In this document: positions 1-64,000 of the stretch, piece after piece
Layout of the letters: each line of letters starts with the position of its first letter
Position numbering within the stretch: the stretch's first letter is position 1
Source: a phage
Reading direction: 5' to 3' (one strand)
DNA length: 64,000 nt
NCBI GenBank assembly: GCA_038450185.1
Contig: GCA_038450185.1_4765.1
Program-made: the position numbers and the translations under genes
The notes under the pieces: generated by a model
The model's database searches: none
The model's input: only the letters and a program-made list of their open reading frames with translations
Told to the model about the DNA's origin: nothing

Positions 1-83
1 GTTCCATCTTCCAGTAATGCAGTACCGATTTCGTTAATGCGGTCATAAGTTACGTCGGTAATGATGATTTCGATGTTAGCCAT
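1..83 (-). CDS. hypothetical protein, N-terminal part only (gene runs past window start)
   Basis: ATG at 83 on minus strand with AGGAG SD; begins MANIEIIITDV; lies downstream of promoter cassette 120-148. Confidence 0.4.
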   Translation of the reverse strand, partial: MANIEIIITDVTYDRINEIGTALLEDG

Positions 84-119
84 TTGATACTCCTTAGTAG
101 TTCGTTTCGGTATGTGTGC

Positions 120-148
120 ATTATAGGGGATCACCGATCCCCTGTCAA
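120..148 (-). promoter_or_regulatory. sigma70-type early promoter cassette (TTGACA-17-TATAAT), palindromic spacer
   Basis: Minus strand reads TTGACA GGGGATCGGTGATCCCC TATAAT; coordinates span the -10 to -35 hexamers. Confidence 0.6.
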
Positions 149-155
149 CAACTTT

Positions 156-674
156 TTAGTTATTTTTTAATTGTTCATCTTGCAATAATGCAATCACATG
201 CTGGCGATGTTCTTCCGATTGAGGTACACCGAAAAAGTTTGTTTTGTAGAAATACTCTAATCGGTCTTCTCGTGTGCTCTCTTCCATCATGATCGCGGGT
301 AGTCCGAGATTTCGGAAACGTCGCTTTTCTGCTGGCGTAAAATCACTGTAATACAACATAGAATCATCATTACAAGCAATGCTAAACTCATCCTTCATAA
401 AGGAGAATATTGCGTTTAAACGCTGTTTACCGTCCACGATTTCGATCTCATAGCGAGAGCCATCATCAATCTTAGCCATTGCGATAGCACCAACCGGAAA
501 ATCATTAATCAGGTTTTCGATAAACATACGTTTGTTTTCGGTGTCCCATACTAAAGGACGCTGATAATCTGGGTTCATGTTGATATAGCCATCTTCTAAC
601 CATGCTTCGTAAACAGAGATGACAAAGTTTTTAGTATTGGTATAGTAACGGCGTTTAGGCGTTAAACGGTTCAT
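156..674 (-). CDS. DUF262 / ParB-like (GmrS N-terminal type) domain protein
   Basis: ORF track 156..710 trimmed to ATG at 674 with AGGAG SD; motifs DYQRPLVWD, FIENLINDFPVGAI, IVDGKQRL. Confidence 0.5.
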   Translation of the reverse strand: MNRLTPKRRYYTNTKNFVISVYEAWLEDGYINMNPDYQRPLVWDTENKRMFIENLINDFPVGAIAMAKIDDGSRYEIEIVDGKQRLNAIFSFMKDEFSIACNDDSMLYYSDFTPAEKRRFRNLGLPAIMMEESTREDRLEYFYKTNFFGVPQSEEHRQHVIALLQDEQLKNN

Positions 675-675
675 G

Positions 676-1008
676 TTATAGTCTCCTGAATGGATCATCA
701 CGTAAATCAATATCTTTTAAGAACTCATCCCATGAATGGCGGATATTGTTCTTAATTCTCCAGATGAGCGCAGGGATTGAACGCTCTCCCATCTGGAAGT
801 ATGGATCATATGATCCGTATGCCCAATATGCTACTACAATTCCACAATCAGAGCAATAGTATTCTATTTCACTTGCTGGCGACCAAAGTCCATCAATATG
901 ATCGGTGATCTTGCTTTCGATGTTATGGCTATGGCAATCAGGGCAACGGATGCAATGACCTTGTTTGTCGTAATTTGACGTTAGAGAATACTTAAACAAT
1001 CTCATCAT
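676..1008 (-). CDS. small zinc-finger protein (CxxCPDCH ... CSDC)
   Basis: ORF track; ATG at 1008 with AAGGA SD; stop overlaps start of downstream DUF262 gene. Confidence 0.5.
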   Translation of the reverse strand: MMRLFKYSLTSNYDKQGHCIRCPDCHSHNIESKITDHIDGLWSPASEIEYYCSDCGIVVAYWAYGSYDPYFQMGERSIPALIWRIKNNIRHSWDEFLKDIDLRDDPFRRL

Positions 1009-1721
1009 AGATCCTTATTGGCTTCAAATACTGCCTTTGCGAATCCTCGCGGGGTAAGCGACCTGATAGTCTTTGTTCTGGTTCCTTTCCCGCCTAGCTT
1101 AGAATGCTGTTTACTGTACCCTTTATTAATCTGCAAAGGTTTCTTTTCTGGCATTATAAAGCCTTGTCCGGTCCATAAGCAAGTCTTTTTTGGGTACATA
1201 TCACGGGCGGCAATATACTCAGGAAACGTAGGATGCTTATCATCTTCCGGCAAATAACCGCCATATTCCCACGGATGGAACATATAATCAGGCTTACGCC
1301 ACATGCTAGAGATAACGCTTACAGGATTCTCTATCATGTAGGGAACTCCTAGCCATTCACCCAAATAAGCGGTTATTTTAGCTGCCCGTACATCATGAAC
1401 TTGAATCAATGGTCCTTGTCCTCGTTTCTTTCGTTCAAAGTGCGCAGCGCCACTAACAGCTAAATTGGTGCACGGTGGGAATGCAAAGATAATATCCGGT
1501 TTCCCCCATTCAAGGTCCATTGCTCTTTCCAGCCAATTCAAATCAATCCATGTGTTTACATAAGTAATGTTTGGATGTTCAAATCGGGTATTATACTTTT
1601 TGTATGTGCCGTGATCGCCATCGTCAGCATTAAAGCAGATCACCTTATGACCTTCTTTAGCCCATTCTAGCCCCATTATCCCCGATCCGTCAAAGTTGCA
1701 GAATATTAATTTTTGTTTCAT
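1005..1721 (-). CDS. putative compact DNA (cytosine-5)-methyltransferase-like protein
   Basis: ORF track; motif I-like FCNFDGSG, motif IV-like FAFPPCTNLAVSG (catalytic Cys), motif VI-like MIENPV; only about 238 aa, so target-recognition region is short. Confidence 0.4.
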   Translation of the reverse strand: MKQKLIFCNFDGSGIMGLEWAKEGHKVICFNADDGDHGTYKKYNTRFEHPNITYVNTWIDLNWLERAMDLEWGKPDIIFAFPPCTNLAVSGAAHFERKKRGQGPLIQVHDVRAAKITAYLGEWLGVPYMIENPVSVISSMWRKPDYMFHPWEYGGYLPEDDKHPTFPEYIAARDMYPKKTCLWTGQGFIMPEKKPLQINKGYSKQHSKLGGKGTRTKTIRSLTPRGFAKAVFEANKDL

Positions 1722-1963
1722 ATACGCCCCTTTAATCCAACACAGATTTTAGAAGGTTCTTTGCCGTGCCACATTAAGTAAAGTCCGTTAATGCGGCCTT
1801 GTTTTGTATATGATTCTTTTCTGATCTTCTTATAGTGTCGTGTTTCCTCAACTGATTGTTTAGAATACCAATCATAAAGGAAGAGGCACAAAGGCCAACC
1901 ATTAGCGGCCTTAATGCAGTTATTAAGAAATTCCTTATTGCGTTTAATTAATTTTCTTTTCAC
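1718..1963 (-). CDS. hypothetical basic protein
   Basis: ORF track; apparent GTG start at 1963 overlapping upstream stop (GTGA). Confidence 0.3.
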   Translation of the reverse strand: MKRKLIKRNKEFLNNCIKAANGWPLCLFLYDWYSKQSVEETRHYKKIRKESYTKQGRINGLYLMWHGKEPSKICVGLKGRI

Positions 1964-2211
1964 GCTGCCCCCATTGGTTTGATAGTAACAGAATCTAAAA
2001 GACCTTTGTTAGCCAGTTCGCGGCAAGTTTTCAGATCCGCAACTTCCCAGCCAGCCGCAATCAGGTTGTCAATGAGGCTGTTAGCAACTTCTTCGCTCAT
2101 GAAAGAGCACTGTTTGCCGATGGTGTAGCGTACACGCTGTAATTTCAGTTTACGGAAGCCTTTAACGTTCAGGTCTTTAGCGATTTTCTTTGCGGTTTCG
2201 ATGTTAGCCAT
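1960..2211 (-). CDS. hypothetical early protein
   Basis: ORF track; ATG at 2211, GGAGAATCAAA-type RBS, promoter cassette directly upstream. Confidence 0.5.
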   Translation of the reverse strand: MANIETAKKIAKDLNVKGFRKLKLQRVRYTIGKQCSFMSEEVANSLIDNLIAAGWEVADLKTCRELANKGLLDSVTIKPMGAA

Positions 2212-2251
2212 TGTTTGATTCTCCTAAGTGGTATCTCGTCTTGATGGTTGT

Positions 2252-2280
2252 ATTGTAGGGGAGTTATCCTCCCCTGTCAA
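2252..2280 (-). promoter_or_regulatory. early promoter cassette (TTGACA-17-TACAAT), palindromic spacer
   Basis: Spacer GGGGAGGATAACTCCCC on minus strand. Confidence 0.55.
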
Positions 2281-2294
2281 CACTTTTTATAAAA

Positions 2295-2462
2295 TTATTT
2301 GTTAATTTCTGGTGCGTTGCTCGGATAGTAACCTTCTTTAACACCCAGATATTTTGCAACCATCCCTACAATCTTCTGTGCTACTACAATGTCAAATTTC
2401 AGATAATCTTCGCCGTGGGTTTCAATGATATATGCTTCACATGCTGCTTTAGTCTCGAACAT
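2295..2462 (-). CDS. hypothetical small protein (paralogue of 6038..6205)
   Basis: ORF track 2295..2528 trimmed to ATG at 2462 (MFETKAACEAY); near-identical to 6038..6205. Confidence 0.5.
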   Translation of the reverse strand: MFETKAACEAYIIETHGEDYLKFDIVVAQKIVGMVAKYLGVKEGYYPSNAPEINK

Positions 2463-2495
2463 TTTGATTCTCCTATTTCGTTTCGTTATGTGTGT

Positions 2496-2525
2496 ATTAT
2501 AGGGGATCGGTGATCCCCTTGTCAA
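2496..2525 (-). promoter_or_regulatory. early promoter cassette (TTGACA-18-TATAAT), palindromic spacer
   Basis: Spacer contains GGGGATCACCGATCCCC. Confidence 0.55.
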
Positions 2526-2540
2526 CAACTTTTTTTAAAA

Positions 2541-2822
2541 TTATTCGTGATTAGTTTCGATGTTGTGCATTTTGCACCAGTTCAGCCAGTCGCCCAGATC
2601 TTGATAGTTGATGCTTTTATCTGCTGCCATCGTTTTTGTCTTGATACCCATATGTGCGTTATGAGTAAGCATTTTTACAGTGAACTCGATTTTATCGCCT
2701 TTAGCTTTAACATCAACCAGTTTGGTCCACTGGCTACCAGCGCCGCGAATGTTCATACCAACGATGTTTCCGATGTATGCTTCTTTGTTTTTCAGGATTT
2801 CGGTTGCTTTGATGAATTTCAT
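2541..2822 (-). CDS. hypothetical early protein
   Basis: ORF track; ATG at 2822 with GGAG RBS; promoter cassette upstream. Confidence 0.5.
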   Translation of the reverse strand: MKFIKATEILKNKEAYIGNIVGMNIRGAGSQWTKLVDVKAKGDKIEFTVKMLTHNAHMGIKTKTMAADKSINYQDLGDWLNWCKMHNIETNHE

Positions 2823-2855
2823 TTTTGGTTCTCCAGTTCGTTTCGGTATGGGTGT

Positions 2856-2884
2856 ATTATGCTATGTTCTTACTTTGGTGTCAA
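2856..2884 (-). promoter_or_regulatory. early promoter cassette (TTGACA-17-CATAAT)
   Basis: tgtcaa and attatg hexamers on plus strand at correct spacing upstream of gene starting 2822. Confidence 0.5.
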
Positions 2885-2892
2885 CAACTTTT

Positions 2893-3162
2893 TTAGATAT
2901 TTTCAGAAATAAATTTTAAAACTTGACGTAAATGTTTCTCATCTTTGATAGTCGCCGGAAGTTCTTCTTTTACTTCCTGTGCAAGATAGATATTTCCGTT
3001 CCAAGTGAAAGATCCGTCTTCGTTTACGCGATAGCTGAACATCCACTCGCAATCATTTTCGATTTCATATACACACAGAAGGGTGTAATCGTTAAAGCTA
3101 GTGATTTCAAGGTCGAAGCCGTGACGTTTTGCAAAGTTGGTAGTGGTTTTAGTCAGAGCCAT
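2893..3162 (-). CDS. hypothetical early protein
   Basis: ORF track; ATG at 3162; promoter cassette upstream. Confidence 0.5.
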   Translation of the reverse strand: MALTKTTTNFAKRHGFDLEITSFNDYTLLCVYEIENDCEWMFSYRVNEDGSFTWNGNIYLAQEVKEELPATIKDEKHLRQVLKFISENI

Positions 3163-3202
3163 TGTTTGATTCTCCTAAGTGGTATCTCGTTTCGATGTGT
3201 GT

Positions 3203-3231
3203 ATTATGCTATAGGCCGGATCTGGTGTCAA
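3203..3231 (-). promoter_or_regulatory. early promoter cassette (TTGACA-17-CATAAT)
   Basis: Same gtattatgctat...gtgtcaa module as 2856 and 3691. Confidence 0.5.
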
Positions 3232-3240
3232 TGCCTTTTT

Positions 3241-3266
3241 TAAAAAAGCCGACACTAAGGTCGGCA
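3241..3266 (-). terminator. intrinsic terminator
   Basis: GCCGAC-actaag-GTCGGC hairpin flanked by A-run (T-run on minus strand). Confidence 0.55.
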
Positions 3267-3270
3267 CATT

Positions 3271-3525
3271 TTAAAAATTCTTGCTATATATGCAAGCCTC
3301 ATAATCTAGAGGATGACCGCCAATCCTACCCGGCTTAATATTCCAACCGCATCGATATTTGCTGACCATGCTAACAGTTTCGGTTCTTAGAGCATTTCTT
3401 TGCAAATCATACCCCCTAAATTCTTGTCTATAAGGACAGTCCGCTTTGCAAGTTGGCGGTTCTACGTCATTTAGAGGGTCGGAAGCAGTTGGCTTTATTA
3501 TCAATTCTTTGTTTGCAATAATCAT
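3271..3525 (-). CDS. hypothetical protein (start uncertain)
   Basis: ORF track 3271..3588 starts on TTG; first in-frame ATG at 3525 overlaps 3467..3658 in another frame; a short 32-aa product from ATG 3369 is also possible. Confidence 0.25.
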   Translation of the reverse strand: MIIANKELIIKPTASDPLNDVEPPTCKADCPYRQEFRGYDLQRNALRTETVSMVSKYRCGWNIKPGRIGGHPLDYEACIYSKNF

Positions 3526-3658
3526 AAGCACATCCCATTGAAGACAATTTAACATCTTCGCAATAAGTGTTGAATCCGTCAAATACAATCACTTCGTATT
3601 TGACTCCATCAGCGATAGCTTTTACTTTATACCATCCATGCTTGTATAAAATCTTCAT
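3467..3658 (-). CDS. hypothetical small Cys-rich protein
   Basis: ORF track; ATG at 3658; promoter cassette upstream. Confidence 0.5.
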   Translation of the reverse strand: MKILYKHGWYKVKAIADGVKYEVIVFDGFNTYCEDVKLSSMGCAYDYCKQRIDNKANCFRPSK

Positions 3659-3690
3659 CTTTATTTCCTCAATCTCGTTTCGATGGGTGT

Positions 3691-3719
3691 ATTATGCTAT
3701 AGTCGTGATCTGGTGTCAA
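3691..3719 (-). promoter_or_regulatory. early promoter cassette (TTGACA-17-CATAAT)
   Basis: Hexamers at correct spacing upstream of gene starting 3658. Confidence 0.5.
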
Positions 3720-3743
3720 TGCCTTTTTTAAAATTTTATGCAA

Positions 3744-3768
3744 TAAAAAAGCCGACACTAAGGTCGGC
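3744..3768 (-). terminator. intrinsic terminator (second copy of the 3241 element)
   Basis: Same GCCGACACTAAGGTCGGC hairpin preceded by AAAAAA. Confidence 0.55.
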
Positions 3769-3776
3769 TAATGAAA

Positions 3777-4082
3777 TCATTTAGACAAATAATCATTCTG
3801 TGCAATCCGGTCAGCATGTTCCGGCGTTACGTCAATTGCAATCACTTTAACGCGCGCTTTCTTGACTGAATTTTCTCGTAGCCAGTGCGTGTGACCGTGC
3901 ACATTTTTATACTTTGATGCTTTTTCGAAAGTACGGATCGGACCTGGGTAATCAGCGTAAAGGATCTCTAGGTCTTCTGTGATGTAAAAATATACATCAT
4001 AATTACTGTTCTCTAGTTTAAGCAGAGACTTTCGGAACATTGGGAGATTTTCGCGGGTAAATTCAAAGATATTATCTTTCAT
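3777..4082 (-). CDS. hypothetical protein, HxHxHW family paralogue
   Basis: ORF track 3777..4229 trimmed to ATG 4082 with GAGGA SD; motifs YITEDLEILY, HGHTHW, VIAIDV. Confidence 0.5.
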   Translation of the reverse strand: MKDNIFEFTRENLPMFRKSLLKLENSNYDVYFYITEDLEILYADYPGPIRTFEKASKYKNVHGHTHWLRENSVKKARVKVIAIDVTPEHADRIAQNDYLSK

Positions 4083-4131
4083 AGTATTATCCTCAATAGT
4101 TGGATGAAAAGGGGGCTTAACGCCCCGTATA

Positions 4132-4419
4132 TTAAAACAGTCCTTCCTGTACACCGTAGTAGAGTTCATCGCTGATAATTTCATTAATGCGACGGTGTGC
4201 ATATTCCTGATTTGCGAAGTTGTCAGCAAGTTCTACTTTAGTTTCGCCGTCATGAGTCCATTTAGTGATAACTTTACCATCTGCAAATTTGAAGTTGAAC
4301 TCTTTAGCTACTGCATCGCGTACCAGACGTGCAAACTTATTGTTGCGGATTGCATTGTCGGTTTCGTGTGCAGCGTGAGCGAATTTGTTAACTTTCAGGG
4401 TGATAGTAATGTATGCCAT
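4132..4419 (-). CDS. hypothetical early protein
   Basis: ORF track; ATG at 4419; promoter cassette upstream. Confidence 0.5.
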   Translation of the reverse strand: MAYITITLKVNKFAHAAHETDNAIRNNKFARLVRDAVAKEFNFKFADGKVITKWTHDGETKVELADNFANQEYAHRRINEIISDELYYGVQEGLF

Positions 4420-4465
4420 AATTTGATTCTCCTAGTTAGAAAGTGTATCTCGTTTCGATGGGTGT

Positions 4466-4494
4466 ATTATGCTATACACCCAACCTCATGTCAA
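4466..4494 (-). promoter_or_regulatory. early promoter cassette (TTGACA-17-CATAAT)
   Basis: Hexamers at correct spacing upstream of gene starting 4419. Confidence 0.5.
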
Positions 4495-4500
4495 CACTTT

Positions 4501-4779
4501 TTATAAAATAATTTTTTGATATTTTTCTATGATGTTCGTGTAATTCACATCAACCGCTAGCACCGTTGCTTCGAATCCACCGTTTAGCCAATGGCTATGA
4601 TCGTGATCGTGAAAGAAACCTAGACCAGTACGAAGACCTTCTTTATATTCGGCGCGTACATTTAGATCATCATCGATAAACAGATAAAACCATGAATTTT
4701 TACTAGGATTGATGATACAACCTTTCAGATTCGGGAGAATATCACGACTAAGAATAAACTTATCACCTACTTTGAACAT
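4501..4779 (-). CDS. hypothetical protein, HxHxHW family paralogue
   Basis: ORF track 4501..4869 trimmed to ATG 4779 with GTGAGGA SD; motifs FIDDDLNV, HDHDHSHW, VLAVDV. Confidence 0.5.
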   Translation of the reverse strand: MFKVGDKFILSRDILPNLKGCIINPSKNSWFYLFIDDDLNVRAEYKEGLRTGLGFFHDHDHSHWLNGGFEATVLAVDVNYTNIIEKYQKIIL

Positions 4780-4793
4780 AATATTTTCCTCAC

Positions 4794-5102
4794 TTATAAA
4801 GTTTGACCGTTGTTTTTCGCGTAATGCTGAATGCGTGCTTGATCTGCTTCCGATGGTGATAGATTCCATGCAACCACTACAACTTCTGAAGCATCGTCAT
4901 CCGTTTCTGATACCCAATGATTGTGATTCATACAGTTATTTGCTATCGAGTGAGCAAATGATTTCATCACTGGAGACGTATAATCATAGTAACGGATTTT
5001 CAGATTTTCATCAACATACAAGTAGATCGTATACGGCTTATATTCAGTAACCAATAACAGACAGTTACGCAATTCTGGGAAAATCTTTTTAGTTAATTTC
5101 AT
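4794..5102 (-). CDS. hypothetical protein, HxHxHW family paralogue
   Basis: ORF track; motifs YVDENLKIRYYD, NHNHW, VVVAW. Confidence 0.5.
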   Translation of the reverse strand: MKLTKKIFPELRNCLLLVTEYKPYTIYLYVDENLKIRYYDYTSPVMKSFAHSIANNCMNHNHWVSETDDDASEVVVVAWNLSPSEADQARIQHYAKNNGQTL

Positions 5103-5304
5103 ATTCTAGTTCTCCGTAATACACGGTAATCCATTTTTCTTCATACTTTGTATCTTTCCAGCACACAATCCCGTTTACTGTGCAATCTTTGGAATTGACG
5201 AATGATTCATATTGTTCTGCATCTTCCATCATTTCATGAGCGGTCTTTTCATCGAATATATCGCAGATCGCTTTATATGCTCGATAATCTTTAAATTTGC
5301 TCAT
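5089..5304 (-). CDS. hypothetical small protein (tandem paralogue of 5307..5516)
   Basis: ORF track 5089..5316 trimmed to ATG 5304; shares MSKFKDY..AY N-terminus with neighbour. Confidence 0.4.
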   Translation of the reverse strand: MSKFKDYRAYKAICDIFDEKTAHEMMEDAEQYESFVNSKDCTVNGIVCWKDTKYEEKWITVYYGELEYEIN

Positions 5305-5306
5305 AA

Positions 5307-5516
5307 TTAACACCACTCAAGAGTTTTTGAAAACACATCTATCCATTGTTGAGTATATGCGGTTTCTTTCCATGACACAATACCAGTCGAATAATGGTTT
5401 TTGTTTCCAGAAAAGGACGGGCATTTTGATGCATCTTCCATCATCTTTTCGGCGAACTCTGGTGCGTATACTCGCAGGATCTGTTGATATGCTTTATAGT
5501 CTTTAAATTTGCTCAT
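5307..5516 (-). CDS. hypothetical small protein (tandem paralogue of 5089..5304)
   Basis: ORF track; ATG at 5516. Confidence 0.45.
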   Translation of the reverse strand: MSKFKDYKAYQQILRVYAPEFAEKMMEDASKCPSFSGNKNHYSTGIVSWKETAYTQQWIDVFSKTLEWC

Positions 5517-5781
5517 AATCGTTAACTACCTTATCAGCTTCTTTTATTGTTTTTACATCAACTGCGATAATCCGTAAAGGTTCGTCGAAGGTCCACCAAT
5601 GATCGTGAATATCAGCTTGTGATTTATCACCAAAGGAATCACGAATATCATTTTTACATTTATAGCTAATGTGACCGTCATAGTCAACATAAAGGTAATT
5701 ATCGAAAATCGGCGTTTTTAAGATCATACCGAAAAATCTTTCTTTGTGTGTCTTATCCAGTGTTGCAGTAATTCGCATCAT
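5503..5781 (-). CDS. hypothetical protein, HxHxHW family paralogue
   Basis: ORF track; ATG 5781 with AGAGGA SD; motifs YVDYDGHISY, HDHWW, IIAVDV. Confidence 0.5.
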   Translation of the reverse strand: MMRITATLDKTHKERFFGMILKTPIFDNYLYVDYDGHISYKCKNDIRDSFGDKSQADIHDHWWTFDEPLRIIAVDVKTIKEADKVVNDYEQI

Positions 5782-5793
5782 AATATATTCCTC

Positions 5794-5973
5794 TTAGAAA
5801 GGGATGGTCATTTCTTGAGCTTGTACATTCTCGTTAGGATTAAACTTCATCCAACCGATATTGTCTACCAGCATATGTACATTTTTATCATATCCTACGT
5901 GAGTAGTCAACACTAAATGTGCTTTACCTTCAACGATGATTTCCATGTACTTCTGAACTTCGATAGCTTTCAT
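5794..5973 (-). CDS. hypothetical 59-aa protein (below ORF-track size cutoff)
   Basis: Hand translation: ATG at 5973 after GGAGAATCAAA RBS, MKAIEVQKYMEIIVEG..., stop at 5794-5796; promoter cassette upstream. Confidence 0.4.
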   Translation of the reverse strand: MKAIEVQKYMEIIVEGKAHLVLTTHVGYDKNVHMLVDNIGWMKFNPNENVQAQEMTIPF

Positions 5974-6005
5974 TTTGATTCTCCGTTTGTTGTCTTGATG
6001 GGAGT

Positions 6006-6034
6006 ATATTACTACTCCCTTTAATCATTGTCAA
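6006..6034 (-). promoter_or_regulatory. early promoter cassette (TTGACA-17-TAATAT) with palindrome across -10
   Basis: GGGAGTATATTACTACTCCC palindrome overlaps the -10 box. Confidence 0.45.
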
Positions 6035-6037
6035 CTA

Positions 6038-6205
6038 TTATTTGTTAATTTCCGGTGCGTTGCTCGGATAGTAACCTTCTTTAACACCCAGATATTTCGC
6101 AACCATTCCGGTGATCTTCTGTGCTACTACGATATCGAATTTCAGGTAGTCTTCACCGTGGTTTGCTACAATGTATGCTTCGCATTCTGCTTTAGTCTGG
6201 AACAT
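6038..6205 (-). CDS. hypothetical small protein (paralogue of 2295..2462)
   Basis: ORF track 6038..6241 trimmed to ATG 6205 (MFQTKAECEAY). Confidence 0.5.
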   Translation of the reverse strand: MFQTKAECEAYIVANHGEDYLKFDIVVAQKITGMVAKYLGVKEGYYPSNAPEINK

Positions 6206-6239
6206 TTTTGATTCTCCTATATCTCGTTGGTATGTGTGC

Positions 6240-6268
6240 ATTATAGGGGATCACCGATCCCCTGTCAA
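6240..6268 (-). promoter_or_regulatory. early promoter cassette (TTGACA-17-TATAAT), palindromic spacer
   Basis: About 45 bp identical to the cassette at 111-155. Confidence 0.6.
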
Positions 6269-6276
6269 CAACTTTT

Positions 6277-6579
6277 TTATTCTTCGTCTTTATCTTTATA
6301 TGCGTATTTCATAAATTTGTCTGCTACTTCATCGGCATGTTCCGATTCTACGTCGGATTCGAGAACAATAGCAAGATCGGTTTCGTCGTTTCCGTCATAC
6401 CAATGATTATGAGTATCGTTTTCTTCGATATAGAATGAGTCATTTGGAGTTGGACGACAATATACATCTAAATTCTCATCGATGTAAAAGATCCAATCTT
6501 CGTAAAGAATAACCGTATTAGCCAGATTTTTATTGCCTTCAACGAAAGGTTCAGCTACAAATAGCTTAGTTTGTTCCAT
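6277..6579 (-). CDS. hypothetical protein, HxHxHW family paralogue
   Basis: ORF track 6277..6636 trimmed to ATG 6579 with GAGGAAAA SD; motifs YIDENLDVY, THNHW, LAIVLESDV. Confidence 0.5.
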   Translation of the reverse strand: MEQTKLFVAEPFVEGNKNLANTVILYEDWIFYIDENLDVYCRPTPNDSFYIEENDTHNHWYDGNDETDLAIVLESDVESEHADEVADKFMKYAYKDKDEE

Positions 6580-6595
6580 AATATTTTCCTCAAAA

Positions 6596-6787
6596 TTATA
6601 CAGCTTCGTAAACTTCCCAATGTTCAGCGCCAGCACGCTTAACGAAAAGGTTTTCTTTGATGTTATTCATAAACGTCTGGATGGATTTAATGCGGTTGGA
6701 AGGTTTCCAGTCTTCGTTAGCATTTCGGCGATACATTATAACATTACCAGATCGCTTATATTCAGCAACCATTTTAAGACCACACAT
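6596..6787 (-). CDS. hypothetical small protein
   Basis: ORF track; ATG at 6787 with GAGGA SD. Confidence 0.45.
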   Translation of the reverse strand: MCGLKMVAEYKRSGNVIMYRRNANEDWKPSNRIKSIQTFMNNIKENLFVKRAGAEHWEVYEAV

Positions 6788-6843
6788 AATATTATCCTCA
6801 ATTTGTGGGAGAGTATTACCCTCCAGATTATTGTTATACTACA

Positions 6844-7146
6844 TTACGCAAAATGGCGTGTCAATGCTTCTTTTGCTGTTCCGCTAAGATTCTCGATCTC
6901 TCCTGGCATAACATCAACCGCCAGAACTTCTACAACATCCTCTGATCCTAACCAGTGAGTATGACCTTTGTAGAACTTGATATCCCATTTATCGCTATCG
7001 CTAGCCCACCACACATCACCGTCGATAAAGTTGATGTAAAGCACACTACGACACATTGAATTAATTACTTTCAATACTGCGCCTTTCATATCTTCCACGG
7101 TATGGTCTTCCATTTTGAAGACCTCACCTACCTGAACTTTTGCCAT
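6844..7146 (-). CDS. hypothetical protein, HxHxHW family paralogue
   Basis: ORF track; motifs FIDGDVWW, KGHTHW, VLAVDV. Confidence 0.5.
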   Translation of the reverse strand: MAKVQVGEVFKMEDHTVEDMKGAVLKVINSMCRSVLYINFIDGDVWWASDSDKWDIKFYKGHTHWLGSEDVVEVLAVDVMPGEIENLSGTAKEALTRHFA

Positions 7147-7163
7147 TTAGTCACCTCTCTTTA

Positions 7164-7343
7164 TTACATAACAATCACGCCAGCCGTTGAAAGTTGATGT
7201 TTCAACTGAGCATTTTCTGCTACTGTCAAATCAATGATTTCTTGTGACGCTGCAATCATATAGCCATTGGTGATATTGTTTTTCATCAGTTCAATGGTTT
7301 CTTCGTTGTAGCGGATTTTAGCGATGATTTCGTTGAAGTTCAT
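7164..7343 (-). CDS. hypothetical small protein
   Basis: ORF track 7164..7445 trimmed to ATG 7343 (MNFNEIIAKI) with GGAGAATCAA RBS; promoter cassette upstream. Confidence 0.45.
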   Translation of the reverse strand: MNFNEIIAKIRYNEETIELMKNNITNGYMIAASQEIIDLTVAENAQLKHQLSTAGVIVM

Positions 7344-7377
7344 AATTGATTCTCCTAGTTCGTTTCGGTATGTGTGT

Positions 7378-7406
7378 AGTATAGGGGATCGGTGATCCCC
7401 TGTCAA
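7378..7406 (-). promoter_or_regulatory. early promoter cassette (TTGACA-17-TATACT), palindromic spacer
   Basis: Spacer GGGGATCACCGATCCCC on minus strand. Confidence 0.55.
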
Positions 7407-7419
7407 CAACTTTTTTGAA

Positions 7420-7896
7420 TTATTTTTCTTTATGCTCGCGCTCATACTTTTCGAAATAAAATTCTACTGGCTGGTCGTGGATTGACAGTAAGCCAAAGCG
7501 TTTAGCCGCTCGCAATCCCATATTGCGCTGAATGTACTTCTGGAAGTTCTCGCGTATACACTTACGCCAGTATTCTAAGCCCATACAGCTTTTATAAAGA
7601 TTGCATTGCACACATGCCGGATTCATGTTATCAAGTATATCATGCTCCGGTTTATGCATTCCTACAACCTTATACTTCCACGATCCATCATCATTACGGG
7701 CAATTCGTCCATTTTCATCATAGACTACCTTTGAGCGTCGCAATACTGGTTTGATGTGGTCTGCGTGCCAGCGATCCCCTAGTTCCTCGCCACAATAGGC
7801 ACAACGTCCACCATATTTCATTTTCAGGATCTGGCGTTGCTCTTTCTTTGACAATTTTTTAGGTTTAGGGGCTTTCGCCCCTTCATTATCACACAT
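7420..7896 (-). CDS. HNH endonuclease domain protein
   Basis: ORF track; CAYCGEEL...HADHIKP...CVQCNLYKS zinc-binding HNH signature; overlaps ligase gene by a few nt. Confidence 0.55.
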   Translation of the reverse strand: MCDNEGAKAPKPKKLSKKEQRQILKMKYGGRCAYCGEELGDRWHADHIKPVLRRSKVVYDENGRIARNDDGSWKYKVVGMHKPEHDILDNMNPACVQCNLYKSCMGLEYWRKCIRENFQKYIQRNMGLRAAKRFGLLSIHDQPVEFYFEKYEREHKEK

Positions 7897-9382
7897 CGAA
7901 TACCTCTTTTACTGTATTTGCAGTGGTCTTGTCGTAGCGAATACGTTTGATGATCGGGAGAAATAAAGAGAACTCCGGTTCATCTTCTTTACGTGATTTG
8001 CTGCGGATATACCCGTTGCATGTCATCTCAATGACTTTTCCAATCAGGTTATGACGGTCAGCCCATAACATTTCTCGGTCAAGTTCATTTCTACGATCGA
8101 ACGGAATCACACGTTCAATACCATCATCTTTTTCGGTTGTAGTGTCGGTCAATCCCGATCCGGTGTTGGTCATCATTCGTCCGCACGCACTACGGACAGT
8201 AAAACCGCCTACCTTATTAGGATCTTTACTATGCGGATATACATCAACAATTTCCGCGTCGAAGTCAATCACTTCTTTAAATTTAACCTGATCTTTACTG
8301 CGACGATCTTCAAATACACCATGCAGATTTTTAAGGATAATACCTTCTAATCCCATGTTTACATATCGATGATATACTTCGCGAGCTTCATCGATATTGT
8401 TAACTACAGTATTTTCGATTATCTGCACACGAGGATCGTTAAGTTCTTCAACAATCTGTTTTAGTTCTTCGAATCGATCTTTATATTGCTTCGTTGCTTT
8501 CTCGTTTCCGTAATACACATCACGGTTGATAACATCCCAGACAGTGTAAACAATACATTGGGCTTCTTCTTTTGGAATAGTTCCTTTCAGTGATTTGTTG
8601 AGGATACCATTTCCGGTCTGACGATCTGCAACAACGGATTCTTTTACTGCTTCCGCTACTGGCGTTAATGGCATTTCCTCTTCTTCAAATATCCATGACA
8701 GAGTACCATCATAAACGCTTTCAACGAAGTTCTGCGCTGGTGTTTGCGAAAGGGTAGGCATATATACCAATTCGCCATCTAGAACAATTCCACGGCCTCG
8801 TAGACGCTCTAAAACAGCAAACAAATCATCCAGCCCCTGATAGGTATTACCTGAACGGGTATATATTGCTAGTGTTTCCCCGTCAATATCAGCCATACCA
8901 CGAGCGCCATCACTTTTAAGTTGTGCATATGCCGGATATTTGATATTAGCAATAGCCTTATCAGAATATGACGATGCAAGGTGGCATGGTTGCTGTGGGA
9001 TCAGTTTCTTCCATACCTTGTTTGCAGTGGTAGCGGAACAACCGCATTCCAGATCACGATTCAGGACCATCATTGCAACTTTAGCATCATCTTCTGACAA
9101 GCAAGTCAGAGTATCGGTAACTAGTTGTAATGCAGCATTACCAGTTACTTGACGCGTGGCAAGTTTATTTTTAAAGACCTGTAATGCACCGGATAAAGAC
9201 AATACAGACGAATAACGCGATGGTTTATCGTATTTCTTTACGCCAAACGTAACCTGTTTGCAATATGCCAGATAAAAGCATTCTTTCAGCGTTTCATTGC
9301 TTGCAGATTCTTTCAGGATCTTTTCTTTCAGCGATGTTTTGTCTGTCGCTGCAAGCTGATTAATGATATTAAGAATTGACAT
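7889..9382 (-). CDS. 30: ATP-dependent DNA ligase (T4 gp30-like)
   Basis: ORF track 7889..9388, ATG at 9382 with GAGGTG SD; strong similarity to my recollection of T4 ligase (DLECG, AYAQLKSDGAR, GNGILNKSLKG, GLEGIILKN). Confidence 0.9.
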   Translation of the reverse strand: MSILNIINQLAATDKTSLKEKILKESASNETLKECFYLAYCKQVTFGVKKYDKPSRYSSVLSLSGALQVFKNKLATRQVTGNAALQLVTDTLTCLSEDDAKVAMMVLNRDLECGCSATTANKVWKKLIPQQPCHLASSYSDKAIANIKYPAYAQLKSDGARGMADIDGETLAIYTRSGNTYQGLDDLFAVLERLRGRGIVLDGELVYMPTLSQTPAQNFVESVYDGTLSWIFEEEEMPLTPVAEAVKESVVADRQTGNGILNKSLKGTIPKEEAQCIVYTVWDVINRDVYYGNEKATKQYKDRFEELKQIVEELNDPRVQIIENTVVNNIDEAREVYHRYVNMGLEGIILKNLHGVFEDRRSKDQVKFKEVIDFDAEIVDVYPHSKDPNKVGGFTVRSACGRMMTNTGSGLTDTTTEKDDGIERVIPFDRRNELDREMLWADRHNLIGKVIEMTCNGYIRSKSRKEDEPEFSLFLPIIKRIRYDKTTANTVKEVFDV

Positions 9383-9848
9383 TTTCACCTCGTTTTGTTA
9401 AACGTTCACGAATATCATTGAGGATACTACAAAATTCCGATTCGGTCAATATGGTCTTTAACGGATCAGTTCCACCTATACTATGACGTAATTTCTTATT
9501 TCCTGTAGCAAGTAATGCTTTACAAAATTCTGGGTTATTCCGTGCCATCGTAACAAATGCCAGATGTACCAGTCTGTAATAATGCTCACTCATTCGATGA
9601 ATCTGGCGACCCTGAAAATATAACATGTGATTCTCAATCTTTTCAGTTCTTCCGGTTCTTTTTGCTTTGCCACCGTGCATCAAAAAGATTTCTCTTTGTC
9701 TCTGAGGGTTCTTAAATCTTAGCCCCTGTAAAAATCCTTCTGTGCTGTTAATATCGCAACCAAATAGACGGAATGGTCTTTTATTGAAATTACTCAATTC
9801 ACCCGATGGATAAGGTCCACCCGCATAGATATCAATTTCAGAAGTCAT
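9369..9848 (-). CDS. putative NADAR / YbiA-like (DUF1768) protein
   Basis: ORF track; by-eye resemblance to YbiA-type pattern (ELSNFNKRPF, SEHYY, ALLATGNKKL, ILNDIRERL); not verified by search. Confidence 0.35.
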   Translation of the reverse strand: MTSEIDIYAGGPYPSGELSNFNKRPFRLFGCDINSTEGFLQGLRFKNPQRQREIFLMHGGKAKRTGRTEKIENHMLYFQGRQIHRMSEHYYRLVHLAFVTMARNNPEFCKALLATGNKKLRHSIGGTDPLKTILTESEFCSILNDIRERLTKRGENVNS

Positions 9849-10002
9849 TGAAACTAATCTCGCTAATCAGAGAGAACGGATCATAATCGTCATTAGGAAT
9901 ATCGATAGTAATCGAATGAGGATTTACCCATACACCAAACTGGTCTTCTTCGGTGAATACTTCGGTATGGATTTCGTGGATGTTTACATTCATAGTTTTC
10001 AT
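9838..10002 (-). CDS. hypothetical 54-aa protein (below ORF-track size cutoff)
   Basis: Hand translation: ATG 10002 with AAGGA SD, MKTMNVNIHEIHTEV..., stop 9838-9840. Confidence 0.3.
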   Translation of the reverse strand: MKTMNVNIHEIHTEVFTEEDQFGVWVNPHSITIDIPNDDYDPFSLISEISFNDF

Positions 10003-10047
10003 AATAAAATTCCTTAATAATCAATAACTTACAAAATCATATAGCCA

Positions 10048-10073
10048 AAATATAGGCGGGATTATTTCCCGCC
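10048..10073 (-). terminator. intrinsic terminator after gene 31
   Basis: GGCGGGA-ttatt-TCCCGCC hairpin, U-rich tail on minus strand. Confidence 0.5.
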
Positions 10074-10084
10074 GTTTAAAATCA

Positions 10085-10408
10085 TTAACCGTAAACTACC
10101 ACAATATTCTGTTTGTGCGTTACAGTCCATTTCAGGTCGATCTCTTCTTCCTTCTTAACGCCGTTAATAACGTCTGGATGAGGAACTTTATTCATCTTTC
10201 CATGTGGCAGTAGAACAGTTTTACCCAGCAACTCTTTATCTACCGTTTCACCAATATCAATAATCTTACCTACCAGCGGAATCTCGCCCATAGTGCGCTT
10301 TTGCTCAATAATGATCCCCATAGAGCTTTTTACTTCGGTCCCTGCGCTTTCTGCTTTAGCTTCGATAATTACATAATCACCAAGTGCTTTAGGAGTTTTA
10401 ACGGTCAT
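10085..10408 (-). CDS. 31: co-chaperonin GroES-like (T4 gp31-like)
   Basis: ORF track; about 107 aa at the position between ligase and cd as in T4; pattern loosely matches gp31. Confidence 0.55.
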   Translation of the reverse strand: MTVKTPKALGDYVIIEAKAESAGTEVKSSMGIIIEQKRTMGEIPLVGKIIDIGETVDKELLGKTVLLPHGKMNKVPHPDVINGVKKEEEIDLKWTVTHKQNIVVVYG

Positions 10409-10449
10409 AATTTTATTACCTCTTCAAATCAATACAGTTTAATGATGAA

Positions 10450-10764
10450 TTATTTATAAATTTCGACGATCTGCGCTGGAGTCAGCCCGTCTACATTAAT
10501 CAGACTATCAAGCCCAAAACTACGGAAACCTTCAACTGCAATTTCATATACTGGCAAAGATGTTTCTGATTCTTTATGCGGTTTTTCAACATTCGGAACT
10601 AACCACTTTTCGTATGTTTCAAACGGCATCAGTGCCGGATCTCGCGTGGCGATCATCTCACGGACAGTACCATCTTTCTTAGTAAACTGTAAAGAGTGAG
10701 TACCTACAGCAAGCATTTTCTTTAGTGCTTCACGAAGTGCGATATTATCAATTTGTTCAGTCAT
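10450..10764 (-). CDS. hypothetical protein
   Basis: ORF track 10450..10770 (TTG); ATG at 10764. Confidence 0.4.
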   Translation of the reverse strand: MTEQIDNIALREALKKMLAVGTHSLQFTKKDGTVREMIATRDPALMPFETYEKWLVPNVEKPHKESETSLPVYEIAVEGFRSFGLDSLINVDGLTPAQIVEIYK

Positions 10765-11263
10765 TATCAATACCCTTCAAATCAGTCAATAATGCTTTTG
10801 GAATACGCGTAACCGTAATGTCGGCTTTATCCAAAATATCAGCCCAATCACGCCCACCATTTCGGTCGTATGTATCGCAATAGTATAGATGTTTAATACC
10901 ACTGTTTGCAATTGCTTTAGCGCAATCTGGACACGGTGAAGCAGTACACCACATACTAGCGCCTTCAATCGATACACCGCTACGGGCAGCAAACAAAATA
11001 GCATTTAATTCAGCGTGGATCTCGTTTTTCTGTGACCATGCACTATGTTCTGGTCGTTTTTCTGGGATCATTTTACCGTCACCATCCAGCCAACCGCTTT
11101 TATGTGCATGACAGCTACAATTTACTTGCCCTGCTGGAGTGCCATTAAATCCAGTAGAAATGATTCGCCCGTCTTTTTCAATTAGTGCGCCTACCTTCCA
11201 CGAAACACATTTAGAGTTCTTTGCGATTAGATAGGCGATCTGCATGTAAGTTTGTGACAACAT
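10757..11263 (-). CDS. cd: dCMP deaminase
   Basis: ORF track; zinc-binding deaminase motifs HAELNAILFAA and PCPDCAKAI. Confidence 0.85.
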   Translation of the reverse strand: MLSQTYMQIAYLIAKNSKCVSWKVGALIEKDGRIISTGFNGTPAGQVNCSCHAHKSGWLDGDGKMIPEKRPEHSAWSQKNEIHAELNAILFAARSGVSIEGASMWCTASPCPDCAKAIANSGIKHLYYCDTYDRNGGRDWADILDKADITVTRIPKALLTDLKGIDND

Positions 11264-11284
11264 AATATAATCCTCACATATTAA

Positions 11285-11488
11285 TTAACCGTATACGCGA
11301 AAGTATTCTACTGATCCGTCGCTATATTGTTTTACATTGAATGTATTCACGCCATGATCATTGCTCATAATGACATACACACTGCGACGCTCATCACTAA
11401 ACGGGTTAACTGGTGCTGGTTCAATTTCAACATTAAAACCACGTTTAGCAAGTGCTTCGCCTAATTTCTTGAGTTTATCGGTAAACAT
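11285..11488 (-). CDS. hypothetical protein
   Basis: ORF track; ATG 11488. Confidence 0.4.
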   Translation of the reverse strand: MFTDKLKKLGEALAKRGFNVEIEPAPVNPFSDERRSVYVIMSNDHGVNTFNVKQYSDGSVEYFRVYG

Positions 11489-12366
11489 TAAAAGTCTCCG
11501 TAGTTAACCTGAAAACATTCTACACCAATTGAGCGGTACATGTCAACCACTTGATCACGGTCATCTACTGCCAAAACAACATGATATCGCGGTGCAATTT
11601 CAGAGAAGAAAATCTCTTTCTTTACTTCATGATCAGGACGACGATCATTAGTTTCACGTTGAAAGTGATCACTAGGTTCAATACCCTGTTCACGCAACCA
11701 TTGCAGAGTATCTTCTTCGCAAACATCCTCACGCCCTGAGCATGTAATGATACGATAGCCATTATCACGATACAGTTTAAGCATTTCGACCACTTGCTGA
11801 CGTGGTTTATCTTCTTTGACCTTTGTCCAGTCAAACGGATGACGACCGCCCTTATCCGCTAATGTTCCATCAATATCAAAGATCACTGCCTTTGGCAGCA
11901 TAGTATTCGGTTTGTATACTTCTTGACCCATATATTCCTGCATCAGATAAAATTGGTTGCGCAAATGAGAAAGTGGAATTGCTTTCTCGCCGCGATAGAA
12001 ATTACGTTTCTTTAGTGTCTCAAATGATTCATTGAACACTTGTTCAGTATACACCGCGTTAAATTCTTTTGCAAGTTCTTTGTAGAATACACGATGTTTT
12101 TCTTTCAGGTTAGTATCAGAGATAATGATACTTAATCCGCGTGATAGAGTCTCACGAGCAATCATTCTCTGAATAGACTCTACCAGCTTTTCCTTTTCCT
12201 TAGTATATTTGTATTTCAAAAGTGAGTCAACACCAAACAACATAAGACGAAGGTCATCACGATTCACATTACGATAATTACTAAACCTTTTACATGTTTC
12301 CATAGCCCATGTAGTTTTACCGGACCCAGAACAACCAACGGTTAAAATCACTTCACATTTCGGCAT
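11488..12366 (-). CDS. pseT: polynucleotide 5'-kinase / 3'-phosphatase
   Basis: ORF track 11488..12387, ATG 12366 with AGGAG SD; P-loop GCSGSGKTTWA plus HAD motif FDIDGTLAD. Confidence 0.85.
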   Translation of the reverse strand: MPKCEVILTVGCSGSGKTTWAMETCKRFSNYRNVNRDDLRLMLFGVDSLLKYKYTKEKEKLVESIQRMIARETLSRGLSIIISDTNLKEKHRVFYKELAKEFNAVYTEQVFNESFETLKKRNFYRGEKAIPLSHLRNQFYLMQEYMGQEVYKPNTMLPKAVIFDIDGTLADKGGRHPFDWTKVKEDKPRQQVVEMLKLYRDNGYRIITCSGREDVCEEDTLQWLREQGIEPSDHFQRETNDRRPDHEVKKEIFFSEIAPRYHVVLAVDDRDQVVDMYRSIGVECFQVNYGDF

Positions 12367-12821
12367 TATTTCTCCTTCGGTTTGCACCGTTCCTCATTAA
12401 GTTCTTTTCGATAATAACACATGATCAACTTACTTTCAAGTGTATATCTCTTAATATCCGCAAGCCAGACTCTGAATTTTTGGGAGTCCTCCCACGACAT
12501 AGAAACTCTAGGTTTACCGTCTATTGTATCCACTTTCAGGTCAATGTCAACTTTTTCTATTGGTGCTGGTAGTGGAGGATGTAATTTCGGTTCCTGTGAA
12601 TAATGGTCCATTGTACACGAAGAAAGAGCAAATACAATAGGTACAGCGCAGACATGGATTATGGCGGTCTGAAAATTCTTATGTGCTTTCTTAAACATCC
12701 AGTGTATCACGAAAATTGAAAACACCATCAGGATAATAATAATGCTTGCACCTATCCCCAGATAATCAACAAGATTAAAATTGTTTATCTGCTCTTGCGT
12801 AGACAATATTTCTATGCTCAT
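12366..12821 (-). CDS. membrane protein, possible o-spanin-like lipoprotein
   Basis: ORF track; ATG 12821 with AAGGAGG SD; N-terminal TM segment and internal lipobox-like FALSSC; position matches T4 pseT.2. Confidence 0.3.
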   Translation of the reverse strand: MSIEILSTQEQINNFNLVDYLGIGASIIIILMVFSIFVIHWMFKKAHKNFQTAIIHVCAVPIVFALSSCTMDHYSQEPKLHPPLPAPIEKVDIDLKVDTIDGKPRVSMSWEDSQKFRVWLADIKRYTLESKLIMCYYRKELNEERCKPKEK

Positions 12822-13141
12822 TTAGTCGCCTCCTTTAATTCTTCGGTAAACTCCTTAAATGAATCATTAAGCTGTTTCTCTACCAACTTGGGTTTTTGTG
12901 CTACTACATAGCCTCGTGTAGCGTCTTTCATTGCTTTGTTTTGTTCTTCTGCAAACTTAGTTCTTATTCCGTACATCTCCTTTTGTAGTGAGTCTACGAC
13001 CTTCATCTTTTCATCTGTCTTTTTCTTATATTCTGTAAATTCCTGATTCAGTCGATCTACCTCTTTTTTATTTTCCCACCACATATTGCCACCCACCCCC
13101 AGCAATACAGATATGATAACAATGTATATCAGCTTTGACAT
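12818..13141 (-). CDS. i-spanin-like protein (N-terminal TM, periplasmic coiled coil)
   Basis: ORF track 12818..13192 trimmed to ATG 13141 (MSKLIYIVIISVLLGVGG...); charged helical C-terminus; position matches T4 pseT.3. Confidence 0.4.
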   Translation of the reverse strand: MSKLIYIVIISVLLGVGGNMWWENKKEVDRLNQEFTEYKKKTDEKMKVVDSLQKEMYGIRTKFAEEQNKAMKDATRGYVVAQKPKLVEKQLNDSFKEFTEELKEATK

Positions 13142-13156
13142 ATTACCCCCAACGAC

Positions 13157-13180
13157 AAAAGGCGGGGAACTAGCCCCGCT
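13157..13180 (-). terminator. hairpin after rnlA
   Basis: GCGGGG-aacta-CCCCGC with short U-run on minus strand. Confidence 0.4.
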
Positions 13181-13185
13181 TATTA

Positions 13186-14355
13186 TTACCAATCAATCTT
13201 ATCAGCCGGAATAAGTTTCTTATAATTCCGTAGATAGTAAGTTTTCATTGAATCCATAATACGGTCATAATCAAGACCATCAAATGCAATCATCAGACAC
13301 ATGAAAATATATGCTTGTGCATCACCGTGTTTACGTGATTCGATAGTCGCATTTGATGCATATGTCTTTCTGTCTTCTCCCGCGTGTGCGTTATAAAATT
13401 CTGTTGCTGTCGTGAAGGCATTGCGAAGAATAGACCTGAATGCTTCCTCGAATAGCTCGATTCGTTCCATTGCTTCCGGTTCGCCTTCATATGCAGCACG
13501 CAAATCATCGGTTTCGCTTTCTACGACATAGTAGATCAGGTTATTAGGAAACATCGATGTGTTTTTAATGTTGTGCACACCAATATACCATTCACTCTTC
13601 ACTTTGAACATTTGACCGTCTTTAGTGCGGGCAACAATTCCTTCGATACCTTCTGCGATCCTAACTTCATCAAGAATATTGCTAAAACGCGCTGAATCAA
13701 CCTGTAACGCATTTACCAGATGAGGACGTAGGATTGCGTCAGCAAATAGCATTTGATGCGGTACGTACTCTCCTGTGACGTTATGGCGTACATTCAGAAG
13801 TGTTAGCGACGGTTCAGAATATTCTACAACAATTCGGTTGCTGGGTGCTGTATATTCAAAGTTGAAAGTATAATCAGACCCAATATCAGCAATCTTAGCG
13901 CGTAGATCCGCATACTTCTCTGAATACAGAAGACCGTTTGCTCTCTCTGCCTGGCTTGAGTACAAGGCCGCTTTAGACTTCAACTGAACATAGCCGTTAT
14001 CAATGTATGTGCTTACTAGACTACCGTCCATTTTGTCCATGACCATTTCCACATCTTCCGGCTTAAAGCGAGCGCGATCATTCTCGCCCAAATTAAAAAA
14101 CTTCTCCATAGGACGAGATGCAATGCGGATCGGACGACCTTTATCGTCAATTTCAAACATGATCCCGCGACACTCTAACGCATCTGGTTTATTCCACATT
14201 TCAGGTTTGCTCAAGTACAGATAACTAAAAATGCGCATACGGGTTTGCATCGCCGTAATTTCATCTTTGTAATAGAACGTATCAGATCCGTCACATAGTG
14301 CCATCAGATTTTTGAACAATGCTAAAACTTTTTTGTTGTTTTCTTTTGTTGACAT
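13186..14355 (-). CDS. rnlA: RNA ligase 1
   Basis: ORF track; similarity to recalled T4 Rnl1 (LECRGIMFE, RIASRPMEKFFNL, DGSLVSTY, FEYTAPSNRIV). Confidence 0.8.
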   Translation of the reverse strand: MSTKENNKKVLALFKNLMALCDGSDTFYYKDEITAMQTRMRIFSYLYLSKPEMWNKPDALECRGIMFEIDDKGRPIRIASRPMEKFFNLGENDRARFKPEDVEMVMDKMDGSLVSTYIDNGYVQLKSKAALYSSQAERANGLLYSEKYADLRAKIADIGSDYTFNFEYTAPSNRIVVEYSEPSLTLLNVRHNVTGEYVPHQMLFADAILRPHLVNALQVDSARFSNILDEVRIAEGIEGIVARTKDGQMFKVKSEWYIGVHNIKNTSMFPNNLIYYVVESETDDLRAAYEGEPEAMERIELFEEAFRSILRNAFTTATEFYNAHAGEDRKTYASNATIESRKHGDAQAYIFMCLMIAFDGLDYDRIMDSMKTYYLRNYKKLIPADKIDW

Positions 14356-14752
14356 AATTTGTGTTCCATTCTGGTTTAAATTTGGTGATCAAAACAGGTT
14401 CTTCGATATCGGCAGTGCTTATAATATCCTTACCCGTTGGATTCTCGATGTACAACTCAAAGCACTGTCGGTAATAGAATGTTACTGTCTTACCTTCCTC
14501 TAGCGCCTTATGAATATTCTTACTCTTGCGAGTATCCGCTGTTGGTGTTTGTCTGTTAATGCTAGTCCGGTAATAATTGATCCTCTTTCTGAGATTGACA
14601 GTCTGACCAATGTATACCAGTTCATCATCAACCGCAATAGCGTAAAGAACATTTAAACGGTTCTTCTGAGGCGGCAGAATCACATCACCATCTTTACACT
14701 CTAAACATGAATATTTAACGAATCCATAGTTTTCTATTAGCTCATTAATCAT
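14291..14752 (-). CDS. denA: endonuclease II (GIY-YIG)
   Basis: ORF track; YAIAVDDELVYIGQTVNLRKRINYYR matches T4 EndoII GIY-YIG core. Confidence 0.75.
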   Translation of the reverse strand: MINELIENYGFVKYSCLECKDGDVILPPQKNRLNVLYAIAVDDELVYIGQTVNLRKRINYYRTSINRQTPTADTRKSKNIHKALEEGKTVTFYYRQCFELYIENPTGKDIISTADIEEPVLITKFKPEWNTNYVNKRKQQKSFSIVQKSDGTM

Positions 14753-14770
14753 TATCCTTTCCTCACGTCA

Positions 14771-14795
14771 CAACAAAGGCGGGATTTCTCCCGCC
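14771..14795 (-). terminator. hairpin after gene 14803..15201
   Basis: GGCGGGA-tttc-TCCCGCC with UUUGUUG on minus strand. Confidence 0.4.
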
Positions 14796-14802
14796 CACCT
14801 TA

Positions 14803-15201
14803 TTAACTTTCCAGAATATCGCGAGCTTCGTTACGCTCCTTGATGATTTTCAGGACAAATTCCAGTTTTTCTTTGTTTAGTGTTCCGTTTTCCATTGCTT
14901 CTTTGACGGTAAACACTCCTCCACCTTGCCCGTATACAGTGACAGTGATTTCACCTAACATCGTGGTGTGAAAACCGCCAATTTTCGGTGATTCGAAAGA
15001 AACAATTACCTCGCGGACAGTATTGCCGTCGTTGATTTCTGAGAGGGTAATGTCGTTTTTGTAGGCGGTTGCTTTAACCATACGGATCAGCATAGTCTGA
15101 TCTGGGGAGATGGTCATTTTGTCCATTGCATGTTGCAATGCAGCGTAACCGAAAACTTTAACGAAGTCCAGAACGTCTTTGCGAGTTTGAAAATTAATCA
15201 T
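14803..15201 (-). CDS. hypothetical protein
   Basis: ORF track; ATG 15201 with AAGGAG SD; promoter cassette upstream. Confidence 0.45.
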   Translation of the reverse strand: MINFQTRKDVLDFVKVFGYAALQHAMDKMTISPDQTMLIRMVKATAYKNDITLSEINDGNTVREVIVSFESPKIGGFHTTMLGEITVTVYGQGGGVFTVKEAMENGTLNKEKLEFVLKIIKERNEARDILES

Positions 15202-15234
15202 CTTGATACTCCTTAGTTGTTTTGGTATGGGAGT

Positions 15235-15263
15235 ATCTTACTACTCCCGTGATATGCTGTCAA
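15235..15263 (-). promoter_or_regulatory. early promoter cassette (TTGACA-17-TAAGAT) with palindrome across -10
   Basis: GGGAGTATCTTACTACTCCC palindrome. Confidence 0.45.
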
Positions 15264-15271
15264 CTGCTTTT

Positions 15272-15421
15272 TTATGCAACCGCAAACATCAACATTTGAA
15301 CATTCTTGGCTGTCTGGCTTTCAAAGTTCTGACATTCTTTGATAATGTCCTCTACTTTCTCGCCGGAGATCTCCGCGTAAGTTTCGATTGCCATTTTCAG
15401 TACCGCGTCAAAGTTGTTCAT
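15272..15421 (-). CDS. hypothetical 49-aa protein (below ORF-track size cutoff)
   Basis: Hand translation: ATG 15421 after GGAGAATCAAA RBS, MNNFDAVLKMAIETYAEISGEKV..., stop 15272-15274. Confidence 0.35.
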   Translation of the reverse strand: MNNFDAVLKMAIETYAEISGEKVEDIIKECQNFESQTAKNVQMLMFAVA

Positions 15422-15459
15422 TTGATTCTCCTTAAAGTGTATTTCGTTTCGATGGGGGT

Positions 15460-15488
15460 ATATTACTACCCCCGTTTCATGCTGTCAA
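15460..15488 (-). promoter_or_regulatory. early promoter cassette (TTGACA-17-TAATAT) with palindrome across -10
   Basis: GGGGGTATATTACTACCCCC palindrome. Confidence 0.45.
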
Positions 15489-15707
15489 CTACTTTTTAAT
15501 GACAAGTTCGAATTTTGCTACCTTGCGTCCTCGTTTATTGAAAGCAACCCACGGACGGTTTTCAATGTAGAACAATTCTTCGCCAATAATGAATACTGGC
15601 TGATTGTAAAGGCGACCCATCAGGTCACGCTGGCGAATGGTAGTAGATTCGTATACTTCTCCCACTACAAAGTGTTTGCTGATAGAGTCGGTGCAAGTAA
15701 ATTTCAT
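15489..15707 (-). CDS. hypothetical protein
   Basis: ORF track; ATG 15707; promoter cassette upstream. Confidence 0.45.
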   Translation of the reverse strand: MKFTCTDSISKHFVVGEVYESTTIRQRDLMGRLYNQPVFIIGEELFYIENRPWVAFNKRGRKVAKFELVIKK

Positions 15708-15740
15708 TTTGATTCTCCTTTGTTTCGTTTCGATGGGGGT

Positions 15741-15769
15741 ATATTACTACCCCCGTTATTCAGTGTCAA
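15741..15769 (-). promoter_or_regulatory. early promoter cassette (TTGACA-17-TAATAT) with palindrome across -10
   Basis: Identical core to cassette at 15460. Confidence 0.45.
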
Positions 15770-15776
15770 CTACTTT

Positions 15777-15995
15777 TTACTTGTTGTATTCATTCCACCA
15801 TTGGGTTAGCTTATCAATTATTTTTGTGTTTCTATCCAACTTCTCCCACCGTTTTCTAGGGTTTATCAACCGGAATAGGTAAGGTGTACTTGTTAAGTGA
15901 ACTCGGTCAATGTAGTGATTGATGTACTGCTTTTCGATTCTAAGTTTCATCTTTTTACGATGAAAATATGCAATGACTTGTTCTTCTGTTTCCAT
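15777..15995 (-). CDS. hypothetical protein
   Basis: ORF track; ATG 15995; promoter cassette upstream. Confidence 0.45.
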   Translation of the reverse strand: METEEQVIAYFHRKKMKLRIEKQYINHYIDRVHLTSTPYLFRLINPRKRWEKLDRNTKIIDKLTQWWNEYNK

Positions 15996-16019
15996 ATGTT
16001 CCTCCGTTTCGATGTGCGT

Positions 16020-16048
16020 ATTATGCTATGGCAAGATCTGATTGTCAA
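16020..16048 (-). promoter_or_regulatory. early promoter cassette (TTGACA-17-CATAAT)
   Basis: Hexamers at correct spacing upstream of gene starting 15995. Confidence 0.5.
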
Positions 16049-16057
16049 CACCCAATA

Positions 16058-16083
16058 ACAAAAAAGTCGCCACTATGGGCGAC
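16058..16083 (-). terminator. intrinsic terminator
   Basis: GTCGCC-actatg-GGCGAC hairpin flanked by AAAAAA (T-run on minus). Confidence 0.55.
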
Positions 16084-16095
16084 TTTGAACAAACA

Positions 16096-16572
16096 TTAAT
16101 CATGACCGTGATTTGCAATATCCGCTCGTGTCGTGTCTTTGTGATTTCCTACGTCAAAGACACGATAGCCGTTTTCTCTGAGAACTTTAATCACTTCTGG
16201 GTTATCTTCGAATACTCCCACCACTTCATCTTTATCAAATGATTTAATTACCTCTAATTTGATGTGATAGTCTTTACGGGAATCGGTACGTCCTCTCATA
16301 AAGATTTTATCAAAACACACCCCGTTAGAAATTAACCAATCAATTGTTTCCATGTAAGCATGTGAACTTCGTCCTGTGAGGATGTAAATCAAATGCCCGT
16401 TGTCGGAAAGAGCATTGATAACACGGATTACATCGTAAATGGGGGAATCTCCCCCACATGCCTTGTTATATTCGATCCATGACTCGACTTTATCAAGATT
16501 TTCGGTTGGCATCTTTGCTAGTCGATGCGTTGGATCTGTGATCGTAAAATCTAAATCGACAAAATATATCAT
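16096..16572 (-). CDS. HAD-superfamily phosphatase-like protein
   Basis: ORF track; DxD motif DLDFTIT, ILTGRS, FEDNPEV; function inferred from motifs only. Confidence 0.45.
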   Translation of the reverse strand: MIYFVDLDFTITDPTHRLAKMPTENLDKVESWIEYNKACGGDSPIYDVIRVINALSDNGHLIYILTGRSSHAYMETIDWLISNGVCFDKIFMRGRTDSRKDYHIKLEVIKSFDKDEVVGVFEDNPEVIKVLRENGYRVFDVGNHKDTTRADIANHGHD

Positions 16573-17756
16573 AGATATTTCCCGAATCGGTTGTAGTCGT
16601 CGTCTGTTAAATCGGTATTAACCTGAGATACCAGATACATGATCTCTACTTCTTGCGCCGCGTTTTGAACTTCGTCAGAGTTTAACCACTTACGCATCCA
16701 CGGTAAAGGATGACGACGAACACTAAACGGGCTTTTCAGTCCGGCAGCACGCATACGGGAATCTGCCAGGTATTCTACATAGGTTTTCAGAATTTCCGGT
16801 GACAGGTTAGGAATTGCCCCCATTGCGAATAGGTGGTCTACCCATTCTTTTTCTTGCTCGACAACATCCAGAAAGATTTTCGTTGCTTCGCCTTCAAGTT
16901 CTTCCGCAATCTGTTTCCACTCATCACCATCAACCCCCGTTTGCCATTGACGAATAATGTATTGTGTGCCTTTTAAATGAAGTTGTTCATCACGCGCAAT
17001 AAATTTCATGATCTTCGCGTTACCTTCCAGTAAACCACGTTCGGCAAAGCTGAAAGTACATGCAAAGGACACATAAAAACGGATTGCTTCCAGTGCATTG
17101 ACGCAGTGTGCACACAGATAAATCGAAGCCATCAGATCTCGTTTTGTATCTTCAAAAAATCTTCTTGCATCATCTAATTCTGTCTGATCGTCTCGTTCTT
17201 CCCAATAGTGGTGGAGAACTTCTTCTTCCCAATAGCGGAGATCTTCTTTTGCATTCTCATACTTACGAATCCAATAAAGAACATCATCATAATATTTCCC
17301 GATAGATTCCGCTCGCTTCATGATAGCAGGGTTATCGATGATCTGGTCGAACTCACTAGCCGGATCAATGAAACAGTTACGCATAATGTGTGTATAGCTT
17401 CGGCTATGAATCGTTTCGCTGAATGTCCATGTTTGCAACCATGTATCGAGAGTTGGATCAGATACAATTGGACCAAATGCTGCGGACGGTGCGCGACCTT
17501 GAATAGAATCAAGTAATGTCTGATACTTCAAGTTTTCAGTAAAGAAACGCTTTTCAACGTCACCCATATTAAGATATTGAATGCGGTCGGTTGCAAGTGA
17601 AATTTCTTCTGGACGCCAGAAAAATGACAATTGCTTTTCGATCAGTTCTTCAAATACTTGATGACGCTGAATATCATAGCGAGCGATACCCAACCCACTA
17701 CCCAGAAACATTGGTTCGTTCATAATATCAACATGTTCGCGGTTAAATACGCTCAT
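16569..17756 (-). CDS. nrdB: ribonucleotide reductase small subunit
   Basis: ORF track; 395 aa immediately upstream of nrdA as in T4; continuous ORF (no intron). Confidence 0.85.
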   Translation of the reverse strand: MSVFNREHVDIMNEPMFLGSGLGIARYDIQRHQVFEELIEKQLSFFWRPEEISLATDRIQYLNMGDVEKRFFTENLKYQTLLDSIQGRAPSAAFGPIVSDPTLDTWLQTWTFSETIHSRSYTHIMRNCFIDPASEFDQIIDNPAIMKRAESIGKYYDDVLYWIRKYENAKEDLRYWEEEVLHHYWEERDDQTELDDARRFFEDTKRDLMASIYLCAHCVNALEAIRFYVSFACTFSFAERGLLEGNAKIMKFIARDEQLHLKGTQYIIRQWQTGVDGDEWKQIAEELEGEATKIFLDVVEQEKEWVDHLFAMGAIPNLSPEILKTYVEYLADSRMRAAGLKSPFSVRRHPLPWMRKWLNSDEVQNAAQEVEIMYLVSQVNTDLTDDDYNRFGKYL

Positions 17757-17938
17757 TAATTCACCTCACTATCACTTTTTAACACAAAAGAACTTAGTAT
17801 TTCTGTTTATTTCGTTATCCTGTTGCAATTCCTGCACGGCTTCAAAACAGCTTTGATGTGATGAAAACTCCACGCTGGTAACAGTTCCTTTATTATATGA
17901 TCCTACGCTAACGGAAAGCAATAACCATACAGTAGCCA

Positions 17939-18106
17939 TTATCCTACAACCTCAAAACATTTATCATCGGGAAGAATAACCCATTCTACGCCGTATTCAT
18001 CCTCAACGTAGTAGCAAGTCCCATCATATCGAGCCTCATATACATTACCGACAACAAAGCTATCAGCTAGCTCAAAATCTACAGCAACACATTTTAATTT
18101 GGTCAT
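17939..18106 (-). CDS. hypothetical small protein
   Basis: ORF track 17939..18169 trimmed to ATG 18106 (MTKLKCVAV); promoter cassette upstream. Confidence 0.4.
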   Translation of the reverse strand: MTKLKCVAVDFELADSFVVGNVYEARYDGTCYYVEDEYGVEWVILPDDKCFEVVG

Positions 18107-18137
18107 AATAAAATCCTCACTTGTTTTTGATGGTTGT

Positions 18138-18166
18138 ATTATAGCGGGGATTTCTCCCCGCGTCAA
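18138..18166 (-). promoter_or_regulatory. early promoter cassette (TTGACG-17-TATAAT), palindromic spacer
   Basis: Spacer GCGGGGAGAAATCCCCGC. Confidence 0.5.
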
Positions 18167-18174
18167 CACTTATT

Positions 18175-20418
18175 TTACAGCTTGCAAGATGAGCACTCGC
18201 TAGCGTCTTCCGTACCATCTGCACCGTCGCGAACGTTCGCATAATACAGGGTTTTCAGACCGTAATATTGAGCAAACAACATATCATCTAACACATCAGC
18301 AATATCGACTTTACCAGTCTTATAAGTGCTTGGATCATAGGATGTATTGGAACTAATCGCCTGATCTACAAACTTCTGCATGATCGCTGCCAGTGTCAGA
18401 TAGGGCTTGTTACCTTTCTTGATCAGTGTCCAAAGCAGGTCAATAACATCAGCATTATTCTCTACGTTCGGAATAACCTGATTAAATTGCCCTTCTTTCG
18501 ATCCTTTAACCGATACAATCCCGCGAGGCGGTTCAATACCGTTTGTGCTGTTAGATACCTGAGAAGACGACTCACAAGGCATCAGAGCCGAAAGCGTACT
18601 ATTACGAATGCCATATTTTTTCAGGTCTTCGCGCAGTTCTTCCCAATCCATCTCATACACAGGATCAACCAGTTCATCTACTGTCTTTTTGTACCAGTCG
18701 ATAGGCAGTTCACCGCGTCCATAACGTGTTTCGTGCATCAGTTCGCAAGCACCCTTCTCTTTAGCCAGTTGCACACTAGCCTTAATCAGAGCATATTGCA
18801 AGCGTTCAAACGTTTTATGCGTAAACTCGTTAGCGTCTTCATATGTGAAGAAATTATCCGCTAGATATGACGCAAAGTTAGTAACACCAACACCCAGAGA
18901 GCGACGTTTTTTGGCTGTCAGAGCTTGTTCTACAGGATAATCCTGATAATCTAACAGGTTGTCAAGTGCACGCACCATAACCATAGCAATGCGTTCTACT
19001 TCTTCCATGTTTTCGATATCGAAATTACCTAAAACATATGCTGCCAAAGTACATAGGCTGATCTCTGAATCATCACGCCCCATCGGTTTAGTAGGCAGAG
19101 CAATTTCACAACACAGGTTAGATTGTTTAATTGGTGCTACATTACGAATAAACGCCCCGTGATTGTTCATGTTGTCTGTGAATGTTGGGTAGATTCGACC
19201 AGTGTTAAAACGTTCAATTGCCACCGCTAAAAACAGGTCTTCGGCTTTAACACGAGTTTTACGAACACTCGGATCTTTTTCCAGTTTTTCGTAAAGCTGG
19301 CGGAAACCTTCCTCATCTCGGAAGTACAGATCCCACAACAAGCCACCTGCAACATCTGGACTAAACAGAGTAATGTAATCCCGTTTAAGGAATCGCTCTA
19401 CCATCAGGTTATTAATCTGTACGCCGTAGTCAAGATGGCGAATGCGGTTATCTTCCACGCCCTTATTGTTCTTTAACACAATCAGACTTTCAAACTCTAA
19501 ATGCCACATTGGGTAATAGAGAGTCGCCGCCCCGCCACGAATACCGCCTTGTGAGCATGACTTAACGGCAGTCTGAAAATGTTTCCAGAATGGGATAACG
19601 CCAGTATGACGAACTTCACCATGCCCGATCTTAGATCCTTCCGCGCGAATCATGCCAGCGTTGATACCGATACCAGCACGCTTGCTAATATACTTGATGA
19701 TTGCATTTGCTGTTTCGTTGATGCCCTGCAATGAGTCATCACTTTCAATCACCACACACGAACTAAATTGTCGTGTTGGAGTACGCACACCCGCCATAAT
19801 CGGAGTAGGCAGAGAGATTTGCTTATTCGCAACAGCATTATAAAAATCAATCACATGTTCAAGTCGATTTTCTGTCTCTTCTTGATGCAAACACATACCA
19901 ATCAGCATATACGCAAATTGCGGTGTTTCGATGATTTTCTTAGTGCTGCGATCCTGAACAAGATATTTCTCTTTTAACTGCATCGCACCAGCATAGGTCA
20001 TTTTAAAATCAAGTTTATGGTCGATGAATTTCTCCAGATATTCCACTTCTTCACGGGAATATTTTTGCAGAATTTCGCGATCATATTTTCCGGTTGCAAT
20101 ATTACGCTCAATATGGCTATAAAAATCAATAGGTTGGAATTGACCGTATACTGATTTACGAAGCGCGAACATTGCAAGGTTACTTGCTACATATTGATAA
20201 TCAGGCGTTTCTACAGTAATGTTATCTGCGGCGACCTTAATCAATACTTTCTGGATATCATTGGTAGACATACCTTCTGTCAGAAGTGGTTCAACCATAT
20301 CAAACAATTCATATGGATCAACGTTATGACCTTCGGCTGCCGCTTCCAGAATTTTCATTACTTTTTCTTTTTCAAACGGAACAGTCAGACCGGAAGACTT
20401 AACAACATTTTTAATCAT
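18175..20418 (-). CDS. nrdA: ribonucleotide reductase large subunit
   Basis: ORF track; 747 aa with ATP-cone N-terminus and C-terminal CSSCKL-type tail typical of class Ia NrdA. Confidence 0.9.
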   Translation of the reverse strand: MIKNVVKSSGLTVPFEKEKVMKILEAAAEGHNVDPYELFDMVEPLLTEGMSTNDIQKVLIKVAADNITVETPDYQYVASNLAMFALRKSVYGQFQPIDFYSHIERNIATGKYDREILQKYSREEVEYLEKFIDHKLDFKMTYAGAMQLKEKYLVQDRSTKKIIETPQFAYMLIGMCLHQEETENRLEHVIDFYNAVANKQISLPTPIMAGVRTPTRQFSSCVVIESDDSLQGINETANAIIKYISKRAGIGINAGMIRAEGSKIGHGEVRHTGVIPFWKHFQTAVKSCSQGGIRGGAATLYYPMWHLEFESLIVLKNNKGVEDNRIRHLDYGVQINNLMVERFLKRDYITLFSPDVAGGLLWDLYFRDEEGFRQLYEKLEKDPSVRKTRVKAEDLFLAVAIERFNTGRIYPTFTDNMNNHGAFIRNVAPIKQSNLCCEIALPTKPMGRDDSEISLCTLAAYVLGNFDIENMEEVERIAMVMVRALDNLLDYQDYPVEQALTAKKRRSLGVGVTNFASYLADNFFTYEDANEFTHKTFERLQYALIKASVQLAKEKGACELMHETRYGRGELPIDWYKKTVDELVDPVYEMDWEELREDLKKYGIRNSTLSALMPCESSSQVSNSTNGIEPPRGIVSVKGSKEGQFNQVIPNVENNADVIDLLWTLIKKGNKPYLTLAAIMQKFVDQAISSNTSYDPSTYKTGKVDIADVLDDMLFAQYYGLKTLYYANVRDGADGTEDASECSSCKL

Positions 20419-20466
20419 ATTACCTCACTTCATATTTTAGCAGGAACAAGTTTTATCCTCCATATT

Positions 20467-20482
20467 GGGGGCTTTCGCCCCC
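20467..20482 (-). other. GGGGGCGAAAGCCCCC hairpin directly after td stop
   Basis: Reads as GAAA-loop hairpin on the mRNA-sense (minus) strand. Confidence 0.4.
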
Positions 20483-20487
20483 TTTGT

Positions 20488-21723
20488 TTATACTGCCATT
20501 TGAGCGGTGATCGCTGGATGGCTTTGATAGTTGTGAATTTTAAAGTCTTTCGGAGTCTTTGTCAATACCTCATCTAAAGACTTAAATTCCGGCAACTCAA
20601 TTGTTGGTTTATCAAACGGAACACGGCTTAACTGTTCCATAACTTGATCAAAATGGTTTTTGTAAATGTGGCAATCCCCACACTGATAAACCAGTTCGCC
20701 AACTTCTAACCCGCAAATCTTCGCGATGATATGCGTTAACAGTGCATAGCTCGCTACGTTGAACGGATTCCCTAAAAAGAGATCATTCGAACGCATGAAA
20801 AATAAACAACTCAATTTGTTGTCGTTGGAAACATAAAACTGTACCATCGGATGACATACACCTAACACAGCATTATGCGTTTCCTGTACGTTCCATGAAT
20901 CAATGATAATACGACGACTATACGGATCATTCTTGATCATGTCAATAACTTTTTGTAACTGGTCTTCCCAAATCTTCGGGCGATAGACATATTCTTCATC
21001 GTCTTTAGTGCTTGATGTGTCTACGTCCATACTAGCAAAGATCGTGGTATCTGGTGCTAAAATATCCCCACCCAGATAATCACTATCAAGCAGATAACCG
21101 AAATAACCATCATCTACCCATTCCTGGAATCCCCACAAGCAATATGCATCATTAACAAAATTAGATTGAGTCTTCCAGTGATCGGCTACTAAGAATTGAT
21201 TATATTCAGAATCAAACTCTTCATAACGCATACCACGCCAGATAGCACATAAACGGTCTTCTGTTTCATTGGTTGGCGTAAAGTCTTCTACCCACGGGTG
21301 CTTAAATGTATGTGCATATTTGCTCTTAACTCGCTTAATTTTGATTTCACCGTGTGGATGAATCGGTTTGCGTCGCCACGCCATACCATACATATTGCCG
21401 ACATTATAACCATTGAATCGCAAGGGATTCTTTTCTTTCATATCAAGACAGTTGCCGCGCCAAATATCAAAGGCTTCCTCGTCAAACTTGCCGCGTGTAA
21501 TTTCCTGTAAGCGACGGCGGTCAAGTGATCCCTCCATAAACCATAGCAATTCGCCAATTACAGAGGCTGTAGCCATCTTTTTAGTGGTCAGTAAGGGGAA
21601 ACCCTTGCTTAAGTCAATTCGCATTTCTGCACCGAATTTAGAGAGCGTACCTACCCCCGTGCGGTCTTCACGAGGCCAGCCATTATCAAGAACATCACGC
21701 AACAGTTTCAAATATTCTTTCAT
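20488..21723 (-). CDS. td: thymidylate synthase with large internal insertion
   Basis: ORF track; N-terminal DRTGVGT and C-terminal SRRIIIDSWN, LGVCHPMVQFYV, NPFNVASYAL motifs flank an extra ~110-130 aa segment; continuous ORF. Confidence 0.8.
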   Translation of the reverse strand: MKEYLKLLRDVLDNGWPREDRTGVGTLSKFGAEMRIDLSKGFPLLTTKKMATASVIGELLWFMEGSLDRRRLQEITRGKFDEEAFDIWRGNCLDMKEKNPLRFNGYNVGNMYGMAWRRKPIHPHGEIKIKRVKSKYAHTFKHPWVEDFTPTNETEDRLCAIWRGMRYEEFDSEYNQFLVADHWKTQSNFVNDAYCLWGFQEWVDDGYFGYLLDSDYLGGDILAPDTTIFASMDVDTSSTKDDEEYVYRPKIWEDQLQKVIDMIKNDPYSRRIIIDSWNVQETHNAVLGVCHPMVQFYVSNDNKLSCLFFMRSNDLFLGNPFNVASYALLTHIIAKICGLEVGELVYQCGDCHIYKNHFDQVMEQLSRVPFDKPTIELPEFKSLDEVLTKTPKDFKIHNYQSHPAITAQMAV

Positions 21724-21958
21724 CCCACTTCCCCTTTTTCTTTGCTTTCTTACGCAGTTTTGCTACTGTCTCGCTAATGTTAATAAAAATATCGTCTGGA
21801 CCGAATACAGTAACAGGTCTTGATATATCGCTATTTTCTTGTACAGGAAACCATGACGCTTTCGATTCATCATAGAGATATTGCAACCCGTAAAGATCTT
21901 CTGCTACTGCGTAGTTTTCATGGGTTGCCGACCATAATCGAATAATACTGATTTTCAT
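21695..21958 (-). CDS. hypothetical protein
   Basis: ORF track 21695..21985 (GTG); first ATG at 21958 overlaps stop of upstream mini-ORF (TAATG). Confidence 0.35.
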   Translation of the reverse strand: MKISIIRLWSATHENYAVAEDLYGLQYLYDESKASWFPVQENSDISRPVTVFGPDDIFINISETVAKLRKKAKKKGKWDERIFETVA

Positions 21959-22050
21959 TATTGTTCCCGTCCGCAGTGTAAACACCGACTACCAGCAAAC
22001 ATCAAAGATTCACCACAATGTTTGCATTCATAATCTGTCAGAATTTTCAT
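21958..22050 (-). CDS. hypothetical 30-aa zinc-ribbon peptide (CxxC-x13-CxxC)
   Basis: Hand translation MKILTDYECKHCGESLMFAGSRCLHCGREQ; sits between frd stop and next ORF. Confidence 0.3.
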   Translation of the reverse strand: MKILTDYECKHCGESLMFAGSRCLHCGREQ

Positions 22051-22051
22051 G

Positions 22052-22621
22052 TTACGCCTTCTTACGTTCTAAAATTTGTTCGCTGATCAGGTAATCATCA
22101 AGGAAGTAATTATGTTCTTCTTTTGTTGCAAAGTCAAAATATAATTCCTGAATCATTTCCTTAGAGATACCAACATCATATTCGAACGGATCATTAATTC
22201 CTGCTCGTTGAACATACGTTAACACAATACGGTCCGCAAAGTCAACCGCTTTTTCAATCAGGGAAGGTCCGCCGATAACACTTACCAAACCTTGCGTTTT
22301 CTCTAGGGCTTTTAACAGATCCTTCAATTCAATTCCAGTATACACATCAGGTTGGTCGCCGTTTTTAGCTTTCGGTTCTGGCTTGTTGGTATCGGTGCTA
22401 ACAACCACATTCAAACGTCCCCAAAGTGCTTTAGGCAGACTTTCAAAGGTATTGCGTCCCATTACTACCGCAGAAAAATCAACCTCGCCAATAGTGCGGA
22501 TTTGAAAGTTTTCCATATCTTTTTTGATTGGACGACCCCACGGTAAACCGCCTTTAAAACCAAAAGCCCAATTTTCATCCGACATTTTAGTGTCACCAAT
22601 AGCAAATACACATTGAATCAT
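22052..22621 (-). CDS. frd: dihydrofolate reductase
   Basis: ORF track; GLPWGRPIKKDM and VIGGPSL motifs; adjacent to td as in T4. Confidence 0.75.
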   Translation of the reverse strand: MIQCVFAIGDTKMSDENWAFGFKGGLPWGRPIKKDMENFQIRTIGEVDFSAVVMGRNTFESLPKALWGRLNVVVSTDTNKPEPKAKNGDQPDVYTGIELKDLLKALEKTQGLVSVIGGPSLIEKAVDFADRIVLTYVQRAGINDPFEYDVGISKEMIQELYFDFATKEEHNYFLDDYLISEQILERKKA

Positions 22622-22636
22622 AATATAAATCTCCCA

Positions 22637-22966
22637 TCAAATCAGTTTGAAATAGTTTTCGTTTACATTTTCTTCTGTGATTGCTGTCTTAAATTCTTGA
22701 CCGTTATCCGGTGTGATGAAATAACGGTCAGAATAATCACGAAAACGTTTTAAGTGAGATACACCAACATTAACACCATTTTCCCAAAAACGAAAGGTAA
22801 TCATTTTTGGTTCATATCGATAGTCGCTGGTTAACACAGTACCATCACCGCGACGGGCTTCATAAACCGTAATACATTCACGATTGGCGGCTTTTAAGCA
22901 TTCTTCAATAGTGCCGCACGAGATAATACTTACTTTTTCATCTACGATTTGTTCTACAGTCCACAT
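22637..22966 (-). CDS. hypothetical protein
   Basis: ORF track 22637..22999 trimmed to ATG 22966 with AGAGGA SD. Confidence 0.4.
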   Translation of the reverse strand: MWTVEQIVDEKVSIISCGTIEECLKAANRECITVYEARRGDGTVLTSDYRYEPKMITFRFWENGVNVGVSHLKRFRDYSDRYFITPDNGQEFKTAITEENVNENYFKLI

Positions 22967-22997
22967 AATATAATCCTCTCTTTGTTTCGATATGTGC

Positions 22998-23025
22998 ATT
23001 ATACACTATTGCGTTACGCTGTCAA
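22998..23025 (-). promoter_or_regulatory. early promoter (TTGACA-16-TATAAT)
   Basis: Hexamers upstream of gene starting 22966. Confidence 0.5.
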
Positions 23026-24030
23026 CTCTTTTTCAAAAGTTTTTACGATATACATGATAGTGCTCAATTCAGACGGCGCGACTGTTTCTGTGTAGCCATC
23101 CGGCATATCTTCTTTTGAGATATAGGAAGTTTTACCTTTCATCGCTTCCTTGATCTTGTTCTCTAATTCTAAGATCTTTTGACCGTCTTGTAAAGTCAAT
23201 TCATAAAAGATCTCGTGGTCGAATTTAGATTTCGCTGATTGGTTTCTCATTCGTTCTTGTGTTGTTAAATTGGTTATTCCAAATTTGATTCCATAAAAAC
23301 ATGATTTTTTAATTAGTTTTTGAATGTATAGTGTTCCGTGTTTTAAAGTGTTGTATCCAAATCTAGCACAACTTGAACATCTATTTCCTGATAGAAACCC
23401 GTTAATTGTTGGTGTAAATGTATGACCATTACAACATTGCAATTTTAATTTTGTTGTATTTCCTTTCCATTCACCTATAAATCCATTGAATAGTATGTTT
23501 TCTTTATCAAAGATTGGTTTAATTCTAATAATATAGTCATCTTTGGGTATTGATTTTAATTCTTTCAGTTTTAACCGGTAGCATTCTTGGCAGCGTCTTC
23601 CATTTTTGAAATTGTTAATTGTTGGTGTAAATGTATGTCCATTACAACATTGTAGATTTAATTTTGTCGATGACCTTTTCCATTCACCTATAAATCCATT
23701 GAATAGTATGTTTTCTTTATCAAAGATTGGAGTTAACTTATGTAGATGTTCATCTTCCGAAAAAGATTTCATCCTTCCATTCTTTATGTCTGCACATTTA
23801 TGACAGCGATTTCCAGCGTTGAAATTGTTAATTGTTATTGTAAATGTATGACCATTACAACATTGCAATTTTAATTTTGTTGTATTTCCTTTCCATTCAC
23901 CTATAAATCCAATAAACTTTATATTTTCTTTAAAGAATGTTGGTTTTAATTCTTCGTAGTAATTCACTGGAGATTTTGAATTGTGAGCTTTTCTAACCCA
24001 TTCAATCTCATGTGCTTGACGTACTAACAT
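23014..24030 (-). CDS. triple zinc-finger repeat protein with C-terminal T5orf172 / GIY-YIG-like domain
   Basis: ORF track 23014..24075 trimmed to ATG 24030 with GGAGG SD; three ~70-aa repeats each carrying QCCNGHTFT...C..C; C-terminal FYGIKFGITNLTTQERMRNQ. Confidence 0.5.
   Translation of the reverse strand: MLVRQAHEIEWVRKAHNSKSPVNYYEELKPTFFKENIKFIGFIGEWKGNTTKLKLQCCNGHTFTITINNFNAGNRCHKCADIKNGRMKSFSEDEHLHKLTPIFDKENILFNGFIGEWKRSSTKLNLQCCNGHTFTPTINNFKNGRRCQECYRLKLKELKSIPKDDYIIRIKPIFDKENILFNGFIGEWKGNTTKLKLQCCNGHTFTPTINGFLSGNRCSSCARFGYNTLKHGTLYIQKLIKKSCFYGIKFGITNLTTQERMRNQSAKSKFDHEIFYELTLQDGQKILELENKIKEAMKGKTSYISKEDMPDGYTETVAPSELSTIMYIVKTFEKELTA
23370..23935 (-). repeat. three in-frame tandem repeats of ~210 bp inside CDS 23014..24030
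   Basis: Near-identical nucleotide blocks visible three times in this span, encoding the zinc-finger units. Confidence 0.6.
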
Positions 24031-24060
24031 AATTTTATCCTCCGTTGTTTCTATGGGTGC

Positions 24061-24089
24061 ATTATACATTACCACATCAGCATGTCAAT
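24061..24089 (-). promoter_or_regulatory. early promoter (TTGACA-17-TATAAT)
   Basis: Hexamers upstream of gene starting 24030. Confidence 0.5.
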
Positions 24090-24114
24090 ACATTTTCATA
24101 AAATTTTATGCAAT

Positions 24115-24138
24115 AAAAAAGCCTCCCCGAAGGAAGGC
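24115..24138 (-). terminator. intrinsic terminator after gene 32
   Basis: GCCTCCC-cgaa-GGAAGGC hairpin preceded by AAAAAA. Confidence 0.55.
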
Positions 24139-24149
24139 TTTAAAATTCA

Positions 24150-25124
24150 TTACATCCCTAACAGAGCGTCAAGATCATCCAGATCAGAAGCGGAGGAAGT
24201 ACCGCCACCCAGGTCCAGAGATGCCATCAGGTCATCAGCGGAAGAATCTAACGCCGTGCTAGCTGCGTTAATACCAACTACAGTGCTAGCTGCGGTCATA
24301 CCAGAATCGAATGCATTCATCTGTGCGTCAAAATCGTCAAGCTGGCTGTTAATCGCTGCCGCAGCACTGGAAGCCGCAGCACCAGCTACCATAGAAACGC
24401 CCATAGTTTTCTTAAATTTGGTTTCCAGTTCATCGAACGGTTTAAACTGGCTAGGCGCTACAATCTCACTCAGATCAACCATGTTTTCCATCAGATATTT
24501 CTGATATGCTTCGTCTTCAATTTTCGGAAGCTGTGATTGCTGCATGAAACGAGAATCATCATAGTTCTGGTGTTTATCAACCTTCTTAGCTTTCAGGAGG
24601 AAGTTAGCACCGGAGAACACACAAGTTACATCGACCGGAACTTCGCCCATGTCGGTATTCACGTTCACCATTGCAACGATCTTATCATAAATTTTCTGAC
24701 CGAAGCGGAATTTGAATACCTTACCTTCATTTTCTGGTGCTTGAGGATCTTTCAGTACCAGAATATTTGCGTAGTAAGACGCTTTACGCTTAATCAGTTG
24801 CCATTCGGTTTTATCGGTATTGTACAAGTCTTTTTCGTTAATATATTTGCACACAGGGCAAGAATCAAAATCACCGTGGGTGCTAGAGCAGTTTTCCCAA
24901 TACCATTTGCCATTAACTTTGAAGGAATGGTTTACCAGTTTCACAATCGGCAGACCGTCTTCTGTCTTAGACGGCAGGAAGCGAATCAGGGCTTCACCGT
25001 TACCTGCTGCATCAGTCTTAATCTTCCACTCTTTCGGATCTTCTTTGGAGAAACCGTTGCCACCTTTCAGTGCGGCCAGTTGAGCTTGCAATTTGGAGCT
25101 ATCTTGACGACGAAACATGTTCAT
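24150..25124 (-). CDS. 32: single-stranded DNA-binding protein
   Basis: ORF track; strong similarity to recalled T4 gp32 ([36 protein letters not shown], acidic Ser/Asp-rich tail). Confidence 0.9.
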
Positions 25125-25170
25125 AATTATACCTCTTTATACATTAACTATTGATTAATTTACGTTTTAT

Positions 25171-25199
25171 ACTATATCAGATACTTAATTGCTTGTCAA
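25171..25199 (-). promoter_or_regulatory. possible promoter for gene 32 (TTGACA-17-TATAGT)
   Basis: Hexamers about 45 nt upstream of gene 32 start; overlaps 3' end of HNH gene. Confidence 0.35.
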
Positions 25200-25781
25200 T
25201 ACTTTATCAATTATATCTAACAGTTTTGGCTTTCTATTTTCAAATTCTAACATCTCTTCGGGAGAAATGTCAACTACTTCTGTTTTGTTGAAAAAGTTTG
25301 GGTCTATAGCATCAGCAACAAAGTTTCTCGCAAGTGCTGCCGCTTTCTCATGAACATATATTCCCAAATATATCAACTTCTTTCTTTCGACCTGAATATT
25401 GGCAACATATTTACCATCTCGTTTATAAAGACTAACACCGATATATTCAGACGATCGACCTTTCTGTTTACCCATATTTCTTGAGTTTTGTTGCTCGTTC
25501 GCATCTCTCAAGTTTTCAATCCGATTATCTGTTATAATTCGGTTAACATGGTCAACGTATTTTGGCATGTATCCATGATGCATAAAGAAAATTATTCTAT
25601 GCTCTTTATGATGTTTACCATCGATACACACCAATCTGTATCCATGACTAGGATTAACTCCACCAGCTCTAGATCCGACTTTATGCTTTCGGTTTGTCGA
25701 TATCTTGCAAATCAGCTTACCGTTATCATATTTAAAGAGTTCATGACAACGAGCATACAATTCAGGATCATATGTTTTCAC
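25185..25781 (-). CDS. HNH homing-endonuclease-like protein with AP2-type DNA-binding domain
   Basis: ORF track; HNH core HGYRLVCIDGKHHKEHRII...VDHVNRIITDNRIENLR and AP2-like SEYIGVSLYKRDGKYVA; apparent GTG start with GAGGT SD; inserted between 32 and 59. Confidence 0.55.
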   Translation of the reverse strand: MKTYDPELYARCHELFKYDNGKLICKISTNRKHKVGSRAGGVNPSHGYRLVCIDGKHHKEHRIIFFMHHGYMPKYVDHVNRIITDNRIENLRDANEQQNSRNMGKQKGRSSEYIGVSLYKRDGKYVANIQVERKKLIYLGIYVHEKAAALARNFVADAIDPNFFNKTEVVDISPEEMLEFENRKPKLLDIIDKVLTSN

Positions 25782-26445
25782 CTTTTAACCTCGATATTTC
25801 TTTACACTCTTTAACTACTTTAACAAATAATGCTCTTGCTTTTGCGGCGTCAATAACAAGTAGTTTCTTGTACGCCTTCATTTTAACACTATAAGTTTGC
25901 CAAATCAAGTCTTTGGCTACCTTGTCGTGTTCGTCGATTATATTTAGAAAGCTATCTAACAACATAAACGACTCAAACGATATAATCCGATTTTGCAGTA
26001 GTTTAAAAATACCGCTTGTTTCGGTTGCGGGATTATATGTAATTAGCTCTTTAAGAGTAACCCCGCGTTTCTCGGAGAAGTATACCAGACTTTTAATGTC
26101 ATCGTCAAATCTTGTTGCTGCATCGGTTATCTTTCCTATGTATTCCATATAAAAGCCGTATGCGTCAACATCAGTGATTTCACCTACCCATGCATCGGTA
26201 TTAGCTACCAGATTGCTTAGGAATAGGAAGTATAATTCTCTTAGATTGTATTTTTCCGCTAATTTCGCGAAATAATACTTATCTCTGCGTTTATTGAATG
26301 CGGCATCAGATAACCGCATCCTCCAATTATATTTTACGCAATCATAACGCCCGTTCATATGAGCTTTCATCATGCAATATAACATATACACAGATTTAGC
26401 ATTAATTCGCATATCTGGATCTGGAGGAAGACGGTTTCTGATCAT
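25768..26445 (-). CDS. 59: helicase loader
   Basis: ORF track; similarity to recalled T4 gp59 (KSVYMLYCMMKAHMNGRYD, RRDKYYFAKL, FLSNLVAN, FMLLDSFLNIID). Confidence 0.85.
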   Translation of the reverse strand: MIRNRLPPDPDMRINAKSVYMLYCMMKAHMNGRYDCVKYNWRMRLSDAAFNKRRDKYYFAKLAEKYNLRELYFLFLSNLVANTDAWVGEITDVDAYGFYMEYIGKITDAATRFDDDIKSLVYFSEKRGVTLKELITYNPATETSGIFKLLQNRIISFESFMLLDSFLNIIDEHDKVAKDLIWQTYSVKMKAYKKLLVIDAAKARALFVKVVKECKEISRLKGENI

Positions 26446-26454
26446 ACATACCCC

Positions 26455-26724
26455 TTAAATATCGAGAGTGTTGGTCGGTTCGTCGATCACTCCCTTCCTG
26501 AGTGTTCTATTTACTATACATTCTTGTGTGATCTTGTCAATAATGGACACCGGAATATACTTCTGATAGTGACCATATTCTATAGAGTTTTCCTCTACAA
26601 ACTGAGTGGTCGCTTCAAGATAAGTCAATCCCTCTTCAACAACCAGTTTTTCGATTGCAAGACCGTTTGCTGTTTTGTTCGCGGCTTTTACCGCATGTTC
26701 ATTAAGCATTGAACACCCGATCAT
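26455..26724 (-). CDS. 33: possible late-transcription accessory protein (gp33-like by position)
   Basis: ORF track; assignment by synteny between 59 and dsbA only; start uncertain (ATG 26724 or 26709). Confidence 0.3.
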   Translation of the reverse strand: MIGCSMLNEHAVKAANKTANGLAIEKLVVEEGLTYLEATTQFVEENSIEYGHYQKYIPVSIIDKITQECIVNRTLRKGVIDEPTNTLDI

Positions 26725-26977
26725 AGAGTTCTACCGCTTCGTCGCGTTCTGCTTCGAAGGTTTCGCGCTGTTGCTGGTGATACAGTTTAAACAGAATGCC
26801 CCACATTTTACCATCTACGCCTAATTCTTCTTTAGCACGCTGTTTGATCTCTTTGATCTTATCGCCATATGCTTCTTGAATTGTTTTCTGATCGCTGGCT
26901 TCTTTAATCAGTTGTGCCAGGGTATTTCCGTGTACATTTTCATCGAATACTACTTTTTCTTTTTTCTGTTCAGTCAT
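26702..26977 (-). CDS. dsbA: possible dsDNA-binding protein DsbA-like (by position)
   Basis: ORF track; ~91 aa between 33-like gene and rnh as in T4. Confidence 0.4.
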   Translation of the reverse strand: MTEQKKEKVVFDENVHGNTLAQLIKEASDQKTIQEAYGDKIKEIKQRAKEELGVDGKMWGILFKLYHQQQRETFEAERDEAVELYDRVFNA

Positions 26978-26982
26978 AATAT

Positions 26983-27585
26983 TTAACCCTCTTTCGTCAT
27001 TAATTGAAAACCACGTTCAGCTTTTGAAATTTCGCTAGGACTTAAATCGTCACCAACATATTCTAGCATCATTTCTCGGATAATGTCAAGTGCTTTTTCA
27101 TCACCTGATTTTAACTCGAACTCAAGTTCATAATTTGCGCTTGTGTTGATAGTATATCTACCTATTCCTGCATAATTAAATGCATCTGTGCATATTTCAA
27201 CTAAGCCTACACCAGTATCAATTGTTCTAGCTACTCTCGCTGTCATCACATAAAATTGCGGTCTAAGTTGTGTTAAATTGACACCCAGACAATCAACAAA
27301 TTCAGAAAAATCTTGATAATTACATAACACTATTTCTTCTCGGTTAAATAAACCGCTTTCGTGACTTCCATGTTTTATTAGAAATTTATTTGTCTTTTTG
27401 TCAAGACGTGCATACACTCCCTGTTTATGTAAAATATATTCTTCGTCATCATAATACGATTCTAGCTTATTATAGATTTTTCTGTCTACAATACTATAAC
27501 AATCATATAACTTAGAACATGCGTCAAAAATAGACTTAAGCCCTTTGTTTGACCTTGCATAGTATTTTAATTCAAGTTCTTTCAT
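26983..27585 (-). CDS. CYTH-like (triphosphate tunnel metalloenzyme / class IV adenylate cyclase fold) protein
   Basis: ORF track; N-terminal ELELKY (ExExK) and C-terminal YELEFELK acidic strand pattern typical of CYTH; ATG 27585 with AAGGA SD. Confidence 0.45.
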   Translation of the reverse strand: MKELELKYYARSNKGLKSIFDACSKLYDCYSIVDRKIYNKLESYYDDEEYILHKQGVYARLDKKTNKFLIKHGSHESGLFNREEIVLCNYQDFSEFVDCLGVNLTQLRPQFYVMTARVARTIDTGVGLVEICTDAFNYAGIGRYTINTSANYELEFELKSGDEKALDIIREMMLEYVGDDLSPSEISKAERGFQLMTKEG

Positions 27586-27595
27586 ATGTCAATCC

Positions 27596-28543
27596 TTAGA
27601 ACTCACCAATTTTCTGCAACATTTTAACTAACGCATTTGTTACAAAATAGTTATAAATCTTACCGCGTGGTGCTGGTTTAGATTTCTCCCATGACTCCAG
27701 GATCTGATTCTGGATATTGTCTGGGATCTCGTCAAAGTCAATCAACTGACGGTTTTCATCAAAGCGTCGTGCTTCTTCCTCTGTCATCAAAGACTTTGGA
27801 TCTTCGGCATCGAAAATTTGCTCTAACCATTTGGTTGCAATTGGTTTAGCTCGTTCTCCTTCCAGTCGTGAGATAATGAAATCACTACGGCACTTGATCG
27901 AAGCTACACCGTCTTTTGCGTCACCCTTAACACATTTTACCATAAGGTCTTTGTAAGGGCTACCATATTTGCATTTCTTCCATGCTTTCTGTACTGGCGC
28001 CCACTGTTTCACGTTTTTGTATTTGTGCAACTGTGTGTAGTCACCATCGCCGGAGTTGATTAGCACCTGGCGACCTTCTACAGAAAACTTTTTAGTTAAC
28101 ACAGCGATTATATCATCCGCTTCAACTTTGTCAACCTTAATAACGTGATAAGGCATGTTCTCTTTAAACTCTTCGGTGATCTTATTGATCGCAGCAAAGA
28201 TCATCTCCCAATCACGCGGATCTGCGTCTCGTTTTTCCTTACGGTTGCGTTTATAGTAAGGGGCGATATCACGTCGCCAGTAACCTTTGCTTGAATCAAA
28301 GGCAAGTACCGTAATTGGGTATTGCTCTTTGAATTTTGTCATATTATAACGCATGGTGTCAAGAATAAGATGACGGATCATGCCTTCACTAATAGGGTCT
28401 TCCGGTTTAAAGGTATGCGAGATAGTAGCAATCATAAGCTGCGACATATCAATCAAATGCACACCTTCCGGCAGTTTATCTTCTGGATCATCGAAGAAAT
28501 CATTAAGTGTAGCGGTAGTTTTTGTAAACGGGTTATACGTCAT
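27596..28543 (-). CDS. rnh: RNase H / 5'-3' exonuclease
   Basis: ORF track; similarity to recalled T4 RNase H (GYWRRDIAPYYKRNR, INSGDGDYTQLHKY, PPRGKIYNYF). Confidence 0.85.
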   Translation of the reverse strand: MTYNPFTKTTATLNDFFDDPEDKLPEGVHLIDMSQLMIATISHTFKPEDPISEGMIRHLILDTMRYNMTKFKEQYPITVLAFDSSKGYWRRDIAPYYKRNRKEKRDADPRDWEMIFAAINKITEEFKENMPYHVIKVDKVEADDIIAVLTKKFSVEGRQVLINSGDGDYTQLHKYKNVKQWAPVQKAWKKCKYGSPYKDLMVKCVKGDAKDGVASIKCRSDFIISRLEGERAKPIATKWLEQIFDAEDPKSLMTEEEARRFDENRQLIDFDEIPDNIQNQILESWEKSKPAPRGKIYNYFVTNALVKMLQKIGEF

Positions 28544-28545
28544 AA

Positions 28546-28731
28546 TTAAGTTCTCTCCACTCTCACAACAACATATTCGCCAAACGAGTTAGATACTTCA
28601 CGATCATACCCGTATTTCTCCATAACTCGCAGAATTGCATTGTTTAATTCGGCACGGAAATAATTATAATCCTTATCAGGGATTCTGTCAACTACCCATT
28701 TTGCACCTTCTGACAAATCAACTTTAACCAT
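28546..28731 (-). CDS. hypothetical small protein
   Basis: ORF track; ATG 28731 with AAGAGGA SD. Confidence 0.45.
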   Translation of the reverse strand: MVKVDLSEGAKWVVDRIPDKDYNYFRAELNNAILRVMEKYGYDREVSNSFGEYVVVRVERT

Positions 28732-28769
28732 AATATATCATCCTCTTTTGTTTCTATCAAGCCTCATTT

Positions 28770-28777
28770 TATAAATA
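28770..28777 (+). promoter_or_regulatory. T4-type late promoter box TATAAATA upstream of gene 34
   Basis: TATAAATA about 28 nt before the ATG at 28806, followed by AAGGAG RBS. Confidence 0.65.
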
Positions 28778-28805
28778 TGAACATACTATAAAAGGAGACC
28801 CAATA

Positions 28806-31800
28806 ATGGCAGATTTTTCTCAACATTTCAAGGCCACATTTGGCTTTGACGCTGGTAATGAAAAGGTCGTCAATGTAGCATTGGCTGATAAGAATGTCAA
28901 CACCGATGCGGTCAACGTTGAATTTTTCAATTACCATAATGGTATTACTCAGTATGACACAACTCGCGGTTATGATCAATACGGAACTACAATCTATCAA
29001 AACCGTCCGTATTATGCAAAAGAAGATATCACAAAACCAGCAGGTGACTTTGACCCGACTAAATGGCAAGCACTGCGCACGGACCCACGTTGGGATTATG
29101 TTGCAGCAACTTCCGGCGATACTCCTTTAAAGTCCGGTGATTATATCGCAGCGGACTGTCAGTTTGCAAACTTGACATTCTCAATGCCTACTAATCCGGC
29201 AGAGGGCGACACTATAACAGTAAAAGATATCGGTGGCAAGTGCGGTGTTAATGAGTTATCGTTCCTTGCGGCTGGTCATGAGTTCTATCATAACGGTGTG
29301 GTAAACAACCGCAAATGGTATTGTACTACCCCTTATGCAATGAACTACTTCATTTTTGCTCGCAATCGCTGGCACGTTTACCAGACGGGAACAGAGCCGC
29401 GCGGGGTATATGCACAACCATCTATCGACCCGATTCAGATGCAAAACGGTGATCAGGTATTCCGCCGTAGTTCTTTGGGTAACATTGTTTTGATGCTTCC
29501 TAAGTTTGCTAATAACGGTGATATAATCCAGACTACCGATCTTGACGGATTGACTGCAACCAACCATGTTACGGTAAAAGTGCATGAAGGTGCGCAAGAA
29601 CAATCGATCGGTACTTTCGGGGTAAAAGAAATTGTTGGTAAGCGTAGCGGTCATGGTGTATTCATATTTGACAAACCGGAAAACTTATGGCGTTTGTGGG
29701 ATGGTGATCAGTCTGTTCGCTTGAATCCTATCATTAGTGATACTCGCTTATCCCCCAATAGCTATGTTGCAGTATTTGGTGATCGTGATGTTACCTTGAC
29801 TTTACCGACCAATGTCGAGCCGGGTGATCGTATTCAAGTTTCTATGCAGTATATGCACGGAAACCAGACTTGCCGAATCATTACCTCAGAAGAGGATACA
29901 AAAATCCTTATGCAGAAAAACATGGTTCAGTTTCCTAAGCGTAGCGAGTACCCATTCAATGGGGCCGATACATGGACGGGAGTGTCTGAATTGTCTTTCA
30001 ACGCTGCAAATGATTATGTACCTTATCTGGAGTTCTCTTATTCAGAAGGTGATGATGGTAAGAAATACTGGTTGGTGGCACATGCTCACCCGATTGTAGA
30101 ACGAGTAGATCCGACTCGTAAAGATCGTGTTGGTGTAATTGCACTGGCTACCCAGGATGAAACAAACAAAAACCATGAAGATAATCCTAGCGACGAAGTT
30201 GCGGTGACTCCAAAGGTTCTGGCTAATAAAACAGCCAACGAAACTCGACGCGGTATTGCTCGCATTGCAACTCAAGCGGAAACTCATCAAGATACTGGTT
30301 CCAGCTTCCTGGATGATGTTATCGTTACACCTAAAAAGTTAAATGACTGTGTTGCTACCGAAGCCCGTCGTGGTGTGATGGAAATTGCAACTCAACATGA
30401 AACCAACGAAGGTTTAGACGATACCCGCGCAATCACTCCTAAGAAGTTAGAAGAGCGTCGAGCGTCAGAGGATCTTGCTGGTATCGCTGAAATTGTTCAG
30501 GTAGGCGGTAATGCTGCCGCTCTAAGGGGTGAAGCTGGTACAGGGATCTATAACATCAATGACCATGCTAAAATTGTTACACCGCAAAACATCAACGAAG
30601 TTAAGGCGACCGAAACTTCCCGTGGTGTTGGGTATCTGGCGACGGATGAGGAAGTTCAAGGGGCTACTGAATCAACCCCGCAAGATGCATTGCTGATCAC
30701 TACTCGCACGTTAACCAAGCGCACTGCTACCGAATCCCGTACTGGTATCGCTGAAATTGCAACTCAAGAAGAAACAAACTTAGGCCAAAGTGATGACCAT
30801 ATCATCACACCTAAAAAACTGCATACTCGCCGCGCAACGGAAACTTTACATGGTTTAGCAGAAATTGCAACTCAAGAAGAGTTTGACGCAGGTCTTGACG
30901 ATGCTCGCATTTCTACCCCATTGAAGATTAAAACCTTCTTTGAGAATGCACAGCGTTTGAAAGTAGACCCGACTCAGGGGCTTAACCTTACTGGTGATTT
31001 GTGGCAAGGTATCATGATCAGCGGTCTGGACGCAACCGAAGACACAAAAGGTGTCGCTAAAGTTGCTACTACTCAGCTTACGGATGCTGGTCAAGATGAT
31101 ACTACAATCATCACGCCTAAAAAGCTGCAAGGCAAAAAAGCCACCGAAGGTAAAGAAGGTATTATCCGCGTTGGTACTCAAGCCGAAACCGTGGCTGGTA
31201 CACTGGCTAATGTAGCAATTTCTCCGAAGAACTTCAAATATGTTGTTCAGACAGAGGATACATGGAAAGCAACCGAAGCGCGTCGTGGATTCTTGAAAGT
31301 TGCTACTCAGGAAAACTGTTTTGTTGGTGATAATCTGCAAGGTTCTACTCAAGAACTAGGAAACTACCAGCATGACGGAATTGCTGTTACCCCGAAAGGA
31401 TTAAACTACGCACTTGCTAATTTCTTACCTAAGATGGCAACTGCTCAGAATAGTTTGAAATTGGGTAACGTAGAGGCCGCTAAATGGGCGCGTAGAGACA
31501 TTGACCAGACCATAGAGAGCAATTACACGTTTAATAAAAACGTTAACGTGAAGGGCGATTTAGAGTGCTTAAAATCAGGTTCCTTTGAAACTCTATCTGT
31601 GACTAAGAACTCGACCGATGTTCCGAGTAATGGTCATCTGGTGTTGGGTGAGCGTGGAGTTGACGGTCACACCGGAATTACTCTGCATGGCACAACCGCA
31701 TCGGAAGGCATGAAAAACTCTTGGTCTATTATCGTTGGTGGCACTGGAACAGCGCAAGTTGTTGATAGTGATGCTATCGCTTTCGGTAAAATCAATGATG

Positions 31801-32546
31801 GTGGAGTCGTTGAGCATTACGCCTTTGCTATGAAACACAATGGCGACGCGACAGCATATAGAGACTTTATTGCAGGTCGTAACCTGTATGCGAAACAAGG
31901 CGGTTTATACATTGTTGACCAGTCTAATCCGGCAATGACTCGTTCCCCAGATGGTATGCTGAATATCGGTCACGGTGGAAGTGTTAACATCAAGGCAGGT
32001 CATCAAACGTTAACTACAGAGATCGCCGGACAGAAATATCAGATCGTACACGCAGGAAACGCTGACGAAGTTCTTAACCGTCAGTTTGTTAAGAATGCTG
32101 GCGATACAATGGTCGGTAAGCTGACTATGGATAATGCGCCTATTGTTTCTGTTAAGCATGAAGCTAGCGCGGCAACCGCTCCGGCAATCGGTAACATCGG
32201 TTTCTGGAATATGCGAGTTACTACCCAGAACATCAAAGAAACTTATCCAGAGAAGAAAAACGGTACTCTGATGCAATGGGGTACTGACGCGGACGGGCTT
32301 ACCCAGCTTTGGTCCCCCGATGGTACTCATAAACATTATATCCGTTCCGGTACTGGTGGTCAATGGACCGCATGGGGTGAAATTTACACCAAACAGAATA
32401 AGCCTACCGCTCAGGAAATCGGGGCAGTAGTTGCAGAAGGTGGTTTAATGAACTCTATGACGGTTCGTGATTGGATCAAAGTTGGTAATGTTAAAATCAT
32501 CGCCAATAATCTGACTCGTACCGTAGACTTTATCTGGGAAGACTAA
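28806..32546 (+). CDS. 34: long tail fibre proximal subunit
   Basis: ORF track; 1246 aa; repeated ATETRRGIARIATQ-type motifs and C-terminus as in recalled T4 gp34. Confidence 0.9.
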   Translation: MADFSQHFKATFGFDAGNEKVVNVALADKNVNTDAVNVEFFNYHNGITQYDTTRGYDQYGTTIYQNRPYYAKEDITKPAGDFDPTKWQALRTDPRWDYVAATSGDTPLKSGDYIAADCQFANLTFSMPTNPAEGDTITVKDIGGKCGVNELSFLAAGHEFYHNGVVNNRKWYCTTPYAMNYFIFARNRWHVYQTGTEPRGVYAQPSIDPIQMQNGDQVFRRSSLGNIVLMLPKFANNGDIIQTTDLDGLTATNHVTVKVHEGAQEQSIGTFGVKEIVGKRSGHGVFIFDKPENLWRLWDGDQSVRLNPIISDTRLSPNSYVAVFGDRDVTLTLPTNVEPGDRIQVSMQYMHGNQTCRIITSEEDTKILMQKNMVQFPKRSEYPFNGADTWTGVSELSFNAANDYVPYLEFSYSEGDDGKKYWLVAHAHPIVERVDPTRKDRVGVIALATQDETNKNHEDNPSDEVAVTPKVLANKTANETRRGIARIATQAETHQDTGSSFLDDVIVTPKKLNDCVATEARRGVMEIATQHETNEGLDDTRAITPKKLEERRASEDLAGIAEIVQVGGNAAALRGEAGTGIYNINDHAKIVTPQNINEVKATETSRGVGYLATDEEVQGATESTPQDALLITTRTLTKRTATESRTGIAEIATQEETNLGQSDDHIITPKKLHTRRATETLHGLAEIATQEEFDAGLDDARISTPLKIKTFFENAQRLKVDPTQGLNLTGDLWQGIMISGLDATEDTKGVAKVATTQLTDAGQDDTTIITPKKLQGKKATEGKEGIIRVGTQAETVAGTLANVAISPKNFKYVVQTEDTWKATEARRGFLKVATQENCFVGDNLQGSTQELGNYQHDGIAVTPKGLNYALANFLPKMATAQNSLKLGNVEAAKWARRDIDQTIESNYTFNKNVNVKGDLECLKSGSFETLSVTKNSTDVPSNGHLVLGERGVDGHTGITLHGTTASEGMKNSWSIIVGGTGTAQVVDSDAIAFGKINDGGVVEHYAFAMKHNGDATAYRDFIAGRNLYAKQGGLYIVDQSNPAMTRSPDGMLNIGHGGSVNIKAGHQTLTTEIAGQKYQIVHAGNADEVLNRQFVKNAGDTMVGKLTMDNAPIVSVKHEASAATAPAIGNIGFWNMRVTTQNIKETYPEKKNGTLMQWGTDADGLTQLWSPDGTHKHYIRSGTGGQWTAWGEIYTKQNKPTAQEIGAVVAEGGLMNSMTVRDWIKVGNVKIIANNLTRTVDFIWED

Positions 32547-32551
32547 TTAAA

Positions 32552-32567
32552 GGGGGCGAAAGCCCCC
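32552..32567 (+). other. GGGGGCGAAAGCCCCC hairpin (GAAA tetraloop) between genes 34 and 35
   Basis: Perfect 6-bp GC stem with GAAA loop, no U-run; same element occurs at 20467-20482 and 7867-7882 on the minus strand. Confidence 0.45.
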
Positions 32568-32579
32568 TATGGGGTTATT

Positions 32580-33719
32580 ATGACACAAGAGATAGAATTA
32601 CGCAACACTGGAATTACGTTTGCGCATTTCGACGAAGACTCTGCGACATTTACAAGCATTTCAGAAAACAACTCTGTAATGTATAAGCTGGAAGTGCGCG
32701 GATCTAATGCAGATTCTACCAAACCAGCAAGGATTAGATTTAATGGAGTGGAGATCGTTGGTACTGGCTATGAAAATGGCCTAAATTTTAAAGTTCTTAC
32801 TCCAACTGGACAACTACACGAAGAAAAGGTATTCTATGGTCGCGGTGCTGTTTTGGCAATGCGTGATTATCTTTCTTTGCTGAAAGGTGACTATATCATT
32901 GCGATGGCAACTCATGGAGAATTGTTTGCAGATCCGATAAGTGATGTTGTATTTTCTAAGATGGGATCTGTATCATTCCCGAATCACATTTTGTTACAGC
33001 AAATGCCTCGTGTATCCTATGCAGCAATTTATTCTACTAAAATGGGTAAAATTGTGTGCGAAGGGATGCAAGCAACTAACGGGGAAGGACAAAATTCATC
33101 TATACAAATTGAGAAAGTCTATGATACTATAGATGATCTTGCTATAACAGGAACACCACAACGATTTTTAGATTATCCGGTTGAGTATGTTAGCGAAGAT
33201 GCCGAACATTTCGAGCTAATACAATGGCCTCATGATGAGACCAGCGCCCCACTTGAGGATTTTAACATAAAGGCAGGTGACAAACTATCAATATCCTTTG
33301 AATTGTTCCGTGATAGTGCCGCAGCCGCAGCCAACGTAACAGCGCGTTTCTATCACAACTACTTCACCGATGGACAATATAAAACTGGTGTTCGATACAA
33401 TGCCAGCAAAAAAGACCAGTGGGAAAAGTTTGAAGCAGTCTATACCGTACCGGAAGGTGTCGATAGTGTAGTAACTGGTTGTATCAGATATCCAACCAAC
33501 TCAAATGAAGGTATTGTTAAAATTAGAAACATACTAATAACGCCGATCAGTGGAGTCGTCAAAACTACTGGTCCGACTTCATTTGGTGTTAATGGTGTTA
33601 GAACAACTCATATTCAGGATAACGGTGATTTTACTAACCCTGTAATGAGTCTTCTTAAACTTCCTAGAGACAATAAACATATCACATCCAACAACTTTAA
33701 AGAGTTCGATGTTGATTAA
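32580..33719 (+). CDS. 35: long tail fibre hinge/connector protein
   Basis: ORF track; 379 aa directly after gene 34. Confidence 0.7.
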   Translation: MTQEIELRNTGITFAHFDEDSATFTSISENNSVMYKLEVRGSNADSTKPARIRFNGVEIVGTGYENGLNFKVLTPTGQLHEEKVFYGRGAVLAMRDYLSLLKGDYIIAMATHGELFADPISDVVFSKMGSVSFPNHILLQQMPRVSYAAIYSTKMGKIVCEGMQATNGEGQNSSIQIEKVYDTIDDLAITGTPQRFLDYPVEYVSEDAEHFELIQWPHDETSAPLEDFNIKAGDKLSISFELFRDSAAAAANVTARFYHNYFTDGQYKTGVRYNASKKDQWEKFEAVYTVPEGVDSVVTGCIRYPTNSNEGIVKIRNILITPISGVVKTTGPTSFGVNGVRTTHIQDNGDFTNPVMSLLKLPRDNKHITSNNFKEFDVD

Positions 33720-33730
33720 CATTTTTAACA

Positions 33731-33760
33731 AGCCGATCCTCGTGGTCGGCTTTATTTTTA
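33731..33760 (+). terminator. intrinsic terminator after gene 35
   Basis: Hairpin AGCCGATC...GGTCGGCT followed by TTTATTTTTA. Confidence 0.55.
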
Positions 33761-33879
33761 TACAGTTGGTTAAATTGTAACCAAAACGAAGAAAGATCTT
33801 TAGAATAATAAAAATTTGTTTCGGTTAAAAAGTAGTCAGTGCCTACGGCACGTCGCGAAGCGATATTTTGTTAACATTC

Positions 33880-33887
33880 TATAAATA
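33880..33887 (+). promoter_or_regulatory. T4-type late promoter box TATAAATA upstream of gene 36
   Basis: TATAAATA 33 nt before ATG 33921. Confidence 0.65.
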
Positions 33888-33920
33888 CTCGGAACTATAA
33901 CTAATTTTTGAGGTTACTTT

Positions 33921-35411
33921 ATGGCAGATTTGAAATATGGATCTACTGTAGGTGGATCTCCCATTTGGACGCAAGGAAACTTGACGATCCAGCCAGCGGG
34001 GGATCAGCTTTTCTACAAAGGTCATAAAATCTATACCGCTTTTGATAGACCTTCGGCTACCGATTTTGATGCTGTTAGTGCATCTGAAGGTGGCACATTT
34101 CAAAAGCAAGTTCATTTCGAGGAAGGTTTAAGCGTAGGTAGCGCATCGGCTGGAGAAACCAAAAAGAATGGTATCTTTAAAGGTCAGAGTGACGCTGCTA
34201 ATTTTGACGGCGTAAGCTGGGGTTTGCATTCATGGAAGTCAATCGGCTTTGTTAATGCCCGTGATGGCGTTATTATGGCGTATATTGACACCACAACGGG
34301 CGAATTTAAGTCTAAAGGGACTATCGAAGGGACAACCATTAAAGACACAGGTCAACGCGTCTATAGCCCTGTTAATAAACCAACGAATAATGATTTAGAT
34401 TTGGTGTCTCGTCGCGGTGATACTCTCACAGGAACATATAATTTAAACACTGTCACTGTTAAACTATCGGTTGATTCGAAATTAATTGCAAGGGAACGTG
34501 ATTTAATTAATTTTGATGCGACTAAGATCTATTATGGTAACGTTCTTGATACGTTGGTCTTCCGAAGTAAAGATGAGCCTACCATTTTTGTTAATGGCAT
34601 AGAAGGTCGTTTTTATCACACCAACAATAAACCAACTAAAGCCGATGTTGGACTAGGCAATGTCACCAATGATGCACAGGTTAAACGTGCTGGTGATATT
34701 ATGGAAGGTAACTTGCAAGCGCCTAGAATGTTGGCGACAAACGATCCTGCTGGTCCTAATGAATTGGTTCGTTTGAGCTACTTTGAGAGAAAATCAATGG
34801 TAGCAAATCCAACCATCATAGGAAACGTTGATTGGAACACTCTTATTAATCGCGGTATCTATCGTGTGGAAAATGCTGGGTCGGGTACTAATAAACCGTC
34901 TGATAGCTATTATAACGGCGTTTTGATGGTATATCGCCCAGAAGATGCGGTCGGTACTCGTCGAATTGTTCAGGTGTATTATCCTGAATCTATTGACCAT
35001 CCGATGTGCTGGCGTTCGTGTTCTAATGAATCATGGACTGCATGGAACTATGTAGATCACCGTAAATTGGCTGATATTCGCTATGTTAACGTCACTGGCG
35101 ATACCATGACAGGACCGTTAACTGTTCCTGCTGCAAATGGCGTTAGAACGGCTAGAGGTGCATATAATGGTGATAACTACTATGCTGGGTTAAATAGTGC
35201 TGATGGCACTGCTATGATTCACCGTATCAGCGATATTAAAGCCACCGAAAAATTGGGTATTACTCACGATTCTAAAGCTGTTTTCATTAAAGCGCGTGGA
35301 AATACTCAAGACACAGACCGCTATGAACTTTACCACGAAGGCCATAAACCGACACCCGCAGAGGTTGGCGCGGTTCCACTTAATGCGGTGATTGATTTTG
35401 GTACTTTCTAA
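33921..35411 (+). CDS. 36: long tail fibre distal-half small subunit (gp36-like, enlarged)
   Basis: ORF track; position between 35 and 37; 496 aa, much longer than T4 gp36 as I recall it. Confidence 0.65.
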   Translation: MADLKYGSTVGGSPIWTQGNLTIQPAGDQLFYKGHKIYTAFDRPSATDFDAVSASEGGTFQKQVHFEEGLSVGSASAGETKKNGIFKGQSDAANFDGVSWGLHSWKSIGFVNARDGVIMAYIDTTTGEFKSKGTIEGTTIKDTGQRVYSPVNKPTNNDLDLVSRRGDTLTGTYNLNTVTVKLSVDSKLIARERDLINFDATKIYYGNVLDTLVFRSKDEPTIFVNGIEGRFYHTNNKPTKADVGLGNVTNDAQVKRAGDIMEGNLQAPRMLATNDPAGPNELVRLSYFERKSMVANPTIIGNVDWNTLINRGIYRVENAGSGTNKPSDSYYNGVLMVYRPEDAVGTRRIVQVYYPESIDHPMCWRSCSNESWTAWNYVDHRKLADIRYVNVTGDTMTGPLTVPAANGVRTARGAYNGDNYYAGLNSADGTAMIHRISDIKATEKLGITHDSKAVFIKARGNTQDTDRYELYHEGHKPTPAEVGAVPLNAVIDFGTF

Positions 35412-35416
35412 TTTTA

Positions 35417-35440
35417 GCGGGGAGATAATCCCCGCTTTTC
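35417..35440 (+). terminator. hairpin plus T-run between genes 36 and 37
   Basis: GCGGGGA-gataa-TCCCCGC followed by TTTTC. Confidence 0.4.
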
Positions 35441-35481
35441 TAAATAATATTATTCTAATAACCGTTTAAGGATTTTATAAA

Positions 35482-38397
35482 ATGGCAGATTTAAGCAGAA
35501 TCCAATTTAAACGTACTAGCACTAAAGGCCGTCGACCTGATGCTGGTACGATGAATCCGGGGGAATTGGCAATCAACCTTGCGGATCAATATCTTCTTAC
35601 TAAAAATGATTCCGGTGCTATTATCAATTTAAGTTGTCCTCCGGTTTATGACAGCGATGTTACAATGGCGGGTAAGGTTAAAGGAAATAATTATATTTTA
35701 AGTAAAACCGCTAATTATTTTGAAGACCAAACCGCGCGAGATCTTAATTATTTTGGTGCGTTTCGACCGAATAATGCTGATGGTTGGTCTAACTTGATTC
35801 TGAACATTCCTCATCCCAGCGGTAAAGCACACGGTCGCGGGTTTGAATTTGAATATGGTTCTAGTTCCTCTCAGGTTAAAACCTATGGCTTTGATAAGGA
35901 TGGTAACAAGAGATTCAGCTTTCGCATGTATCACGAAGGTGATAAACCTACTCCCTCAGAATTGAACGTCTATAGCAAACAAGAAATTGACCGTATGTTT
36001 GTTAAGAACGTTAAAATGGTTGTTCCTTCTGGTGGTGCAACCCGTGGTTATTTTAAAATTGCATCCGCAATGATCCCGCAGAGTGGTCGGATGGCGTTTC
36101 TGCGAATCTATGGTGGTAATGGATATAATGTAAACTCATATGATCAAGTTGATTTTCTTGAAATTGTTATTCGTAGTGGTAATAATAACCCTAAAGGCGT
36201 TAGTATTGCTGCATATCGTCGAAATTCTTTGAACGTCCATGAAGTATTTGCAATTAATACTTCCGGTGATAACTATGACATTTATGTTAACTATGGTCGC
36301 TTCACCGATAACGTTATTGTAGAGTTTGGAAAAACTGTTGATGTTGCATTGACTGTTCACGATGTTCCTGAATTTTCGGCGACTAAACCAGAAACCGGAA
36401 CTAAATTTGATGCTCGTGTTATTACTATGTTCAACACCGAAAACAAAGCCGGAACGTTGATGTTTGATAATAACTCACAAACAACCTATGATATTGTTAG
36501 CCTTAATAACGTACCAGACAACAATAAAAAATATATGCGTAAATTCCGCAGTCGTGCGGCGGAAACAATATGGCATGAAACTGTTCAAGGTGATGTTTAT
36601 CGCCTAGCGACAGGGGCTACCGATCAGAAAGAAGTGTTAAAGATTGTAGGTAGTGATGGTTTATTTGTCAATAGACTTCATCTGCAAGGCAATAACGCGA
36701 TTCGTATGTGGCGTCCTACTGGTTGTAGTAACTATTTTGAATATATGGATCAGCGAGACGGGGCTAATAAACGTCAAGGCTGGTTTGGTTTTGGTTCTAC
36801 AGAAACCAACGATTTTCAATGGTATAGTGACGAAGGTAAAAACTTTGTTAAGCTAGAAGCAAGTGGTCAAGTATCTTTAAGCGCAGGTGCAACCAAAATT
36901 GTATACACTAATGGTCAATATGTAGCTGCCAATTCTGATGCATACCGTATGATCTTTGGTAATTATGGTGCATTCTGGCGTAATGACGGCACTAAAGTTT
37001 ATCTTATGTCTACTGCCGAAAATGATAGATTTGGTGGCTGGAATGCCTATCGTCCATTCATTTATGATTTAACTTCCGGTAACGTTCAATTAGGCGGTGA
37101 TGGTAACGAAGATGCATTAACGTTAGAAAGTGCTTCTCGTGCCGCTCGCTTTAGTAATGACGTTTACATTAAGAAAGGGCTTTTGACTTTCGACGCTGGG
37201 CGATTAAATTCCCGCGATTACTTCCGGTTTAACCATTGGGGCGATAGCAATAACGGTCGCGATAACATTTTACAGCTTGACGATAGCATAGGTCCACACT
37301 TCACCACTGAACGTACTTTAGCAACTGGTTCAATTAAAACTAAATTCTTCGGTAATTTGGAATCTGCTGGTCAAATTAAATGGGGTAAAGGGACCGCCAC
37401 ATCTACGTTTACTCTACGTGTATGGGGTAGCGATAGCCGTAAACAAATATTTGAATGCGGCGATGAAAGCGGGTGGCATTGGTATACCCAACGCGCGGGC
37501 GGTCCTGATACTTCTGCAATTGATTTTGCCATCAATGGTACTGTTAGGCCTCAAGCAATTCACACTGGCGGTAATATCACTATCAACGGTGCTGATATTG
37601 AGTTTAAACGCACTGGCAATAAGCACATCTGGTTTAGAGATCCAAACGGCTTAGAGTTAGGTCTGTTGTACTGCGATGATGCTGGCGTTATGCGTATGCG
37701 CGGTAAGAAACAAACCGAAGTCTGGAAATTCGGCGGTAAGATGATTCAACTTGAAACTGGTACTGTAACCGGTGGCGGTAGTGGTCTGATTCGTGGTAGC
37801 GTTGCTGGTGGTAGTTGGACTAGCTGGCGCGATCGTGCTTCCGGTTTACAGGTCGACTGTCAACAATCAACCGTTTCCGCTCATAACGTATGGAAAGCAA
37901 CCCATCAAGGTAAATATCATATAGCAGCAATGGGTGTACACGTTCCTAGTGGTACTATCGGAAATGCTATGGTGCGTATGCACGTACACGATGCAACTTT
38001 TGACTTTGGTGCGAGCGGTGACTTCCAGGCAAGCCGTAATGGTAATTTTAACGATGTTTATATTCGTTCTGATGCTCGCCTTAAAATCAATAAGGAAGAG
38101 TATAAGGAGAATGCCACCGATAAAGTTAATCGCTTGACGGTATACACCTATGACAAGGTTAAATCTTTAACCGACCGTACTGTCATTGCTCATGAAGTTG
38201 GTATTATTGCTCAGGATCTTGAAAAAGAATTGCCGGAAGCCGTAACAACTTCTAAGATCGGCGATCCAGATAATCCAGAAGAGATCTTAACAATTTCTAA
38301 CTCCGCTGTCAACGCTCTTTTAATTAAGGCGTTTCAGGAAATGAGCGAAGAACTTAAAGCCGTTAAAGCTGAACTAGCGGAACTTAAAAAGAATTAA
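35482..38397 (+). CDS. 37: long tail fibre distal subunit with C-terminal intramolecular chaperone domain
   Basis: ORF track; 971 aa; C-terminal SDARLK ... IAHEVGIIAQDLEKELPEAV ... ISNSAVNALLIKAFQE resembles the self-cleaving S74 chaperone domain. Confidence 0.8.
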   Translation: MADLSRIQFKRTSTKGRRPDAGTMNPGELAINLADQYLLTKNDSGAIINLSCPPVYDSDVTMAGKVKGNNYILSKTANYFEDQTARDLNYFGAFRPNNADGWSNLILNIPHPSGKAHGRGFEFEYGSSSSQVKTYGFDKDGNKRFSFRMYHEGDKPTPSELNVYSKQEIDRMFVKNVKMVVPSGGATRGYFKIASAMIPQSGRMAFLRIYGGNGYNVNSYDQVDFLEIVIRSGNNNPKGVSIAAYRRNSLNVHEVFAINTSGDNYDIYVNYGRFTDNVIVEFGKTVDVALTVHDVPEFSATKPETGTKFDARVITMFNTENKAGTLMFDNNSQTTYDIVSLNNVPDNNKKYMRKFRSRAAETIWHETVQGDVYRLATGATDQKEVLKIVGSDGLFVNRLHLQGNNAIRMWRPTGCSNYFEYMDQRDGANKRQGWFGFGSTETNDFQWYSDEGKNFVKLEASGQVSLSAGATKIVYTNGQYVAANSDAYRMIFGNYGAFWRNDGTKVYLMSTAENDRFGGWNAYRPFIYDLTSGNVQLGGDGNEDALTLESASRAARFSNDVYIKKGLLTFDAGRLNSRDYFRFNHWGDSNNGRDNILQLDDSIGPHFTTERTLATGSIKTKFFGNLESAGQIKWGKGTATSTFTLRVWGSDSRKQIFECGDESGWHWYTQRAGGPDTSAIDFAINGTVRPQAIHTGGNITINGADIEFKRTGNKHIWFRDPNGLELGLLYCDDAGVMRMRGKKQTEVWKFGGKMIQLETGTVTGGGSGLIRGSVAGGSWTSWRDRASGLQVDCQQSTVSAHNVWKATHQGKYHIAAMGVHVPSGTIGNAMVRMHVHDATFDFGASGDFQASRNGNFNDVYIRSDARLKINKEEYKENATDKVNRLTVYTYDKVKSLTDRTVIAHEVGIIAQDLEKELPEAVTTSKIGDPDNPEEILTISNSAVNALLIKAFQEMSEELKAVKAELAELKKN

Positions 38398-38439
38398 GGA
38401 AAAATCCCAGGGAAGGGAAACTATTAAGGAGAAACGGCT

Positions 38440-38679
38440 ATGGTCTATAATATCGTCATTGGTGCTTTGTCTAGTTTCGGAATGAAACTATTATCAAAGT
38501 TAATTAGTGAAAAGATGCTCACTAAAATTTTCTTCTATTGCGCTCGTCGTCTTGCGGCTTATACCAATACGCCAATTGATGATCGTTTTGTGGAAGAACT
38601 TTATAAGGAGTTTAATAAAGATCAGTCAGAAGATAGTAACGAGCAAGATAAACCTAGTGATAGTCAACTACCTAAATAA
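38440..38679 (+). CDS. hypothetical small protein between 37 and holin
   Basis: ORF track; ATG 38440 with AAGGAG SD; occupies the slot where T4 has gp38. Confidence 0.5.
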   Translation: MVYNIVIGALSSFGMKLLSKLISEKMLTKIFFYCARRLAAYTNTPIDDRFVEELYKEFNKDQSEDSNEQDKPSDSQLPK

Positions 38680-38712
38680 GAATACACTGTCATAGTTATC
38701 TTAGGGCATTAT

Positions 38713-39369
38713 ATGCAAGTTTCTGAAAAAGGGAAAGACTTTGCTATCTCAAATGTCCTGCGCGCTATTTTCACAACTAAAAGCACGGAGTTGCTCGTAC
38801 TTCGTGTTTTTGCTGCCGTCGTGTTGTCCGTATTGGCATTTGTCGTTTATAGTAAAAACGAGTTATTTGCGCTTTATAAAGAGACTCGTTATGAGACTTA
38901 TGCTCACATTCTCCAGGTAGAGAAAGACCGCAATTTTGATAATGCAGCACAGGAGCAGTTACAGATAGTTCATGTGTCGGCTGATGCCGATTTTTCTGCT
39001 GTTTTTAGCTTTCGTCCGAAAAACCTAAACTATTTTGTTGATTTGGTGGCATATGAAGGAAAGCTACCGCATACGATCGATGAAAAGAATTTAGGCGGAT
39101 TCCCTATCAATAAAACGAGTGAAGAATATCGTAGGCATCTTTTAGGTAAATCATATTTTACCGATAAAGATTTCCAGTATATTCCATCGAGGGAGAAAAA
39201 ATTAGAGAATATCGATATAGGGTTTATGTATTCTTGTCCTATATTCAATCTCGATAATGTCTATTCTGGTAGTATCGCCATTGCATGGAAGAATAAACCG
39301 GATATTGACATTGAGAATTTGGATACTCTTTGCAATCAATCTGCCAGAATCCTCGGAAGGATTAGATAA
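38713..39369 (+). CDS. t: holin
   Basis: ORF track; 218 aa; similarity to recalled T4 holin T (LEQLQIVHVS, FSAVFSFRPKNLNYFVDL, YEGKLP, CNQSARILGRIR). Confidence 0.85.
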   Translation: MQVSEKGKDFAISNVLRAIFTTKSTELLVLRVFAAVVLSVLAFVVYSKNELFALYKETRYETYAHILQVEKDRNFDNAAQEQLQIVHVSADADFSAVFSFRPKNLNYFVDLVAYEGKLPHTIDEKNLGGFPINKTSEEYRRHLLGKSYFTDKDFQYIPSREKKLENIDIGFMYSCPIFNLDNVYSGSIAIAWKNKPDIDIENLDTLCNQSARILGRIR

Positions 39370-39375
39370 CTTAAA

Positions 39376-39409
39376 GGGGAAGCCTTTCGGCCTCCCCTTC
39401 TTTTTTATT
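39376..39409 (+). terminator. intrinsic terminator after holin gene, possibly bidirectional
   Basis: GGGGAAGCC-tttc-GGCCTCCCC hairpin followed by TTCTTTTTTATT. Confidence 0.6.
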
Positions 39410-39653
39410 GGCGCATAGAAGCCCCTGAATCACATTTTGACGCTGTATGATGAAAACAGGTAGCGTACCAGTCATCGGCTTGTTTGTCTTCGTCAGAAAA
39501 CGCGTAATTTCGTTGTATGCCGTTTTCTACTTTGACCAGCGCAATAGCTGTTTCTGGAAGATCAATCAATCGGACAAAATCGCCATCTTCCCATTCTACA
39601 CGAGCAATATCATAACCCATCTCAAAGTATACAATCGCTTGTCCTAATTTCAT
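39405..39653 (-). CDS. hypothetical protein
   Basis: ORF track; ATG 39653. Confidence 0.4.
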   Translation of the reverse strand: MKLGQAIVYFEMGYDIARVEWEDGDFVRLIDLPETAIALVKVENGIQRNYAFSDEDKQADDWYATCFHHTASKCDSGASMRQ

Positions 39654-39961
39654 TCTGGAAACTTCCCGTAAATGTTCTCTGCCAACATACGCGCATCGCT
39701 AATGATATCTTTCATGCTATGACCGTAGTGTTCAGCCATTGAGTTGACACAATCAACAAAGAAATTATAACGGCGACGGTTTAAGATTTCTTCTCTGCTA
39801 TAGTTTTCATATTTGACGGTCGAGTGTGCTTTCTCGATTGCCTTGATCGCTATATTGACTTCATTGATAATGGTTTTAGCATTGTATGCGCCACGACGGA
39901 TCAGGATATTTGTCAATTCTCTTGCAATATCTTGCAATTCTTCATATTCATGTTCAAACAT
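39650..39961 (-). CDS. hypothetical protein
   Basis: ORF track 39650..39982 (TTG); ATG 39961 with GAGAGGT SD. Confidence 0.4.
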   Translation of the reverse strand: MFEHEYEELQDIARELTNILIRRGAYNAKTIINEVNIAIKAIEKAHSTVKYENYSREEILNRRRYNFFVDCVNSMAEHYGHSMKDIISDARMLAENIYGKFPE

Positions 39962-39985
39962 AATCAACCTCTCAAAATACAATCC

Positions 39986-40318
39986 TTACAGATGAAAACC
40001 TGTTACGATCACCGCATCGATCTTACCGCTAGGAATAAACGGTTCGCCCTCTTTTATTTCAACTTTGAATTGATGCCATTTCGCTAATACTTCTTCCGGT
40101 ACACCCAGCGATTCGGCGTCTGCTTTAGTTTCATCCATAATCCAACTAGGCTGCATGAGAGCATAGTTTACATAGTCCATTTCTGGGGTCATGTCATCAA
40201 TGTTAATATATTTGCAGTTGACGCGTTTCAGAATTTCAAATTCTTTATTATCAACCTGTACCATGTATAATTCAGTAGTTTCTGGAATCAGTTCCCACAC
40301 AATCAGTACATTTTTCAT
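39986..40318 (-). CDS. hypothetical protein
   Basis: ORF track; ATG 40318 with GAGGTG SD. Confidence 0.45.
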   Translation of the reverse strand: MKNVLIVWELIPETTELYMVQVDNKEFEILKRVNCKYINIDDMTPEMDYVNYALMQPSWIMDETKADAESLGVPEEVLAKWHQFKVEIKEGEPFIPSGKIDAVIVTGFHL

Positions 40319-40326
40319 AGTTCACC

Positions 40327-40695
40327 TCACTTAACAAAGATTTTCTTTAATGCTTTCAGGATCGTTGCTTCCGGCGCTTCTTCCGGTGGAGGAAGCAATT
40401 CTACCACTTCCTCTTCCAACTCGATATAGTCTACCAGATATTCTACATAGAATGCAAGTGCTTCCATGAAATTAGATGCTACATCCGATTCACCACAAGC
40501 GCCTACATGCATTGTATAAACATCACTGCGATCAAGTTTGTGGATGCTTCCCAGATAGTTTCGGTTATACCAGACTTCCCACACTTTCAGCTTTCCGGTT
40601 TTGGTTGCTGTTTTATAATCGGTTTCGTAATGATGCAATTGACGTTGCAAATCATTGATAATAACACATTTTTCGTAATTGTTTTGAATTTCCAT
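40327..40695 (-). CDS. hypothetical protein
   Basis: ORF track; ATG 40695 with GAGGA SD. Confidence 0.45.
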   Translation of the reverse strand: MEIQNNYEKCVIINDLQRQLHHYETDYKTATKTGKLKVWEVWYNRNYLGSIHKLDRSDVYTMHVGACGESDVASNFMEALAFYVEYLVDYIELEEEVVELLPPPEEAPEATILKALKKIFVK

Positions 40696-40705
40696 GATGT
40701 AATCC

Positions 40706-40897
40706 TCACTTATCGTTAAGAAGTTCTAAAACTTTCTGTCGTACTTTGTCAATATTAGTTGATTCAAAAACTGTACGGTATCCCCAGCTTTGACCGTATG
40801 AGCGGTTGCAATCTCCATATCCCCATTGTTCAACCTGATAGTATTCAAGGAATGGGTGCTGCCGAACTATGATACCATCGCGATTAAAAATTACCAT
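40706..40897 (-). CDS. hypothetical protein
   Basis: ORF track; ATG 40897 with GTGAGGA SD. Confidence 0.45.
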   Translation of the reverse strand: MVIFNRDGIIVRQHPFLEYYQVEQWGYGDCNRSYGQSWGYRTVFESTNIDKVRQKVLELLNDK

Positions 40898-40920
40898 AAT
40901 ATAATCCTCACGTCAACAAC

Positions 40921-41208
40921 TTATTTTCGGTTGTGGTCACGATATGTTTTAAAATATCCCTCGTACCACGGTAAAACATCTGGATTTTTACCACTATACA
41001 GACCTTTAACCATCATGTCAATAAGACCGTCCGGTGTTTGATAATTACCAGCTTTTATAAGCTCTCTGATTAAAATTTCCCTGTATATGTCTTTCGGATC
41101 TTCGTAATCAACTTGTATCGTGGTTGTTGTCTCGCTTAATTTGGTTTCTGGAGTATCTTGCATCGCCTTCCACCAATCTTTTGTGATCTTCATGTTATTG
41201 AATTGCAT
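40921..41208 (-). CDS. hypothetical protein
   Basis: ORF track; ATG 41208. Confidence 0.4.
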   Translation of the reverse strand: MQFNNMKITKDWWKAMQDTPETKLSETTTTIQVDYEDPKDIYREILIRELIKAGNYQTPDGLIDMMVKGLYSGKNPDVLPWYEGYFKTYRDHNRK

Positions 41209-41219
41209 AATTTAACCTA

Positions 41220-41978
41220 TTACTTGCAAACGTATTGATCTACATCAATTGCGCCACCGAATGTAGGATGACGTTTTTCGAATCGAATAGTTCCGTCGTT
41301 TGGTTCGAAAACGGAGTATTCATATAGATCTTTCTTGCCAACATTCTTATAAAACCCGCCTTTAGTCATAACGGTTTCTTGTACGTTTGCTTTGTGTACG
41401 TTGTATTCATCAATGTATACAAAATCAACCATCTTCCCATTTTTAATTGTTACTTTAAGATCTCCTGGTTGGTTTCCATATTTGGCATACAGTGGCGCTT
41501 CTTTAATTTTTGTGGAAATTCCATCTTTCATACTCCACTCATAACGAACGGTGCATTGATAGGTAAAAGTTTCGACCTTCGGTTCTTCTACCACTTTTTC
41601 TTCCTGTTTCGGTTGTTCTTCTTCAACCTTCACAGAAGTCTCTGAATCGCTTTCTGACGCGGTTTCTTCTTTAGGTAATACATTCATCAAGTTTTGGATT
41701 TGAGCGTTGTATACAGCCTCCAGTGGCTGAATCTGCCCGATATTGATCATTGTATCACGAACAGTTTTATTCCAGTTGCGTTGCTCTTGTTTCAGAGACG
41801 GATCAATCTTAACAGCTTTAACATATACTTCATGAAGTTTCGAATCCAGTGCGGAGATTGACTCATTAACACAAATAAACTTCTCTGATTTGGTAGTAGC
41901 CTTAGTGCAATCAAAGGACGCAGCATTAGCACCTAAAGCAGTAGCAGAAAGAACGATAGCAGCGATAATGTTTTTCAT
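41220..41978 (-). CDS. secreted protein with DUF1311 / LprI-like N-terminal domain
   Basis: ORF track; signal peptide MKNIIAAIVLSATALGANA; SFDCTKATTKSEKFICVNESISALDSKLHEVY pattern; promoter cassette upstream. Confidence 0.45.
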   Translation of the reverse strand: MKNIIAAIVLSATALGANAASFDCTKATTKSEKFICVNESISALDSKLHEVYVKAVKIDPSLKQEQRNWNKTVRDTMINIGQIQPLEAVYNAQIQNLMNVLPKEETASESDSETSVKVEEEQPKQEEKVVEEPKVETFTYQCTVRYEWSMKDGISTKIKEAPLYAKYGNQPGDLKVTIKNGKMVDFVYIDEYNVHKANVQETVMTKGGFYKNVGKKDLYEYSVFEPNDGTIRFEKRHPTFGGAIDVDQYVCK

Positions 41979-42012
41979 AATATATTCCTCAATGTTTTGT
42001 CTTGATGGGAGT

Positions 42013-42041
42013 ATCTTACTACTCCCTTAATCCGGTGTCAA
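42013..42041 (-). promoter_or_regulatory. early promoter cassette (TTGACA-17-TAAGAT) with palindrome across -10
   Basis: GGGAGTATCTTACTACTCCC palindrome. Confidence 0.45.
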
Positions 42042-42048
42042 CTACTTT

Positions 42049-42204
42049 TTAAATTTCTTCTACAGTAAAGTCTTCAATGTTGTTGTGCTCGGCGAACGTT
42101 GCCAGACCAGCATTCCATGCATCATCCTCAGAGAAGAATACACCGTAACGTTCATATCCTTTAGCGCCTTCAAATTTAACCATTAATTTGTGAGTATGTT
42201 TCAT
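42049..42204 (-). CDS. hypothetical small protein
   Basis: ORF track 42049..42264 trimmed to ATG 42204 (MKHTHKLMV) after GGAGAATCAAA RBS. Confidence 0.4.
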   Translation of the reverse strand: MKHTHKLMVKFEGAKGYERYGVFFSEDDAWNAGLATFAEHNNIEDFTVEEI

Positions 42205-42235
42205 TTTGATTCTCCTTCGTTGTCTTGATGAGTTC

Positions 42236-42264
42236 ATTATAGGGGATCGCAGATCCCCTGTCAA
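42236..42264 (-). promoter_or_regulatory. early promoter cassette (TTGACA-17-TATAAT), palindromic spacer
   Basis: Spacer GGGGATCTGCGATCCCC. Confidence 0.55.
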
Positions 42265-42276
42265 CTATTTTTTAAA

Positions 42277-42537
42277 TTATTTTCGCCATTCACCGGAAAC
42301 AATGAAGTTTGTAAAGTGATTGTGGTCCGTGATAATGTCATTAAGTACCATATGCGGATATGCTTTAGTGTAATCACGTTTACGATCAGTCATCCAACCA
42401 ACGAAAGTCGGTGCAAAGTACGGCACACCGTCAGATGATGCCATATTAAACCCTTTATCAGCCATAAATGCAGCCGCCCTAAGATTTTTAATTGAAGTAG
42501 TGCGACTAATTTCAAAAACTTTATCGGTAAAATTCAT
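42277..42537 (-). CDS. hypothetical protein
   Basis: ORF track 42277..42558; ATG 42537 with GGGGG SD adjacent to upstream stop. Confidence 0.35.
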   Translation of the reverse strand: MNFTDKVFEISRTTSIKNLRAAAFMADKGFNMASSDGVPYFAPTFVGWMTDRKRDYTKAYPHMVLNDIITDHNHFTNFIVSGEWRK

Positions 42538-42538
42538 T

Positions 42539-42748
42539 TTAAACCCCCACTCGTGCATTAATACGCATTTTCTGCATAGCCATGATCTGGCTTACTGCTT
42601 CTTCTTTACGTTCTTGCGTGATAACGTGACCAGATTCCGCAAACTCTCCCGTAACTTCTTCTATGATCTCGCGAACTTGAGAACGTCCAAAGATGCGGTT
42701 TCCTTCGTAGCTCATAAATTCAGTCACTACTTGCTCAATAGATTTCAT
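42539..42748 (-). CDS. hypothetical protein
   Basis: ORF track; ATG 42748; promoter cassette upstream. Confidence 0.45.
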   Translation of the reverse strand: MKSIEQVVTEFMSYEGNRIFGRSQVREIIEEVTGEFAESGHVITQERKEEAVSQIMAMQKMRINARVGV

Positions 42749-42777
42749 GTGATTCTCCTTTCGTTTGGTATGGGAGT

Positions 42778-42806
42778 ATCTTACTACTCCCTTATCTTTA
42801 CGTCAA
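42778..42806 (-). promoter_or_regulatory. early promoter cassette (TTGACG-17-TAAGAT) with palindrome across -10
   Basis: GGGAGTATCTTACTACTCCC palindrome. Confidence 0.4.
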
Positions 42807-42813
42807 CCAGTTT

Positions 42814-43056
42814 TTAGAAATTTTTCGCTTCTTCTTCGGTCATCATCACCGCGCATTCGTGCATAACTTTGAAAACCGGGTCAATCATATCGAATGCTTC
42901 GCGGGACAGTTTACGAGAAGCGATTTTGATTGCTTCAACGTCTTCTACTACAGGAACAAAAACAGTTTTCAGTTCGTCGAGCACGGCAGCTTCTTTTTCA
43001 TTCAGGAAGATTCCAGCGTCGTACAATGCAACTTCGATAACATTAACTTTAACCAT
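42814..43056 (-). CDS. hypothetical acidic protein
   Basis: ORF track 42814..43119 trimmed to ATG 43056 (MVKVNVIEV). Confidence 0.4.
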   Translation of the reverse strand: MVKVNVIEVALYDAGIFLNEKEAAVLDELKTVFVPVVEDVEAIKIASRKLSREAFDMIDPVFKVMHECAVMMTEEEAKNF

Positions 43057-43090
43057 TTTTATTTCCTCCAGTTCGTTTCGGTATGGGAGT

Positions 43091-43119
43091 ATAATACTAC
43101 CGATGACCTTTGGCGTCAA
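43091..43119 (-). promoter_or_regulatory. early promoter cassette (TTGACG-17-TATTAT)
   Basis: Hexamers upstream of gene starting 43056. Confidence 0.4.
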
Positions 43120-43320
43120 CTAGTTTTTGTTATTTTCGTGAAAATTTTTCGTCGCCTCATGTGCTTTTCGCTGGGCTTCTTGTTGTGCTTGCTGGCGTGC
43201 TGCCTCTTGCGATGCCATAACAGACGCATTTGCAGCAGTTACAGCCGCGACCATCGCTGCGGTATTAGCATTTACCGTACATGCACTAGCCAGCAAAGCA
43301 ATTGCAATCATTTTCTTCAT
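43120..43320 (-). CDS. small secreted or lipoprotein-like protein
   Basis: ORF track; signal peptide MKKMIAIALLASACTVNA, Ala/Gln-rich mature part; ATG 43320 with AAAGGGGA SD. Confidence 0.45.
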   Translation of the reverse strand: MKKMIAIALLASACTVNANTAAMVAAVTAANASVMASQEAARQQAQQEAQRKAHEATKNFHENNKN

Positions 43321-43487
43321 AGTTTCCCCTTTAGGTTATCTTCGACCTTCACCCATTCCGCGTATTCTTGCGCGGCTACTTTCGGATTTAAGCCGTCTTC
43401 GTACATTGCTTCAAGTAATTCTTCGTCGGTTGGCTTATACCCTAGATAAGCCTCCACCTGATTTTTCCAAATTTTATACCAGTTCAT
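43317..43487 (-). CDS. hypothetical small protein
   Basis: ORF track 43317..43556; first ATG not overlapping the upstream gene is 43487. Confidence 0.3.
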   Translation of the reverse strand: MNWYKIWKNQVEAYLGYKPTDEELLEAMYEDGLNPKVAAQEYAEWVKVEDNLKGKL

Positions 43488-43491
43488 ATTA

Positions 43492-43764
43492 TCACCAGTC
43501 AAGAGCGCGTGTCTCTGCGTCTTCCCATGCTTGATCCATAACAGCCTTGAAAACATATTCTAGAGTATCATCTTTAGAGAATCCGAAGACTTTAGACGGA
43601 ATATCTTCGATTGCTACTCCCGCAACTTCTGCATTACGCGCTTGGCAATAATGCAACTCTAAGTTATCGAGATAGCGACCGCCTAATTTCTCCATATCAT
43701 CCCAGCATTTCCAGTAACCTACTTTATCTGCAATTGCCAACACTTTGCTGTTTTCGTTGTTCAT
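43492..43764 (-). CDS. hypothetical protein
   Basis: ORF track 43492..43827 trimmed to ATG 43764 (MNNENSKV) after GGAGAATCAAA RBS. Confidence 0.4.
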   Translation of the reverse strand: MNNENSKVLAIADKVGYWKCWDDMEKLGGRYLDNLELHYCQARNAEVAGVAIEDIPSKVFGFSKDDTLEYVFKAVMDQAWEDAETRALDW

Positions 43765-43795
43765 CTTTGATTCTCCTTTTGTTTGGTATGTGTGT

Positions 43796-43824
43796 ATTAT
43801 GCAATGATGGATTATGGAAGTCAA
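43796..43824 (-). promoter_or_regulatory. early promoter cassette (TTGACT-17-CATAAT)
   Basis: Hexamers upstream of gene starting 43764. Confidence 0.45.
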
Positions 43825-43835
43825 CAACTTTTAAA

Positions 43836-43863
43836 ATAAAAAAGCCGACCACAAGGATCGGCT
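43836..43863 (-). terminator. intrinsic terminator
   Basis: AGCCGA...TCGGCT hairpin preceded by A-run. Confidence 0.5.
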
Positions 43864-43873
43864 TAATAATCAG

Positions 43874-44269
43874 TTACTTACTAAATTTCTTTTTGGCTTC
43901 GTCTACTGCATGAGATGCTAGTACCGCTGCCGCATGTGCACTTTTATCTGTGTTGCAGAGAACACCCAGATAAACATCACGCCAAAGTTTAATCATCTCA
44001 TAGATCATATCAATATCATTTTCTTGTTTGTTGGCGATGCTATTCGTCGTTATCTGGTAAGGTAACGGCTTGATCTGTACTGGTTCCGCCATCGGGCTAA
44101 TCGGTTTCGGATCAGTCATAATAGGTGCTGTTGTGGGTGGTGTTTTCCATACATCATTATTCCACGGTTTAATCGTTGTGTCGTAAAGTTTATAAGGATT
44201 TTTGTCTGGGTCAACCATCCATGCATGATGAGTACCCAAACCATTTGAAGTGATGCGTCGTTCAGTCAT
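43874..44269 (-). CDS. hypothetical protein
   Basis: ORF track; ATG 44269 with GGAGGG SD. Confidence 0.45.
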   Translation of the reverse strand: MTERRITSNGLGTHHAWMVDPDKNPYKLYDTTIKPWNNDVWKTPPTTAPIMTDPKPISPMAEPVQIKPLPYQITTNSIANKQENDIDMIYEMIKLWRDVYLGVLCNTDKSAHAAAVLASHAVDEAKKKFSK

Positions 44270-44465
44270 ACTTTCCCTCCAAAAATTCTTTCATCAAATA
44301 GTCTATCGTTACTCTGTGTTCTGGTGTGTTTGTTATCTCTGCTAACTTATTCAGAGATTCAATAGTGATCCGGTTGGCTTCTTCCATAGTCTCAACGACC
44401 ATCGGTACAATCTTTTTATTGTTGTACACGAAAGCCACATAACCGCCTTCTGGATATTCTTTCAT
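44262..44465 (-). CDS. hypothetical protein
   Basis: ORF track 44262..44471 (TTG); ATG 44465. Confidence 0.4.
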   Translation of the reverse strand: MKEYPEGGYVAFVYNNKKIVPMVVETMEEANRITIESLNKLAEITNTPEHRVTIDYLMKEFLEGKYD

Positions 44466-44467
44466 AA

Positions 44468-45832
44468 TCAACCCTTCTTAAGTTCTTTAAGATCTTTCTT
44501 ATATTCCTTCATTGCGGTCGTCTTTGTCCAATACTCATATTCACTATGATGTTTATCGGCATCTTTGACCAGTCGATCATACTCTTCTTGAGTAACGCTA
44601 TACAATGGCATAGAAACTAGCTTATCGGCGTATGGACGCAGTTTTTCATGTCCATTGATGGATTGCATTACCTCGGCCTTTTTCTTTCCCTGTAGCTCGA
44701 TTTCGCCCTTAATTACAAGGTCGATAAATTCAGCTTTAGCCATTGCATAATTGTATGCTTCCAGTGTTTCCGCTTGCATCAATTCAATGCGTTTATCTAC
44801 ATAGCCTAATCGGATTTCGACGAATCGACGGATCAGATCGCTCGCTTTTTCGAATACTTCTACTAAACCACGTTCGTTAACTACTACGATATTCTGGGCT
44901 ACTAACTGCGTTAGTTTAAAATCCTTCATGATTTGCTCATGTCGAGCGGATTCATCTTCGCTTTTGAAATAATCACGTTTCAGTGTTACTTCAAATCTGA
45001 ATCCGTCCTTAGAGCAACGGTCATTATACGATACAATCAGATCTTTTTCTTCCAGTGCATCCAGTACCGCTACATATTCTTCACGGTCGAACTTATAAGG
45101 AACTTCTGATATTGTCAGTTTAGTCTTGCCGTTTAGTTCATATGTACCCTCAAGAATCACACCATCGCGATCATCTCGCGGGATAACTTTACCCGTGAAT
45201 TTCGGGAATTGAACACTAGGTTCTTTATCCAGTTTTCCGGCAAGTGCTAGCTCTGTGCATTCAATAAGGCTTTCCAGTGAATGCGGTAAAATGTCAGTTT
45301 TATACCCTGTAGCAATACCACTAATACCGTTAGCCAATACCATTGGAACAACTGGCAAGTAGAACGCTGGCGGGATGTGTTCCAGATCTTCGTGCTTAGG
45401 TGCGCAATTCATATCTTTATAGATTTTAAAGAAGTTTTCATGAACACGAGCAAAGATATAACGTGCCGCACCTGCTTTCTGGACTAAACGCGATCCGAAG
45501 TTACCTTGACCGTCAAGCAGTGGAGTATTATTGCTCCATGTATTCGCCATGAGTGATCCGGCTTCTACGGCATTAGTTTCCCCGTGGTGATAACCCAACT
45601 CAGCAACACCAGATCCAATATCTGCCATCTTACGGAATTTCTTACGGTCGCCTTTACTCTTTTGAAGTGCGCACTCCATAACAAAGCGTTGCACTGGTTT
45701 AAGCCCATCCACTAATTGAGGAATCCCGCGTTCCTCGGCAGAATAGATCGCATATTCCTTAGCTTCATTATGTACAATGCTTTCAAGGCTGCGGTAAGTA
45801 AATGTGTTTACAATTTGACTAATTTTATCCAT
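44468..45832 (-). CDS. 52: DNA topoisomerase II medium subunit
   Basis: ORF track 44468..45847; ATG 45832 with GAGGTG SD; similarity to recalled T4 gp52 (GLKPVQRF, LGYHHGE, PLLDGQGNFGSR, ARYIFAR). Confidence 0.85.
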   Translation of the reverse strand: MDKISQIVNTFTYRSLESIVHNEAKEYAIYSAEERGIPQLVDGLKPVQRFVMECALQKSKGDRKKFRKMADIGSGVAELGYHHGETNAVEAGSLMANTWSNNTPLLDGQGNFGSRLVQKAGAARYIFARVHENFFKIYKDMNCAPKHEDLEHIPPAFYLPVVPMVLANGISGIATGYKTDILPHSLESLIECTELALAGKLDKEPSVQFPKFTGKVIPRDDRDGVILEGTYELNGKTKLTISEVPYKFDREEYVAVLDALEEKDLIVSYNDRCSKDGFRFEVTLKRDYFKSEDESARHEQIMKDFKLTQLVAQNIVVVNERGLVEVFEKASDLIRRFVEIRLGYVDKRIELMQAETLEAYNYAMAKAEFIDLVIKGEIELQGKKKAEVMQSINGHEKLRPYADKLVSMPLYSVTQEEYDRLVKDADKHHSEYEYWTKTTAMKEYKKDLKELKKG

Positions 45833-45839
45833 CTTCACC

Positions 45840-46202
45840 TCATACACGCTTACAAATCACATTCTTTACTTTATCAGATTTATCAGCCCAATCCAATAGC
45901 CATTTTAACGGAAGGATTGAAACAATAAACGGGGCAGCAATCAAAGCAAACATGATACCCCTGATAATCAGGAAAGCGCAAGTGACAAAACTGGCGATAG
46001 TGATCCCGACAAAACAAAATACCATAGAAAACAGAGTAATGATATAGAAAGGCCAGAATACCCACTCCCGCATCTTAACTCCTTTGTATTCTCTGAATTG
46101 CTTAAAATCTACAAACAACTCTCGGATAGACGCGTACAGGACCGAAAAATCATCTTTCATTGCTCTGAATGAGCAATCTTCTATTTTAGAATGACCTAGC
46201 AT
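45840..46202 (-). CDS. integral membrane protein
   Basis: ORF track; two or three hydrophobic helices. Confidence 0.45.
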   Translation of the reverse strand: MLGHSKIEDCSFRAMKDDFSVLYASIRELFVDFKQFREYKGVKMREWVFWPFYIITLFSMVFCFVGITIASFVTCAFLIIRGIMFALIAAPFIVSILPLKWLLDWADKSDKVKNVICKRV

Positions 46203-46204
46203 TA

Positions 46205-46498
46205 TTAACCGCCTTTAACCATTGATACAGGAATTGTTTTCTGATTTGTGTATAAGTGGCCTACTTCAATTTTTTCTTGAATCACCACGACGTTACAATA
46301 TCCACTGTCTTTAAGTTTTCTGATAATGACTCGCTTTTGTTCGTCGGTGATAGGATTGACTGTTCTCACCAATTCACCACAAATAATAGCACCATCTTTA
46401 CAATTACCAGTAACTTTCATGCTACGACCGTGAACAACAACCACGTCACCGTAAATCACATTTTCGTCGTCGTATTTGGTAATAACCGTGACCGTCAT
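46205..46498 (-). CDS. hypothetical protein
   Basis: ORF track; ATG 46498 with AGAGGG SD. Confidence 0.45.
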   Translation of the reverse strand: MTVTVITKYDDENVIYGDVVVVHGRSMKVTGNCKDGAIICGELVRTVNPITDEQKRVIIRKLKDSGYCNVVVIQEKIEVGHLYTNQKTIPVSMVKGG

Positions 46499-46513
46499 AA
46501 TGTATACCCTCTA

Positions 46514-46536
46514 AGAAAGGCCGCTTTGCGCGGCCT
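46514..46536 (-). terminator. hairpin after gene 46544..46861
   Basis: GGCCGC-tttg-GCGGCC with UUUCUU on minus strand. Confidence 0.4.
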
Positions 46537-46543
46537 ATGTTTA

Positions 46544-46861
46544 TTATTGTTCTACAGTATAACCGTTGTTTTCAAGCCATGCAATAACAATCTTTTCGCC
46601 AATTTCATCGAGCATTTCATCAGCGCCATATTCTTTAATGAAAGTCGATGGATCATTATTGCTTACTACGTGCTGGATCACAACATGTTCAGGGATTGCA
46701 TCTAACAGTTCATCATGGTCATACTCGTTAGCAATATCTTCAACGGTAACATTATTAGCCAGATCCACATCGTCTAAAGTCACCGTAACGCGTCGAGATG
46801 GATATAATACCTGTTCTACTTCAACATGTGCACTTTCGCAAGTAACCTTCATATCAATCAT
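46544..46861 (-). CDS. hypothetical acidic protein
   Basis: ORF track; ATG 46861 with AGAGGA SD. Confidence 0.45.
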   Translation of the reverse strand: MIDMKVTCESAHVEVEQVLYPSRRVTVTLDDVDLANNVTVEDIANEYDHDELLDAIPEHVVIQHVVSNNDPSTFIKEYGADEMLDEIGEKIVIAWLENNGYTVEQ

Positions 46862-46875
46862 AATTAATTCCTCTA

Positions 46876-47877
46876 TTAGTAATGGCTAAAACCTTCGGTT
46901 ACATCTTCAACCACATAGTAACGATGACAGCGCATTTTGGCATTCGCATAATCTTTCGGGATACTTACAACGTGACGCGGATCAACTTTGCATTTAATGA
47001 TTCGGCCTCGCCCACCGCCATAGTGCGGAATATAGTGTTTCGCTGCAACGTGGAGGCCATTAGAGCAAGTGCGATCATCATCTGGGTCCACGTCTTTACG
47101 CTTCATTTTAACCGTGCGCCCTGGGCTATTATCAAACGTATGCGTAAAGAAATCTTTATAATCAACATCAACACGTTTCCATGCATAGAAACAACCATCT
47201 TCCCCGATCTCAATGTCGTTGTGCTCTAAGAAGTCAAACAGACGATCTACGGCCTTACGGCTAGGGTTTTTCTTGCACTTCTCAAAGAAGTTCAGATAGT
47301 GCGTATATGGCTTATTCTCTTTAATCGACTCCACCACTCGACGAGTCAGATTATTATCAAGAACAATATTATGATAATACACAATACCATTTTCGATACG
47401 GAAAGCACCGTGATAATATACTTCAACCGCTTTCTTAATGTCAATCAGCGTAATAGCTTTGATGAAATCATTATGTTTAATCGCTTCCAGTGCTTCATTA
47501 AAGTTAACATGTGATGGGTCAGCAGTATAAACAATGTCACCACATGTAATAGTAATAAATTTAGATGAGGCTATTGCTACGATTTTTGAGGAAGTAGTCA
47601 CGGGCTTTTTTGCGCGTTCACCGCCTTTTCCTTTACTGGTTTTACGGCGTGCTTTACGGTTTTCCAGTGCCTTGCGACCTTCCGCTACTGCGTCTTTCTG
47701 AATCAGTAATACACGAGAGGCAGTGCGACGAGATACACCGAATGCTGCCGCAAGTGCTTCGCGGGTAGTAAACTTACCTTCGCCCCACTGTTTAGCCAGT
47801 TTGATTTGTTTTGCGGAGTCCAGACATTGAACGTTACGGTCAGAGACGGTGATTTTTGCTTTAGTCATATTATTCAT
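46876..47877 (-). CDS. rIIB: rIIB protein
   Basis: ORF track; similarity to recalled T4 rIIB (PSRKAVDRLFDFLEHNDIEI, FDNSPGRTVKM, RYYVVEDVTEGF). Confidence 0.8.
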   Translation of the reverse strand: MNNMTKAKITVSDRNVQCLDSAKQIKLAKQWGEGKFTTREALAAAFGVSRRTASRVLLIQKDAVAEGRKALENRKARRKTSKGKGGERAKKPVTTSSKIVAIASSKFITITCGDIVYTADPSHVNFNEALEAIKHNDFIKAITLIDIKKAVEVYYHGAFRIENGIVYYHNIVLDNNLTRRVVESIKENKPYTHYLNFFEKCKKNPSRKAVDRLFDFLEHNDIEIGEDGCFYAWKRVDVDYKDFFTHTFDNSPGRTVKMKRKDVDPDDDRTCSNGLHVAAKHYIPHYGGGRGRIIKCKVDPRHVVSIPKDYANAKMRCHRYYVVEDVTEGFSHY

Positions 47878-47930
47878 TCCTCTATTAGTTGGGCGACTCT
47901 CGCCGCCCGATTCACATCATTATACCAGAA

Positions 47931-48062
47931 TTATTTTGCTTCTACAACCTTGCGGATTGTGCGGTCTGATACATTATAGATTCGTGCCAGTTCGCCTTTA
48001 GTCAAGCCGCGAGCGTATTGTTTACGGATGGTTTCTTTCTGGATAGCGGTCAGTTTAGTCAT
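47931..48062 (-). CDS. hypothetical 43-aa helix-turn-helix-like protein (below ORF-track size cutoff)
   Basis: Hand translation MTKLTAIQKETIRKQYARGLTKGELARIYNVSDRTIRKVVEAK; ATG 48062 with AAGAGGTGA SD. Confidence 0.4.
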   Translation of the reverse strand: MTKLTAIQKETIRKQYARGLTKGELARIYNVSDRTIRKVVEAK

Positions 48063-48073
48063 AATATCACCTC

Positions 48074-50179
48074 TTAAAATTTAACATTCTTAACCAGTTT
48101 CATAAAGTCTTGTGCGCGTTTGTCGTTATGCAGAATACGATACCAGTTATCTACAATATCATACAGTAACGGGCTATTCTCTTTAAACTTCGCACAAACT
48201 GCTTTAATTCGTTCGTTTGCTGCCGTGAATTTTTCATCACAAATCTTTTTAGTTTCTTCGTCCATAATCCAACGAGTACGAAGGAGTAACTTGGAAACCT
48301 CTTTATTATAATGACGACCGTACAGTCTGTCAATAAATTCTGGAATACAGCGTTCTAGTTCATCGTCATGAAACAACATAGTGATCACACCCAGATATTC
48401 GCCATACCCCAGATGATTGGTCTTAACCTTCTTAGCCAGACCAGCCAGCTTACCGCGAACAAATTCTAGCGCACATTCCAATTGTTCGTCAACGAGATAT
48501 TTTTGTGTCTCGTTTCTAGTAATAATATACTTTGTTACCCCGAAGTAGTCAAGCGCCGTGTGTAATGTATTTTCACTATAGATCGATTTACGACTACGGC
48601 TTTCGAATGCATCACCTACGCGGAACATGTGCAAGCCTGATAACTCGCGAATCTCTGCCGCTTTCATGTGATGGCTGGTTTTATGCCAACTGTCACCAAT
48701 CTTTTCCATGATATACACGTTAGGCAGCTTGGGAGTCGCTTCACGTTGTGTGCTCGGTCTTTCCGGTTTAACTGCTTTAGCACGCAGATCATCGGCCTCT
48801 GATACCTTAATCACGGTCATTTCAGAATCATCATAATACTGTTTGATGTACTCGAAAGTCTCCATATGTTTTTCGTTGTTCTGACGGAACACCAGTACCT
48901 TTTTATTGATGCCGTATTCTTGGACCATGCCGTTAAGAGTCAGTGCACGCAGTTTCGGTTTATCAGTATCATCAATAAGACACGTAATATCTTCTTTATG
49001 CATCCATACAAAATGCGTAATGTTGTATTGACTGCTAACGAAAGCAGGGCGCAATTTGCTGATTGTGTGACGAGTACGATACAGAGTATACACCTGACCT
49101 TCTACGTCATTTGGCGAATCTTTACCCGCATTCACAAACTTATTATAGGTTGCTACCGGATCATCCCACTGCCCGATCTTACCCATCTTGCTAATAATAT
49201 TGCGTTGAGTCGATGAATACTCGCTCATAAATTGCGCAAGTTTACGCTCTGTTTTAATGTTGGCGATCTTTTCTTTAACCTTTTCCAACATCATTTCATT
49301 GATTTCTGCAATGCGTTTTTCGATGTTCGCTTTAGTCTCAATTGACAAGTGAACTTCTTCACGCGATGGCATCAGGTCCAGATCACCCAACTCAAAACTA
49401 ATGTAAATGGTCTGGTGCTGGCGGTTTACAGCTTCTAACCATGTTCCGCGAACATATTCATACGGGATCGGATACTGGATCTTACCCATGATTGCATATA
49501 CTACATAGGAATCGTTATCACGCCCATTACAAACATAATAATTATCAAAGCTAGGGAAATAATTAATTTCGATTGCATTGATATTCGGTTTGTGTTCCCC
49601 AAAATGACGCAGTACAAATTGCGCTTCTCGATGCCATGTCTGAATGTCTTTTTCTTTCACCGGAATAGTGATTTTCAGACCGTTGTCTTCATAGGTCGGT
49701 TCGTCGAAAATCTGCACCATTTTCGGAATAGAGTTTTGCACAAATGCAGTAAAGCCATAAGCGCGACCATTGTAGTAGTTTACGATTGTAAAGGTGTCAG
49801 TATAGCTATAAGCAGACTTCGCACCTAAACCAAAAGATCCGATATAATCATTAGTCTGGTCTTTGGTTGATTCAAAGTAAACAGTAAACAGTTGTTCTAA
49901 TTCTTTCTTAGACGGAATACCCGTACCATAATCACGCACAGAGAAATAAGGTTCAATTGCGGTAGGCAAATGAATATCAAACGGACGATCTAAGGTTCCG
50001 GCTTCTTTGTGGGTGTCGGTAGCATTACATGAATACTCACGGACACAAGCACGTTCACAATATTGATAAGTGTTCTTAGAAAGCACCATAAAAGCCTTGC
50101 TACTTGCTTTCAGAGAAAAATCAACCGCACCGCTCAAGTCACTGCCAAATACTTCTTCATTATCAATATGCATTTTCAT
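48074..50179 (-). CDS. rIIA: rIIA protein (GHKL-type ATPase-like)
   Basis: ORF track; 701 aa; IGSFGLGAKSAYSYTDTFTI matches recalled T4 rIIA; adjacent to rIIB. Confidence 0.75.
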   Translation of the reverse strand: MKMHIDNEEVFGSDLSGAVDFSLKASSKAFMVLSKNTYQYCERACVREYSCNATDTHKEAGTLDRPFDIHLPTAIEPYFSVRDYGTGIPSKKELEQLFTVYFESTKDQTNDYIGSFGLGAKSAYSYTDTFTIVNYYNGRAYGFTAFVQNSIPKMVQIFDEPTYEDNGLKITIPVKEKDIQTWHREAQFVLRHFGEHKPNINAIEINYFPSFDNYYVCNGRDNDSYVVYAIMGKIQYPIPYEYVRGTWLEAVNRQHQTIYISFELGDLDLMPSREEVHLSIETKANIEKRIAEINEMMLEKVKEKIANIKTERKLAQFMSEYSSTQRNIISKMGKIGQWDDPVATYNKFVNAGKDSPNDVEGQVYTLYRTRHTISKLRPAFVSSQYNITHFVWMHKEDITCLIDDTDKPKLRALTLNGMVQEYGINKKVLVFRQNNEKHMETFEYIKQYYDDSEMTVIKVSEADDLRAKAVKPERPSTQREATPKLPNVYIMEKIGDSWHKTSHHMKAAEIRELSGLHMFRVGDAFESRSRKSIYSENTLHTALDYFGVTKYIITRNETQKYLVDEQLECALEFVRGKLAGLAKKVKTNHLGYGEYLGVITMLFHDDELERCIPEFIDRLYGRHYNKEVSKLLLRTRWIMDEETKKICDEKFTAANERIKAVCAKFKENSPLLYDIVDNWYRILHNDKRAQDFMKLVKNVKF

Positions 50180-50193
50180 AATATAATCCTCAC

Positions 50194-50451
50194 TTAATTA
50201 AAATCTTCTTTGTCCATCTCTGCGTAGATTACATCCCACGCCCATAAATCAATAAACGCATTATATGTCACGGTGCAATCGTTGTCAATCACTTCTTTCG
50301 CATATTTCTTGATGTTTTCGTAGGAAACTTGCGGATCAATTTTGTGTTTACGAAGGTGTGCATATTCATACCTCAAACATTTCATAAACAGGTCCATCGA
50401 TTTCTTTTCTCGATGGTACTTGGCGAACATAAAATCAAAACTTCTATTCAT
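50194..50451 (-). CDS. hypothetical protein
   Basis: ORF track; ATG 50451 with AAGGAG SD. Confidence 0.45.
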   Translation of the reverse strand: MNRSFDFMFAKYHREKKSMDLFMKCLRYEYAHLRKHKIDPQVSYENIKKYAKEVIDNDCTVTYNAFIDLWAWDVIYAEMDKEDFN

Positions 50452-50461
50452 TTTCTACTCC

Positions 50462-50656
50462 TTATACATTTTCAATCACCCATTGCAGATGGGCTTCTGC
50501 GTCAACCAGTTCAGCGCGGCTTTTCTCTAAGCACTTGCTGTATTCTTTACGTTCCCAATCAGCAATTTCGTTTTTCAGGACTTCTTCATAGTAAGCAATT
50601 ACGCCTTTCAGATCGGAAACTTTACGGCTTGCCAGTTCGATGTAATGGTTACGCAT
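50462..50656 (-). CDS. hypothetical protein
   Basis: ORF track; ATG 50656 with GGAGAATCAAA RBS. Confidence 0.45.
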   Translation of the reverse strand: MRNHYIELASRKVSDLKGVIAYYEEVLKNEIADWERKEYSKCLEKSRAELVDAEAHLQWVIENV

Positions 50657-50843
50657 TTTGATTCTCCTTTGTTACTAGATAACGAATTTGGTCTTGCATT
50701 GCAATCAGTTCCCAGCGTGCTACTTTCATCATAGAAACCGACTCTTTGAACATAATATTAGCTTTTTCCTTATCCCCTGTCAAGTAGATTTCTGCAATTT
50801 TTTCACAAAATTTTTGAGTTTCTTCATTCTTAAACGGTTTCAT
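50649..50843 (-). CDS. hypothetical protein
   Basis: ORF track 50649..50852 (TTG); ATG 50843; promoter cassette upstream. Confidence 0.4.
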   Translation of the reverse strand: MKPFKNEETQKFCEKIAEIYLTGDKEKANIMFKESVSMMKVARWELIAMQDQIRYLVTKENQNA

Positions 50844-50873
50844 ATAAGTCAACCTTTTGTTTTCGATGGGGAT

Positions 50874-50902
50874 ATTATGATATATCCCCGATCCAGTGTC
50901 AA
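50874..50902 (-). promoter_or_regulatory. early promoter cassette (TTGACA-17-CATAAT) with palindrome
   Basis: GGGGATATTATGATATATCCCC palindrome across the -10 box. Confidence 0.45.
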
Positions 50903-50909
50903 CAGATTT

Positions 50910-51209
50910 TTAATCTTTTTTCAGTGCATCCATTACTCGCTCTGCGATCAGTTCTCTTAAGCACTGATAACCATGATATTTGATGGCAATGTCACGCAGA
51001 TCATTAACCAGTTCCCGTACTTCATGGTCTTTCAGATCGTCTCTGTATTTCGATTTAATCGTATCTTTAGGTGGATTGCGGATAACCTGAAAACCTTGTT
51101 CTGCAATCACTGCGGCTTCTCGCTGGCGTTCATGCTGTACGGTATTTTTGATCAGGTCTGCTTCCATGAACTTTGCCATACTCATCATCATGTTATTCTT
51201 TTTGCTCAT
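50910..51209 (-). CDS. hypothetical protein
   Basis: ORF track 50910..51290 trimmed to ATG 51209 (MSKKNNMMM) with GAGGAT SD; consensus promoter just upstream. Confidence 0.4.
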   Translation of the reverse strand: MSKKNNMMMSMAKFMEADLIKNTVQHERQREAAVIAEQGFQVIRNPPKDTIKSKYRDDLKDHEVRELVNDLRDIAIKYHGYQCLRELIAERVMDALKKD

Positions 51210-51243
51210 CGTTAAATCCTCATAAAAGAAAAGGGAGACTCCC

Positions 51244-51271
51244 ATTATAGAGAATCTCCCTTGTATGTCAA
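51244..51271 (-). promoter_or_regulatory. consensus sigma70 promoter (TTGACA-16-TATAAT)
   Basis: Immediately after gene 39 stop, upstream of gene starting 51209. Confidence 0.55.
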
Positions 51272-51274
51272 GTG

Positions 51275-53098
51275 TTATGATTGCATCCAAATTTTGCGCT
51301 GATCTGCATCTTCACTATAGAGCAAATCGAATAGCTCTTTATAGTTTTCCGGTAACGTGATGATCTCCATGACAGGATCGTTGATCACGCGATGATAGTC
51401 GGATTCTGTGAGCGATGCTAAACCTTTGATATATCGAATGTTGTAACCTTTGATATTATCTCGGTCGTTCTCGAAATCTTCTAGGTCATAATACCATCGA
51501 ACATCATCACCTTTCTTTGGTTCAGCAATGATAATAGGTGTTTTGATAAACCGGATTCGTCCATCTTCAAACAATTCAGGCCAACGTGCAAAGAAAGAGA
51601 TCAGACTAGGTTTAATAGACCCGATCCCGTCAGTATCAGCGTCGGTCATAATCGCAATATTTTTGTATTGCATAACTTCCAATGCATCAACACCAAATTG
51701 CAAACCAGTGATCGCCATGATGTTAAAAATTTCGGCGTTCTTAACGATCTTTGCCTCTGGTTGTTCCCACGTTGTAAGAGTTTTACCTCGCAACGGGAAA
51801 CCGCCATGTAAATCTTGATCACGTACAGAGATCAGATAGTTGATCGCGGAATCACCTTCCGTCAAAAACAGGGTAGTTTCTGCGTCAGTTCCAATAAGGT
51901 TAGCTTTAACGTGTTTTGCTACCTTAGCCCGTTTCGCTGCTTTTGCTGCCTTAGTCGCTGCCGCTTTATCTGCTGCCTCTTTGCGTGCCAGGACTACAGC
52001 AATAATAGGCATGATAATGTTTTCTTTCTTCGCAATGACTTTAGCCAGCTTTTTAAAATCAAGAACAATATGACGCTTGATATCACCAGTTGGGTTAGTC
52101 AAGCGTTCTTTTGTCTGTGAATCAAAGCGCAAGTTAGGCAATTCACGAACAATAAGAATACAGGTCAATCCAGACTTAACCGCAGCTTTAGTAACATCAA
52201 CCTTATATTCTTTCTTGATTCGTTTTACAATCTCTTCACAAAGATCATCTGTCACATAATCAACGTGTGTTCCCCCGTTTTTGGTAAACAGACCATTAGC
52301 AAAGGATACTGATTTAAAACCTTCTCCCTCGACCGCCGGAACTAGAGCAAGTGAAAAGTTTTTATCTTCAATGACAAACGGATCATCATTGTATAGTTTA
52401 GCATAATCCTTGAACTTACTAACAATGCGTTTACCATTAAACTTAAACGTGATCTTAGGAAAGATTACGCTCAATGATTGCAGACGATCATGAACAATAT
52501 CTAAAACAGAGTTGTCCATCATATAACCTTCGAAGTGGTCGAAGTCTGGGCAAAATGTAACCTTTGTTCCCTTCAATTTTGATGGTTTTGATGACCATGT
52601 GATATTTTCAGCACCGTTTGTGCATTGAACGGTCATTTCTGTTTCGCCGTCACAGGTCACACCAGTAAACCAATCGCTAAAGAAATTTGACAACGACGAC
52701 CCCACACCGTTCATCCCTTGCGTTAATCGATTGGTATCATCAAAGTTAGACCCTGCTTTTGTTCGTGTCCATGCGGCTACAGGTTGCGGAATCTGCGTAC
52801 CCTCTGGGGTAGTAACCATATGTTGAGGAATACCGCGACCATTGTCTGTTACCGTAACAATATTGTTTTGGATATCGACGCTAATCACATTGGCAAATTC
52901 AAAATTAGTGCGGATCGCCTCGTCTACAGAGTTGTCGATGATCTCATCAATGATTTTAACCAGTCCAGGAACGTATGAAATTTTTGTCCATTTACCGAAC
53001 AGGAAACGTTGATGTTCTTCGTAAGTTGTTGATCCTATATACATTCCTGCACGCTTAAGGACATGTTCACGATCAGATAAAATGCGAAACTCACTCAT
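51275..53098 (-). CDS. 39: DNA topoisomerase II large subunit, unsplit (39 plus 60 equivalent)
   Basis: ORF track; 607 aa; GyrB-type ATPase N-terminus and Toprim region in one continuous ORF. Confidence 0.85.
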   Translation of the reverse strand: MSEFRILSDREHVLKRAGMYIGSTTYEEHQRFLFGKWTKISYVPGLVKIIDEIIDNSVDEAIRTNFEFANVISVDIQNNIVTVTDNGRGIPQHMVTTPEGTQIPQPVAAWTRTKAGSNFDDTNRLTQGMNGVGSSLSNFFSDWFTGVTCDGETEMTVQCTNGAENITWSSKPSKLKGTKVTFCPDFDHFEGYMMDNSVLDIVHDRLQSLSVIFPKITFKFNGKRIVSKFKDYAKLYNDDPFVIEDKNFSLALVPAVEGEGFKSVSFANGLFTKNGGTHVDYVTDDLCEEIVKRIKKEYKVDVTKAAVKSGLTCILIVRELPNLRFDSQTKERLTNPTGDIKRHIVLDFKKLAKVIAKKENIIMPIIAVVLARKEAADKAAATKAAKAAKRAKVAKHVKANLIGTDAETTLFLTEGDSAINYLISVRDQDLHGGFPLRGKTLTTWEQPEAKIVKNAEIFNIMAITGLQFGVDALEVMQYKNIAIMTDADTDGIGSIKPSLISFFARWPELFEDGRIRFIKTPIIIAEPKKGDDVRWYYDLEDFENDRDNIKGYNIRYIKGLASLTESDYHRVINDPVMEIITLPENYKELFDLLYSEDADQRKIWMQS

Positions 53099-53201
53099 TA
53101 TTAAACCTCTTCATAACATAACCATAACTTACTGCAACCGCCACAAAGACGGCTGCAACAATCATATTAAAAATTGAGTGATTGTCAAGTATATGACTCA
53201 T
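53091..53201 (-). CDS. hypothetical 36-aa hydrophobic peptide
   Basis: Hand translation MSHILDNHSIFNMIVAAVFVAVAVSYGYVMKRFNNE; start overlaps upstream stop (ATGA), stop overlaps gene 39 start. Confidence 0.25.
   Translation of the reverse strand: MSHILDNHSIFNMIVAAVFVAVAVSYGYVMKRFNNE
53161..53188 (-). promoter_or_regulatory. possible promoter upstream of gene 39 (TTGACA-16-TATGAT)
   Basis: Hexamers about 60 nt upstream of gene 39 start; lies inside a proposed mini-ORF. Confidence 0.3.
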
Positions 53202-53371
53202 GACACGCGCACATTTTTATCATAGTACCCGCCATTAATCCCGCGCGGGGCAGTTAATCCCTGTTTGCATTCTTTACCACATTCAGGGCATTCTGCCTTT
53301 TCACGCTCGGAAATTTTGCGGATTTTCTGAAATTGACCGTGTTCTTCACAAGAATAATCGTATAATGGCAT
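53198..53371 (-). CDS. FmdB-type zinc-ribbon protein
   Basis: ORF track 53198..53452 trimmed to ATG 53371 (MPLYDYSCEEHGQFQ ... CPECG) with AAGGGGA SD. Confidence 0.45.
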   Translation of the reverse strand: MPLYDYSCEEHGQFQKIRKISEREKAECPECGKECKQGLTAPRGINGGYYDKNVRVS

Positions 53372-53372
53372 A

Positions 53373-54041
53373 TTATCCCCTTTGTTTCTTAACTGAATTT
53401 GGATCTGGATTTTCTGGTAGGTCTTCCAGACCCATAGCATAACGTTGTGCATAGATTAGCATAAGAATATCGCGAGCGCAATCATGAATTGCATCATGTG
53501 CGATAAAACCATCTAGCGTACCCATTGGTAACGGACACTCACACATCCCGCGATGCATCAATGTACGCTCAATGGCGGTGCGAACATCTCGGATGTTCCA
53601 GAATCGCACAGGTTCAAGATTGAACGTCTCTCGTGTATTGTGTGCACAGCGGATCATATCAACTAGTAACGGAATATCAAACGCATTACCGCGTGACCAC
53701 ATTACGGATTTAACCGGATCTACCCCTACGGCTTCACAGAATGCGTTAAAACGCGCTAAACCTTCTTTAGTTGATACTTCCGTACCATTTGTGATTAATT
53801 GCTTTCTCATACCTTCTGAGGCGGTATTCTTCCACCATTCAACCACACCATGATCAAACACCCTTACACCTTTCTGGGAAGGAATATCAAATTTTACCAG
53901 AAAGGAATTGTCGACCAGTTCTTTAAATGTAGGTGGATTGTGCGGATCTTCTTTAAATCCGATTGCCGCCATATTGATAACCGCCCCATCGGGCGGATAA
54001 CCTAAACTTTCAAAGTCAATCATTAAATCCACTGGAAGCAT
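53373..54041 (-). CDS. dexA: exonuclease A
   Basis: ORF track 53373..54113 trimmed to ATG 54041 (MLPVDLMIDFESLG); similarity to recalled T4 DexA (VEWWKN, FNLEPVRFWNIRDVRT, CPLPMGTLDGF, YAMGLED). Confidence 0.75.
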   Translation of the reverse strand: MLPVDLMIDFESLGYPPDGAVINMAAIGFKEDPHNPPTFKELVDNSFLVKFDIPSQKGVRVFDHGVVEWWKNTASEGMRKQLITNGTEVSTKEGLARFNAFCEAVGVDPVKSVMWSRGNAFDIPLLVDMIRCAHNTRETFNLEPVRFWNIRDVRTAIERTLMHRGMCECPLPMGTLDGFIAHDAIHDCARDILMLIYAQRYAMGLEDLPENPDPNSVKKQRG

Positions 54042-54042
54042 T

Positions 54043-54285
54043 TTAAATATCCTCCGCGATATGCCGGAACAACTCCAGATCGTTTTTATCCAGAATGAAA
54101 CCGCTACAATCAATAATCCCGTTACCGTAATTATCGGTTAACAGTCGTTCCGTTGCCATGTATGCGCGTACTTTGTTGTTAAAATTCATTACATGTTGTG
54201 CATAGTCACAATGAATCTTTTGACGGTTCCACGCGACAATTGATTGTAGATGTATTACATTAGCCACATTATTAATAACAACCAT
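54043..54285 (-). CDS. hypothetical protein
   Basis: ORF track 54043..54348 trimmed to ATG 54285. Confidence 0.35.
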   Translation of the reverse strand: MVVINNVANVIHLQSIVAWNRQKIHCDYAQHVMNFNNKVRAYMATERLLTDNYGNGIIDCSGFILDKNDLELFRHIAEDI

Positions 54286-54286
54286 A

Positions 54287-54463
54287 TCAAAACCCTCGCT
54301 TAGTGGAATGTTCTGGCATTTTATTGATACATTCAGCTTGGTCGTCACGAGATTTTTTTGACGAATTAAGAGCTACAGCCAAAAAATCCTGTAACTGTTC
54401 GTTTGTCATTTTTGGCTTACACCGCGTATCTAAACCCTTCGTTCTTCTAGCTTCATTAGCCAT
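54287..54463 (-). CDS. hypothetical 58-aa protein sharing C-terminal tail with 54465..54632
   Basis: Hand translation MANEARRTKGLDTRCKPKMTNEQ ... AECINKMPEHSTKRGF. Confidence 0.35.
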   Translation of the reverse strand: MANEARRTKGLDTRCKPKMTNEQLQDFLAVALNSSKKSRDDQAECINKMPEHSTKRGF

Positions 54464-54464
54464 A

Positions 54465-54632
54465 TCAAAACCCTCGCTTAGTGAAATGCTCGATCATTTT
54501 ATTGATACATGCAGCTTCACTATCGCCGGACACGTTCCAGCCGTATAGACCCCATCTAAAGCACATGGTAACAGTTCCATTGTGACGGCTTACCGTCACA
54601 TCATTAAATTCTGGGATACTTCGCATAATCAT
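54465..54632 (-). CDS. hypothetical 55-aa protein sharing C-terminal tail with 54287..54463
   Basis: Hand translation MIMRSIPEFNDVTVSRHNG ... AACINKMIEHFTKRGF; GAGGA SD. Confidence 0.35.
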   Translation of the reverse strand: MIMRSIPEFNDVTVSRHNGTVTMCFRWGLYGWNVSGDSEAACINKMIEHFTKRGF

Positions 54633-54642
54633 AATAATTTCC

Positions 54643-56034
54643 TCAAATATAGTCTACTCGATACCGCGCACGGGTAACACCCACATATAATAACTGCATT
54701 GCCAATTCAAAGTCAACATTGTCTGTACACATGCAAGGAGTATACAGGAACACGCGGTCTACGCTGATCCCTTGTGACTTATGAATGGTGCAAGCTGGTA
54801 ATGCTTTTACATTCAAGAACATACGCTTCATCGTCCAGAAGGAATCCCAATCTGGTTTAAATTTTGGATTCTCTTTCTTCATTTCGCGATATTGTCCGGC
54901 GACCGTATTCAGATAGATAGAGAAAATGTTCTTCTGACGTTGTTCTGTCAGAATGTTGATTTCTACTAAATCTGGTTTATCTGTAGTGATTCCGACTGCA
55001 TCTAAACCGACTTTCTGATTTAGGATTTCTTTGTCTTCGTCATCATCGACGCTTTCCACTTTCAGAGTATAGCCTAAAACTGGTTGCGGATCTACCCCCG
55101 TGCAACGTAATGTAAATTCGCGCGGGATGACCTCTTTAACTCGGATCATCTCACCATTGTTAAAAATAACATTGGGAATCTTCTTCCCGCGTTCATCTCG
55201 CAGATATTCGATCAATGGTTCCTGAGTAACCAGAATTTCATCTACAATCACTGGTTCATCGGTGTTATAAACGCGCTTACGCACAATTTCATTGAGTTTT
55301 TCGACGCTCTTGTTAGTGTAGGCCAGAATACGGTTTTCTAGCAGGTCTTCCGGCGTTTTAACGGTTTCGAAATAATGCTTCATAAACTCCGGCAGAGTTG
55401 AGCTATGGAATACACCCTCGTTGCCGCACTGCTTTTCGAATACCCATTTACCATTACGGACAGCGGTCGCCACATCAATGATCGGTGCATTAGATCGTTT
55501 AATTTCTGTCAACTCCACGTTTTGAAAATTTTCATCCGTGAAGAAAGGAGAGATCGACGTTGCACCGCTCGGATCAACTGGTCGTAACTGGTGCGGATCG
55601 CCAACTGCAATAACAACAATTCGACCGTTGATACTCTTCATGAGAATATCAAATAGTTTCTTATCGACCATACTCGCTTCATCAACAATGATGATCTGAA
55701 CATCATCTAGCTTAGGAGTATCTTTTTGTTCAAATACTTGAGTATCTTCATAGTTGGTTGGATTTAGTCGCAGTAGTGCATGTAAAGTAAATGCTTGACG
55801 ACCTACCGCCTTACTCAAAACTTTTTTAGCCTGGTGGGTAGGCGTTGCCAAAACCACACCAGTTACACCACGGCGGACCATTTCCTGAACAATGAATTTC
55901 ATCATTGCGGTTTTACCAGTACCCGCCGCACCACGGACAGTTGTATGCTTCTTTTGTTCAATACGTTTCATTAGAACATCAAAAGCATGTTTTTGCCCGT
56001 CTGTTAACATATCGAAAGTTAATACTCTGCTCAT
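54643..56034 (-). CDS. dda: SF1 DNA helicase
   Basis: ORF track; Walker A GAAGTGKT, similarity across length to recalled T4 Dda (IKRSNAPIIDVAT, LLYVGVTRARY). Confidence 0.85.
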   Translation of the reverse strand: MSRVLTFDMLTDGQKHAFDVLMKRIEQKKHTTVRGAAGTGKTAMMKFIVQEMVRRGVTGVVLATPTHQAKKVLSKAVGRQAFTLHALLRLNPTNYEDTQVFEQKDTPKLDDVQIIIVDEASMVDKKLFDILMKSINGRIVVIAVGDPHQLRPVDPSGATSISPFFTDENFQNVELTEIKRSNAPIIDVATAVRNGKWVFEKQCGNEGVFHSSTLPEFMKHYFETVKTPEDLLENRILAYTNKSVEKLNEIVRKRVYNTDEPVIVDEILVTQEPLIEYLRDERGKKIPNVIFNNGEMIRVKEVIPREFTLRCTGVDPQPVLGYTLKVESVDDDEDKEILNQKVGLDAVGITTDKPDLVEINILTEQRQKNIFSIYLNTVAGQYREMKKENPKFKPDWDSFWTMKRMFLNVKALPACTIHKSQGISVDRVFLYTPCMCTDNVDFELAMQLLYVGVTRARYRVDYI

Positions 56035-56348
56035 TATCCTAAAATCCTCACCTTGCGAACACAGATAGTATTGAGTTCTCGCCGTACCCGTTCTTTTTCA
56101 TATTCAGGAATTTTATATTCGATACCATCCCGAACAATTTCAGAAGACCGGATTATGCCAAATTTTCGTTTAGGTACAACCTTGTATTTCGGTTCACCCG
56201 CCAATAGACTCTCACAATAATCTATCTGATCACACATTGACGCTAACGCAGCATCATGTGTTTCGCAAGTTAGGACGCGACCCTTCGCGTCCACTGAGTA
56301 TTGAAAGAATCCGTCTTTATCACGATAACATACAGCAAATACATGCAT
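56034..56348 (-). CDS. hypothetical protein
   Basis: ORF track 56034..56384 trimmed to ATG 56348 overlapping upstream stop (TAATG). Confidence 0.4.
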   Translation of the reverse strand: MHVFAVCYRDKDGFFQYSVDAKGRVLTCETHDAALASMCDQIDYCESLLAGEPKYKVVPKRKFGIIRSSEIVRDGIEYKIPEYEKERVRRELNTICVRKVRILG

Positions 56349-57103
56349 TATAAACCTACCTTCGCTTTCATCAATTCGATCCACGACGCATCAATCGGAA
56401 GCCCGTATTTCACGCGTTCTTTTTGTGCTGGCGTTAAGTTCTCATACTTAGAAAGAGATTCAATCAAAACGCTGGTATATTTTAGCACGATTTCGGTATT
56501 GTTTGCAATAGCCTTAAGTTTTTCTTCTTTCTTGTTGATTTCGCTAAGGGCTTGCTTGAGATCTGCAATTTTCTGATAACGTTCTTCCATACGTAAGAGA
56601 GTATTTTTAATCGCTCGCTCGGCTGCCTCTGCTTTCTCCGGTTCGTTGTGCTTTTTGTGGCGCTCTATTGCTAATTTCTTTTCTTCGATTGCCATTTCCT
56701 GATTTTTGATGCGATTCTCGTTAAGTTCGATCCACTCGATGTACTTCGCACGTAGGGCAATTTCATCATCAGAAAGTTTACCGTTAGTTCCTAGTTCCTG
56801 GATCTCTTTAAGAGATTCGATAGTGTGATTGCCACGGAAAGAATTGTATTTCAGTTTAACCGGAATTACATTGCCATCAACATATCCCAGATTGCAATCA
56901 ATGCGCTCTAAGGAGAGTCCGTCATCACCTTCACCGAAAGCCTCACCTGAATAGGCACAATGAGTCTGGCGGTAAATGTTACGCACAGTGACTAAGCTCA
57001 TAGAGAAGTCTTTGTTGCGACGTGAAGCACCAGCCATGATAGAGTTCAGCCGGAAAACAACCAGCGCCAATTCTTCGTTAGATTTAAAAGCAAACAGTTT
57101 CAT
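56348..57103 (-). CDS. hypothetical protein with coiled-coil C-terminal half
   Basis: ORF track; ATG 57103 with AAGGAG SD; promoter cassette upstream; position corresponds to srd/mod region of T4 but identity unverified. Confidence 0.45.
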   Translation of the reverse strand: MKLFAFKSNEELALVVFRLNSIMAGASRRNKDFSMSLVTVRNIYRQTHCAYSGEAFGEGDDGLSLERIDCNLGYVDGNVIPVKLKYNSFRGNHTIESLKEIQELGTNGKLSDDEIALRAKYIEWIELNENRIKNQEMAIEEKKLAIERHKKHNEPEKAEAAERAIKNTLLRMEERYQKIADLKQALSEINKKEEKLKAIANNTEIVLKYTSVLIESLSKYENLTPAQKERVKYGLPIDASWIELMKAKVGL

Positions 57104-57131
57104 AATTGATTCTCCTTAGTTGGTATGTGTG

Positions 57132-57161
57132 TATTATTGTCTATCTGGTTTGTGCTGTCAA
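57132..57161 (-). promoter_or_regulatory. early promoter cassette (TTGACA, weak AT-rich -10)
   Basis: tgtcaa plus gtattatt upstream of gene starting 57103. Confidence 0.4.
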
Positions 57162-57164
57162 CAC

Positions 57165-57668
57165 TTAAATTAAAGAAAATTTGTAAATCTCTATCAGATC
57201 GCCATTACACGCGTAAACTTCCTCGATCTCATCAAGGATCATGGTCGTCCCTGTCTTGTATATGCACTCGCGCTCATCTGCCAACATAGCATACAAAGAC
57301 AGTCGAGTAGTCGGATTGTCATACTCTTTAGACACCACTCGGTCAATAGCATGTTCGTAATAATTCATGCAAGGCTTGGTAGGTTTTATTGCAATAATCT
57401 TTCCTGTTGCATAAACATCGGTTGCAAAGTCCTCTGCTGTTGATTGCAGTGGCGTAAAGCTCATAGGACGCTCTACAACGAAAGAATCGCCTACAATTAA
57501 GGTATCCAGCTTACGGCCTTCTCTTTTGCTCACACCGCGATACAAGGCTTCATGATGCACTAACCGCTCAGTCTTTTCAATCAATCCATTAAGGATCGAC
57601 ATATCGATATTTTCTTTAGAGTTCATCACCTCATCAATGATGTTAAGTTCTTCTGGTGTAAATTGCAT
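57165..57668 (-). CDS. putative ADP-ribosyltransferase (Mod-like)
   Basis: ORF track; R (ALYRGV), S-T (FTPLQST) and E-x-E (ADERECI) spacing consistent with ART fold; synteny with T4 modA/modB. Confidence 0.4.
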   Translation of the reverse strand: MQFTPEELNIIDEVMNSKENIDMSILNGLIEKTERLVHHEALYRGVSKREGRKLDTLIVGDSFVVERPMSFTPLQSTAEDFATDVYATGKIIAIKPTKPCMNYYEHAIDRVVSKEYDNPTTRLSLYAMLADERECIYKTGTTMILDEIEEVYACNGDLIEIYKFSLI

Positions 57669-57670
57669 AA

Positions 57671-57701
57671 TAAAAAAGCCTCCAATCTTTCGACGGGAGG
57701 C
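57671..57701 (-). terminator. terminator-like hairpin whose 3' arm is the SD of the mod-like gene
   Basis: GCCTCC...GGAGGC hairpin followed by TTTTTTA then ATG 57668. Confidence 0.45.
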
Positions 57702-57730
57702 ATAATAAAACCATTATAGAGTAGTGTCAA
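57702..57730 (-). promoter_or_regulatory. possible promoter (TTGACA-17-TATTAT) abutting a terminator hairpin
   Basis: Hexamers between gene 56 stop and the hairpin at 57678-57701. Confidence 0.3.
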
Positions 57731-57737
57731 CTAATTT

Positions 57738-58256
57738 TTAGTAGCCGCGTTCTTGACGGGCGAAGTTTTCAGCATTTTTCAGATAGTACAGAATAAAGAG
57801 TTCTTGAGCGTCAATACCCAGCGGGATCATCTTTGACAGAATGAAGTGGATCGCGTCCACAAATTCAAATTTCACTTCAAGCTGATCTTCCGGTGACAGT
57901 TCAGAGAATTTACGCGCTCGCGCTTCCCCGTGGTTCTTTTTCCACATTTTCCAGATTGCACTTGCATCTTTACCATTGGACATTCCACCCAGAGATGTGT
58001 AAAGCTCTCGTGTTTCGTCTGCGATAGCGTCATCCATCCGTTGCATCCAATCCAGCATTTCACCGCAAGTCTCTAGCTTAGTTGGATTTGGGACCCAATC
58101 AAATTTTTCGGATAATGCAACCTGCAAACCAGTTTGCATTTCGAGCATCACCTGAAACGGATCTTTACCTTCTGCAATCGCGTGATGATATGCGGCGATA
58201 GCCGCGTTAATATCTTTTTCGTTAACCAGACCAGCACAAGAATTAAATTCTGACAT
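57738..58256 (-). CDS. 56: dCTP pyrophosphatase (MazG-like)
   Basis: ORF track 57738..58262 (GTG); ATG 58256; similarity to recalled T4 gp56 (KDPFQVMLEMQ, ASAIWKMWKK, LSPEDQLEVKFE, YYLKNAENFARQERGY). Confidence 0.75.
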   Translation of the reverse strand: MSEFNSCAGLVNEKDINAAIAAYHHAIAEGKDPFQVMLEMQTGLQVALSEKFDWVPNPTKLETCGEMLDWMQRMDDAIADETRELYTSLGGMSNGKDASAIWKMWKKNHGEARARKFSELSPEDQLEVKFEFVDAIHFILSKMIPLGIDAQELFILYYLKNAENFARQERGY

Positions 58257-58270
58257 ATTCACCTCATTAA

Positions 58271-59299
58271 TTAAAATTTACAATATTTCATAAACCGCAT
58301 TTTAGCCATCAGACCTTGTACGGTGTTCTCTTTGATATATTCCATGATCTGGTCGCGTGTAGCGCCCTCGTCCTGAATCATGGCGTTAACGTCTTTAGAA
58401 TGCCACGGGCAGCGATCCCACAAAACAATCTTTTCCCCTGCATTGATAAACTTTTCCAGTCGGTGCATTGTATCGGCAGACCGTGGTTCCGCATCAAGTA
58501 CAAACACTCGCTGATCAGGGAAAGGAATTTCATCTAATCCCAAAGTACCGCCAGTAATTGCACACCCGTTATCAATAAACAATGAATCGATCGGACCTTC
58601 TAAGAAATACACAGGTTTACTCGGATCGGCGCGTTCAAGACCATAGACCTTACTCGCTAACTCATGAGTTTTAATCGTCATATATTTGGTCTTTCCGTAA
58701 TCCTTTCTCAATGCTCGCCCCTGAATGGATTCTATCTTGTTCTCGCGGTTAAAGATAGGAATCACTAAACGCGGTTCAGGTTGTGGATTCTTGAAAGTAT
58801 CAGCCTTAATGTGATTTGCTACCTTTTGCCATTCTCTCGTGAAATACAGAAGATCCCATTTATCGTGAGGAATACAGCGATCACTGACATACTTTATTAT
58901 AGGATGATTAGCCGGAAGAGTATCTAATCTCTCGCAGAAAGGCAATGTTTGCACTTTCTTAATCTCCGGCTTTTCTACCTTTTTCAGTGGCTTGAACGTG
59001 GTGTTCTTGTGGTCGCCTTGTTCCTTCCGTCTCTCCATAAGCCATTCCCTGAATAGGTCCGGCTTATACTGTTTGAGAAATTCACCTAACGGCTGATTGT
59101 AGTTACAGTTGAAACAACCACAACGCAAACTATCTTTATAGGTATAGATACGGAATCGCGCTTGAGTATGATTTTTCTTTGAGTCACCGCAGATCGGACA
59201 ACTACAGACCAGCGTAAATGAGCTAGTATGCAACCGTTTAAAATTTCGTTCGCCGTATATGGCTTTTTCCGCTATTTCATAATCTGCGTAGTAAATCAT
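58271..59299 (-). CDS. 61: DNA primase
   Basis: ORF track; 342 aa; N-terminal zinc ribbon CSCPICGD...CFNC plus Toprim-like core. Confidence 0.8.
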   Translation of the reverse strand: MIYYADYEIAEKAIYGERNFKRLHTSSFTLVCSCPICGDSKKNHTQARFRIYTYKDSLRCGCFNCNYNQPLGEFLKQYKPDLFREWLMERRKEQGDHKNTTFKPLKKVEKPEIKKVQTLPFCERLDTLPANHPIIKYVSDRCIPHDKWDLLYFTREWQKVANHIKADTFKNPQPEPRLVIPIFNRENKIESIQGRALRKDYGKTKYMTIKTHELASKVYGLERADPSKPVYFLEGPIDSLFIDNGCAITGGTLGLDEIPFPDQRVFVLDAEPRSADTMHRLEKFINAGEKIVLWDRCPWHSKDVNAMIQDEGATRDQIMEYIKENTVQGLMAKMRFMKYCKF

Positions 59300-59308
59300 A
59301 ATAACCTC

Positions 59309-59512
59309 TTATAGCTCAAATTTCATGAAAGTTCCTACACTTTCATTTTCATTCTCTCCGTTTTCATCTAAGCCAAATTTGTAGACACTACCATCTGGCG
59401 ATGTGTAAGAGAATACACGAAAACGGCCTACCGAATCAAGTTCTGTAAATTCATATTCTTTTCCGGCTTCAAAAAGTGCATATGTGCTTTTAAGACATTT
59501 CATCGTAATCAT
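59309..59512 (-). CDS. hypothetical protein
   Basis: ORF track; ATG 59512 overlapping upstream stop. Confidence 0.4.
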   Translation of the reverse strand: MITMKCLKSTYALFEAGKEYEFTELDSVGRFRVFSYTSPDGSVYKFGLDENGENENESVGTFMKFEL

Positions 59513-59652
59513 TTAAGCGCCACCGACAACAGAATGAGAACTACACCAACATACATTGTGATCTCGGATAACTTTTCTGTTTTTGTTTTGTGTCCAGATA
59601 ATCCGAAAACAACAACACCGATAATAGCGGACAGCAAGCCAACGATAAACAT
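59509..59652 (-). CDS. hypothetical 47-aa two-helix membrane peptide
   Basis: Hand translation MFIVGLLSAIIGVVVFGLSGHKTKTEKLSEITMYVGVVLILLSVALK. Confidence 0.3.
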   Translation of the reverse strand: MFIVGLLSAIIGVVVFGLSGHKTKTEKLSEITMYVGVVLILLSVALK

Positions 59653-59659
59653 GATGATA

Positions 59660-59836
59660 CTAAGCACCGTCTTTCTCCTTTTTGCGTTTTTCTTTACCCG
59701 CTACACTAGGTCCACGATTGGTAATAGATCCGCTCGTTTCACCTGCTGCGATCTTCTCAGGATTGCCGCCAGCATCGCCAGCGGTCATATCTTCTTTGAG
59801 TTTATTTTCTTCAACAAACTGTTTAAAGCCAATCAT
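59660..59836 (-). CDS. hypothetical 58-aa protein
   Basis: Hand translation MIGFKQFVEENKLKEDMTAGDAGGNPEK...; ATG overlaps upstream stop (ATGA). Confidence 0.3.
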   Translation of the reverse strand: MIGFKQFVEENKLKEDMTAGDAGGNPEKIAAGETSGSITNRGPSVAGKEKRKKEKDGA

Positions 59837-60210
59837 AGAATAATCTCTTTCAGTAAGTCAACAATCTGGTCTTTCGTCAGTTTATCCTGATTCTCTACAA
59901 TCTTGATAACACAAGCGTTAACATCTTTTCGAGTAACGCGGGAGATCGTTTTAATACGATGAAACGGTTCGTAGAAATATACTGCTTCATTATAGAGCGC
60001 AGCAATTTTTCGACGCATTTGATCTTTATCCGACAAGAAAACAAGTGCTGTTTTATGACCTTCTACACCCGCCACGTTATATAGTTCAGCAACACCCCAG
60101 CGACCTTCCGGTTCAATCATTCCGGCGTGTTTACCGTCGATAAAAATAAGAATATCTCCGTTGAATGCGGTTTTGAATGCTACATCTTCCGGCGTAATCA
60201 TATTTTTCAT
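59833..60210 (-). CDS. hypothetical protein
   Basis: ORF track; ATG 60210 with AAGGAG SD. Confidence 0.45.
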   Translation of the reverse strand: MKNMITPEDVAFKTAFNGDILIFIDGKHAGMIEPEGRWGVAELYNVAGVEGHKTALVFLSDKDQMRRKIAALYNEAVYFYEPFHRIKTISRVTRKDVNACVIKIVENQDKLTKDQIVDLLKEIIL

Positions 60211-60240
60211 AATATAGTCTCCTTAGAGTTTCATTATAGA

Positions 60241-60876
60241 TCAATCGAATGTAGAAAGCAAATGTTTTGTTTCTTTCAGTTGTCGTTCAAGATCTTTGCG
60301 TTTCTCTTTAAGTTGCATTTTAGCATTATTTCGCTGTTTTTCAACATCTTTATCAATGCTCTTATTCCAGTTATCAATATCAGAATAAGTTGGCATACCC
60401 AATTCTAGACCTAATGCGGTTGGATACAGGGTAACAGTCCATAAACCGCTAATCTTCTTAAATAGGTCGGGGTGTAGTGTACTATCTACATCTTCCGGTG
60501 TCAACTCTTTTTCTTCTTTCAGTGGTGGGATCTCGTCATATGGTTCCAGTGCATTTACTTTAATATCAGATACCTCATCAAAGAATCCGCGTACATCCGC
60601 AGGAAATACACAAGCAATTTCCCAACCGTGATCACGCAGAGAAGTAATATTTTTCACTCCCCCACCATGTGTGATGATTGATGTGACATTGCCATCAAGG
60701 TCCACCGAATTTACGAGAAATGGCTTATCGTCTGTCAGATCATTATAAAACTGTGCTTCGGCTGTAGTCATCTCCAGAAACAGATCTCGGATCGGACGAC
60801 CATCAGGTGCGTTACCTTCCTTGAGAGTATAAAAGCGACTTACGATCCATTTTGGCGGTAAAGCATTAGCGATCAT
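60241..60876 (-). CDS. hypothetical protein
   Basis: ORF track; ATG 60876 with AGGAG SD. Confidence 0.45.
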   Translation of the reverse strand: MIANALPPKWIVSRFYTLKEGNAPDGRPIRDLFLEMTTAEAQFYNDLTDDKPFLVNSVDLDGNVTSIITHGGGVKNITSLRDHGWEIACVFPADVRGFFDEVSDIKVNALEPYDEIPPLKEEKELTPEDVDSTLHPDLFKKISGLWTVTLYPTALGLELGMPTYSDIDNWNKSIDKDVEKQRNNAKMQLKEKRKDLERQLKETKHLLSTFD

Positions 60877-60926
60877 GTTATATCTCCTATCAAATCATTC
60901 ACCAGCGCCCCGCAGGGCGCATTTTA

Positions 60927-62339
60927 TTAGAAAGTCATGTTATTTGCTAGCTCGTCGAGTTTTTCTCGTTTCTCGGCTTGCTGTGCGCTTTGTGGTTTAA
61001 CTTGTGCATTCTCCTGATCTGCGATCTGGTTTGGTACTTCATACCAACGCTGATTGCCTTTCTTCACACCAACGTTAAACCGTGAATAATAGTTCTTGTC
61101 ACCGTAACGAGACTTGATCTGCTTCATGAGTTGGACGCCCATTTTAGCCAGGTCTTCGGTTTCGATAACACCCAACATAAAGTCGGCAGTAGCCGGAAGA
61201 CCTGCTGATTCAGCGGTATCACTCATGTTAAGGTCGGAAGCATCCCAACCCGCGCGGGTAGTCTGTGCCGCAGTCCAACCAACAACATCCCACTTAACAA
61301 AAAATCCTCGCAGTTCTTCCGCAATCGCCTTAACTAGTGTGTAACTATTTTCAGAGTATACACGCAAGCGAGACGATGCGCAAATCCCAAGATAGTCAAC
61401 AATCACAACATCAGGTTTAAACTGTTTCTTGAGTCGCAATTCATTCATTAACGCCTCAAAGTGATTGGAGTTTGCGCCACCAGTCGGATACTGCTTGATC
61501 ATCAATTTTCCAACCGGACGATCTCCGATCTTCTTATTCTTAACACGCTTCATGCGTGCGGAATATTCCGCAAAAGAAACATTACCATTATCCAATTCAT
61601 CTAATGTAATGTCAAGCAAGTTTGCGTCGATACGTTTTGCTACTACATGCTCTGCCATCTCCATTGAGATATACAATACATCATAACCACATTCCATATA
61701 ATCCGCAGCAAGAGAACACAATCCAAGCGATTTGCCAACGTTTACACCAGCAAGCAACACATTTAGCGTTTTTCTTTCCGCCCCTCCTTTCGTGATTTTA
61801 TTCAACATCGGCAGCTTAAATGGGATCTTATTCGCCTTAGTCTGATATAGCAAGAATCGTTTTTCAAAGTCATTAAACCAGTCATGACCTACATCAGAAT
61901 CAAACGTAATGGATAGTGCTTCCTGCATGATCTCAGGAATAGCACCCTCACTCGGCAATTTCTTATTCTGTTTCTCTTTTGGTAGTTGTGCGTTCGCCTG
62001 AATCTCTAGCGCCCGTGACATTGCATTGTACATAGCACGGTCACGAATAAATTTTTCGGTTTCCTTCATTAACCAATCAAGGTCTTCCGGTGTATTCTCC
62101 AGCGAATCGAGAAGAGTTTTAGCCCCTTCATATGTTGTCTGACTGCCTCTCTCCTTGTCTAAAGCAATCTGTAATGCAGTTGGCGTAGGAATATTGGAAT
62201 ATTCGTCTACGTGCTTTTTAATCAGCTTATAAATCAGTTTTTCTTCGTCTTCGGTGAAGTAGTCCGCTTTAAGGTGAGGCCATACATTCGTAAAGAATGC
62301 GCCATTGTAAATCAACTGTGAAAAGATAGTTTTAATCAT
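60927..62339 (-). CDS. 41: replicative DNA helicase (DnaB-like)
   Basis: ORF track; Walker A GVNVGKS, RecA-like core, 470 aa. Confidence 0.9.
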   Translation of the reverse strand: MIKTIFSQLIYNGAFFTNVWPHLKADYFTEDEEKLIYKLIKKHVDEYSNIPTPTALQIALDKERGSQTTYEGAKTLLDSLENTPEDLDWLMKETEKFIRDRAMYNAMSRALEIQANAQLPKEKQNKKLPSEGAIPEIMQEALSITFDSDVGHDWFNDFEKRFLLYQTKANKIPFKLPMLNKITKGGAERKTLNVLLAGVNVGKSLGLCSLAADYMECGYDVLYISMEMAEHVVAKRIDANLLDITLDELDNGNVSFAEYSARMKRVKNKKIGDRPVGKLMIKQYPTGGANSNHFEALMNELRLKKQFKPDVVIVDYLGICASSRLRVYSENSYTLVKAIAEELRGFFVKWDVVGWTAAQTTRAGWDASDLNMSDTAESAGLPATADFMLGVIETEDLAKMGVQLMKQIKSRYGDKNYYSRFNVGVKKGNQRWYEVPNQIADQENAQVKPQSAQQAEKREKLDELANNMTF

Positions 62340-62653
62340 ACATAGCCCCCAACTACACGCATAACAAAGGTCTTGAGTTTATACCAGAAAGTTTCTTTTT
62401 TCAACTTTTCTTCTGCTTCTTTGATCTGCGCGGTTAACGCCTTAATGACGTGTGGATATACCACATCACGATCTGACGGCGTGGAGTAGTCGACCACAAT
62501 ACCTTTAGTGTCTGGATCGTATTCAACATTATGAATATAGACAATATGATGTTCTCCCTCTTCATCAACAATTATCAGTTCCTGGATAACTGTCTTCATT
62601 GCTTCTTGAATCAAGCTGTGTGCTTCTTCTAAACTTGTTGGTTTCTTATCCAT
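62336..62653 (-). CDS. 40: hypothetical protein, gp40-like by position
   Basis: ORF track 62336..62707 trimmed to ATG 62653 with GAGAGGA SD located after the uvsX terminator; stop overlaps gene 41 start. Confidence 0.4.
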   Translation of the reverse strand: MDKKPTSLEEAHSLIQEAMKTVIQELIIVDEEGEHHIVYIHNVEYDPDTKGIVVDYSTPSDRDVVYPHVIKALTAQIKEAEEKLKKETFWYKLKTFVMRVVGGYV

Positions 62654-62676
62654 AATATAATCCTCTCTAGATATGA

Positions 62677-62699
62677 AAAAAGGGGCACGTAGCCCCTTT
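62677..62699 (-). terminator. intrinsic terminator after uvsX
   Basis: AGGGGC-tacgt-GCCCCT hairpin followed by TTTTTT on minus strand. Confidence 0.55.
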
Positions 62700-62709
62700 A
62701 CTACCATTG

Positions 62710-63780
62710 TTATGCTAACATATCTTCGATTTCTTTGTCAACTGCTTCGTCGCTGATCACTTGCCCCAGCTTATAATGATCGTTGATTGCTTCGTTAAAC
62801 TTATCGTTTGTCAGAAGTGGTTTCCAGAACTCAATGCTATTGGTTTCTTTAGCACGGAACTTGCGTTCTTCGGTTTCCATCTCTCCGGTCTCGGTATTTA
62901 GGATTGAACGAGAATACCAGCCGTTTGACGGTTTCACTACCCAGCCTAACTCTACAGCCAATTCCAGCAAGCCGGAATAAGGATCGATGCCACCGCTAAA
63001 TGTTACGCTAATCGGGAACTTCGATTTTTCTTTAACTGTTCGTGATTTTTCCGCATTCAGGATAAAATCATAACCAGTAATTTCGGTTCCTTCTTTCTGC
63101 TGACGACGACCAATAATGAAAACTTCATTGGCTGAATACATCGCGCCCGTACCGCCGGACATAACGGTCTTACTAAACATTTCTTGCGTTTCGTAAGTGT
63201 GGTTAATAGCGATGCACGGGATATCATTCATAGTCAGATATGGCGTCACCATACGGAACAAGCCTTTAAGTGCTTTAGCTCGCGTCATATCCTGTGCGGA
63301 TTTCTCATTAATCGCGTCTTCAACTTCTTTTTTACTTGCTAAGTTACCGATTGAGTCAATAAAGATGATCACTTTATCTTCACGGGTAATTTGCTCAAGC
63401 TGGTTCATGATTTCAAATTTAAGTTCTTCGATGTTCTTGATTGGAACATGCACCACGCGATCAGGATCTACACCCATAGATTCCAGATATGCGGAAGTAA
63501 TACCGAACTCAGAATCAAAGAACAAACAAGCCGCATCGGGATTCTGTTTCATGTATGCACTAACACAAGTTAATCCCATGTTTGATTTAAAGTGCTTAGA
63601 CGGACCAGCAAAGAAAATCAGACCAGATTGAAAGCCTTTTTTAAGATCACCAGAAAACGCAATATTCAGCATCGGTATCTTAGTGCGAGTATTTGTTTTT
63701 TCGTTAAAGAAGCTGGATTTAGACAGTACCGCAGTAGTTTTCAGGGTAGAGTTCTTTTTCAGTTTTTCCAGTACAGACAT
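62710..63780 (-). CDS. uvsX: RecA-like recombinase
   Basis: ORF track; similarity to recalled T4 UvsX (KIPMLNIAFSG, LIFFAGPSKHFKSN, IAINHTYETQEMFSKTVMSGGTG). Confidence 0.9.
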   Translation of the reverse strand: MSVLEKLKKNSTLKTTAVLSKSSFFNEKTNTRTKIPMLNIAFSGDLKKGFQSGLIFFAGPSKHFKSNMGLTCVSAYMKQNPDAACLFFDSEFGITSAYLESMGVDPDRVVHVPIKNIEELKFEIMNQLEQITREDKVIIFIDSIGNLASKKEVEDAINEKSAQDMTRAKALKGLFRMVTPYLTMNDIPCIAINHTYETQEMFSKTVMSGGTGAMYSANEVFIIGRRQQKEGTEITGYDFILNAEKSRTVKEKSKFPISVTFSGGIDPYSGLLELAVELGWVVKPSNGWYSRSILNTETGEMETEERKFRAKETNSIEFWKPLLTNDKFNEAINDHYKLGQVISDEAVDKEIEDMLA

Positions 63781-63791
63781 TATTAATACCT

Positions 63792-63980
63792 CTATTCAGT
63801 TAATCCGTAATACTTTAATTGCTTCATTGTTATTCGATCTTTGTAGTGCTCTTGAATTAACTTTTTCATCGCATCAACATCGATCGTCACAAATACTTCG
63901 TTGCTGTGATTTCCGTGAACTTTCTTGAAATGCTCTATGCCTTCCTCACGTTCACGTTTAATCTTTTCAATGTCTCTCAT
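63792..63980 (-). CDS. hypothetical protein
   Basis: ORF track; ATG 63980. Confidence 0.35.
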   Translation of the reverse strand: MRDIEKIKREREEGIEHFKKVHGNHSNEVFVTIDVDAMKKLIQEHYKDRITMKQLKYYGLTE

Positions 63981-64000
63981 AATATATTTCTCACATCGGC

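Follow-up and report, generated by a model that had tools for sequence, protein, structure and literature searches.

What does a virulent T4-type phage gain from a small exported protein whose first half hardly varies between relatives and whose second half comes in several strongly divergent versions? The question is raised by an ORF of 252 codons at positions 41220..41978 (minus strand) of the 64,000-nucleotide stretch of phage DNA analysed here, hereafter the window. An earlier note, made from the sequence alone, had described its product as a secreted DUF1311/LprI-like protein with its own early promoter and had suggested lysozyme inhibition, with a part in lysis inhibition or superinfection exclusion. 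Here we re-examine the gene, its promoter and the domains of its product, follow the variation of both halves in phages and Escherichia coli prophages, and weigh the functions that could explain it.

The gene and its surroundings

The source phage is a Krischvirus, an RB49-like member of the Straboviridae infecting E. coli. Over positions 40000-43500 the window shares 97.6% identity with phage vB_EcoM_Skers and 93-97% with other Krischvirus records among the matches listed. The ORF is real, starts with ATG (41978-41976) and is the orthologue of RB49 ORF260c. It is conserved in about 60 Krischvirus records, and this conservation, combined with the purifying selection described below, appears to be more than chance. 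The gene sits in a block of small minus-strand ORFs bordered by holin t and by gp52, the medium subunit of topoisomerase II (Table 1); the block counts among the early hyperplastic regions reported in RB49/phi1. The distance is about 1.9 kb to t and about 2.8 kb to the tail-fibre genes.

Several neighbours deserve mention in their own right. An ORF of 82 codons in the same early block has a Pfam match to Tad2-like (Thoeris anti-defence 2-like) proteins, and the same weak label is found on its orthologue in a metagenomic Krischvirus contig. Another ORF, of 66 codons and starting with MKKMIAIALLASACTVNA, has the N-terminus of a secreted protein or lipoprotein and a Q/A-rich tail; a Pfam search assigned it to no family, and it may represent a further small exported product of the block. 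Beyond holin t lies the distal tail-fibre gene (35482-38397, plus strand, 971 aa), the C-terminus of which resembles an intramolecular chaperone when judged by eye. Only an ORF of 79 codons (38440-38679, plus strand) separates it from t. Skers, otherwise 97% identical, contains in this interval an extra gene for a Gly-rich gp38-type adhesin (Skers segment L001, 599-1378), with 80-93% DNA identity to the adhesin genes of RB69, RB51, fPS-90 and other non-Krischvirus T-even-type phages among the matches listed.

Table 1. Coordinates of the features discussed in the text (positions in the window unless a segment is named).
Feature	Position	Strand	Basis or remark
Sec/SPI signal peptide, residues 1-19, MKNIIAAIVLSATALGANA followed by ASFDC (predicted)	41922..41978	minus	read from sequence
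LprI/DUF1311 helical domain, residues 20-101 (predicted)	41676..41921	minus	Pfam, AF2 model, near-invariance
Disordered E/K/P/Q-rich linker, residues 102-134 (predicted)	41577..41675	minus	pLDDT, indels, breakpoints
Polymorphic 8-stranded beta-barrel, residues 135-252 (predicted)	41223..41576	minus	type A allele
Shine-Dalgarno sequence GAGGA	41986..41990	minus	7 nt ahead of the ATG
PeSL-type early promoter	42007..42041	minus	sequence motif, fold energy, published PeSL definition
Copies of the composite PeSL motif	6000-6034, 15229-15263, 15454-15488, 15735-15769, 42007-42041, 42772-42806	minus	motif count
Downstream co-oriented 95-aa ORF	40921..41208	minus	starts 11 nt past the LprI stop codon
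Holin t	38713-39369	plus	one border of the early ORF block
Topoisomerase II medium subunit gp52	44468-45847	minus	other border of the early ORF block
Tad2-like 82-aa ORF	39405-39653	minus	Pfam PF11195, E=1.8e-6, 28.9 bits (cut-off 25)
66-aa ORF	43120-43320	minus	signal-peptide or lipoprotein-like N-terminus, Q/A-rich tail
Homologue in Klebsiella phage F48	L013 2501-3253		
Homologue in Aeromonas phage CC2	L014 2474-3193		
Homologue in Salmonella phage SSU5	L015 2501-3199		

An early promoter of the PeSL type

Upstream of the gene, a -35 box TTGACA (42041-42036) and a -10 box TAAGAT (42018-42013) are separated by a 17-nt spacer. The -10 box is overlapped by the hairpin GGGAGTA-gtaaga-TACTCCC (42026-42007; -13 kcal/mol, z=-2.1). 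Just upstream of the promoter lie a run rich in A and the stop codon (42051-42049) of the ORF before it, and a ribosome-binding site is annotated in phage Makalu_003 at the same place as the GAGGA sequence. The composite motif TTGACA-N9-GGGAGTA-N6-TACTCCC is present in six copies in the window, all on the minus strand, with 0 expected by chance. These are the parts of the PeSL cassettes defined in RB49/phi1, for which promoter and terminator activities were shown experimentally (Arbiol et al. 2010, PMC2839356). With all parts present, the promoter of the LprI gene is, by its sequence, a member of these cassettes, and the early promoter announced in the earlier note can be given a published type. 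A different PeSL, with the stem GGGGATC/GATCCCC, is located at 42264-42236. A strong sigma70-like match on the minus strand, TTGACA-17-TATAGT (11/12; 41021-40993), falls within the downstream ORF; it may act as an internal promoter or have arisen by chance.

An exported protein with an LprI-type domain

The N-terminus has the canonical features of a Sec signal peptide. The n-region is represented by K2, the h-region by residues 4-17 (IIAAIVLSATALGA, mean Kyte-Doolittle value ~2.3) and the c-region by A-N-A, and the predicted cut precedes ASFDC, the N-terminus of the mature protein. The AxA/ASFDC junction is invariant in 22 homologues and is kept in the distant phages F48, CC2 and SSU5, though their h-regions differ. 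No lipobox is found in the 252-aa protein when its signal region is read. The secretion proposed in the earlier note is thus well borne out by these signals, from which we infer a soluble periplasmic product.

The mature part begins with the stretch SFDCTKATTKSEKFICVNESISALDSKL (residues 21-48 of the 252-aa protein). Pfam PF07007 (LprI) matches residues 24-76 (E=5e-5; 24.1 bits, gathering cut-off 22). This is a modest hit and an incomplete one, taking in profile positions 1-71 of 106, about two thirds of the profile. The full length of the protein matches PHROG 14799 (6e-154), a family of unknown function. The domain holds the Cys24-Cys36 pair and the motif EQRNWNKTVRD. Both cysteines are invariant (22/22 homologues), are also present in F48, CC2 and SSU5, and form the sole Cys pair within the N-terminal domain; conserved cysteines are seen in Pfam in all LprI/DUF1311 members (PMC7933661). 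An AlphaFold2 (AF2) run on the family alignment yields a helical N-terminal domain with four helices at residues 30-98 (pLDDT 74-85), a disordered linker and a beta-rich C-terminal domain. Model and sequence point to an exported all-helical domain as in LprI/DUF1311 proteins. Weak similarity of RB49ORF260c to DUF1311 had already been tabulated in 2006 (E=0.2; PMC1524935), the RB49 protein Q7Y3G7 is named 'LprI-like N-terminal domain-containing protein' in BFVD/UniProt, and RefSeq calls the E. coli copies 'lysozyme inhibitor LprI family protein'. The LprI membership claimed in the earlier note is therefore supported by the profile match, if modestly, and the function 'lysozyme inhibitor' should not be read off the family name.

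Other searches added little. Sequence searches of the PDB with the N-terminal domain and with the family profile found nothing credible, and Foldseek against the PDB gave no hit for the full model at E<=1e-3. The BFVD search retrieved only the protein itself and unnamed small phage barrels and lipoproteins. In PADLOC and NCBIfam nothing was significant; PDC-S13, at 12-14 bits, was taken as noise.

A flexible linker and a barrel without sequence relatives

Residues 104-131 of the linker are modelled by AF2 with pLDDT <50, and homologues differ by indels in this region. The zone in which similarity to other alleles ends (gene nt 371-408, window 41571-41608) is placed here. Modelled alone, the C-terminal domain folds as an antiparallel barrel of ~8 strands with high scores (pLDDT 91, pTM 0.83). 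Cys142 lies in its first strand and Cys251 in its last, and these two, together with one Gly, are the only invariant positions of the barrel; in the model, a Cys142-Cys251 disulfide would staple the barrel closed.

The lowest-rmsd fold matches of the barrel are the inhibitor barrels PhiA, ACP and PliC (2.4-2.7 A), a likeness at the fold level only. Barrel types A, D, E and F have no hit to MliC (PF09864) at E<=1. In MliC, the active-site loop motifs SxSGxxY and YxxxTKG insert into lysozyme; in the phage barrel, the 'MTKGG' of type A occupies a column that is not conserved in the other types, and SxSG is absent. Neither Pfam nor fold comparison matches the barrel to a catalytic domain. An exhaustive HMMER profile search through 1.84 billion representatives brought up nothing beyond the family itself, one fragment and three spurious repeat proteins, and the barrel has no sequence relatives outside the family of E. 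coli phages and prophages.

Two halves with different histories

The most informative features of the protein, its polymorphic C-terminal barrel and its copy in E. coli prophages, were missed in the earlier note. Across 21 homologues there is hardly any change in the first ~135 residues, whereas the barrel falls into at least six types with 16-40% identity to type A. Type A, to which the window, Skers and RB49 belong, is the common Krischvirus allele (46 records, 95-99% identity), while Phi1 carries type D and JSE type F. In Phi1, JSE, UPWr_E1 and GEC-3S, DNA identity to the window is 86-100% up to gene nt ~355-405 and then falls abruptly to 31-63%. It is back at 95-100% directly past the barrel in UPWr_E1, and past the next ORF in Phi1, JSE and GEC-3S.

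Substitution rates, estimated by the Nei-Gojobori method, differ accordingly between the halves. For the N-half (codons 1-120), dS is 0.07-0.19 and dN 0-0.05 in every pair, including phage versus E. coli prophage. For the barrel, dS between types ranges from 1.5 to saturated and dN from 0.36 to 1.16, against dS of 0.14 and dN of 0-0.004 within type A (the window versus Skers and Makalu_003). Two halves of one gene thus show a roughly ten-fold difference in synonymous divergence. Within types, the barrel has dN/dS of ~0-0.03, indicating purifying selection, and is therefore not hypermutating. A diversity-generating retroelement or other hypermutation is rejected for the same reason: dN is ~0 within a type at dS of 0.14, and between types dS is saturated and indels are many. 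Tandem Repeats Finder (TRF) detected no tandem repeats that could serve as a recombination substrate in the linker. Collectively, the comparisons show that the barrels are old allelic classes recombined at the linker onto a homogenised N-half. For an accessory gene of a phage, this is a clear example of balancing polymorphism at the level of one domain.

An allele pool shared with E. coli prophages

The gene is also present in 26 out of 5426 complete E. coli genomes. In these copies the first 371-408 nt are 95-97% DNA-identical to the phage gene, after which similarity ends; the breakpoints (nt 371, 381 and 408) are in the linker. The LprI gene is the last gene of a prophage that interrupts hicB, adjoins hicA-yncJ-rlhA and encodes capsid, portal, terminase gpA and Rha proteins. 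Such a location at the prophage edge is the typical position of a moron. In strains DEC5A and H2 (segments L011 and L012, ~13000-13350), hicB is annotated as truncated and hicA is intact.

Similarity between phage and prophage begins 6 nt ahead of the ATG; the prophage copy is consequently preceded by a sequence of its own that contains no PeSL. In two strains the stop codon of the prophage copy is followed by a 25-codon remnant of the Krischvirus downstream ORF, MQFNSMKITQKWWDAMKANHQNDIN with its own stop (L011 12781-12865, L012 12772-12860), suggesting that the prophage captured the cassette from a Krischvirus-like (T4-type) phage. GC content carries no signal of the direction of transfer (gene 37-41%, phage window 40.3%, prophage arm 40.9%). 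Near-identical prophages, with flanks at 99-100%, differ from each other by the same barrel cassette, with a sharp break in identity at the linker. Types B/C-like, E and F are common to Krischvirus and prophages, and the matched types are themselves old (50-57% aa identity, dS ~1.5). Type A was not seen in E. coli chromosomes among the 5426 complete genomes. The two gene sets document that gene flow has recently taken place between E. coli prophages and a lineage of virulent T4-type phages.

More distant homologues follow the same plan. Klebsiella phage F48, Aeromonas phage CC2 and Salmonella phage SSU5 encode, at different genome positions, a signal peptide with the ASFDC junction, an LprI domain, a linker and a Cys-bracketed C-terminal domain of ~110 aa. 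Their C-terminal domains are unrelated and, judged from sequence, look helical. A scan of genome contigs with the N-terminal domain found only generic DUF1311 relatives in diverse Proteobacteria.

A candidate envelope-protection factor

The following scheme could accommodate these features. The PeSL sigma70 promoter would transcribe the gene early in infection, and the product would be exported by Sec and cut by signal peptidase I to give a soluble two-domain periplasmic protein. In it, the near-invariant LprI/DUF1311 helical domain would be tethered via a flexible charged linker to a small Cys-bracketed barrel, ancient types of which are swapped by recombination at the linker. The protein would bind or inhibit envelope-acting machinery arriving from outside, candidates being the muralytic or penetration proteins that superinfecting phages bring with them and toxins that are peptidoglycan hydrolases, and would thereby protect the infected cell or, in the case of the prophage copy, the lysogen. 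The constant LprI domain may provide generic peptidoglycan-hydrolase binding or a scaffold, and the interchangeable barrel the specificity.

We tentatively favour this reading, a periplasmic protective binder or inhibitor of incoming muralytic or penetration machinery with the barrel setting specificity, while holding it with considerable reserve. Early expression, export, the moron position in the prophage, a constant LprI domain joined to an anciently polymorphic, binding-type barrel under purifying selection, and the Tad2-like neighbour all fit an envelope-protection factor. Further points in its favour are the shared architecture of the Klebsiella, Aeromonas and Salmonella phage proteins, the fold-level likeness of the barrel to inhibitors of lysozyme and peptidoglycan hydrolase, and, as described below, the DUF1311 immunity proteins and the lack of Spackle in Krischvirus. 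Against it stand the weak and partial Pfam match, the negative result for ScwA (see below), the lack of an MliC hit, the TKG-like motif of type A that other types do not conserve, the null result of PADLOC and the lack of co-variation of barrel type with the phage genes compared (fibre tip or adhesin, and gp5). Among candidate partners, gp5 does not co-vary with barrel type, its lysozyme domain being 96-100% identical in all 60 Krischvirus records. In a bolder version, which we consider doubtful, coliphages would possess a modular and polymorphic system for exclusion or immunity in the periplasm: an LprI 'handle' would carry interchangeable barrel 'heads', each directed against a different competitor (a phage penetration or muralytic protein, a bacteriocin or a T6SS toxin) and drawn from an allele pool common to virulent T4-type phages and temperate prophages.

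Five rival functions were also weighed. A classical lysozyme inhibitor, as proposed in the earlier note, would have a divergent MliC/PliC-type domain as its barrel, like M. tuberculosis LprI, and would target c-type lysozyme of the host environment or else phage endolysin or tail lysozyme, so that lysis is delayed or lysis from without blocked. Lysozyme inhibition by M. tuberculosis LprI is assigned to its second domain, MliC (PF09864), and the LprI-domain protein ScwA gives no lysozyme protection (PMC7933661). As no MliC match was found in the barrel types tested, the inference is not established and this function seems improbable. ScwA instead controls the levels of MltD and causes lysis when overproduced (PMC7933661), which suggests a different possibility: the LprI domain could bind or stabilise enzymes with which the host remodels its peptidoglycan, lytic transglycosylases among them, and so prepare the sacculus for phage development or lysis, and the barrel could adapt the protein to strain-specific partners. 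ScwA, a soluble periplasmic LprI protein with disulfides, offers a precedent, and the nearness of the gene to holin t would suit such a modulator. E. coli peptidoglycan enzymes, however, are highly conserved, a poor fit with ancient polymorphic barrels, and the architecture of ScwA differs, its LprI domain being C-terminal. We give this modulator the same low standing as the lysozyme inhibitor.

Less probable again is receptor masking in the manner of T5 Llp or Cor. Here the barrel would attach to an outer-membrane receptor from the periplasmic side and prevent further adsorption or injection, with the types corresponding to different receptors. An early periplasmic protein with a polymorphic binding domain, encoded close to the tail-fibre genes in the phage and at a moron position in the prophage, would be well placed for this, but the protein is not a lipoprotein, and no co-variation was found between barrel type and either the distal fibre tip or the gp38 adhesin. 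The window and Skers are both type A, yet only Skers has the extra adhesin gene; Phi1 (D), JSE (F) and RB49 (A) have comparably related gp37 tips, and other type-A phages have different ones. Lysis inhibition, also raised in the earlier note, would in its T4 RI form require an antiholin-like sensor binding the periplasmic domain of holin T. A periplasmic protein encoded near t could in principle act in this way, but the t region is ~97% identical between phages whereas the barrel is polymorphic, the same N-half occurs in a temperate prophage of another phage type (capsid, portal and terminase gpA genes), and the protein has no similarity to RI; the proposal is left without support and is highly improbable. 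The idea with the least to commend it, and one we regard as barely credible, is a polymorphic toxin with a constant N-terminal delivery part, a variable C-terminal toxin and the downstream ORF as immunity protein. The pattern of a constant N-half and a variable C-half resembles such toxins, and the divergence of the barrel extends to the downstream ORF in Phi1, JSE and GEC-3S. The co-variation is not strict, however: UPWr_E1 has another barrel type and the same downstream ORF as the window, and E. coli prophages have this ORF cut to 25 codons or absent and the LprI gene intact, on which grounds a toxin/immunity pair was rejected. Furthermore, the downstream ORF has no signal peptide, though the barrel would be periplasmic, and no Pfam family, and the barrel lacks a catalytic-domain match.

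If the barrel types of the favoured protective binder are indeed specificity determinants, they would represent a natural allelic series for the periplasmic exclusion of competitors by phages and lysogens, and the locus could reveal the role of the widespread and poorly understood DUF1311/LprI domain. Such a factor could also influence how phages interfere with each other in therapy cocktails containing Krischvirus.

Comparison with known systems

The promoter agrees with the PeSL cassettes of RB49/phi1 in the A-rich stretch, the -35 box, the stem-loop over the -10 box, the Shine-Dalgarno sequence and the start codon; nothing differs. Allele exchange in the LprI gene, for its part, breaks within the coding linker and not at the PeSL. 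Among the MliC, PliC, ACP and PhiA inhibitors of lysozyme or peptidoglycan hydrolase, the modelled barrel resembles PhiA, ACP and PliC in fold alone. A comparable architecture is that of M. tuberculosis LprI (Rv1541c), likewise a secreted envelope protein in which an N-terminal LprI/DUF1311 domain precedes a small beta-barrel (PMC7933661). Unlike the phage protein, with its SPI signal peptide and no lipobox, the mycobacterial protein is a lipoprotein. Its barrel is MliC, whereas the phage barrel is polymorphic and has no MliC profile match, no conserved MliC motifs and no outside relatives. Salmonella ScwA, too, carries an LprI domain and no MliC domain; it is soluble and periplasmic and has disulfides. 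It differs in being a helical protein of 275 aa with the LprI domain at the C-terminus, which regulates MltD, is chromosomal and is not polymorphic.

For the N-terminal domain, the closest functional analogy is with stand-alone DUF1311 proteins that confer periplasmic immunity to peptidoglycan-hydrolase T6SS effectors. EHEC Etsi4 rescues Etse4 toxicity, the Pantoea pair Pse15 (pesticin domain)/Psi15 (LprI domain) enabled T6SS-dependent outcompetition, and an effector/DUF1311 immunity pair is predicted in Salmonella Dublin, with SED_RS06230 as the immunity protein. Like the phage protein, these immunity proteins combine a Sec signal peptide with a periplasmic LprI domain. They are single-domain proteins of ~146 aa encoded beside an effector gene, whereas the phage protein has an additional linker and polymorphic barrel and no adjacent effector gene. 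By this precedent, a muralytic-enzyme-binding role for the phage protein, and hence exclusion, is plausible.

Among phage proteins, T4 Spackle (gp61.3) is comparable as a periplasmic protein with a cleavable signal peptide. Spackle is reportedly an early product that acts on superinfecting phages by blocking their gp5 tail lysozyme. Spackle is present in 927 other phage records. With a Spackle query that matches T4 S57514 at 100%, tblastn detected no credible homologue in the window, including the syntenic 41-61 interval (59300-60927), or in the complete RB49-lineage genome OZ035808.1. Krischvirus lacks Spackle, leaving its niche open, and we hypothesize that the LprI protein could be a functional analogue. 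The two share no sequence similarity, and Spackle is a single domain of 97 aa that is not polymorphic in such a manner. What is new here is a barrel cassette that is polymorphic and an allele pool that virulent Krischvirus share with E. coli prophages.

Follow-up and report, generated by a model that had tools for sequence, protein, structure and literature searches.

Gene organization at the rIIA-rIIB junction

The DNA analyzed here (the window) is a 64,000-nt stretch of the genome of a Krischvirus, an RB49-like coliphage, and the 1.5 kb surrounding the open reading frame (ORF) described below is 97 to 99% identical to 59 phage records. The genes follow one another on the minus strand in the order topoisomerase gene 39, several small ORFs, rIIA, a 43-amino-acid (43-aa) ORF encoding a helix-turn-helix (HTH) protein, rIIB and, further on, topoisomerase gene 52 (Table 1). 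An earlier reading made without database searches (the sequence-only reading) had noted a short basic ORF with a strong Shine-Dalgarno (SD) sequence between rIIA and rIIB and had described the two rII genes as adjacent in T4, and all of these points hold. The flanking genes are identified by their matches to phrog_612 (rIIA) and phrog_609 (rIIB), and rIIA and rIIB abut in T4 and in other T4-like phages. The 43-aa ORF extends from an ATG at 48062-48060 to a TAA at 47933-47931 and is translated as MTKLTAIQKETIRKQYARGLTKGELARIYNVSDRTIRKVVEAK; its ATG lies 11 nt from the rIIA stop codon (TAA, 48076-48074) and is preceded by the SD sequence AAGAGGTGA. An SD of GAGGTGA or GAGGTAA occupies the equivalent site in four other lineages (L011, L013, L015, and L023), and a weaker TGGTGA is found there in L010. 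With 11 K/R versus 4 D/E residues, the encoded peptide has a net charge of +7, a pI of 10.4, and a mass of 4.98 kDa.

The same family appears in the databases as phrog_15481, a PHROG of its own with no function assigned, as RB49p274, one of the "hypothetical protein" annotations in close relatives, and as the UniRef entry "HTH psq-type domain-containing protein"; RB49, Phi1, GEC-3S, and others encode an identical protein. The databases thus already list the gene as an HTH-labeled ORFan, and a link to RIIB is absent from the annotations examined. What is new here is the demonstration of strong selection, the tie to the N-terminal module of RIIB, and the recognition of a promoter-early stem-loop (PeSL) context.

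Two further aspects of the annotation were considered. The start of rIIB differs among records: UPWr_E1 uses the first ATG (333 aa, 47877), and RB49, KFS-EC, and GEC-3S use the second (330 aa, 47868). A GAGG lies 1 to 2 nt from the first in-frame ATG and about 10 nt from the second, and the ATGAATATTATG arrangement is likewise present in L023; because the GAGG is too close to the first ATG, the second is the more plausible start. Coding on the plus strand (ORFs 47806-47979 and 47849-48001) is improbable, as the minus strand carries all genes and 38 of the 39 strong promoters, and the purifying selection is seen in the minus-strand frame. An Rfam search of 47700-48200 for a structured RNA in place of a gene gave no match.

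Table 1. Features of the rII region and promoters of the window
Feature	Position	Strand	Evidence or remarks
rIIA, 701 aa	48074..50179	minus	phrog_612, E 3.9e-189; annotated as rIIA in relatives
Perfect sigma-70-type promoter, TTGACA-17-TATAAT	48305..48333	minus	Within rIIA (3' part); about 270 nt 5' of the 43-aa ORF
SD sequence of the 43-aa HTH gene	48067..48075	minus	Read directly; overlaps the rIIA stop codon and ends 4 nt 5' of the ATG
43-aa HTH gene, stop codon included	47931..48062	minus	ORF and translation; full-length match to phrog_15481, E 3e-34
Helix 1 (residues 6-18)	48047-48009	minus	AlphaFold2
Helix 2 (residues 22-28)	47999-47979	minus	AlphaFold2
Helix 3, recognition helix (residues 33-41)	47966-47940	minus	AlphaFold2
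PeSL promoter	47919..47947	minus	-35 TTGTAG (47947-47942) inside the last ORF codons; extended -10 TGgTATAAT, with TATAAT at 47924-47919
GC-rich stem-loop, GGGCGGC-GAGA-GTCGCCC	47891..47908	minus	Fold -17.9 kcal/mol, z -3.55
rIIB, 330 aa from ATG 47868	46876..47868	minus	phrog_609, E 3e-106; start as annotated in KFS-EC, GEC-3S, and RB49
Examples of other minus-strand promoters	51271-51232, 42264-42236, 7406-7378, 6268-6240, 2525-2496, 148-120	minus	

Conservation and selection

The 43-aa HTH ORF is present in all 59 close Krischvirus relatives, with a protein that is identical in 54 of them and nearly so in the rest, and the exact peptide sequence occurs on 515 contigs. Searching 5.8 billion proteins, we recovered five clusters only, each of exactly 43 aa, at 98, 86, 86, 77, and 69% identity to the query; a sixth lineage, carrying a 45-aa version, was reached by following RIIB homologs. 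The sequence-only reading had let the case for the gene depend in part on conservation, and conservation is what we found: six diverged lineages all retain the ORF in this slot, at 43 to 45 aa. The free HTH gene lies between rIIA and rIIB in every contig examined, and its ATG is 4 to 11 nt 3' of the rIIA stop codon in the six lineages.

Between lineages, the gene shows pS values of 0.47 to 0.78 and pN values of 0.015 to 0.17, giving dN/dS ratios of 0.02 to 0.13 with synonymous sites near saturation. The free HTH protein is 69 to 86% identical across lineages in which RIIA is 36 to 40% and RIIB about 54% identical, and its residues 21 to 41 are nearly invariant, the only changes being conservative (I/V at residue 28 and K/R at residue 38). 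The low dN/dS, together with the fixed length and position, indicates that the ORF is a real gene, neither a chance ORF nor a decaying remnant. As judged from these substitution patterns, it is confirmed as a gene under strong purifying selection that is better conserved than either neighbor, and the earlier suggestion that it might be a remnant of a regulator is not borne out. Although short ORFs are frequent in this AT-rich region (8 kb contains 100 ORFs of 25 aa or longer) and the gene is without functional annotation anywhere, a chance ORF, pseudogene, or decaying fragment lacking protein-level function is hardly credible and can be dismissed on the substitution pattern, on the retention of length, start, SD, and position even where RIIA has diverged so far, and on the confident fold prediction described below.

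The peptide is not covalently part of RIIB, given that it has its own stop codon, that it keeps no fixed frame relative to either rII gene, and that a promoter and a stem-loop intervene before rIIB. Expression as a read-through or frameshift fusion to rIIA or rIIB was likewise rejected, because the ORF is set off from rIIA by 4, 10, or 11 nt and the reading frames vary.

Fold and HTH family of the peptide

The AlphaFold2 model of the 43-aa peptide (mean pLDDT, 90.7) is a three-helix bundle in which helices 2 and 3 have the geometry of a helix-turn-helix (Table 1). Among Pfam models, CENP-B_N (PF04218) matched at 26 bits against a cutoff of 21.2 (E 7e-6), all other HTH models remained below their own cutoffs, with weaker matches to many HTH families, and NCBIfam yielded sub-threshold HTH matches only. 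The CENP-B_N match and the three predicted helices bear out the HTH-like segment pointed out in the sequence-only reading. A sequence search of the PDB gave no significant match for either the peptide or RIIB. In structure, the peptide resembles the DNA-binding domains of a transposase (the N-terminal domain of Tc3A), GcrA (49 aa), Hin (52 aa), and sigma-70 region 4; the identity to these domains is 14 to 19%, and they are parts of larger proteins that have extra contacts or partners.

The basic charge and the fold together lead us to predict that the peptide binds nucleic acid. As a lone 43-aa HTH without a dimerization element, it would be expected to bind DNA weakly. A divergent form was noted in the representative library, where a 32-aa protein (P0039) is identical to the window peptide over its first 13 residues and then diverges (FHFSRGLTKCDVSRMYNFS) with the HTH pattern kept; either an assembly artifact or truncation of a divergent variant could explain it.

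Similarity to the N-terminal module of RIIB

Outside Krischvirus, tblastn against phage genomes gave weak matches, mostly within about the first 40 rIIB codons of other T4-like genera, the remainder being HTH proteins of actinophages. An N-terminal HTH is shared by the RIIB proteins of T4, JD18, CC31, phT4A, X20, Metamorpho, and the window phage, and alignment of the peptide with RIIB of the first six by hhalign (probability 98.1%, E 1.2e-13) placed residues 3 to 42 of the peptide on residues 5 to 45 of RIIB. Positions 756 to 795 of phrog_609 also match the peptide (E 0.009). When a profile was built from 11 RIIB N-terminal modules, the free proteins scored 41 to 51 bits and stood at the top of the non-training set, above almost all of 149 proteins that had been chosen for similarity to the peptide itself. 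Such a module is a regular part of RIIB, with exactly one at the N terminus in 111 of 120 RIIB clusters.

The T4-type RIIB N-terminal HTH (the first about 45 residues of a protein spanned as a whole by PF26926, Phage_T4_rIIB) and the free peptide have the same three-helix pattern, xLxxxQKxxIxxxYxxGxTKxELAxxYxVSxxTIRxV, and both folds are predicted with high confidence. The free gene also occupies the slot directly after rIIA, with a stop-SD-ATG layout like that of the T4 rIIA/rIIB junction. Unlike the RIIB N terminus, it encodes a polypeptide of its own: the ORF ends in a stop codon, and a promoter and a stem-loop come next. By these comparisons, the 43-aa peptide is the same type of module as the RIIB N-terminal domain, and both belong to a broad class of HTH modules.

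The RIIB protein of the window phage keeps an HTH of its own at residues 18 to 56 (47817-47701; pLDDT about 97), followed by a long helix, a disordered basic linker (residues 81 to 92), and a conserved body (AlphaFold2 pLDDT 87.3 for the protein). The recognition helix of this fused module (VSRRTASRVLL) is not that of the free peptide and is conserved in its own right among the relatives, yet the free peptide is far more conserved than the fused copy. Compared within this one genome, the two copies agree at 12 of 39 residues (about 30% identity).

Variation in module number was observed at the RIIB N terminus. In the metagenomic relative L010 (ENA ERZ27260015 k141_60519; 4685-6064), RIIB is 459 aa long and has three HTH modules in tandem at its N terminus, of which the last two are identical at 30 of 46 positions; the free 43-aa gene lies upstream as well. 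Among the 120 RIIB clusters, this is the sole one with more than one recognizable module, and the idea that multi-HTH RIIBs are common was withdrawn on this count. The RIIB proteins of Aeromonas phages Ah1 and avDM1 contain extra, very divergent HTH-like segments.

Promoters and the stem-loop cassette upstream of rIIB

The whole window has 39 near-consensus sigma-70 promoters (scoring at least 11/12), of which 38 belong to the minus strand and a single one to the plus strand. On the minus strand, at least 11 are paired with a GC stem-loop in PeSL units, often with AGGGGATCnnnGATCCCCT between the -35 and -10 elements. A perfect promoter lies inside the 3' part of rIIA (Table 1) and is the only one scoring at least 11/12 in the whole of that gene. 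Comparable promoters are found 213 to 400 nt from the end of rIIA in L010, L013, L023, and the partial L015, all of which have the free HTH gene, and none was found near the rIIA 3' end in L025, L026, or T4, which are without it. The rIIA-internal site may therefore be a dedicated promoter of the HTH gene; we regard it as a candidate and as suggestive only, because 14 of the 38 strong minus-strand promoters lie inside ORFs (counting ORFs of at least 80 aa). Another strong promoter-like site, TTGACA-18-TATATT at 47415-47444 (minus strand), is located inside rIIB and would drive the small downstream ORFs 46544-46861 and 46205-46498.

PeSL cassettes were described for RB49 and phi1 by Arbiol et al. 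in 2010, who showed with lacZ fusions that other PeSLs act as strong promoters and as terminators or attenuators, and who proposed that these elements mediate modular shuffling (PMC2839356). The same work reports PeSL-like sequences between the split genes g43A and g43B of Aeromonas phages (PMC2839356). In the window, the spacer between the HTH gene and rIIB (47878-47930; 53 to 62 nt to rIIB) contains every part that was described, namely, an upstream stop codon in AT-rich DNA, sigma-70-type -35 and -10 elements, a stem-loop, an SD, and an ATG, and the position of the stem-loop 3' of the -10 element corresponds to one of the five described subclasses. Its promoter is annotated as such in GEC-3S, and the sequence is also present in L010. 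By analogy with the RB49/phi1 elements, the spacer is a PeSL-type cassette, whose promoter and terminator activities are predicted, and the stem-loop is likely to serve as an attenuator or terminator for transcripts arriving from rIIA and the HTH gene. The published PeSLs flank an ORFan of a hyperplastic region, whereas this cassette stands between two paralogous HTH modules; the rII locus is not mentioned in the searched text of PMC2839356.

A GC stem of 7 to 10 bp, differing in sequence, is present between the ORF and rIIB in L010, L011, L013, L015, and L023, and the stem-loop follows the -10 element in two cases (the window and L010) and spans it in two others (L011 and L013). Such variation in sequence and position between lineages fits an element acting at the RNA level and argues against an operator for an invariant recognition helix; no conserved operator was seen in the ORF-rIIB spacer across the six lineages. 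In Escherichia phage vB_EcoM_G37-3 (MK327941; L016:140-160), an 11-bp deletion between TAAT repeats has removed the -10 TATAAT and left the HTH gene intact. The deletion puts the HTH ORF and rIIB in one frame, and two stop codons still lie between them.

Origin of the free module

When the family profile was compared with 1.84 billion representative proteins by HMMER, the best matches were tandem arrays of this type of HTH module. The best single modules outside the family were the C-terminal HTHs of HNH_3/NUMOD4 and GIY-YIG/T5orf172 nucleases, at 39 to 49 bits; the best RIIB N terminus in the same scan scored 33 bits, and the window phage's own RIIB module scored 2 bits. About 25 non-RIIB proteins scored 35 to 49 bits per module, indicating that RIIB modules are not the nearest relatives of the free HTH family. 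Descent from RIIB hence rests on synteny and not on the ranking of scores, since non-RIIB modules outscore RIIB N termini. Further, because the free and fused copies have so few residues in common, the duplication, if there was one, must be old. The free-standing small HTH proteins most similar to the peptide (P0133 and P0077) are found on short, unrelated contigs.

Two outgroup contigs whose RIIB is 51 to 53% identical, L025 (3413-3501) and L026 (3417-3501), are without the free HTH gene. In each, the interval from rIIA to rIIB is occupied by a classic terminator hairpin (with T-run) and, after it, a TGnTATAAT promoter. This layout is compatible with insertion of the free gene as much as with fission.

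The main competing account of origin is capture and domestication, in which a free-standing homing endonuclease gene (or that of another mobile HTH protein) once sat between rIIA and rIIB and only its C-terminal HTH survived. It concerns origin, and the present function would still be nucleic acid binding. Modules from P0024 (48.8 bits), P0042 (46.8 bits), P0100, and P0108, all of the HNH_3/NUMOD4 type, and from P0075 and P0094, of the GIY-YIG/T5orf172 type, outscore every RIIB N terminus and share the pattern KLTxxQ...YxxG.T..ELA..YNVS..TI; the endonuclease tails and the tandem arrays agree with the peptide in their KLT..Q start and in the YNVS..TI pattern of the recognition helix. An HNH endonuclease (H88) was also among the weak tblastn matches, and T4-type genomes are rich in such endonucleases (PMC2988022). 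However, unlike the endonuclease tails, the 43-aa protein is free-standing: no trace of an HNH or GIY-YIG domain was found next to the HTH in any lineage, the peptide had no nuclease-family matches, and the 4 to 11 nt between the rIIA stop codon and the ATG in all six lineages leave no nuclease remnant, which argues against a recent endonuclease. In a library holding millions of HTH modules, the top scores are extreme values and poor evidence of descent, whereas the RIIB-module profile puts the free family first among non-training sequences and the position of the free gene is precisely that of the rIIB start in other phages. We consider capture unlikely, and duplication or fission of the RIIB N-terminal module would be the most economical origin, favored by synteny and still provisional.

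Proposed role of the free HTH protein

We propose that the 43-aa ORF is a functional early gene of RB49-like phages that encodes a minimal three-helix HTH protein of about 5 kDa, an RIIB-type module acting in trans, and we assign this explanation as a whole a probability of roughly 55%. The gene would be transcribed early, either along with rIIA or from the rIIA-internal promoter near that gene's 3' end, and translated from its own strong ribosome-binding site. Transcripts would then be attenuated at the PeSL stem-loop, and rIIB transcription would be reinitiated from the PeSL promoter. With its invariant helix 2-turn-helix 3 (TKGELARxYNVSDRTIRKVVE), the peptide would bind nucleic acid, most probably double-stranded DNA, and would thereby supply in trans an activity otherwise carried by the RIIB N-terminal domain, whose fused copy has diverged at the recognition helix. 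The PeSL cassette may now lie between two HTH copies as a consequence of duplication or fission of the RIIB module.

Several further points bear on this proposal. We found nothing published on the expression, binding, phenotype, or function of RB49p274. The classical work on r1589 and frameshift mutants reportedly established that T4 can grow on K-12 lambda lysogens without the N-terminal part of RIIB. The extreme conservation of the free HTH suggests that its target is not coevolving with the fast-changing RIIA and RIIB. Iyer et al. regard RIIB as a transcription factor-like protein (PMC7824862), and RB49 is without MotA and middle promoters (PMC1524935), which leaves room for a possible regulatory role of the HTH peptide.

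The peptide might instead be a general transcription modulator unrelated to rII, similar to sigma region 4 or GcrA and acting on the host RNA polymerase or on early PeSL promoters. The Sigma70_r4 model reached only 21.1 bits against a Pfam cutoff of 24.1, with many unrelated HTH families scoring alike, and the adjoining PeSL stem-loops vary between lineages although the recognition helix does not. A modulator of this kind therefore seems to us quite improbable.

Less probable still is a local autoregulator that binds an operator near the rIIB promoter and sets rIIB expression, a possibility close to the regulation of the rII region raised in the sequence-only reading. The HTH gene is immediately upstream of the rIIB promoter, and an inverted repeat is present just downstream of the -10 element. 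This repeat, however, differs in sequence and in position relative to the promoter from lineage to lineage, with the recognition helix invariant, and it fits the RNA-level stem-loop of a PeSL; in addition, G37-3 has lost the -10 element of the rIIB promoter and retains the gene. We judge an autoregulatory role very unlikely.

Returning to an RIIB-type module acting in trans, a more specific version, which we put forward as doubtful, is that RB49-like phages have a three-part rII system whose most constrained component is the free HTH, acting on a conserved host target such as a DNA site or the RNA polymerase/sigma-70. Within such a system, the peptide could, for example, be the post-early transcription switch that these phages, lacking MotA, are missing, or it could serve in trans as the DNA-anchoring arm of an RIIA/RIIB complex.

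Implications for the rII system

The rII genes are among the most famous loci in genetics, and, to our knowledge, their mode of action is still unknown. The finding itself is modest: taken alone, this is another small HTH protein without a known function, and its weight is moderate to low. The locus nonetheless shows how cassettes of promoter and stem-loop can end up separating domains that belong to one gene family. Nearly all RIIB proteins have the N-terminal HTH, which is nevertheless reportedly dispensable for the phenotype that was scored classically, and a separate, better-conserved peptide offers a simple handle on this module, as its 43 residues can be synthesized, deleted, or swapped with RIIB untouched. 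If the three-part reading of the rII system is true, the "dispensable" RIIB N terminus of frameshift fame would have a separable and selectable function that could be studied as a 5-kDa peptide.
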